From Abditibacteriaceae bacterium (lineage in GTDB: Bacteria > Armatimonadota > Abditibacteriia > Abditibacteriales > Abditibacteriaceae), in assembly GCA_031425655.1 (NCBI GenBank), contig JANPJS010000078.1, forward strand, positions 1 through 31,813: DNA of 31,813 nt, given 5' to 3'. The translations under genes and the position numbers were made by a program. Of the stretch, positions 1 to 31,813 are shown in pieces (position 1 is the first letter of the stretch; the number at the start of each line of letters is the position of its first letter). The notes beneath the pieces were generated by a model. The model saw only the letters and a program-made list of their open reading frames with translations, made no database searches and was not told the DNA's origin.

Positions 1-30
1 GATTGCTGTTCTTTGTTTGGAAGAGGGTCC

Positions 31-45
31 GCCCAAAGGGCACCC
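31..45. repeat. Short dispersed motif GCCCAAAGGGCACCC (second copy at 29580-29594)
   Basis: 14/15 identical to GCCCAGAGGGCACCC in the loop of the palindrome at 29555-29624; both copies are intergenic. Confidence 0.5.
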
Positions 46-107
46 AGCCCCGCTCTGCGGCTCAACATCAGCCGCGAATCTATTTTTGCAAGAGGTGTAA
101 CGGTTCG

Positions 108-986
108 TTAAAACGACAAGCCGCTTTTCACCACTTTAGAAGGATCAACCGGCTCCCAGCCGACGCGTATTTCCCAGTGTAAGTGCGGCCCGGTGACGAA
201 GCCGGTCGCGCCGACTTTGCCGATAAGCTGGCCTTTTTTCACCATTTGCCCTTCGCGCACCAAGCGCTGGCTTTGATGAAAATAAAGAGTGAACACGTTG
301 CAGCCGTGGTCAATAACGGTGCAATGGCCGCGCAGCGTCGGCAGGTATTCCGAAAGCACCACGCGCCCGCTGTTGGCCGCCAAAATGGCCGCGCCGGTGC
401 CGGCTTTGATGTCGGCGCCGTTGTGCTGGCCCCACCATTTGCCGTTGACCCAGCGTTTGCGGCCATAAGCCGATGTAGCTTGGCCTTTGGTCGGCAGAAT
501 CCACGCGCCGCTCCACAACGGCCCGGCGTTGGACTCGCGCATTTTGCTTTGCACCAACAGCTTTTCCTGTCGCAGCGCGGCTTTTTTACTCATCGTGGAA
601 GCCATCGAAGCGCCCATTTTCAGGTATTGTTTGGGAAAATTGCGCGGACGGGCGTTAACCGTGGCACTGAGCGTTTGCTCCTGCGTGCCGGCGGCGTTTT
701 GCACCTGCACGCGCGCCGTGACGGGAAAGCGTCCGCCGGGCCGGTCGAAAGGCAGGCCCAAATAAGCCCGCGCGCTGCCATCGCTGCGCGCGAAAAACTT
801 CACGACTGCGGTGTCGAACGCGCTCATGCCGGCGGCGGCGATTTTTTCGCCGGAAGCGGGAAAAATCGTTAGCGTCAGCACGTCGCCGGGTTGGGGCGAG
901 GCCGGTTCGACTTTCAAAGTCGCAGAATGAGCCGATGAAACCGTCAGGGCCAGCACGGAAGTGCAAAGAAGGAATTTGAGTCGCAT
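108..986 (-). CDS. M23 family metallopeptidase, secreted
   Basis: Signal peptide; HNGAD (HxxxD) and GPHLHWE (HxH) zinc motifs; typical 'IDHG...TLYFHQS...V.KGQLIG.VGATG' segment. Confidence 0.93.
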   Translation of the reverse strand: MRLKFLLCTSVLALTVSSAHSATLKVEPASPQPGDVLTLTIFPASGEKIAAAGMSAFDTAVVKFFARSDGSARAYLGLPFDRPGGRFPVTARVQVQNAAGTQEQTLSATVNARPRNFPKQYLKMGASMASTMSKKAALRQEKLLVQSKMRESNAGPLWSGAWILPTKGQATSAYGRKRWVNGKWWGQHNGADIKAGTGAAILAANSGRVVLSEYLPTLRGHCTVIDHGCNVFTLYFHQSQRLVREGQMVKKGQLIGKVGATGFVTGPHLHWEIRVGWEPVDPSKVVKSGLSF

Positions 987-996
987 GAATTTGGAT

Positions 997-1467
997 TTAC
1001 AGCGTGTTTTCGACGCCGTTTGAGGGTTTTTTCGCTTTAAAAAACGCGATTATTGAGAAAATGAACAGCAAAGTCGTGGTCGCGTGTGTCGCCATGCAAA
1101 TCGGACAAAAAGCGCCGATGATGACTTTGGATATATAAACCAACACCGTGGCCGTTGCGATGCCGGCCAGCGAGACGATCACTTGCGTGAGCGCGAAACG
1201 GCGCGGCGAAAACTCGGCTTCGGTGGAAAATGACGTGAGCAGCACCACGGCAAAAAACACCATGCCGTAAACGCCCAAAGGCACGCCAAAAAGCTCTCCG
1301 TATTTGCTGGACAGCACTTTTTCGCAGTTGATCGTCTCGCTCACCGAACAGCCGCTTTCACCGCCGGCTTTGATGATGTTATGCTCGCGCCACGAATACG
1401 CCGACAGCGCCAAGCCGATGATGCCGAGAATCAAATGCGGCCAACTCAAATGGAATTTTTTTTTCAT
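997..1467 (-). CDS. Vitamin K epoxide reductase (VKOR) family protein
   Basis: GCSVSETINCEKVLSSKYG loop cysteines, CPIC active site, 4-5 TM segments; start moved to ATG 1467 (MKKKFHLSW). Confidence 0.9.
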   Translation of the reverse strand: MKKKFHLSWPHLILGIIGLALSAYSWREHNIIKAGGESGCSVSETINCEKVLSSKYGELFGVPLGVYGMVFFAVVLLTSFSTEAEFSPRRFALTQVIVSLAGIATATVLVYISKVIIGAFCPICMATHATTTLLFIFSIIAFFKAKKPSNGVENTL

Positions 1468-1560
1468 ATTTTTATGAACGAAGAAAGCATTTCTTCGTCC
1501 GAACCGGCGATTAATTTGCGCCGCATCGCGTCCACCGCGTTTCGACAAGGAGCAATTCCC

Positions 1561-2283
1561 ATGATTCACCGCAATGTTACGCCTCTCATTCTTGCCTTCG
1601 CGCTCGGCTGTGCCGGCAGCGCCGTTCATGCCCAAACCGTCGTGAGCGATGTCGGTCAGTGGCCGGCATCCCAAGCTTCAGCCAAAGCGCCGCTCGCAGC
1701 CCGCGCGGCAGCCCGCGCCAACGCACAATCCATTACCTCATTTGGCTCCAGTTCAGCGACTCACATCACAACGCCGAGCGCCGTCTCAGCGAGTCATCTC
1801 GCAGCGCCGGGCACCAGCGCGTTCCACAAGCCTCGCCGCAATGTAACAATCATTATCGGCGACAATTCCCAGCCGATTTATGTGCCGTCGCACAATTATC
1901 CGTCTTACCCGGCGTATCCAACTTATCCGGCCTATCCCAACACCGGCTACGGCTATTCAAGCTCCAATTACGGCTCGTCGGTTTCCATTTCGACGCCGGG
2001 ATTTCAAGACCCGAATTACCGTTTGTTCCCGTGGACAACGACCGTGACGACCTGGGGTTCAAATCCCAATTATGGCCATTGCGCGCCGCAATATCCGCAA
2101 TATAACTCGTATCCCTCGTATCCGGCCTACCCGACTTACGTGCCCGGCCCGGCCATCAACGGCTATCGCGGCGCGGCGGGTCATGGCGGCTACAACTACA
2201 ACGGCGGCAGCATGGTCGGCGGCGGCTACATCGGCAACAACAGCATTGCGCCGCCTTACATCGGCAGCGTGCGCACTCGTTAA
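1561..2283 (+). CDS. Secreted Tyr/Pro/Gly/Ser-rich low-complexity hypothetical protein
   Basis: AAGGAG RBS before ATG 1561; signal peptide ending AVHA-Q; repeated YP(S/A/T) triplets. Confidence 0.75.
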   Translation: MIHRNVTPLILAFALGCAGSAVHAQTVVSDVGQWPASQASAKAPLAARAAARANAQSITSFGSSSATHITTPSAVSASHLAAPGTSAFHKPRRNVTIIIGDNSQPIYVPSHNYPSYPAYPTYPAYPNTGYGYSSSNYGSSVSISTPGFQDPNYRLFPWTTTVTTWGSNPNYGHCAPQYPQYNSYPSYPAYPTYVPGPAINGYRGAAGHGGYNYNGGSMVGGGYIGNNSIAPPYIGSVRTR

Positions 2284-2293
2284 TTCGAGAGCT

Positions 2294-3169
2294 TCAATCC
2301 GCGGGCGCAGCCGTCAATTCGACGGTTGCGCCCGCTTCGTTTTTCAGACCGGCGGCTTCTAATGCGCTCGCCACACGCGCCGGCAGTTTCTCGCGCACTA
2401 AAGCCGTGCGAGCCGGTTGCACTTGCAACAAAAAACGCAGGCGACTTCCTTCGTTCGATGGTTCAGTGAGGCTCGTCTCGTCCGGCCACACGTCGAATAT
2501 CGCATCGAAATCGCTCAGCGCGGCCTGCGTGGCCGCAATAACTTCATCTCGATTCGCCGTCGCGGAAACCGGCACCCAAAGCCAAAATTCGGCGGCGCTG
2601 CGCGCAGAACGCGCTACGGTTGTAATCGCGCCGTTTGGGAAAAAGTGAATTTGCCCCAATTCGTCGCGCAGGCTGGTAACGCGCAAACCAACTTCGTGAA
2701 CGCGCCCGGCAACGCCGTTGATTTTCACGTAATCGCCCACCGCGAATTGCCCCTCGAACACGATAAAAAGGCCGGCGACCACGTCGCGCACCAAATTCTG
2801 GCCGCCAAGCCCCAACGCCGCGCCCAAAAAGCCCGCCGGAAATAGCAAAGAATCGGGTTTCAGCAAGTTGAGTTGGCTGAATATCAACAAAATTGCCGCG
2901 CCGAAAAGAACGTAGCGGGCGCTGTTGACTACCAGATGCAAGGCGGTCAGGCGTTGCGCCGCGGCGATGGATTCGCGTGGATCGCCTTCGGCTAACTGCG
3001 CGTGCAGAGCCTCAAAACGCAGACGAGCGCGCTGCGCGGCGCGGCGCACCAACGCCCAAATAAACAGCGTGACGACGGCGATGACCAGCACGCCGAAAGC
3101 GCGCGTAATCCACGCGGCGTAGACCGATTTTTCGAGTGCCGCAATCCATTCAGGTAGAGAGAATCGCAC
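2294..3169 (-). CDS. Small-conductance mechanosensitive channel (MscS family)
   Basis: 'ALGLGGQNLVRDVVAGLFIVFEGQFAVGDYV...G.V.EVGLRVT.LR...G..HFFPNG' MscS signature; start uncertain (GTG 3169 with GAGGG upstream, or TTG 3181). Confidence 0.9.
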   Translation of the reverse strand: MRFSLPEWIAALEKSVYAAWITRAFGVLVIAVVTLFIWALVRRAAQRARLRFEALHAQLAEGDPRESIAAAQRLTALHLVVNSARYVLFGAAILLIFSQLNLLKPDSLLFPAGFLGAALGLGGQNLVRDVVAGLFIVFEGQFAVGDYVKINGVAGRVHEVGLRVTSLRDELGQIHFFPNGAITTVARSARSAAEFWLWVPVSATANRDEVIAATQAALSDFDAIFDVWPDETSLTEPSNEGSRLRFLLQVQPARTALVREKLPARVASALEAAGLKNEAGATVELTAAPAD

Positions 3170-3890
3170 GCGAACCCTCAACCTTCACGCGCAGAGAGCG
3201 CGGCTGAAACGGCACATCGGCAACATCAAGCACAGGATTCAGCTTCTCGCTGAACTTGTTCTTAACGAAGTTCGGAACTTCGTGACCATTCAACTTAAGC
3301 GAGATGATGTCGGCGTAAACCTTATTGTCGCTGGAAACACGCAGTTTTCCCACGCCAGTCACGGGGCCGCTGAACCAGTTCCACGACCAGTTGCCCGAAA
3401 CGTGAAGAACATCACCATGTTGCGCGTCTTTTCCATATTTCACAACCAAACCCATTTCCGCTGAACGCTTGCCTTTCGCTAACATCGCTGTCAAATCGGA
3501 CTCGGTTATCACGGCGCGGAATTTAGTTTGCGATTGGATGACCTGAATTTTTCCCTCAGCTAACTTTGCCATGTCAAGTTGGACGTTGCGGGAGTGAATC
3601 AAAAGTTCCGCAAGGCGCAGCTTTTTCATCTGCGCCGGTTGCCCCTCAATGGCGATTTCCGAAAAGTAACCCTGATCAGCGCGTGCAGTGGGCTTCACCA
3701 CCAATTTGAGGCTGTTATTCGGGCTGGTGACATTTTCTCGGATGATTTTCTCGACGCGCGCCGCGACTTTTTTGTCTTGAGCATCCAGCGAGGAAGTCGC
3801 TGTCACGCCCGGTTGGTGCGCTACGAAAGTTCCCAGAAGAAGGGCGCCTATGGCCTTTGGCGCGCTGGATTTCCATTGAAGATTTTGCAT
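3150..3890 (-). CDS. LmeA/DUF2993-like exported protein
   Basis: N-terminal signal or anchor; beta-rich body with 'AVITESDLTAML' and 'LNPVLDV' motifs typical of DUF2993. Confidence 0.65.
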   Translation of the reverse strand: MQNLQWKSSAPKAIGALLLGTFVAHQPGVTATSSLDAQDKKVAARVEKIIRENVTSPNNSLKLVVKPTARADQGYFSEIAIEGQPAQMKKLRLAELLIHSRNVQLDMAKLAEGKIQVIQSQTKFRAVITESDLTAMLAKGKRSAEMGLVVKYGKDAQHGDVLHVSGNWSWNWFSGPVTGVGKLRVSSDNKVYADIISLKLNGHEVPNFVKNKFSEKLNPVLDVADVPFQPRSLRVKVEGSRAILST

Positions 3891-3918
3891 GATGTTTGCC
3901 TGCCTCTCTCAGTGAAAC

Positions 3919-3954
3919 AAAAACAGCCGGACGTATAAACGTCCGGCTGTTTTT
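3919..3954 (-). terminator. Intrinsic terminator (symmetric A/T tails)
   Basis: Perfect 16-bp inverted repeat AAAAACAGCCGGACGT/ACGTCCGGCTGTTTTT with 4-nt loop, 30 bp downstream of the stop at 3984. Confidence 0.85.
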
Positions 3955-3983
3955 TCGGCAAAATCAATGGCTGCGCGCGGTAG

Positions 3984-5063
3984 TTACTGCACATTCGAGC
4001 GCATCATATCGCGGCGAAGCCGGTAATAATCGGTGGTGTCACGATACGCGACGGCTTCGTTCAGGCGCACGCCAATCGCGGTGCCGGCGGGAACTGCGGC
4101 TTCAGCAGAGCGATTCTTGTTCTTCTGAGCGTCATAAAGATAACCGCCCAAACCGCCCAACACGGCGGCCAGCGTGCCGTTTTTCTTCAGCAAAACCTTG
4201 CCGATTACATAGCCGGCGCCAGCGCCGATGCCGATGACTTTCAGCTTGTTCGATTTGCTGGAGTTCTTAGCAACTAAGCGCCCGCTGGCGTTAGTGGTGA
4301 CGGTCTTGTTGTCAAGCGAAACCAAGTCGCCCGAAAAGCTGTGACGGCTGTTGTCCGGCAGAACCACGCTGCGGAAATCCAACGCTAACACACCCGGCTC
4401 ACTACCGCGTTTTGGCGTGGCTTCGATGACGACGCCCTCAATCTTGCTGCCGGCGGGAAACTCGGAATCGCCGGCGCGAACGCTTTTCACCGTGGCCGTA
4501 AAAGGATCACCGACGCGCGAGGTCGCCGAAGACAACGATTGATCCAGAGTGACGGGAACGACAACGCCTGCCGGAATGCGAATATCGCGCACGCCCGCCG
4601 TTGCGGTGCCCGTAGAACCCGGAACTGCGGCGACGGCGCCGCTGCTTTGAATGCTTACCAACTGAAGCGCGTTGTTCCACTGCACGGTCGCGCCCATCGC
4701 TTCGGAAACGAAGCGCAGCGGCACCATCGTGCTGCCGTTGACCGCCATCGGCGCCTGATCGAGATTCACGGTTTGCCCGTTGACCGTAGCCACCTTGCGA
4801 CCCATTTGCATTTGCACCTGCGTGGCGCCGCGTTGGGCGTTGATGCCTTGCGTCAGCGCGTTCCAATCCACTTTGGCGCCCAGCGCCTCGAAAATGTCGC
4901 GCATCGGAACCAGAATGCGGCCATTGGTGCTCATCGGCGCGACCGAAGTGCGCAGAGTTTGGCCGTTCAACTGAACTTCCGCCGCTTCCGCGGGGATGAC
5001 GGTGGCCGCAGCAAAAGTCGCCAGCGCCAGAGTCGCGTGTTTTTTCGTGATGTAATTTTTCAT
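3984..5063 (-). CDS. Secreted protein: copper amine oxidase N-terminal (stalk) domain plus VirB10/TrbI-like domain with Gly-rich hairpin
   Basis: 'GRILVPMRDIFEALGAKVDW' and 'TMVPLRFVSEAMGATVQW' stalk repeats; C-terminal 'IPAG..VPVTLDQSLSS...GDPFTATV...PAGSKIEG' domain. Confidence 0.85.
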   Translation of the reverse strand: MKNYITKKHATLALATFAAATVIPAEAAEVQLNGQTLRTSVAPMSTNGRILVPMRDIFEALGAKVDWNALTQGINAQRGATQVQMQMGRKVATVNGQTVNLDQAPMAVNGSTMVPLRFVSEAMGATVQWNNALQLVSIQSSGAVAAVPGSTGTATAGVRDIRIPAGVVVPVTLDQSLSSATSRVGDPFTATVKSVRAGDSEFPAGSKIEGVVIEATPKRGSEPGVLALDFRSVVLPDNSRHSFSGDLVSLDNKTVTTNASGRLVAKNSSKSNKLKVIGIGAGAGYVIGKVLLKKNGTLAAVLGGLGGYLYDAQKNKNRSAEAAVPAGTAIGVRLNEAVAYRDTTDYYRLRRDMMRSNVQ

Positions 5064-5116
5064 GTCTAATCGTTCTCCCTGAATGGCGACTGATGCGCCG
5101 TTCGTATTTAAAATAA

Positions 5117-5154
5117 CAGGAGCGGCGCTACGGATGTTTCCGGCGCCGCTCCTG
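5117..5154 (-). terminator. Intrinsic terminator
   Basis: 12-bp stem CAGGAGCGGCGC/GCGCCGCTCCTG followed on the minus strand by TTATTTT; just downstream of the stop at 5177. Confidence 0.75.
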
Positions 5155-5176
5155 ATTGTGCGAAGTTAGCACGAAT

Positions 5177-7474
5177 TTAGCCACGCAAATACTGCGTGCG
5201 ATAATCGGCGTAGCCTTGTTGATCGCGGTAAGCAACGGCGCCATCTAAACGAACGCCCAGTTTCGTGCCGCGTGTCACAACGGCCTCGGAAGCGTTCTTA
5301 TTCCTGGACTGACCGTAAAGAAAGCCGCCTGCCGCGCCTAAGACCGCCGTAATGGTGCTGTTCTTTTTGAGGACTTTGCCCAGCACGAAGCCGACGCCGG
5401 CACCGATGCCCACGACTTTCAATCGGTCGCCCGTGCTTTGTCCCTTTCCAGCCTTAGCGACGATGCGTCCGCTGGACTGAGTGAGGTCTTTGTCGTCCAA
5501 CGAAATCAAACGCGCGTTCAGCGGAACCGTTGTGCCGTCGGGCAGCAAAGCGGTGCGGAAATCCAGGTCGAGAATGCCCGGCTGGTCGCCGCGACGTGGC
5601 ACCGATTCCGTCACAATGCCTTCGATTCTGGTTCCGGCGGGAAATTCTGAGTCGCCGATACGCTCCGAATTAATGGTCGCAGTAAAGGTTTGGCCCACTC
5701 TGGCTGTGGCCGAGCTAAGGTCTTGATCGAGAGTCACCGGCACAACCACGTTGCCGGGAATGCGAATGGTGCGATAACCCGCGCTTTGCGCGCCCACTGG
5801 CGGATAACTCTGATTGTAATCCGGCTGCGTATTATTCACAGGATAGCCCGGTTGCGGATACGTTTGACGATTGGTCGCCGGAGGATAATTCGGATTAACC
5901 GGCTGCCCAAGATCGAAGTTACCTGGATTGCCCTGATTGCCCTGCGGATAGGTGTTACCCTGCGGATATGTCGCCGGAGGATAGGTATTGGGATTGTTGT
6001 TCGCGGGAAGCGGAGCCGGTAAGGCGCCTGTATAAGGCGGATAATTCGGCTCAATTACAGGAACGTAATCATTCGCGGCAGACGGTGTGTAATTGGGCTG
6101 AGTCGCCGGTTGCGGGTAGGCCGGCGGTTGGTAGCCCGGTTGTTGATACTGCGGCTGATTGGGCGCAGGCTGCGTGTAAACCGGCTGAGTCGCCGGTGGT
6201 TGATAATTTGGCTGGCCGGCTGGTGGCTGATAATTCGGCTGATACGCCGGCACGCGCGCATCGGCTATCGTCGGCACGCCCAAGATGGATTGGCTCACGC
6301 TGGTGCGTAAGAACGCCTCACGGTCGGGGGCATAATTCGCGGTGTCGGCGTAAGTGATGCCGTCCGTCAAGCGCACGCCGAGTTTGGTGTTCTGCGACAA
6401 AGTCGCTTCGGCAGCGCGGTTCTTGTCGCGCGAACGGCTATAAAGGTAGCCGCCGGCAGCGCCCAGAACGGTTGTCAACGTGGTGTTGGTTTTGAGAACT
6501 TTGCCCAGAACAAAGCCTGCGCCGGCACCGATGCCGACGATTTTCAACTTGTCGCCGGTGCTTTGACCGGAATGGGTTTTGGCGACGATGCGCCCGTTGT
6601 CGCTGACCACGCTGTCGCGGTCAAGCGAAATCAGTTCACCGCGCAAAGGAATGCGCGAATTATCCGGCAAGAGCGCAGAAAGCAATTCGAGATCAAGCAC
6701 GCCCGGCTCGTCGCCTTGACGCGGCTTCGATTCGATAACGCGCCCTTCCAACTTGGTTCCGGCGGGAAACTCGGAATCGCCGAGTCGCTGCGAGAGAACC
6801 GTGGCCGTAAAGGCATCGCCCACGCGCGTCGTCGCCGAGGAAAGACCCTGATCCAGTGAAACCGGCACAACGGCGCTTGGCGGCACGCTGATATAGCGAA
6901 TACCCGCTACCTGCGAACCCAGCGCCGGTTGAACCGGCTGCGCTACGGGTTGCGGCGCCGGCAACGGCAGCGAAGGCGTTTGCGCAATTGGCGCGTCGGG
7001 CAAGACGGCGATGGGTGCGGACACGAACGATGAGCCGGTGTTGATGCTGACCAGTTGCAACGCATCGTTCCACTTCACATCGGCGCCCATGGCTTCGGAA
7101 ACGAAGCGCAGCGGCACCATGGTGCGGCCTCGCAGCAGCGTGGCGGGTTGATCAAGCAAAACCGTGCGGCCATTAATGGCGGCGCGGCGGTTGTTGATGC
7201 CCAGGTCAACAACGGTGTTATCTTTTTGGGCCGTGATTTTTTGCGTGGCCGGATCCCAGATTACTGTCGCGCCCAACGCTTCAAAGATGTCGCGCATCGG
7301 CACAACGGTGCGCTCGCGGATTTTCACCGGGGCGACCGAGGTATTCAACGGCTGACCGTTGAGTTGCACTTGGATTGCGGCTTGCGCGGTATCTACAAAT
7401 ACCAGCGCGCCGCCGCTGAGCGCCAGTGCCAGCGCTCCGGCGGTCTTGGCTTGTGTTGACTTTCTTGTATTCAT
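5177..7474 (-). CDS. Secreted stalk-domain protein with two VirB10/TrbI-like domains and a P/Q/Y/N-rich linker; paralog of 3984-5063
   Basis: Same stalk motifs; two copies of the 'GDSEFPAGT..EG...PG.LDL' domain; GGGAG RBS. Confidence 0.85.
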   Translation of the reverse strand: MNTRKSTQAKTAGALALALSGGALVFVDTAQAAIQVQLNGQPLNTSVAPVKIRERTVVPMRDIFEALGATVIWDPATQKITAQKDNTVVDLGINNRRAAINGRTVLLDQPATLLRGRTMVPLRFVSEAMGADVKWNDALQLVSINTGSSFVSAPIAVLPDAPIAQTPSLPLPAPQPVAQPVQPALGSQVAGIRYISVPPSAVVPVSLDQGLSSATTRVGDAFTATVLSQRLGDSEFPAGTKLEGRVIESKPRQGDEPGVLDLELLSALLPDNSRIPLRGELISLDRDSVVSDNGRIVAKTHSGQSTGDKLKIVGIGAGAGFVLGKVLKTNTTLTTVLGAAGGYLYSRSRDKNRAAEATLSQNTKLGVRLTDGITYADTANYAPDREAFLRTSVSQSILGVPTIADARVPAYQPNYQPPAGQPNYQPPATQPVYTQPAPNQPQYQQPGYQPPAYPQPATQPNYTPSAANDYVPVIEPNYPPYTGALPAPLPANNNPNTYPPATYPQGNTYPQGNQGNPGNFDLGQPVNPNYPPATNRQTYPQPGYPVNNTQPDYNQSYPPVGAQSAGYRTIRIPGNVVVPVTLDQDLSSATARVGQTFTATINSERIGDSEFPAGTRIEGIVTESVPRRGDQPGILDLDFRTALLPDGTTVPLNARLISLDDKDLTQSSGRIVAKAGKGQSTGDRLKVVGIGAGVGFVLGKVLKKNSTITAVLGAAGGFLYGQSRNKNASEAVVTRGTKLGVRLDGAVAYRDQQGYADYRTQYLRG

Positions 7475-7488
7475 GGTTTCACTCCCAA

Positions 7489-7514
7489 TGTCGTAAAGTT
7501 ACGACTTTACGGCA
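7489..7514. promoter_or_regulatory. Inverted repeat just upstream of the RBS of 5177-7474 (operator or 5' hairpin)
   Basis: TGTCGTAAAGT-tacg-ACTTTACGGCA, 10 of 11 positions complementary. Confidence 0.4.
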
Positions 7515-7587
7515 GAAACGTCCGTCACGACGGCACGAAGATGCAAATTGTTCGCCTCAATAATTTATTGGCATAAAAAATTTCGTG

Positions 7588-9663
7588 TTATCCGGCGTTG
7601 ACCAGTTCACGCAGCGCCAGCAATTCGTCGCGCAATTGCGCGGCGCGCTCGAAATCTAAAGCGGCGGCGGCGGCCCTCATTTCGCTTTGCAGTTCGTCGA
7701 GAATCTTCGGCAAATCTTCGGCTTTCGGCTTGCCTTTGGTCAGCGAAGACGGCATCAATTCGGCGCGCGTGTCGGCCAAAATCTCGGAGATCAAATCGTC
7801 TCGAATCGCCTTTTGAATGCCCTGCGGCGTGATGCCATGACGCGCATTGTAATCCATTTGCAAGGCGCGGCGGCGATTGGTTTCGTCAATGGCGCGCTGC
7901 ATCGAACCGGTCATGCGGTCGGCATACATCACGACCTGGCCTTCAACGTGGCGCGCGGCGCGTCCGATGGTTTGAATCAGCGAAGTTTCGCTACGCAAAA
8001 AGCCTTCTTTATCGGCATCAAGAATTGCTACGAGCGAGACTTCTGGCAAATCCAGCCCTTCGCGCAATAAATTGATGCCGACAACCACGTTATATTTGCC
8101 CAACCGCAAATCGCGCAAAATCGCCGAACGCTCCAGCGTCACCACGTCCGAATGCAAATAATGCACTTTAATGTTCAATTCCTTGAGATAATCGGTCAGG
8201 TCTTCGGCCATGCGCTTGGTCAAAGTGGTCACTAAAACGCGCTGGTTTTTCGCCGTGCGCGCGTTGATTTCGCCTAATAAATCGTCAATTTGGCCGCGCG
8301 ACGGGCGCACCGAAATTTCCGGGTCAATCAGGCCCGTCGGACGAATGATTTGCTCGACCAACTGGCCGGTTACATCGTCTGTTGGGCGCCATTCCTTGAG
8401 AATCGGCTTGCCTTTGGCGTCTTCTTCGAGAATGATTTGCTCGTAGCCGATGGCCTTCATTTCGTAAGGGCCGGGCGTGGCCGACGTATAAATCGTCTGG
8501 CCCATGTGCGCCTCGAATTCCTCGAATTTCAGCGGGCGATTATCGAAAGCGGCGGGCAGGCGAAAACCGTATTCTATCAGCACTTCTTTGCGGGCGCGGT
8601 CGCCGTTATACATGGCGCGAAGCTGCGGCAAAGTCTGGTGCGATTCATCTAAAATCAGCAGAAAATCCTTCGGAAAATAATCGAGAAGCGTGAAAGGCGG
8701 CGCGCCCGGCTCGCGGCCATCGAGATAACGGCTGTAGTTTTCAATGCCGTTGCAATAGCCGACTTCGCGCATCATTTCCAAGTCGAAACGCACGCGCTGC
8801 ATGAGTCTTTGCGCTTCCAACAACTTGTTTTGTGACTTGAAATATTCGACTTGCGCTTCTAAATCCAGCTCGATTTGCGCGATGGCACCGGCCATGCGAT
8901 CTTCATCGGCGATAAAGTGCGTGGCGGGAAATATCGTGGTGAATTTGCGCTCTTCGACGACTTCGCCCGTCACTTGATTGATGATTTGGATGCTTTCGAT
9001 TTCGTCGCCAAAAGTATCAATGCGCGTGATGTGTTCGGCATCGCGCGGATGAATTTCCAGCACGTCGCCGCGCACGCGAAAGGTGCCGCGTATCAAGTTG
9101 ATGTCGTTGCGCGCGAACTGCATCGTGACCAGTTTTTCCAGCGTGGCGCGGCGGTCTATTTCCATTCCGACGCGGAAATCGAGAACGGTTTTTTGATACA
9201 TTTCCGGCGTGCCCAAACCGTAAATGCACGACACGCTGGCCACGACAATCACGTCGCGGCGCGAAGTCAGACTTTGCGTGGTCGAGTGGCGCAAACGGTC
9301 TATTTCCTCGTTGCGCGACGATTCTTTTTCGATATAAAGGTCGCTGGACGGAACGTAGGCTTCGGGCTGATAATAATCGTAATACGAAACGAAGTAATTG
9401 ACGGCGTTTTCGGGGAAAAACTCGCGGATTTCCTGACAAAGCTGCGCCGCCAGAGTCTTGTTGTGCGCCAAAACCAAAGTCGGGCGTTGAAGACGGTGAA
9501 TAACCTGCGATGCGGTATACGTTTTCCCGGTTCCCGTCGCGCCCAATAAAACCTGATGCGCCAGTCCGTCGCGGGCGCCCTGCGTCAATTTATCAATGGC
9601 CTGCGGCTGATCGCCGGCAGGCGGAAAAGGCGAGGCTATCTTGAATTCTCCGGTGCGTTTCAT
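7588..9663 (-). CDS. uvrB: Excinuclease ABC subunit B
   Basis: GATGTGKT Walker [15 protein letters not shown] beta-hairpin, [27 protein letters not shown]-terminal UVR domain ([11 protein letters not shown]). Confidence 0.99.
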
Positions 9664-9670
9664 GCGCGCA

Positions 9671-9679
9671 AGTTTAGCA
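9671..9679 (-). promoter_or_regulatory. Extended -10 element (TGcTAAACT), probable leaderless uvrB promoter
   Basis: TGCTAAACT ends 7 nt before the uvrB ATG; no Shine-Dalgarno sequence in between. Confidence 0.5.
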
Positions 9680-9701
9680 AGCGTGAGGCCGGAGTCTGGG
9701 T

Positions 9702-10205
9702 TTAGCGAATCAACTTACGAATGGTTTTCATTGGCAAATGCAAATGGAGAGGATCGTCAAGAAGCGGTTTAAAACCAAATCGTTCGTAGAAACGGCGCAC
9801 GTCCTCTGACAACGCCCAGACTTCCACAGAGTAAACGCCGATTTGCTCCGCTACGTCATAGGCGCGCAACAGGGCATCGTGCAGTAAGGTCTCGCCTAAT
9901 CTTTGCCCTTGAACGGCATGGTCAACTGCCAGACGGCCCAAATGCACCATTGGCAGCAAGCGAGGCAGACCAGCGCGTTCGTCCTGCGAAACGGCCTCCA
10001 CCATCACGGCCCCGCTGCTTAGCGTGTAATAACCCCAAACGCGCGCATCGCCCGGAGCAACAGCCACATAAGTGCGGCCCACGCTGCGCCGCGCGTTCTG
10101 CCCGGCGAAACGTCGTAGATAATCGTTTAGAGATGACACGCCGCAGTCGAAATCGGCGCGATTATGATGTGATGCCAGCAACTCGATGTCGAAGGGCTTT
10201 GTCAT
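9702..10205 (-). CDS. GNAT family acetyltransferase toxin (TacT/AtaT/KacT-like)
   Basis: '[19 protein letters not shown]', 'GYYTLS', 'LGRLAVD...[14 protein letters not shown]', 'FYERFGF'; ATGA overlap with the upstream antitoxin. Confidence 0.92.
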
Positions 10206-10399
10206 GGTTGACGGCGCCGGATTAGTCGCTCATGCGACTCTTTGGCTCGTTTCAATGCGGGTGACGGCTCGTCGTCGCTTTCGAGGATTTCCAGAAAACG
10301 CACACTGTCACGCGCGCTGAGGCGTCGCAGCACAAAACCTTCCTCGTCTTCGGCTGTTGTCTCGCTCTCTGGCAATTGTTTTTCTTTGGCGGTTGCCAT
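10202..10399 (-). CDS. Short DUF1778/TacA-like antitoxin (C-terminal neutralising region only)
   Basis: 'LSARDSVRFLEILE...EPSPALKRA' matches the DUF1778 C-terminus; GAGGAG lies 10 nt before ATG 10399; translationally coupled to the GNAT gene. Confidence 0.75.
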   Translation of the reverse strand: MATAKEKQLPESETTAEDEEGFVLRRLSARDSVRFLEILESDDEPSPALKRAKESHERLIRRRQP

Positions 10400-10420
10400 A
10401 ATTCTCATGCTCCTCGTCGT

Positions 10421-11467
10421 TCATTGCCGCGCTTCAACGCTGGATGCGATGTTGACTTTGCCGGTTTGGGTGTCAATCAGGCGCGCGTTGATGACCGCGT
10501 AAGTGCCACGATCCGAAATGCTGCCGATAAGCACCAATCGCGCGCTGACCAGCTTGCCGAGCTTTTGCGCCTTTTCGCTGTCGAAAGTGTCGCTCAGGCC
10601 GATTTTCAATTCGGCCAGCGCCTTGTCCAACTGCCCGCGTTCGACGATTTCAAAGGCTTTAGTTTTAATCAGCGCCGTGGATAAATCCTCGCGCACGTTG
10701 TCACCATTAGAGGCCGCCAGTTGATTTTGTGGAATCAACTTGAACGAGGCAATCGCCAGCGTCGGTTTGATTTTCGACAAGTCGGGGTCATTCAGCATTT
10801 GCGCTTTAAAATCCGTCGCCAATTCGCGCAGCGACGATGGCTCGATGCGTAGAACTTTGGTGCCGTAAGTTTCCGTCGGTCGCGCCGCACTGCCCGGCGC
10901 CGCTGCCGTAGCAATCGGCGCATTGCCTTTGATGAGTTTGGCATCGCCCCACCAAGCCCAGCCAGCGTGTAAGTAAGAGTTAGAAAATCGTAGTTGCAGA
11001 CGAGCCATATTTTTAACAGATACACGAATATGGAATGGTTCATCTCCAGCACTCATTTCCTCGGACGCCAGTAAAATCTTGTTATCGCCCATGACGGTAA
11101 AGCGAAATTTCTCATTAGCATTTGGGAAATCATCACTAATTCCTACATCAGCCTCGAACCAATCAAATTCACGTTTAAGAAGGAAAACTGCTTCGCCCCC
11201 ATATCTTTGATCATCGAACCCGTTGTGCGTATGCCACGAGATGCTTTTATTGAATTTTCTACCACCAATCAAGGCATCGCCAGACTTCCAATTATCTTTC
11301 ATCCAATCACGGTCTTGCTGCTCGCTGTTTACAGCCACCGGCTTCATACCCGCTAAATACACCACGTTGGCATCCGGCGCGGCGTCTTGGGCGTGCGCGA
11401 GGCGCGGCAGCAAAGCGGCGGCGGCGAGGGTCGCCGGCATCAAAACTCGGTTCATCATTTGTCGCAT
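10421..11467 (-). CDS. Secreted NPCBM/NEW2 domain plus CsgG/FlgO-like domain protein
   Basis: Signal peptide AHA-Q; 'FEADVGISDD...FTVMGD...WGDAKL' NPCBM; 'FEIVERGQLDKALAE...AQKLGKLVSA...GSI...NARLIDTQTGKV' CsgG-like. Confidence 0.82.
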   Translation of the reverse strand: MRQMMNRVLMPATLAAAALLPRLAHAQDAAPDANVVYLAGMKPVAVNSEQQDRDWMKDNWKSGDALIGGRKFNKSISWHTHNGFDDQRYGGEAVFLLKREFDWFEADVGISDDFPNANEKFRFTVMGDNKILLASEEMSAGDEPFHIRVSVKNMARLQLRFSNSYLHAGWAWWGDAKLIKGNAPIATAAAPGSAARPTETYGTKVLRIEPSSLRELATDFKAQMLNDPDLSKIKPTLAIASFKLIPQNQLAASNGDNVREDLSTALIKTKAFEIVERGQLDKALAELKIGLSDTFDSEKAQKLGKLVSARLVLIGSISDRGTYAVINARLIDTQTGKVNIASSVEARQ

Positions 11468-11491
11468 TGGTTTTCTCCTGTTACCGCGATT

Positions 11492-12604
11492 TCAATCGCT
11501 GGCAATCGCCGTCACCCGATAATTTTGACTGCCTTCGATAAGCGCCGCCAACACCGCCGGCTTTTCCAGCGATGCGCAGCGAAACAGCGTGCCTTGCGGC
11601 GCTGCGTTGCGCGTCACTTGCGTCATACCCGGCATAGACACCAAGAATCGCTCGGCTTCGCTCGCCTGCTCCGGCGCAGCATCGTCGAACTGCACGGTGA
11701 TGGTTTGCGCCGGGAAACGCTTCAGCAACTCGGCGGGGAGTTCTTTCGCTACCGTCGCGCTTAAACTACCCAACGCCTTGCGCGCGGCTTGCGCTTTGGT
11801 CTGGCCGAAACCCTTTTCGCTCCAAGTTTGCGCGGTGAGAATTTCGCCGCTGTCGGCGCGAATCACACGCACGTTCGCCGTCGCGTTGTAGGAAATGATG
11901 CCTGCGTTGTCCTGCGAAAATTTCGCATCCACGCGCCCAGCCACCAAATGATTCGCCAGCAATCGCGTGCCGAGCGAGGCCAGTTCATTCGGAGGGCCGG
12001 AAACGGTGGCTTGCACCAAATTCGGCAACGGGCAGTTCGTCGCCACGAAATTCCAATCGTAGACGCGAAACTTCTGCTTGGTCAGCGCGCGTTGCACAGC
12101 GGTTTCAACCAATGGCGCGGCGGCGCGTTCGCCGTCCACGAATTCGGGCAACAAGGTGACGATAGAAAGATTCGGCAGCGCCGCCGCGCGAAACTGCGCC
12201 GCGAAATCCGTCTGCGTCTCTTTCAAACCCACTTCCAACGTATAACCGCCCGCCGCCTTGCTTTGCGAAATGACCGTCGCTTGAGAGGCGTTCATTTGCG
12301 CGGCGACGGAAGCCAACTGCGCGCCCCAAGTCCTCAACGGCGAGGGCACGCCGGGCGGCTGAAATCGCTGCGCCAAAGCGTAACGTATCGCGGCGCGTTG
12401 TGCGATTTCCAGCGAACCGGCTTTCACCGTAAGTTTGACGCGCACCAGATTGGCTCGCGTTGAAACTTTGTAAGACACGATGGCCGGTTGAGGCTGCGAA
12501 ATGCCACGCTGAACGTGAATCGTAACGTCTGCACAGACCATGCTTTGCAACACGGCAAGAATCGGCAGGAAAAAGAGGGCGGAAGTCCGGCGTTGAGCTT
12601 TCAT
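11492..12604 (-). CDS. Exported FlgT/CsgG-like alpha/beta domain protein
   Basis: Signal peptide; 'ANHLVAGRV...ATANVRVIRADSGEIL...GFG...AARKAL' resembles the FlgT-middle/CsgG fold; same operon direction as 10421-11467. Confidence 0.6.
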   Translation of the reverse strand: MKAQRRTSALFFLPILAVLQSMVCADVTIHVQRGISQPQPAIVSYKVSTRANLVRVKLTVKAGSLEIAQRAAIRYALAQRFQPPGVPSPLRTWGAQLASVAAQMNASQATVISQSKAAGGYTLEVGLKETQTDFAAQFRAAALPNLSIVTLLPEFVDGERAAAPLVETAVQRALTKQKFRVYDWNFVATNCPLPNLVQATVSGPPNELASLGTRLLANHLVAGRVDAKFSQDNAGIISYNATANVRVIRADSGEILTAQTWSEKGFGQTKAQAARKALGSLSATVAKELPAELLKRFPAQTITVQFDDAAPEQASEAERFLVSMPGMTQVTRNAAPQGTLFRCASLEKPAVLAALIEGSQNYRVTAIASD

Positions 12605-12713
12605 GGTGAGTCCAATTTACAGCCAACCGGCAACGAAATTAGTCGCATTCGACGCGAGGACACCGCAGCGGTTCAGAAAAGAATTGCCAACCAATGCGTC
12701 AGTTAAATTATTT

Positions 12714-12844
12714 GAGGGGTCGCAGAGTTTTTTCTGGGTTTCTCTCGTGCAATGACAAGGAGTTTTGGCTGATCCGAAAATCCGAGAATTTGGAGAAGGC
12801 CATTTTCCTTGTCAAATCAAGCGTGAAAAACTCCGCGACCCCTC
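12714..12844. mobile_element. MITE (131 bp) with terminal inverted repeats and a 9-bp target-site duplication
   Basis: TIRs GAGGGGTCGCAGAGTTTTT / AAAAACTCCGCGACCCCTC (18/19); direct repeat AAATTATTT at 12705-12713 and 12845-12853; inner inverted repeat TGACAAGGA/TCCTTGTCA. Confidence 0.85.
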
Positions 12845-12847
12845 AAA

Positions 12848-13873
12848 TTATTTAACCCGCCATAGTCGCACAGCTTTGGCGTAATTTACAGCCATTGTTT
12901 TGCCATCGGGAGAAAAGGCAAGCCACACCTGACTTCCAGATTCGTCCGAGCCGGGAGGATGAACGTCAGGCTCTGTGCCTTTAAGATTGAGCAGTAACTT
13001 GCCTGTTTGCACATCCCAAAATCGGACAGCATTGGCGTAGGTGCCGGTTACTAACCTAATGTTGTGGGGAGTAAAGGCAACCATCCACACAACATTAGGA
13101 TGTTTCAGGGTTAATGTCTGCTGACCGCGTCCTACGCTCCACAGCGTTACCAAGCCTTTGTGACTTCCGCGTGCGAGCAGTTTTCCATCTGGCGAGAAAG
13201 CCATGTTACCCGCTAGTTTGTCTTGCGTGAGCGTCCGTTTTGCTTTGCCATTTCGTATGTCATGCAACGTCACATAACCGAAACCACCAACAGCCAACGT
13301 CTCGCCATCAGGAGAAAAAGCAACTGACTCCACCGTATTATCGTCAACCGGCACTTGACTCCATTTCAACTTGCCGGTTTGCAAGTCCCACAATCGTAAC
13401 TCGCCTCTTGCAGACAGACCGGTTCCGCCGCCAACCGCTAACATCTTGCTGTCAGGCGAGAACGCAACCGAACTAACGACTTCGCCCTCGGATTGCCCAA
13501 TTAATGTGCGTAGCAACTTCCCGGATTGCACATTCCAGAGGCGCACCTTCCCTTTCATGTCGCCATTCGCTAACACTTTACCATTGGGCGAGAAGGCAAC
13601 GCAGGATACTATGCTGTTCAGGCGCAGAGTTCGGCGTTGCTGACCTGTTTCCACGTTCCATGTGCTTAAGACGCCGTATTCGGCATTGGCATTTGGGCCA
13701 GTCCATCTACCGCCACCAACGGCCAGGGTTTTACCGTCAGGCGAGAACGCAAGAGAAGACAAACCGTCGTTGCCATGCTGCAAAGTCCGCAACAGCGTCA
13801 CCTGTTGAGCATTTGCGTTCACCAGCCCGATGCCCAAGCACAACAAACACATCACCAGTTTTCTTTTCCTCAT
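12848..13873 (-). CDS. Secreted WD40-repeat (beta-propeller) protein
   Basis: About seven 'AFSPDGK.LA...LWD' repeats; signal peptide ANA-Q; GGAG RBS before ATG 13873. Confidence 0.9.
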   Translation of the reverse strand: MRKRKLVMCLLCLGIGLVNANAQQVTLLRTLQHGNDGLSSLAFSPDGKTLAVGGGRWTGPNANAEYGVLSTWNVETGQQRRTLRLNSIVSCVAFSPNGKVLANGDMKGKVRLWNVQSGKLLRTLIGQSEGEVVSSVAFSPDSKMLAVGGGTGLSARGELRLWDLQTGKLKWSQVPVDDNTVESVAFSPDGETLAVGGFGYVTLHDIRNGKAKRTLTQDKLAGNMAFSPDGKLLARGSHKGLVTLWSVGRGQQTLTLKHPNVVWMVAFTPHNIRLVTGTYANAVRFWDVQTGKLLLNLKGTEPDVHPPGSDESGSQVWLAFSPDGKTMAVNYAKAVRLWRVK

Positions 13874-13900
13874 TTTCTTCTCCAATCTTTGTTCGCAAAG

Positions 13901-13909
13901 ATTATGGCA
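13901..13909 (-). promoter_or_regulatory. Extended -10 element TGcCATAAT for the WD40 gene
   Basis: Lies 27 nt upstream of ATG 13873, with the RBS in between. Confidence 0.45.
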
Positions 13910-14070
13910 CGCAAGAAAGCCGCGCGCAATAAGACAACAAGTCATTGAAGCTGACCAGCCTCACCTTACAAGACCAGAGGAACCCCGCCCTTGCGCGGCT
14001 GGCAATTTAGCAAGCGTCGCACCGCGATTTGCCGCTGAAACGCACGGGCCAGTTATCCTTTGAATTGTTC

Positions 14071-14730
14071 CTATTCCGATTCAAGGCTCCAATGAAACAA
14101 CTGCTGGCTCTTGCATTTTTGGCGGCGCTGCCCGCCGTGGCATCCGCCGCTGTGGCGCAACGCGGCGACAGGAAGCAAGGTTTTAGCTCCGTTGCCGCGT
14201 GCCCATTCGACTCTCATTTCAGCCGACGCGGCGCTATCGAAATACTCGATTCCCAGATCGTGGTCGCCGGCCTTGAGCGCGACTCTGCCGCTGACTTCGC
14301 TCAAAATATGCTGTCCGCCGTTGTCCACTACCAATTTTCCATCAATATAAAGGCGCGATCCGTCGTCCGAAGAAGTGGAGAAAATATAAACGTCGTCGCG
14401 CGCAATGCGAATTTTGCCGCTCCAGCGCACGTAAAAGTTATCCAGCAGCTTGGTATCGGGCAAGCGTTCCGCCGTGGCTATGATTTCCGGTGTGGTTTCC
14501 ACGCGCGCCAGCACCGGTTTTTGGTCGGCGAGGACATCGGGAAAGGTATCCAACGTGTGGCACCAGCCGAATAATTCGCCTCCGGTCAAGCGGTAATAAG
14601 AGGCGACCAAGCCCGGTGCGGTCGCTTCGGGGGTTTCCTCAATTTCAGCGCCGCGTCCCGCGCGCGGCGTTGCCAACAAAATTAAGACAAGGCCGCTCAA
14701 TCGGGCTGCCAAGCAATTGCATCGCAGCAT
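14071..14730 (-). CDS. Secreted PA14 domain protein
   Basis: 'GLVASYY', 'DNFYVRWSGKI', 'F.TSSDDGSRLYIDGKLVVDNGG.H', 'LKAGDH...IEYF'; GAGGTG RBS before ATG 14730. Confidence 0.88.
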   Translation of the reverse strand: MLRCNCLAARLSGLVLILLATPRAGRGAEIEETPEATAPGLVASYYRLTGGELFGWCHTLDTFPDVLADQKPVLARVETTPEIIATAERLPDTKLLDNFYVRWSGKIRIARDDVYIFSTSSDDGSRLYIDGKLVVDNGGQHILSEVSGRVALKAGDHDLGIEYFDSAASAEMRVEWARGNGAKTLLPVAALRHSGGCHGGQRRQKCKSQQLFHWSLESE

Positions 14731-14771
14731 TTTCAGCACCTCGCTCCGGCCTTATTTTCAAAACTTGATTT

Positions 14772-15212
14772 TCAAAACTTGGGCAACTTAGCATCGAGCG
14801 CAGCCAGCAATTGCAGCAGATGACGGCGATTTTCGCCCAAATCGCTGCGTCCCAAACGCGCGGATGAACGGGCGTCCAACAGCACGCTATCCGGCGCGGC
14901 GCGCAGCGTGACGGTCAAGTCGTCGGTGAAAACTAAAACCGGAATTTCGGCGCGCACTTCGCCGGGATCAGTGGCAACCACGCGCCAGTGGCGGCCAAAA
15001 GTCACTAAATCGGGAATGATGGCCTCGACGGCTTCGCGCGCTTCGTCAACCGAACAGCGATAGCGGCGCGAACGCAAACGCGCGTCGGAATGATCGGCTT
15101 GTGTGGCCGAAAAGTTGGTCGGATTGAGCGCGCCGAGAACGGCCACGACGGCTCCAGCCAACGCAAAGGGCACTAATAACAATCGAAAACGGCGTTTTTT
15201 TTCAGTTGCCAT
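14772..15212 (-). CDS. DUF1499 domain protein
   Basis: N-terminal TM; 'FTDDLTV', 'DARSSARLGRSDLGENRRHL' signature; start moved to MATEKK. Confidence 0.88.
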   Translation of the reverse strand: MATEKKRRFRLLLVPFALAGAVVAVLGALNPTNFSATQADHSDARLRSRRYRCSVDEAREAVEAIIPDLVTFGRHWRVVATDPGEVRAEIPVLVFTDDLTVTLRAAPDSVLLDARSSARLGRSDLGENRRHLLQLLAALDAKLPKF

Positions 15213-15900
15213 GATTTTCCAGATACAGCAGGCGATTGCAGCTTTCGCAGGCGGGCCATTCTTTGGTTTTGGCTTCCTTGAGGTTGAAAGGCGTGAGAAC
15301 CATGCCGCACGCCGAACACATCCCTTTTTCCGGGTGCGCGACGGCGATGCCTTGATAGCGCCCGGCGAACGCCTCATATTTTTCGAGATGCGCCGGTTCG
15401 AGGGCTTTGGCGATGGCTTCGCGCTTGGCTAATGTTGCGGCCAGTTCGTCTTCGATGCGCGCGGTTTCGAGGTTGAAATGCGCTTCGACTTCGTTCGCCG
15501 CCTTGATTTTTGTTTTCCACTGCGCGTCGAGACCGGCCAAGCGTGCGGCGCCGCTTTCCTGCTCGTCCATGAGCATCAGAATCGCTTCGTCCAAGTCGCC
15601 GCGCGATTTGGCGAGGCCAGTTAAATCGCGTTGCAGCGCCTCAACTTCGTGGGCCGTTGTGGCCGTCATCAAGCGCCCATTTTGGCGCGCGATTTTTTCT
15701 TCGGTGGCTTTGAGCGCCAATTCGCGGTCGAGACGCTCGGAGTGCAGTTTTTGCTGCCGTTCGCGCTCTTCGGCGACGGCTTTTTCCAACGTGTCGCGCT
15801 CGCCGCGCGCCGAAGTGCCGTCGTCTAATTTGGCGCGGTCGCGGCGCAACTGCGCCAGAGTATTATCGGCTTCCTGAAGTTCAAACAATTGACGATTCAT
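15202..15900 (-). CDS. Coiled-coil C4 zinc-ribbon protein (DUF164, CT398/HP0958-like)
   Basis: 'LFELQEAD' start, long coiled coil, CSAC...CESCNRLLY; conserved neighbour of Nif3 genes. Confidence 0.9.
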   Translation of the reverse strand: MNRQLFELQEADNTLAQLRRDRAKLDDGTSARGERDTLEKAVAEERERQQKLHSERLDRELALKATEEKIARQNGRLMTATTAHEVEALQRDLTGLAKSRGDLDEAILMLMDEQESGAARLAGLDAQWKTKIKAANEVEAHFNLETARIEDELAATLAKREAIAKALEPAHLEKYEAFAGRYQGIAVAHPEKGMCSACGMVLTPFNLKEAKTKEWPACESCNRLLYLENHGN

Positions 15901-15906
15901 ATGACC

Positions 15907-15990
15907 TTTTGAGTTTTGAGTTTTGAGTTTTAAATTTTGAGTTATCGAATCACAACTCAAAACTCAAAATTCACAACTCAAAACTTGAAA
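15907..15990. repeat. Inverted heptamer tandem repeats, about (TTTTGAG)x5 followed by (AACTCAA)x5
   Basis: Seen directly; the two arms are reverse complements; the array overlaps the Nif3 stop codon. Confidence 0.9.
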
Positions 15991-17098
15991 ACGGGTTGGT
16001 ATCCAAGCCACAAACTTCGACAGTCAGGCCGGGGATTATTTGCAAAACATCGCGCAGCATCGGGACGGCGGCGCGTTCGGTGGCGGTGTGCGTGGCATCA
16101 ATGAGAGCAAGCCCCAATGCCTGCGCTTTGAGCGCGTCGTGGTGTTTGATATCGCCGGTCACCAGACAATCGCAAGCGCCGCGCGCTGCGGCCTCAATAT
16201 AACTCGCGCCGCTGCCGGGCACGCACGCCACACGCCGAATTTCGTTTTTGCCGGCGCGCACAAGGCGCAGATTCGGCGCCGATAAATTGGCCTGCACTTG
16301 CGCTGCGAAAGCGTCAAAAGGCAGCCCGGTTTCCAATTCGCCGACACGCGCCGAGCCGTAAGCGTTGGTCGCGTTGCGCAGAGGAATCACATCGTAGGCG
16401 ACTTCTTCGTAAGGATGCGCGCTTTTCATCACCGCGATGACTTCTTCGCTTTGCGCTTCGGGCACAATAATTTCGAGGCGCCATTCGTCCACGTCTTCGC
16501 GTTGTCCAAGCGCGCCAACGTGCGGATTGGCGCCCGCCAAAGGCCGAAAAGTGCCGCGTCCCGGAGTGCGAAAACTGGCTTCGTCGTAAAGCCCGATTTG
16601 CCCGGCGCCAGCCTGCCACATCGCCGATTGAACAGCATCCAGCGCTTGCGGCGGCACAAAAACCACGATTTTGCACAGCGATTCGCGGCCCGACGGCGCC
16701 AAAACCTGCACGTTTTGCAAACCGAGTTGATGCGCCAGAGCATCGCCCAACGCGCCCGGCGCTTTGACCGACAAAGGCGGCGCGTTATCGAGCGCGGTGT
16801 GCATCGCCACGAGGTTTAGATTTTGCGTGATGCAGCGCGCGGCCAATCGCGCGGTGTGGTCGCGAAAATTGAGCGAATCGAGAGGGCGGAACAGCAAAGG
16901 ATGATAAACGACAAGCGCGTCGGCGCGAAGATTTTGTGCGTCGTCTAAGGTGGCGTCCGTCGCTTCGTGGGCCACTACGGCCCGCGCGACCGGCGCGTTT
17001 TCGTCGCCGATTTGCAGGCCGACTTTGTCCCAGTTTTCGGCGCGGCGTAAAGGAAACGCAGCGTCCAATTCTCGAATTAAGTCACGAAGCAAAATCAT
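15971..17098 (-). CDS. Nif3-like dinuclear metal centre protein (YqfO type, with PII-like insert)
   Basis: 'AENWDKVGLQIGD', 'YHPLLF', 'HTALD', 'AGAGQIGLYD', 'HPYEEVAYD', 'TGDIKHH', 'HTATE'. Confidence 0.95.
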   Translation of the reverse strand: MILLRDLIRELDAAFPLRRAENWDKVGLQIGDENAPVARAVVAHEATDATLDDAQNLRADALVVYHPLLFRPLDSLNFRDHTARLAARCITQNLNLVAMHTALDNAPPLSVKAPGALGDALAHQLGLQNVQVLAPSGRESLCKIVVFVPPQALDAVQSAMWQAGAGQIGLYDEASFRTPGRGTFRPLAGANPHVGALGQREDVDEWRLEIIVPEAQSEEVIAVMKSAHPYEEVAYDVIPLRNATNAYGSARVGELETGLPFDAFAAQVQANLSAPNLRLVRAGKNEIRRVACVPGSGASYIEAAARGACDCLVTGDIKHHDALKAQALGLALIDATHTATERAAVPMLRDVLQIIPGLTVEVCGLDTNPFSSFEL

Positions 17099-17167
17099 AA
17101 GCCGGCACGAAGAATTCCAAATCGTAGGTTATCACGAAGCAACAGATAAGCGCGCCGCCAAGTGGTT

Positions 17168-17173
17168 TATAAT
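17168..17173 (+). promoter_or_regulatory. -10 element TATAAT for the prepilin-like gene pair
   Basis: Consensus hexamer 18 nt before ATG 17192, with GGAGG at 17181-17185; no clear -35. Confidence 0.45.
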
Positions 17174-17191
17174 CAAAGCAGGAGGCTCATT

Positions 17192-17965
17192 ATGCCACTC
17201 CGTTTCTCCGCTTCGCGCCGCGCTCGCGGCTTCACGCTCTGGGAAATTATCGCTGTTGTCGCCGTGATCGTCATCGGCACCACGCTTTTATTCCCGTTTT
17301 TGGCTCGCTTAACGGATAGAGGCAATCATAAATCAAGTTGCCAGAACAACCTCAAGCAGATCTCGATTGGCTTCAAACAATACATCAACGATTTCAGCGA
17401 GCGTTTTCCGCTTGTGGTTGTCACCGATGCAGCAACTACGACAGGTTTGCCGCCTTACGGCTGGGCCGATGCGCTGCAACCGTATCTCAAAAACGATCAG
17501 GTTTTTCAGTGTCCCGACGACTCGAACCAAGCCGCGACCTACTCCAACCCCGGTTACAGCGACTACTGGTATAACGCCAACTTCGTGTTGCGGATGAAGA
17601 ATAAGCAGGGCGCGACGATTTTCACGGGCGCCAACGAATCCGTTCTCGGCGGTTCATCGCAAACTGTTATAGCAGGCGACGGCGGCAACACAACCGAAAC
17701 GCCAACCGGCACCTCACGCTACAACCAATGCGGCGATGGCAGCAGCCTCAGCGGACGTAATCAAATCTGCGCGCCTCAACCGACCGGATTGGCAACTTAT
17801 CCCGCCGCACAACTTCATCTCGAAGGCGCCAATTTCGCCTTCGCTGACGGCCACGTTAAGTGGTATCGCGGCAAAAACGCCTCGCAATGCGCGCAAGTGA
17901 TGGGCAACCGCGCGACTCAAGCCAGCATCGGCGGCAATGCGACGTTTTCGCTGCTGAGCAAGTGA
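17192..17965 (+). CDS. Prepilin-type N-terminal cleavage / DUF1559 / H-X9-DG domain protein
   Basis: GFTLWE plus hydrophobic helix; 'SCQNNLKQI'; 'FQCPDD'; 'HLEGANFAFADGHVKW'. Confidence 0.92.
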   Translation: MPLRFSASRRARGFTLWEIIAVVAVIVIGTTLLFPFLARLTDRGNHKSSCQNNLKQISIGFKQYINDFSERFPLVVVTDAATTTGLPPYGWADALQPYLKNDQVFQCPDDSNQAATYSNPGYSDYWYNANFVLRMKNKQGATIFTGANESVLGGSSQTVIAGDGGNTTETPTGTSRYNQCGDGSSLSGRNQICAPQPTGLATYPAAQLHLEGANFAFADGHVKWYRGKNASQCAQVMGNRATQASIGGNATFSLLSK

Positions 17966-17971
17966 GATATT

Positions 17972-18718
17972 ATGAAGCGCCGCGCCTTTACTCTGTTTGA
18001 ATTGCTTGTCGCCGTGGGTTTAATTGGCGTTATCTCCGCGCTTTTGTGGCCGGTTTTCGCCCGTGCGCGCGAAAACGCCCGCAAATCCGACTGTCAGCGC
18101 AATCTCAAGAAAATCGCGCTCGGCGTGAAGCTATACATGAACGATTGGGACGAGCGTTATCCTCTCGTCTTCGTCACCAACGCGCCCGGCCCGGCGCCGC
18201 CTTACGGCTGGGCCGACGCCTTAGAGCCTTACATCAATAATCCGATGGTTTACCAATGCCCCTCGGATACCAACGAAGCCAACCCATCGCCGATAAAAAA
18301 GGGTTACAGCGATTATTGGTATAACGCTAACTTGGTATATCGCCGGGTATATCGCCTGCGCGACCGGCCCGTTTTTGTCGGCGCCAATTCATCCGTGCTT
18401 GGCAGTTCGTCGCAAACCGTTGTCGCCGGCGATGGTGGCAATAAAAATGGCAGCGGCGGTCACAATTCGACTTACAACCAGTGTGGCGACGGCAAAAGCC
18501 TCAGCGAGAGAAACCAAGTTTGCGCGCCGTCAAAATCCCTCACCGTTGCTTATCCCGCCGGGCAAATTCATCTTGGCGGCGCTAATTTCGCTTTCGCCGA
18601 CGGCCATGTCAAGTGGTTTCGCGGCAGTAGCGCGGGGCAGAGCAAGCAAATAATGAGTAATCGTGCAACGCAATCCAACATCGGCCACAAATACACGTTT
18701 TCGCTGCTGAATCGCTAA
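17972..18718 (+). CDS. Prepilin-type N-terminal cleavage / DUF1559 / H-X9-DG domain protein (tandem paralog)
   Basis: AFTLFE; 'PVFARARENAR'; 'YQCPSD'; 'HLGGANFAFADGHVKW'. Confidence 0.93.
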   Translation: MKRRAFTLFELLVAVGLIGVISALLWPVFARARENARKSDCQRNLKKIALGVKLYMNDWDERYPLVFVTNAPGPAPPYGWADALEPYINNPMVYQCPSDTNEANPSPIKKGYSDYWYNANLVYRRVYRLRDRPVFVGANSSVLGSSSQTVVAGDGGNKNGSGGHNSTYNQCGDGKSLSERNQVCAPSKSLTVAYPAGQIHLGGANFAFADGHVKWFRGSSAGQSKQIMSNRATQSNIGHKYTFSLLNR

Positions 18719-18733
18719 ATAAAGGCGCAACGA

Positions 18734-18742
18734 TGTTACACT
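18734..18742 (+). promoter_or_regulatory. Extended -10 element TGtTACACT
   Basis: 16 nt upstream of ATG 18759, with GAGG in between. Confidence 0.4.
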
Positions 18743-18758
18743 GCGTGAGGAACCAGCA

Positions 18759-19205
18759 ATGAGCAATTCGACAGAGCAAGAATCTCAAGATAAAAACACT
18801 GGTGCAAACCGCGGCAAGTCTGCTGAACCGGGAACTGAGCCATCGAGCTGGCCCGCGTTTGCATGGAAAATCGTGTCAACTCCCACGGTTTTAGCCTCTA
18901 TGTGCTTTGTGTTTATGGGTTATTGTGTCGCCTGTAAAATGTTCGATCTGAACCCTTTTGATCCGCGAGGACAAAAATCGACTCCGACCCCAAAGCCACC
19001 CAACGTTCGTAGTAAAAAAACCAATCCCAATCCGACAAATCCCTCTCCACCTAAGGACTTTCCAGATTTTACACGCATTAATTTTTCGCAGATGTTCGGC
19101 AAGAATTTGGAGCCAGTCGAAGTGAAGATAACGACTCCTGAGGGCCATGTTATTGTCATAAAGGCGCAATCTAAGAACCCACGCAGCAAATCTCACCACC
19201 CTTGA
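18759..19205 (+). CDS. Hypothetical single-TM protein with Pro/Asn-rich linker
   Basis: RBS and ATG; hydrophobic segment VLASMCFVFMGYCVAC; lower GC; no recognisable family. Confidence 0.6.
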   Translation: MSNSTEQESQDKNTGANRGKSAEPGTEPSSWPAFAWKIVSTPTVLASMCFVFMGYCVACKMFDLNPFDPRGQKSTPTPKPPNVRSKKTNPNPTNPSPPKDFPDFTRINFSQMFGKNLEPVEVKITTPEGHVIVIKAQSKNPRSKSHHP

Positions 19206-19468
19206 ACGGTAAAGCGTATGCTGTTTCTAAGCAGCCGTTCTTAAACAAATTTCCCGCAGTCAGCCAGAAAAACCTCGAAAAGGACCTTATTTGTAACGCT
19301 TTTGTTACGCGCTACCTACGATAATGCTCAAAGGGCATTTCGGATGGGAGCATTTTGCTTCACTACCCGAAATCAAATATGGCATTCCCCTAAATCTTGT
19401 GTCTGTTAACAACACGGTTAAGTAGCCGCAGACCAAAACAAAGGGGCACAAAAGGGAAGGAGACTACG

Positions 19469-22400
19469 ATGACACGCGCCAAAAGAGAACCGCGGCGCAC
19501 TCTGCGAGTGCGCCCAATGTGGATTGTGGCCGGGATATTGTTGTTAACCGGAGTCCCGGCCTGTAAGAGATCCAACGGAACCGAAGTTCCACCAATTACG
19601 CCCGTCGCCATCCAGAGCGGCGGAGAGCCACTAACGCCGGAGATGCAGGCGATATTTGATGCTGAGCGTGCGCGCATGAAGGATGTGCTACCGCGTGAGC
19701 GTCAAAATCAGCGCAAACTTCTTCTGACTCGCCAATTGCCTCCGCGTGCTTTAGGGCACCGGTTCTGGACGCGTTTTCGACAAGTTTACCCCTACCATAT
19801 TCAGGTGGTGTCCGTGACGCCGCGCGCCATCGGAGGGCGTTTCACGTTCCTTGTTGCCGAACCGCCGCCACACGTTGCATTGCCCGACTTGTTGGAGGCA
19901 GTTGGGCCGTTGTTAGCCGGTTACGCAGTGAAAAAGCAGCGCATCGGTAACGATGGTTGGGTCAAAGATGTTGTGCTCGAAGCGCGAGACGACGGGACTG
20001 CGGCGGAAATCCTTAGTCGTTTAAATGCACTTCTCTTTCATACTTCTTACAAGGCATATCCTCTGCCCTTGCCGCCGAGCGCGCCGCGCCGTGGCAAATG
20101 GAAACTCGACTTGAACGTTTCGGCCCGCGAAATCAAGAAGTGGGTGTTGGACGAACAAGCGAAATTCCTCCCAATTGAGGGCAGCGATTCTGTAACGGCT
20201 GAGGGAATCTTCCAGCGCGGAGAATCACAAGTCCTCATCTGTCCTGAGAAAGGACTTGTCGGATGGTGGATACCGAAAAGCCAAAGCGTTGCCGCCAACG
20301 AGGTTCCGGCGCGACAATTCGCACTCGATTCCGATTTAGTATTAGGCGCGATCACTCGTCCTTCAGGTGTCTTGGTGATAGGCCGCCAGCGCGTTGTGCC
20401 TTTGGATGTGCTGCCCCCCTTGCGCGGGGAAACGCTGGCTTTATTGGGCGCTGTGCAAGACGACCACCTGGCGCAAAGTTACGAACGCAACCACCTCTTC
20501 GCAGGCCGCATTGACGAGCAGCACGACTGGGCGCCTATCCTCCTATCTCCTGAACTGCGCGACACGGAATACGGAAGCCTGCTCAACATCACCGACCAAT
20601 TGCTCAAAGGATGGTCAAACAACGGCGAAACGCGCTACGTGCGCTTTGATTATCCACGTCCGGCCAAATGGCCATTTAAAAAGCCGCTGCCTGAGCAACT
20701 CAAAGCCGACCAGTTGACCTATAACTGGAATACTAGGGGCACAGGTTATATGGTGAAGGAGGGAGATGGTAGCGTTTTCGCTCTCAACCGTAGCGGCGCT
20801 CTGCCTGTCAGTTACATTCCCAAGGGTCAAGAAGATAAACCTTCAACGAACGTGCTGATAGCGGAAACTAACGCTTATAACTACTTTGCTGGCTTGAACG
20901 ACCCGAATTTGGTTCGCGTGGTGCAATACGCAGCGATCTACCAAATCTTCCGCCACTTCCCCGTCGCACAACCAGCTCAGGCGCTGTCCGCCGATCCTGT
21001 GCCGGATACACGTCTTGAAGAGATGACATCGGCTTTGATGTCGCAACTGCGTCATCTCACCCCTGCGCAGCGTCGCCGTGTAGCCGGTCGGTTAGGCAAA
21101 ACAGTAGCGGCTACGCTCGGCAGCGCGGATTCCGTAGACAGCATCGTAGCCGAACTGATGCCTCGCTATCGTCGGGAATTCGCCCAGAGACTGCAAGAAG
21201 CGGGAATATCGCGCGGCACATCGGAGTTCGATCAACGCTTGGAAATTTTGCTGAAATTGGCGCGACAAGATTTAAGGGTTAGTGTCCGGGAAGCGCTGAG
21301 CAAGGATCGCCAGAAGATTGCGCAACGCATCGAAAAGCAACTGCAACTCGTGGCGCAACAGGGAGAAGACGCTGGAGCGAACAATGAGGATGAAACGCTG
21401 CGAAAGATCATTCTCAGTCTCTACGCCGCTTCTGAAAAGCTGCCGCAGCGCTATGCCGCCGCAATAGATCAACGCGCTAAAGGTTGGATTCACACGCCGG
21501 TGGTTGTGCTGTCGTGGAACATTGGTTCGTCAAGCTCATCTATTGGCGGGCATAACTTGGACGCGAAGATTACAGGTTTCAGATTGGACAACAATGTGCC
21601 CAAGGGCAAACCCATCGTTAAAGACGGTGAAATTGTGCTCAATCCGGCGGATAGTGACAAAGCCGGGCGTTTAGCGTTCGCCGCCGGGCGCCATGCTGGG
21701 GAACCTGACCTGCCGGCCATGCTAACAAGATTAGCTAAGCCCAGCAATACCCCACTGCGCCAATCGTATGCGGCGCTACGTTTTCCTGAAAAAGCACCTG
21801 CCTCTTCCGATTGGGGGATAGTGTCTTTCCCTCGTGGTGAGACCGGCAAGGGCGTTGGTTGGGCCAAGCAGACTACCTTCGATTCGCTTTTACGGGAGGA
21901 GTTGCTTGTGTTCCGCCAGAACGCACCCGATGCCGTTCTAATCGCCCGCCGGAATGATGGAACATTTCAAGTCGCGCATGGCGAGCCTCCCAGTTGGTTT
22001 AAAGCTCGCACTTACGAAGATGCTGTGGATTCACTCATCCACCTGCGGCGTCATGGCGAAGCGGGCGACAAATCCCTGAATATCAAACTGGTGGGCTTCG
22101 AGCCAAAGGAAATGAGGAGTTTTCTTCGTTCGTGTGAAGGGCGCAGCAAAGCCGAGAAACTCCCCCCGGAGATTGAGGCCATTGTTGGCAACAAAAGGGC
22201 GAAGCCCGTCTTACACGAAATAGAAGGGCTGTCGTATAAGAAGGCTGAGATTAAATTCAACGACGCTGTGTTCAGACTACCCGACGGTAGCCAAGTGCGC
22301 ACCGGGGAGGTCACAATTCCCGCCGCGAATGGCCGCACGGTGAAAGGCACGCTCAAGTTAATCTTTCACAGAACAGCTCCACGGCATTTCATTGACGCCA

Positions 22401-22654
22401 TCACGCAGCGTATTCACAAAATTTTCAATCGCTTGAAAGGCAGCGAGGTGGGTAGGAGCGGTGGCACGTTCCACACGCAGTTCAACCATGAGATGAAATT
22501 GTTAAAAGAGCAGACCGGTCGAAGTTTGCAGGATGTAGAACTGTATTTGGCTACGCAAGGAGGCGACGTCTACTTGGCGCGTCAGGAGGCTGACGATGCC
22601 GAACGCCGCAGCGGTGCCAGGCGCAAATGGGGAACTGTGCATCGCACCGCGTGA
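19469..22654 (+). CDS. Large putative lipoprotein of unknown function (1061 aa), possibly DUF1598-related core
   Basis: AAGGAG RBS before ATG 19469; basic N-region, hydrophobic helix and VPA-C32 lipobox-like site; long uninterrupted ORF. Confidence 0.75.
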   Translation: MTRAKREPRRTLRVRPMWIVAGILLLTGVPACKRSNGTEVPPITPVAIQSGGEPLTPEMQAIFDAERARMKDVLPRERQNQRKLLLTRQLPPRALGHRFWTRFRQVYPYHIQVVSVTPRAIGGRFTFLVAEPPPHVALPDLLEAVGPLLAGYAVKKQRIGNDGWVKDVVLEARDDGTAAEILSRLNALLFHTSYKAYPLPLPPSAPRRGKWKLDLNVSAREIKKWVLDEQAKFLPIEGSDSVTAEGIFQRGESQVLICPEKGLVGWWIPKSQSVAANEVPARQFALDSDLVLGAITRPSGVLVIGRQRVVPLDVLPPLRGETLALLGAVQDDHLAQSYERNHLFAGRIDEQHDWAPILLSPELRDTEYGSLLNITDQLLKGWSNNGETRYVRFDYPRPAKWPFKKPLPEQLKADQLTYNWNTRGTGYMVKEGDGSVFALNRSGALPVSYIPKGQEDKPSTNVLIAETNAYNYFAGLNDPNLVRVVQYAAIYQIFRHFPVAQPAQALSADPVPDTRLEEMTSALMSQLRHLTPAQRRRVAGRLGKTVAATLGSADSVDSIVAELMPRYRREFAQRLQEAGISRGTSEFDQRLEILLKLARQDLRVSVREALSKDRQKIAQRIEKQLQLVAQQGEDAGANNEDETLRKIILSLYAASEKLPQRYAAAIDQRAKGWIHTPVVVLSWNIGSSSSSIGGHNLDAKITGFRLDNNVPKGKPIVKDGEIVLNPADSDKAGRLAFAAGRHAGEPDLPAMLTRLAKPSNTPLRQSYAALRFPEKAPASSDWGIVSFPRGETGKGVGWAKQTTFDSLLREELLVFRQNAPDAVLIARRNDGTFQVAHGEPPSWFKARTYEDAVDSLIHLRRHGEAGDKSLNIKLVGFEPKEMRSFLRSCEGRSKAEKLPPEIEAIVGNKRAKPVLHEIEGLSYKKAEIKFNDAVFRLPDGSQVRTGEVTIPAANGRTVKGTLKLIFHRTAPRHFIDAITQRIHKIFNRLKGSEVGRSGGTFHTQFNHEMKLLKEQTGRSLQDVELYLATQGGDVYLARQEADDAERRSGARRKWGTVHRTA

Positions 22655-23603
22655 CTGCGCACTCGCTGTGACTGTGCCCCTCACACGCGAAGAGTTCATC
22701 GCTGATCTTTCCCGTCCTAAAGACAAGGACTACGCTCGCCACATTGCGAGTCAAAGAGGGGGCGAGTTTTGGCAGGGCTTTTCCGGCGACTTTTTCTGGG
22801 GAAACGTTTATGGCGGTAGCGCCCGTTATATCGCCACGGTGTGTGAAGCGGTTGAAAAGCAGGGCGTGACGGTGCAAAAAGCCGTCAAATTCTGTGAATT
22901 CGCGGAATTGGTGAGAAAATTTTCTGTTGTGACTCTTGTGGCGCACTGGAAATTCACTAAGTTCAAGACTGAGGATATTTGTGATGCTCCGGCTTTGTGG
23001 CGCGCTTTGCGTGCGCCACAAAGCCAAGTGCAAGAAGAAACTCAAAAGGCCGTTGAAGAACGCAATGCAGGATTGTTGAAACACAAAACATTGGAGCTGA
23101 ACGGTGAGGAGTTAGCCGAAACCCTGTCTAAGACGCTCAATGCAATCATGGCCGAGACCCACACGCTTTATAGAAATGCAAAGCCGGGTGAAAAGGGCGA
23201 GGTGGTAGTGGTCACTCAAAGTCAAGCCGCGCTACAGCGTTTGACACGTCCAACTCTTGAGGAAGCGTTTCCCGGTTTGCTGTGTCCTGCGCGCGCCGTG
23301 GAATTTTCCGACGGTTTGCGCACAATAAGTGAAGTGGTGGAAGCGGTGCCAGAAAATTACACGGGTGTGCTCGATATGACGGTCTGCAATTCAGTGCTCT
23401 TAGGCGCGGCCATCAAAAAGCATCGCCGCAACTGCCAGGTGCTCATAAATCGTTATCCAACAGAATTGGATATTCGTCTTCTGCCATATAAGATAGCGAT
23501 TGACCGTTTGGCTCAGCATCCGGCTCCCTTTGCCAATACGCTTATGGACGTAACCGACGCCATTCGTGACGACACGAGAAAAAAATCTCAAGAAAGAGAA
23601 TAA
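22596..23603 (+). CDS. Putative divergent caspase/CHAT-like (clan CD) cysteine peptidase
   Basis: AGGAGG RBS at 22584-22589; VVTLVAH117W, VEFSDG and VLDMTVC264NS occur in CHAT motif order (function inferred). Confidence 0.6.
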   Translation: MPNAAAVPGANGELCIAPRDCALAVTVPLTREEFIADLSRPKDKDYARHIASQRGGEFWQGFSGDFFWGNVYGGSARYIATVCEAVEKQGVTVQKAVKFCEFAELVRKFSVVTLVAHWKFTKFKTEDICDAPALWRALRAPQSQVQEETQKAVEERNAGLLKHKTLELNGEELAETLSKTLNAIMAETHTLYRNAKPGEKGEVVVVTQSQAALQRLTRPTLEEAFPGLLCPARAVEFSDGLRTISEVVEAVPENYTGVLDMTVCNSVLLGAAIKKHRRNCQVLINRYPTELDIRLLPYKIAIDRLAQHPAPFANTLMDVTDAIRDDTRKKSQERE

Positions 23604-23607
23604 CATC

Positions 23608-24114
23608 ATGACACTGCAAGAGGTTTTGAACAAACACAATCGGCACGCCTTGGCCTTTCATGCTGAAGGCGGCAGTGACGAGACCCAAGACACTCCATCG
23701 CCGCCCGTGGCTAAATTGGACCGCGAAGGGTTCCGGCGCGACTTAGAAGTAGCCAGACAACGCACAGAAAGCGATTTCCGTGATTGCAAACGAATGCTCG
23801 TCTGGCCATTCTTGTTGAGCATAACATTCTTAATCATTTTAGTCGCCGTGGCTGTCTTGGCGTTATTGCGGCCAGATGCAATGCAGGCCTATAAGATTTT
23901 TGGCGCCGTAATGGCCATAGTGAGTTCTGCGCTCAGTGGACTTGGCCTATTAAAGGCAAACGACCAAGTGTCTTATATGCAGCGTTTATGGCGAGAAAAA
24001 GAAGCCACTGAAATGCTGTTATCCCTTGCCGTTAATCTGAATGATGACGCGGCAATCGAGCGTATCATATTTTTGATGCAGAAGCGGCTGGAAAGTGCAC
24101 TGGTCTCTTCATAA
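23608..24114 (+). CDS. Small two-TM membrane protein (possible effector)
   Basis: ATG 4 nt after the previous stop; two hydrophobic helices followed by an amphipathic helical tail. Confidence 0.7.
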   Translation: MTLQEVLNKHNRHALAFHAEGGSDETQDTPSPPVAKLDREGFRRDLEVARQRTESDFRDCKRMLVWPFLLSITFLIILVAVAVLALLRPDAMQAYKIFGAVMAIVSSALSGLGLLKANDQVSYMQRLWREKEATEMLLSLAVNLNDDAAIERIIFLMQKRLESALVSS

Positions 24115-24137
24115 AATGAAGTAGAAAAGCAAGGCGC

Positions 24138-24257
24138 GTCAAGTATTCTCAGAATACTTGACTCTGTGAAGCGTTTGAAAGCAGAACCCCAGAACCCCTT
24201 AGTTAAGGAGGCCTGGGGTTCTGTCGTGTTAAGTTTCTGGCTTGACTCTTCTGAGAA
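24138..24257. repeat. Cluster of palindromes between convergent genes (terminator and/or degenerate MITE)
   Basis: GTCAAGTATTCT-c-AGAATACTTGAC (24138-24162); CAGAACCCCAG/CTGGGGTTCTG (24182-24223); TTCTCAGAA/TTCTGAGAA (24146/24249). Confidence 0.65.
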
Positions 24258-24270
24258 CCGCTCTATAAAA

Positions 24271-25098
24271 TCATTTAACAGGCGCCGGAGTGAGCGATTG
24301 AGCGAATTTCAGCGAGGCATGGACGTCCATTTTGTCGTTGGTCGTGGTCAAACTGGTGACTTGAACCACAAAAGGCCATTTTTTCTCTTTATCGAAGACG
24401 TAAACCGGGTTCATGTGCTCGAACAGCTTGCTGATGTTCAGCGATAGGCCCGACACTTTTTCAAACGAAAAATGCTCGTCAACAACCCAGATTTCGTTGG
24501 TATTGCGGACTTCCACGCGCGCCGTCAGGTGGAAAGGCACCGGCAAGCCGATTAAAGGGATTCGTTTTTTGCCGCTCATGCGAATCTGACCGTCCTTCAT
24601 CGTCAAATCGGCTTCTTTGATGTCAGGGTATTTCTCGACGAGCAGGCTTTCCAGCGCATCCGCCGCGACGGTGAGATGGGCCGTGCCGGCGCCCGATTGC
24701 ACCACGCGCAACTGGTTCTTCTTTTTGAGCGCATCGAAATCGTAAGCGATGTCGTCCACGATGAGTTCGGCGCTTTCCACCTTCGTTTTGTCGAAGGTAA
24801 AATTACGCAGCAGTAGCTCGAAATGGCCGACTGTGCCGAGATTTTTGGCTTTCTCGCCGCCCGCCGGTTCCAGAGGCACGCCGTCTATCGCGCCCAAATC
24901 GGACATTTCCAAACGCACGCTGCGGAAGCGGCCTTTGATAACGTCGCGCCCGCGCTTGCCTTCGACGGTGGTTTTGATCTGAGCGGCGGGATAACGCTTT
25001 TGCAGCGCGTCTTTCATGATTTGCGCCGCTTTATCCGGCGTTGCCACCGCGTTGAAGCCGAAGAACCCGCCTAAAACGGCGGCTAACAAAAGTCCCAT
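24271..25098 (-). CDS. LmeA/DUF2993-like exported protein
   Basis: N-terminal anchor; 'DVIKGRFRSVRLE', 'LTVAADALESL', 'MNPVYVFD' resemble DUF2993 and the gene at 3150-3890. Confidence 0.65.
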   Translation of the reverse strand: MGLLLAAVLGGFFGFNAVATPDKAAQIMKDALQKRYPAAQIKTTVEGKRGRDVIKGRFRSVRLEMSDLGAIDGVPLEPAGGEKAKNLGTVGHFELLLRNFTFDKTKVESAELIVDDIAYDFDALKKKNQLRVVQSGAGTAHLTVAADALESLLVEKYPDIKEADLTMKDGQIRMSGKKRIPLIGLPVPFHLTARVEVRNTNEIWVVDEHFSFEKVSGLSLNISKLFEHMNPVYVFDKEKKWPFVVQVTSLTTTNDKMDVHASLKFAQSLTPAPVK

Positions 25099-25174
25099 GA
25101 TTCCTCCAAAAGCAGAGCGCGTTCAAGTCGCCCTGCACAATTCCACAGCGTTCTGGAAACAAGCGGTGTGGCCG

Positions 25175-26515
25175 TTATTTCCAGATCAGCACGTTGCCGT
25201 CTATGTCGCCGCTGACAAGTTCACCGGCGCCGGGGCCAAAAGCCAGAGCCGAAACTTCACCGCGCTGGCCGCTCAGACTGCGCCGTTCGTCGCTTTCGAG
25301 ATGCCACAGCGCCAGATTATTGCCCTCGCCGGCGCTGGCGAGCATCTGACCGTCGGACGAAAATGCTAAGGCTTTGACCACGCCCAAGTTGGCCGATAAC
25401 GAACGCGGCGCGCTTTTTCCGGTTAAATCCCAGAGCCACACCGCTTGATAATTAGTCGAGGCCAAGCGCGTGCCGTCCGGTGAGAAAACCAGCGAGGTAA
25501 CGTAGCCGAGATTTTCCACGACCACGCCGCGATCTTCGCAGTTTTGCAAATCCCACAGACGCACTTTTTGGTTGGCGCCACCGGTTGCGATGCGGTTGGC
25601 CGTCCACGAAAACGCCACGCTGCGCACCGCGCCGGTGACCGCCAAATTGCAAGTGCGATCTAAGGCGCGCGTGGCCAGATTCCAGAATTTCAGCGTTCCG
25701 GCGCTGTCGGCGCTGATTAAAGTGCTGCCGTCCGGCGAAATCTGCATCGCAACGATGGGCTGCGCGTGCGCTTCGCCCGACGGCTTGCCGATTAAAACGC
25801 CGTCTTTGACGCTCCACAGCAAGATGGATTTATCTTCGCTGGCCGTCGCCAGCAGCGCATCATCCGGCGAAAACGCCAGCGCATTGACGCCGGCCCAGTG
25901 ACCGGTAAACGTGCGCAAAGCCATGCCGCTTTGAACATCCCAGAGTTTCACGTCGCCCACGGGCACACCATTTTTTTCGGACGGACGCCAACTGCCCGTC
26001 GCCAGCCATTTGCCGTCGTGCGAATAAGCGACGGCGCGCACGCCCCGAACATGGTTGTGGCGCATTCGAGGAATCCACGAAGGCGTGTAAGGCGGCCCGG
26101 TGCGCGGCGTCGGGCGCGGCGTCGCCGTCGGCATCGGCGCGATGGGTAACGGCAACACAACGGGCGTCGGCGCAGGCGTCGGACGCGGCGTGGGCATCGG
26201 CGTGGGACGAAAAGCCGGCTGGGGAGGCGGAATCTTCACCGAAACCGGCGTGGCACGCGGATAAGAGCGCTGGAACGGCTTCGGTGCGGGCCGTCGAAAC
26301 GGTCGTGGCGCGACGGAACGCGGCTTCTTCGCTTTGGGACGCGGCTTCGCTTTGGGCGGCGACTTCGGTTTGGGTGCCGGTTTCCGCACCGCAGGCGCCA
26401 TAATGGTGTCGTCTATCGCGCCAACCCTGCCGGCTGCCGTTAACGCGCAAAATAAGACGGCTCCCCGGAAAACGGCGCGCTGACTGCGGCCTGAAAAAAT
26501 GCACTTGCGTTTCAT
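25175..26515 (-). CDS. Secreted WD40-repeat protein with Pro/Lys/Arg-rich N-terminal linker
   Basis: Signal peptide; PTP/PKP-rich linker; about seven WD40 repeats. Confidence 0.9.
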   Translation of the reverse strand: MKRKCIFSGRSQRAVFRGAVLFCALTAAGRVGAIDDTIMAPAVRKPAPKPKSPPKAKPRPKAKKPRSVAPRPFRRPAPKPFQRSYPRATPVSVKIPPPQPAFRPTPMPTPRPTPAPTPVVLPLPIAPMPTATPRPTPRTGPPYTPSWIPRMRHNHVRGVRAVAYSHDGKWLATGSWRPSEKNGVPVGDVKLWDVQSGMALRTFTGHWAGVNALAFSPDDALLATASEDKSILLWSVKDGVLIGKPSGEAHAQPIVAMQISPDGSTLISADSAGTLKFWNLATRALDRTCNLAVTGAVRSVAFSWTANRIATGGANQKVRLWDLQNCEDRGVVVENLGYVTSLVFSPDGTRLASTNYQAVWLWDLTGKSAPRSLSANLGVVKALAFSSDGQMLASAGEGNNLALWHLESDERRSLSGQRGEVSALAFGPGAGELVSGDIDGNVLIWK

Positions 26516-26546
26516 GAATACCCTGATCGTGCTTTGTCAATCCCAC

Positions 26547-29528
26547 TTACCACGGACGCTCGCCGGTGGCGGTCACGATTTCTTCCGGCACGGGACGCGG
26601 TGAGAGTTTAATTGGAGTGCCCGACGGACGCGAAATCGCGTTGATGCCTCTGGTCATAAGGTCTTCGATGCTTCCCGCGAAGGGATGCAAACGCAGAGCG
26701 CGCACGAGGGTTTTTTCCAAACCCTCGGCCAGCACCGCCGTTTCCGCCGAAGGCTTCCACTGCATCTGATCGAGCAACGCCCATTCGGGTGCGGCTAAAG
26801 CGCGGCCCTGAGTGCGAATGCTTTGCGCTTCGGCCACCGTCCCGTAAAGGTTCAGCGTTCCCGGCGGCAGCACCAAACCGTTGCCGACAACTTCGATGCT
26901 GAGGCCCGGCGATGCCGCCGCGTTTGTCCGCGATTTGCCGGACGCCGCCGCAGGACGCAGGCGCAACGGCACATAAACCAGCGATTTATCCTCGATAATG
27001 AGCGCCACCGCGCGCCCTTTGAGATCACGAACCACGCCGGTGACTTTGCCGCGCACCATCAGGCCTTTTTTAGCGTTCACCTTCGCCAAATGGGCCAGCA
27101 ACTCTTTGTTATTGGCTAAGGCCTTCACGAGTTGGTTGGCAACCGGATGTTCAAATCCGCGACCGACCAAATTCCAGGTGCGCCCTTTTGAAGCTCCGGT
27201 CGTCGCGCGCGGCTGCAACCACGCTTCAATGCGCGTTCCGACGGGCACTTCTTTGGTTAATTCAGCCGCCATGACCGGCGGGAAGTAAATCACTTCCTGG
27301 GAGCCGGGCGTTTGCACTTGCATCGCCGTTACCAAGCCGGTTTCATCGGCGTAATAGCGCTCGACGGTGCCCGAAACCGGAATTGGCAGCGCCGAAGTGG
27401 GCGGCGCAGCGATAATGGGCGAGGCCCACGCAGAGGGAACCAACGGAGCCGCCTGCATCGGCGTTGGATTCTTCTTCAGATCATCCAAAATGCCCTTACC
27501 CTGCTTCATCCAATCGGACAGCGGCACGCGCTTGTCGGAAGACGAAGGCGCAACCGGAGGGGCGCCCGGCAATCCGTTTGGATATTGGAGCTTGATCGTG
27601 ATTTGGTCTACCATTTCCCTGAGAGTCGGCTGGGCTGGTCGAACGGCCCGTTTGGGCCTCGGAGTCGGCACGCGGCGCGGCTTGGGTTTGGGCTTGGCCT
27701 TCGGCGTTGGCGCGAGGCGGGGCGCAGGCTTAGGCGTCGGCGCGACACGGGGTGTGGGCATCGGCGTGGCCGTCGGAGCGGGCGCGATAGGTGGTATCGG
27801 CGTCGGAGTCGGCATCAAACGCGGTGGCGCAGCCGGTGTTGGCGTCGGGGTTGGTGCAGTCGGCGGCGTTACTACCGGCACAATCGGAGGAGAAACGGCC
27901 AGTGCCGCGCCGCGCCGCACTTCGACAACCGTGGATTCGGTAGCCAGCACCTTGAAGGCTTCATCGTAAACGCGAACCATAATTCGCTGTTGTCCAGTGG
28001 CGAATTGCTGTGGATCAACGGTCACGCGATGCGCCCCGTAACTGCGTCCCGAATATATCTTTTTGCCGCCGATTTCCACAGTCACGAAGGGCCGCGAAAC
28101 GTAGGATTTTACCCATAAGCTCATCGCAACAGGTTGATCCCAGACTTGACCGACTTTGATCGGAAAGGGCATGGGCCTGCGCGCATCGGACACTTCGCCC
28201 AGCGATTTGATGAAATACGGCTCCGAAGTAGCCGCGCGGTAAGTGTCTAAAAAATTCTGCTTCGCGGTCAGGTTGTAGTTGTTGAGCTGGCGTCCCGGCG
28301 CGGCGTGCTGAATCGCGTTCATGTTGAACCAGTTCACCATTTTGACGCGCGGATAAAGGCGCGGCAAAGCGTCGTAGAACAAGGCCATTTTCTCCATAGC
28401 GAAGGCGTCAACTTCGCGCGGCTGGCCCTGCAACCGGGTTTCGCGGCTGGCTCCCCACTCGCCAATCGCAATCGGCTTGCGACTCGAATAAAGCTTGTAA
28501 ACCGGATCAATCAAGGTCGTGGGCGCATCACTTGTCGCAGGGCGCGACAGATCGTTGTTGTAAAACGGCACGCAATAAAGATTGACGCCGACCCAATCGC
28601 AGCCGTCGTCGCCCGGATAATAGGCCGGCATCGTGCTGACCGGCACGCTGTTGGGGCACCAAATTGTCGCCACTTTGGGCGCATAGCGGCGCAGCGTTTT
28701 ATGCACCAAACGGAATTTTGCTTTATACGTCTCCGGGTCGGACGACCAACTCGTCCATTTGCCGTTCATTTCCGAAGCGAAACGCACGAAAATCGGCCAA
28801 TCAAGTTGGCCCAGCGCTTTGGCGAAGTTGTGCAAATAGGCGTCGTCCTGCACTTCGTTGAAATCGTGCGGCTCCAACGCGATTTGAGGAATAATCCCGT
28901 CCTCTTTGCACTGCTGAAGCCATTTTAGCGGCACGACTTGCTCTTTTTTCACGCCGTTAAGAACGTAAGAGCGGTAAGCCAGATACATGAAATACGAAGA
29001 ATGGGCGCGGCGCGTTACCTTGTGAAACTCGCGCGGATAACGATGCGTTTGCCAGTTTTCATCGAAATAGGTGTCCTTGAGAACGTCATCGCGGTCAATG
29101 AAGGCGCCGACGTAGCATCCCGTGGCCGGCTCCAGCCGCGCGTTGGTATTGAGGCGATTGCGTTCCTCTATGGTCGCGGGCCGATCCATAAACAAACGCA
29201 CGTCCGTCGCGTAACGCTTGGCTTGCTGCTCGCTGGCGACCGCCGCGCCGAGGTCAGGCTTATTCCCGTCCCGATGCAGAGCCGCTTCGCGCGAATAAGC
29301 ATCCGAGGCCTGCGCATACAAGCCCAATTTCTCGTAGCGTTGAGCTAAGGCGCGCCGCAAAGCCCGCGATTTAGGACTGCGCTCAATCTGGCGCGACAGC
29401 GATTGCACCTCAGCATCCTGCGACGAGGCTGCCGCCGGACGACTTTGCGCCGCGCCGCGCTGCGAAGCCACGAGACCAATCGTCAACGCTGCGGCGGATA
29501 AACCAACGCTTAATACGGATTTATTCAT
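26547..29528 (-). CDS. Secreted multidomain glycoside hydrolase family 26 protein (TPR-like, GH26, Ig-like, Pro-rich linker, unknown C-terminal domain)
   Basis: 'VRFASEMNGKW' (acid/base), 'WCPN', 'YYPGDDGCDWVGVNLY', 'KPIAIGEWG' (nucleophile). Confidence 0.85.
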   Translation of the reverse strand: MNKSVLSVGLSAAALTIGLVASQRGAAQSRPAAASSQDAEVQSLSRQIERSPKSRALRRALAQRYEKLGLYAQASDAYSREAALHRDGNKPDLGAAVASEQQAKRYATDVRLFMDRPATIEERNRLNTNARLEPATGCYVGAFIDRDDVLKDTYFDENWQTHRYPREFHKVTRRAHSSYFMYLAYRSYVLNGVKKEQVVPLKWLQQCKEDGIIPQIALEPHDFNEVQDDAYLHNFAKALGQLDWPIFVRFASEMNGKWTSWSSDPETYKAKFRLVHKTLRRYAPKVATIWCPNSVPVSTMPAYYPGDDGCDWVGVNLYCVPFYNNDLSRPATSDAPTTLIDPVYKLYSSRKPIAIGEWGASRETRLQGQPREVDAFAMEKMALFYDALPRLYPRVKMVNWFNMNAIQHAAPGRQLNNYNLTAKQNFLDTYRAATSEPYFIKSLGEVSDARRPMPFPIKVGQVWDQPVAMSLWVKSYVSRPFVTVEIGGKKIYSGRSYGAHRVTVDPQQFATGQQRIMVRVYDEAFKVLATESTVVEVRRGAALAVSPPIVPVVTPPTAPTPTPTPAAPPRLMPTPTPIPPIAPAPTATPMPTPRVAPTPKPAPRLAPTPKAKPKPKPRRVPTPRPKRAVRPAQPTLREMVDQITIKLQYPNGLPGAPPVAPSSSDKRVPLSDWMKQGKGILDDLKKNPTPMQAAPLVPSAWASPIIAAPPTSALPIPVSGTVERYYADETGLVTAMQVQTPGSQEVIYFPPVMAAELTKEVPVGTRIEAWLQPRATTGASKGRTWNLVGRGFEHPVANQLVKALANNKELLAHLAKVNAKKGLMVRGKVTGVVRDLKGRAVALIIEDKSLVYVPLRLRPAAASGKSRTNAAASPGLSIEVVGNGLVLPPGTLNLYGTVAEAQSIRTQGRALAAPEWALLDQMQWKPSAETAVLAEGLEKTLVRALRLHPFAGSIEDLMTRGINAISRPSGTPIKLSPRPVPEEIVTATGERPW

Positions 29529-29554
29529 GAGCTACACCGAATAACTTTCCGACC

Positions 29555-29624
29555 ACCCCATCCCCGGCCCTTCCCTCCTGCCCAGAGGGCACCCGACGGC
29601 AAAGGGAAGGGCCGGGGATGGGGT
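29555..29624. repeat. REP-like long palindrome, possibly also a terminator or mRNA stabiliser
   Basis: Perfect 22-bp arms ACCCCATCCCCGGCCCTTCCCT / AGGGAAGGGCCGGGGATGGGGT with a 26-nt loop. Confidence 0.8.
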
Positions 29625-29632
29625 AAGGAACC

Positions 29633-31639
29633 TCAACCACGCGCCAGCAAGCGGCGGATGCCCTCGTCGCGCGCGAAATCGCGCGCCGTCAAGCCGTCTT
29701 TCGAGGTCAGTGAGGCATTCGCGCCGTGTGACAGCAGCAATTTCACCATGGCCGCCTCGCCACGCGCACTGGCGCGCATCAGCGCCGAGTAACCGTTCTT
29801 ATTCGTGCGCGCATTGACAAACTTCGCATCGTCATTTGCTGAAAGCAACACGCGCATCGTCTCCACATCGCCTTTCATGGCGCAGGCGATGAGCGGTGTA
29901 ATGCCTTCTTTGTCGCCCAATTGCGGGCGGGCGCGATGATCCAACAACACATTAACCAATTCCGGTTGCCGTGAAATGGCAGCCTGTATCAAGGCCGTTT
30001 CGCCATCTTGCTTGGAAGCGTTGGCGTCCGCTCCTTGTCGGAGCAGAGCGCGCACTTGCGGGAGATCGCGGCGGCCAATGCTTTCCAACAGGCGTCGGTT
30101 AAGCGAAGCCACATCAGGCGGCGGAGCGGTTGGTTCTGAAGACGGTTGAATTGCCGTTGCGCCGGGGCTAACGGCAGTTGTTTGAGGCGCTGCGGGCGAG
30201 CCGCTTTGGTTTCGTGGCCGCAAACCCACAATAGCGCCGATGACCAAAACAGCGCCAAGAGCGAGCGCGCCGATTAGAGCGGGCTTGCCCGTCGAAACGG
30301 GCCTGACTGTCGCAGCGTGCTTGGCCGGCGCAGCAGATTTGGCAACGGCAGCAGGTTTGGCTGTCGGCGTGTGACGTCGCTCTTCGGCGACCGGCTTGCC
30401 TGCCGCGCGGCGGCGCTCGGCGGCAGAGGCCACGATGATTTTCACATTCACGTCGCCGGCCTCGCCGCCGTATTGCCCCAAACTGCCCTTGCCTACATCG
30501 GCCAGCACTTGCCCGCGTTTGGTGCGAGGGGGAATTGTTATCACGCCTTGCTGCCCGTCTTGAGACACATACGCTTTATGGCAGCCGATGCGCGCTTCCT
30601 CTTCGGTGATTTCCACTTCGGCCCAATCGTCGGCGCCGCGCTCCGGTTTATTCTCGGCTTCTTTCCACCATTCGCGCACATTCTGCGGGCGTGTCGCTCC
30701 ATCCAGGCGCAAGGCGTGTTCGATCAGACTGCGCCACGGCTCGTTGACTCCCGGCGGCGACCATGTTTTTTCGTCGCGCATGAGCCGGGTTATCGCATCC
30801 GGCGGCAGCGTGCCGGTCAACATTTCGTGCAGCGTCATGCCCAACTCGAAAATGTCCGACCCCGGCCCGATCCGCAAAGTAATGTCCTCGGCCCCATCAA
30901 CATCTTGAAACTCGGCGCTGCGACTGGCGCCTTCGACTTCAGGCGGCGCATAAGCGACCGTGCAAGCCTGACTCTTCTTGGTCGAACCCACTTCCTGACG
31001 CGCGGCGCCAAAGTCAATCAGCACCACGCGCCCGTCGCTGCCGATCATAATATTTTCCGGTTTGATGTCTAAATGCCACGTTTTCTGGTCATGCACAACC
31101 GCCAAAGCGTTGACGACCGAGACCATTATTTCGCGCACGCGCGCTTCGGGAAGCGGGCCTTGCGCCTTGCCGGGCGGGGCCGCCGCCTGCAATTCGGCGC
31201 TCAGCGTGCGGCCTTCCAGATATTCCATCACCAGATACGAAGTGCCGTGTTCGCTGAAAAGGTCATGCACGCTGACTACGTTCGGGTGGCGCAGTTTCTT
31301 GAGCGTTTGACCTTCGCGCCGAAAACGCTCTAAGCCGCGCTGAAAGCCTTGCTGCTGGCGCGTGCCGATGAACAAGCCGCCGCTCGTGGTATCGCGCGAA
31401 ACGTGTTCGCGCGGATAAAACTCCTTGATGGCGACGGCTTCGTCAAACTCGACGTGTGTCGCCAAATAAGTGATGCCAAAGCCGCCCTGCCCCAGTGGAT
31501 GCTCGATGCGATAGCGTCCGCCCAGCAAAATGCCCGTCGGCAACATATCGCGGAGCAAAGTTGACAAAACGACGCCGCATGAAGGACAAACGATTTCGGC
31601 CCGGCCAATGTCGTCGGTGTGGCAATTTAAACAACGCAT
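29633..31639 (-). CDS. Hanks-type Ser/Thr protein kinase with zinc ribbon, DnaJ C-terminal-like domain, TM helix and ankyrin repeats
   Basis: CxxC..CxxC; LGQGGFGITY, VAIKE, HLDIKPEN, DFG, YAPPE; TM 'ALIGALALGAVLVIGAIVGL'; GETALI/GITPLI/GYSALM ankyrin repeats. Confidence 0.93.
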   Translation of the reverse strand: MRCLNCHTDDIGRAEIVCPSCGVVLSTLLRDMLPTGILLGGRYRIEHPLGQGGFGITYLATHVEFDEAVAIKEFYPREHVSRDTTSGGLFIGTRQQQGFQRGLERFRREGQTLKKLRHPNVVSVHDLFSEHGTSYLVMEYLEGRTLSAELQAAAPPGKAQGPLPEARVREIMVSVVNALAVVHDQKTWHLDIKPENIMIGSDGRVVLIDFGAARQEVGSTKKSQACTVAYAPPEVEGASRSAEFQDVDGAEDITLRIGPGSDIFELGMTLHEMLTGTLPPDAITRLMRDEKTWSPPGVNEPWRSLIEHALRLDGATRPQNVREWWKEAENKPERGADDWAEVEITEEEARIGCHKAYVSQDGQQGVITIPPRTKRGQVLADVGKGSLGQYGGEAGDVNVKIIVASAAERRRAAGKPVAEERRHTPTAKPAAVAKSAAPAKHAATVRPVSTGKPALIGALALGAVLVIGAIVGLRPRNQSGSPAAPQTTAVSPGATAIQPSSEPTAPPPDVASLNRRLLESIGRRDLPQVRALLRQGADANASKQDGETALIQAAISRQPELVNVLLDHRARPQLGDKEGITPLIACAMKGDVETMRVLLSANDDAKFVNARTNKNGYSALMRASARGEAAMVKLLLSHGANASLTSKDGLTARDFARDEGIRRLLARG

Positions 31640-31754
31640 GATGGTGTAATTTAAACGAAACGGACGCCTGTCGTTAGAAAGTCAAGTGTAGCGCTCGCAT
31701 TCATATTTTGCTTCCCATGTGCGTAATTAACTCGACTTACTACCTACTGGCCCA

Positions 31755-31813
31755 GCGACTAAAATCGCGGCTGAAAGGCGGCTTTGCCGCCAGCAGTCCG
31801 CCTGCGCGGACTG
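31755..31813. repeat. REP-like cluster of short hairpins (runs to the window edge)
   Basis: GCGA-ctaaaa-TCGC, GGCGGC-ttt-GCCGCC, CAGTCCGC-ctgc-GCGGACTG. Confidence 0.55.

Follow-up and report, generated by a model that had tools for sequence, protein, structure and literature searches.

A candidate three-gene bacterial module combining an exported protein, a predicted caspase-fold protease, and exchangeable effectors

Among the caspase-type defense systems considered here for comparison, the trigger is a cytoplasmic sensor or a nucleotide signal. In the parts of the published reports on which we draw, the gasdermin protease of Runella depends on a P1-P1' Leu-Gly, which sits in an exposed loop ahead of an inhibitory peptide of 21 residues (Johnson et al., bioRxiv 10.1101/2021.06.07.447441), and in Thoeris type IV TIR makes a signal upstream of the caspase (bioRxiv 10.1101/2024.10.24.620036). 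The portions drawn on of other reports describe DdvA of Myxococcus xanthus as a CHAT-fold membrane anti-sigma (PMC11506125) and place the systems of Kaur et al. in complex bacteria of soil and sediment (PMC7159879, PMC8195603), where the module considered here also occurs.

The window analyzed here is the whole stretch of 31,813 nucleotides of contig JANPJS010000078.1 from an Abditibacteriaceae bacterium. The sequence-only reading of it had proposed that a large lipoprotein, a caspase/CHAT-like protease, and a two-transmembrane (2-TM) effector form an undescribed system. In agreement with that proposal, PADLOC (2023) components, other libraries, and the literature searched are all without this module; the literature was mostly openly readable main texts, none of which describes it, and supplements could list the neighborhood. 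The three genes gave no match to Pfam, NCBIfam, PADLOC, PHROGs, or PDB sequence profiles, nor in the ESM Atlas, where a blank means neither novelty nor absence. Thus, the three-gene module is apparently undescribed so far. We regard it as probably a mobile conflict module of three parts that works by the protease-activated release of effectors.

The three-gene locus and its distribution

The three plus-strand genes are packed as tightly as had been described. Gene 1 (19469..22654, with AAGGAG at 19457-19462) encodes a large, predicted exported protein of 1061 aa. Gene 2 (22596..23603) overlaps it by 59 nt, has its AGGAGG at 22584-22589 inside gene 1, and encodes a predicted CHAT/caspase-fold protease of 335 aa. 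After a gap of 4 nt, gene 3 (23608..24114) encodes a 168-aa protein in which two hydrophobic segments were found, in line with its designation as a 2-TM protein. Positions 18050-25300 are spanned with zero differences by one contig of run X1, which is possibly the source of the DNA; runs X2 and X3 covered only short pieces.

The low GC content attributed to the operon was not borne out. Its GC content is 53.6% (genome, 56.7%), values this low occur in 6.4% of genome windows of the same size, and the median 60-nt line has 55% GC, with only 22% of the lines within the claimed 42-50%. GC3 is lower in the three genes (0.53-0.58) than in six flanking genes (0.64-0.70). An interpretation of the operon as a low-GC island was set aside, having found little support in the comparison with genome windows. 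An empty-site comparison showed that gene order around the locus is not preserved in same-genus genomes, and a scan for promoters and terminators around the operon stayed at chance level. Upstream of the module lies an orphan plus-strand ORF of 148 aa (18759-19205; 47% GC, proline-rich, one hydrophobic segment) with no homolog in its own genome or in the fetched loci.

The palindrome cluster said to end the operon exists but is not operon-specific. Hairpins at 24110-24280 are more stable than expected (z -4.7; 0/200 shuffles as stable) and include a pair at 24138-24162 and 24182-24223 (24138..24223, no strand assigned), a dispersed repeat and possible terminator between gene 3 and a convergent LmeA-like gene. 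The stretch 24116-24270 recurs on four other contigs of the same genome (C128, C162, C244, and C298) and is therefore not specific to the module. Another intergenic palindromic repeat, of TTTTGAG/CTCAAAA units (15901-15995), is REP-like, with 272 blastn matches in its own genome and further matches in relatives.

An alignment of 72 of 118 gene 1 homolog rows was used to fetch 69 genome loci and the best 80 of 144 metagenome loci, a route by which protease copies lacking gene 1 are invisible. The protease gene lies directly behind gene 1 in 120 of the 125 loci (of 149 fetched) that have at least 1 kb after gene 1. Among the exceptions, L024 has a gene 1 cut short and no protease and keeps the 2-TM gene, L029 and L135 have a gene 1 without its C-terminal part followed by an unrelated gene, and L117 has a split gene 1 with nothing recognized behind it. 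Of the protease loci, 117 extend 450 nt or more past the protease; 96 of these have a short protease and 91 of the 96 a 2-TM gene, a count in which near-duplicate loci are included and the 40 third-position proteins that seeded the 2-TM profile match by construction. The three genes are thus kept together across phyla, as the sequence-only reading required of a system. In a reverse check, 6/14 protease homologs lie on contigs of the same length as that of a gene 1 homolog. Distances among the three genes correlate (Spearman 0.47-0.58), which reflects shared inheritance rather than binding.

A tree of 57 rows made by a quick method spans 11 phylum-level groups; in it the window's gene is nearest to Acidobacteriota rows, without strong support, and has an end branch of 0.52. 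The module was found in 0/60 relatives of the host, 3 of them in the host genus. Sampling of two phyla (400 genomes each) recovered only seed genomes, with the module in 0/400 of each, and the plasmids and viral contigs searched gave no match. Cultured hosts include Sorangium cellulosum So ce26 (L009), Paraburkholderia (L042, L043, and L045), Caballeronia (L068), and Roseovarius (L065). The module is real, rare, and widely transferred.

The setting in a defense island that had been envisaged was not found outside the Bacteroidales. Only 18 of 106 nearest neighbors have a PADLOC match, and several of these concern either generic domains (HTH, helicase, or kinase) or TIR proteins that belong to the module itself. 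Because such matches are few and generic, there is no good defense-island signal except in the Bacteroidales. Clustering of 921 neighbor ORFs gave no recurrent fourth gene outside that order. The Bacteroidales version stands amid TIR, RyR, RCK, PrsW, trypsin, and sigma-like genes (L030, L037, L040, L041, L064, L106, L132, L134, L140, L144, and L147), and these clusters may represent a larger signaling or conflict locus.

The exported partner

Gene 1 has 117 homologs besides itself, none with a listed Pfam domain. The designation of its product as a lipoprotein proved too narrow. Its predicted N-terminal export signal (19469..19564, plus strand) ends at Cys32, and a hydrophobic N-terminal export or anchor segment is found in 113/125 homologs versus 15/615 internal windows. 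However, a lipobox is present in only about 20 of those 113 (LSGC, FSGC, or LTSC in several close homologs), and the possible lipobox of the window's copy, VPAC, is atypical. Judged by the export signal, the gene 1 product is located outside the inner membrane. It has no hydrophobic segment beyond the N-terminal one; 12/20 Bacteroidales-type homologs are anchored by a zinc-ribbon and membrane helix.

The structure model of gene 1 (pLDDT 86.8, pTM 0.86) includes a conserved core at about residues 200-760 (20066..21748, plus strand) with invariant QSYER, DWAP, EYG, DQxLKxW, NWNT, and GGH and a variable helical insert at about residues 510-670. Residues 802-909 (21872..22195, plus strand) form a small alpha/beta lobe of the actin/RNase-H-like type that also has a weak likeness to the periplasmic domain of TolR. 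Fold searches gave no match for the core, and a MACPF/gasdermin-like pore-former fold is absent from the listed gene 1 matches; both results come from the 1061-aa model searched whole, which barely tests the core. Foldseek returned nothing usable for the gene 1 or protease model, its single viral row (E 1.8e-5) having a TM of 0.16 and an rmsd of 32. A resemblance of the core to DUF1598 was not supported by profile comparison, as the hmmsearch and hhalign scores for 30 fetched DUF1598 proteins fell in the range of shuffled controls. DUF1598 is named in no paper of the literature searched, and one locus (L163, from a planctomycete-phylum genome) has a DUF1598 protein fused to TPR-like repeats. 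A complex prediction for the protease and gene 1 residues 786-1046 scored 0.00, which is evidence neither for nor against an interaction.

An exported partner amid ordinary neighborhoods would also fit envelope signaling without killing. Gene 1 would sense an outer cue and the protease would clip the membrane protein, as in anti-sigma proteolysis, to change expression or metabolism. The ECF-sigma-like, RyR, RCK, and PrsW genes adjoining the Bacteroidales version agree with this, and DdvA, as described in the part of its report cited above, is a precedent for a CHAT-fold membrane anti-sigma (PMC11506125). Nevertheless, envelope signaling is unlikely because no conserved regulator or fourth gene accompanies the module outside the Bacteroidales, TIR-type domains replace the third gene in some loci, and the distribution is extremely patchy.

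Less likely still is an offensive system in which a secreted gene 1 product would carry the protease and effector to neighbor cells. Such a role would suit a large exported protein with an unmatched fold and a variable helical insert that is tightly coupled to gene 2. However, neither the protease nor the effector has an export signal, a lipobox or the zinc-ribbon and membrane helix anchors some of the gene 1 homologs, and no immunity-like fourth gene is present.

The protease, its predicted cut site, and exchanged effectors

The prediction of a caspase-like middle protein was confirmed by modeling and conservation. The gene 2 model has the caspase-haemoglobinase fold of clan CD (caspase/CHAT) proteases, with His117 (codon 22944-22946, plus strand) and Cys264 (codon 23385-23387, plus strand) in the caspase positions, His then Cys, each ending a core strand (111-116 and 258-263). 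Both dyad residues are present in 114/116 and 139/143 cases; His is replaced by Gln in L105 and L122. The protein has a helical insert at about residues 120-225 and no export signal. From predicted fold and conserved dyad, gene 2 is a putative cytoplasmic CHAT/caspase-type cysteine protease. None of 76 members matches the Pfam CHAT (PF12770) or Peptidase_C14 profiles at E 0.01 or the PADLOC CHAT models, and by profile comparison the family is a subfamily separate from Pfam CHAT/Peptidase_C14. A genome scan with the single protease sequence gave no match, and a search for long protease fusions of 605-2000 aa found none, which is weak evidence. In L105, L109, and L122 a tubulin-like gene cluster lies upstream of gene 1, divergent from the module. 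In L056, L057, L060, and L094 (also P0181 and P0246) the protease and 2-TM protein are read in a single open frame that often keeps the second Met, reflecting either fusion or a lost stop.

Gene 3 is predicted to have an N-in/C-in topology with a short outer loop. Its K+R counts of 3.6, 1.2, and 2.6 before, between, and after the helices suggest that both ends lie inside. The 93 aligned 2-TM proteins follow one plan: a short helix at the N-terminus leads into a variable loop and a coiled helix, and the two membrane helices are followed by a pair of helices at the C-terminus. No profile match to SLATT or CBASS 2TM effectors emerged: 37 members had no Pfam SLATT row, and PADLOC profiles gave only single-member rows (E 0.003-0.01). 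Gene 3 has no gasdermin match in Pfam, NCBIfam, or PADLOC. In L017 (7587-8363) and L020 the 2-TM protein carries an extra C-terminal domain of about 100 aa with no Pfam match, which we take to be reminiscent of effector-associated domains.

One loop Gly is aligned in 93/93 of these proteins, an alignment that includes near-duplicate loci and in which the Gly residues of gappy loops are readily stacked by aligners (2.4 Gly per loop). The preceding residue is L in 48, F in 17, A in 12, M in 10, T in 3, G in 2, and Q in 1. The motif [LFM]G occurs in 75/93 loops versus a mean of 17.6 and a maximum of 30 in 1000 shuffles, an excess that is not a probability because the motif letters were picked post hoc and the sequences are related. 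By analogy with the gasdermin site, we infer that this hydrophobic-Gly motif is the protease cut site. In the window's copy the predicted cleavage point is Gly21/Gly22 (23668..23673, plus strand), reading HAEG/GSDET where relatives have LGSDET and AGSDET in place of the rare Gly at P1 (2/93).

Effector exchange provides independent support for the motif as a cut site, as the same Leu-Gly precedes TIR-type effectors. Protease fusions occur in 20 loci, most of them from Bacteroidales; the added parts are a beta-rich domain, which we call Ig-like from our own reading of the alignment (it has no family match), and a DUF4062 domain (the 4 tested gave Pfam E values of 1e-15 to 1e-19). Leu-Gly stands directly before the Ig-like domain in 20/20 fusions, in register in 19, versus a background of 5.3% of 9-residue windows. 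Three loci without a 2-TM gene (L050, L059, and L062) instead encode an independent membrane-anchored protein in which Leu-Gly is combined with this Ig-like domain and TIR_2. TIR forms appear at three places on the tree, and the LG-Ig-TIR cassette may have a single origin. Thus, the proposal that the protease acts on the gene 3 product gains specific support from the shared motif and the effector swaps, with cleavage itself a prediction.

Other arrangements were also seen. In L061 (11681-13369), the fifth exception to the gene order, the place of the family protease is taken by an ordinary CHAT protein of the Pfam type, followed by an HLGDE linker and a C-terminal domain without assignment; its gene 1 has a weak peptidoglycan-binding match (E 5e-4), below the cut-off. 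The effector is convergent or upstream in L023 (11560-12342, minus strand), L059 (12186-13256, minus strand), and L050 (6533-7708, plus strand), and in L048 a protease fusion precedes a gene 1 copy. No third gene was recognizable in L063 and L087.

The 2-TM protein could alternatively be a brake or adaptor, its Leu-Gly loop a pseudo-substrate that keeps the protease at the membrane until the released protease cuts host proteins. The variation at P1 and the in-frame protease-2TM ORFs noted above would fit this, as would Thoeris type IV, described in the part of its report used here as TIR plus caspase. We consider such a brake improbable, to the same degree as an offensive system, because the motif also precedes TIR-type domains in loci without a 2-TM gene and L024 retains its 2-TM gene although the protease is lost. 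That the family is functional and the window's copy is decaying is very improbable: Gly at P1, a 2-TM protein only 12-33% identical to 36 relatives, and the end branch of 0.52 point that way, but the three ORFs are intact, the dyad and the ribosome-binding sites of genes 1 and 2 are present, and L082 has the same Gly-Gly form.

Proposed mechanism and relation to described systems

In protease-activated effector release, gene 2 would cut gene 3 at the hydrophobic-Gly bond, which lies some 20 residues into the protein in an exposed loop on the cytoplasmic side. Removal of the short N-terminal helix would activate the two-helix membrane protein, most likely as an inner-membrane pore or depolarizer causing death or arrest of the cell. 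Cutting at this site in other lineages would detach an Ig-like and TIR-type domain, either from a membrane anchor or from the protease to which it is fused. Gene 1 is the obligate upstream partner and, more speculatively, would most likely report envelope attack, with its signal passing through membrane proteins or with gene 1 coming into contact with the protease only upon failure of the inner membrane or of protein export.

The computation supports the obligate gene order, the protease fold and dyad, the common motif, the exchange of effectors, and the export of gene 1. Cleavage at the motif, effector activation, killing, phage defense, the sensor role of gene 1, and the activation route are what we infer. 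The separation of an exported gene 1 product with no further hydrophobic segment from a protease with no export signal counts against effector release, as do the varied neighbors with few defense genes outside the Bacteroidales and the Gly, not Leu, at P1 in the window.

We put forward more tentatively, as a possibility we would not favor at present, that the module is a pyroptosis-like pathway. A sensor of new fold outside the inner membrane would guard envelope integrity or protein export and activate a cytoplasmic caspase across the membrane or through it, and a portable Leu-Gly site would arm interchangeable effectors, including a new two-helix pore family. In the module, which spans at least 11 phylum-level groups, a caspase-type protease is coupled to an exported protein whose fold is unmatched. 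If our account of it is right, bacterial programmed cell death would gain an entry by envelope sensing, along with protease-unlocked alpha-helical membrane effectors as a new class and a TIR effector that is freed by cleavage. His117, Cys264, and the hydrophobic-Gly bond are the exact residues on offer.

The closest described systems, as far as the consulted parts of each report go, include the gasdermin loci. Like the ternary and related conflict systems of Kaur et al., it has a constant core and interchangeable effectors (TIR, caspase, and 2TM), but no MoxR, vWA, STAND, or GTPase gene recurs in it, and the parts searched of those reports contain no such module and no exported component of the gene 1 kind (PMC7159879, PMC8195603). 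Thoeris type IV likewise combines TIR and caspase-like domains in one system, a likeness limited to the TIR-bearing variants, whereas most loci here have no TIR; the order looks reversed because TIR here lies behind the predicted cut site (bioRxiv 10.1101/2024.10.24.620036). DdvA-DdvS has a periplasmic CHAT domain fused to TPRs, with an incomplete dyad, and shares only the fold with the module, whose protease is separate and signal-less, has a full dyad, and has no sigma factor in most loci (PMC11506125). SAVED-CHAT (8tl0) and Csx29/Craspase (7zoq, 7y9x) also have only the fold in common with the protease (about 10% identity), and no SAVED, TPR, or Cas partner is recurrent among 921 clustered or 106 scanned neighbors.

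In the gasdermin loci, as here, a caspase-like protease adjoins a membrane effector, and Leu-Gly lies in an exposed loop by a short terminal peptide, of 21 C-terminal residues there and about 21 N-terminal residues here, with Gly-Gly in the window's copy (bioRxiv 10.1101/2021.06.07.447441). Unlike in the portion of that report compared, the effector here is a two-helix membrane protein of 130-170 aa or an Ig-like and TIR protein, the protease stands alone as a domain, carrying a helical insert and no repeat or NTPase sensor, and an exported partner of 1000 aa accompanies them, which has no counterpart there. Although it is not a member of the gasdermin-protease loci, given its non-gasdermin effector and its additional partner, the module would work like them.
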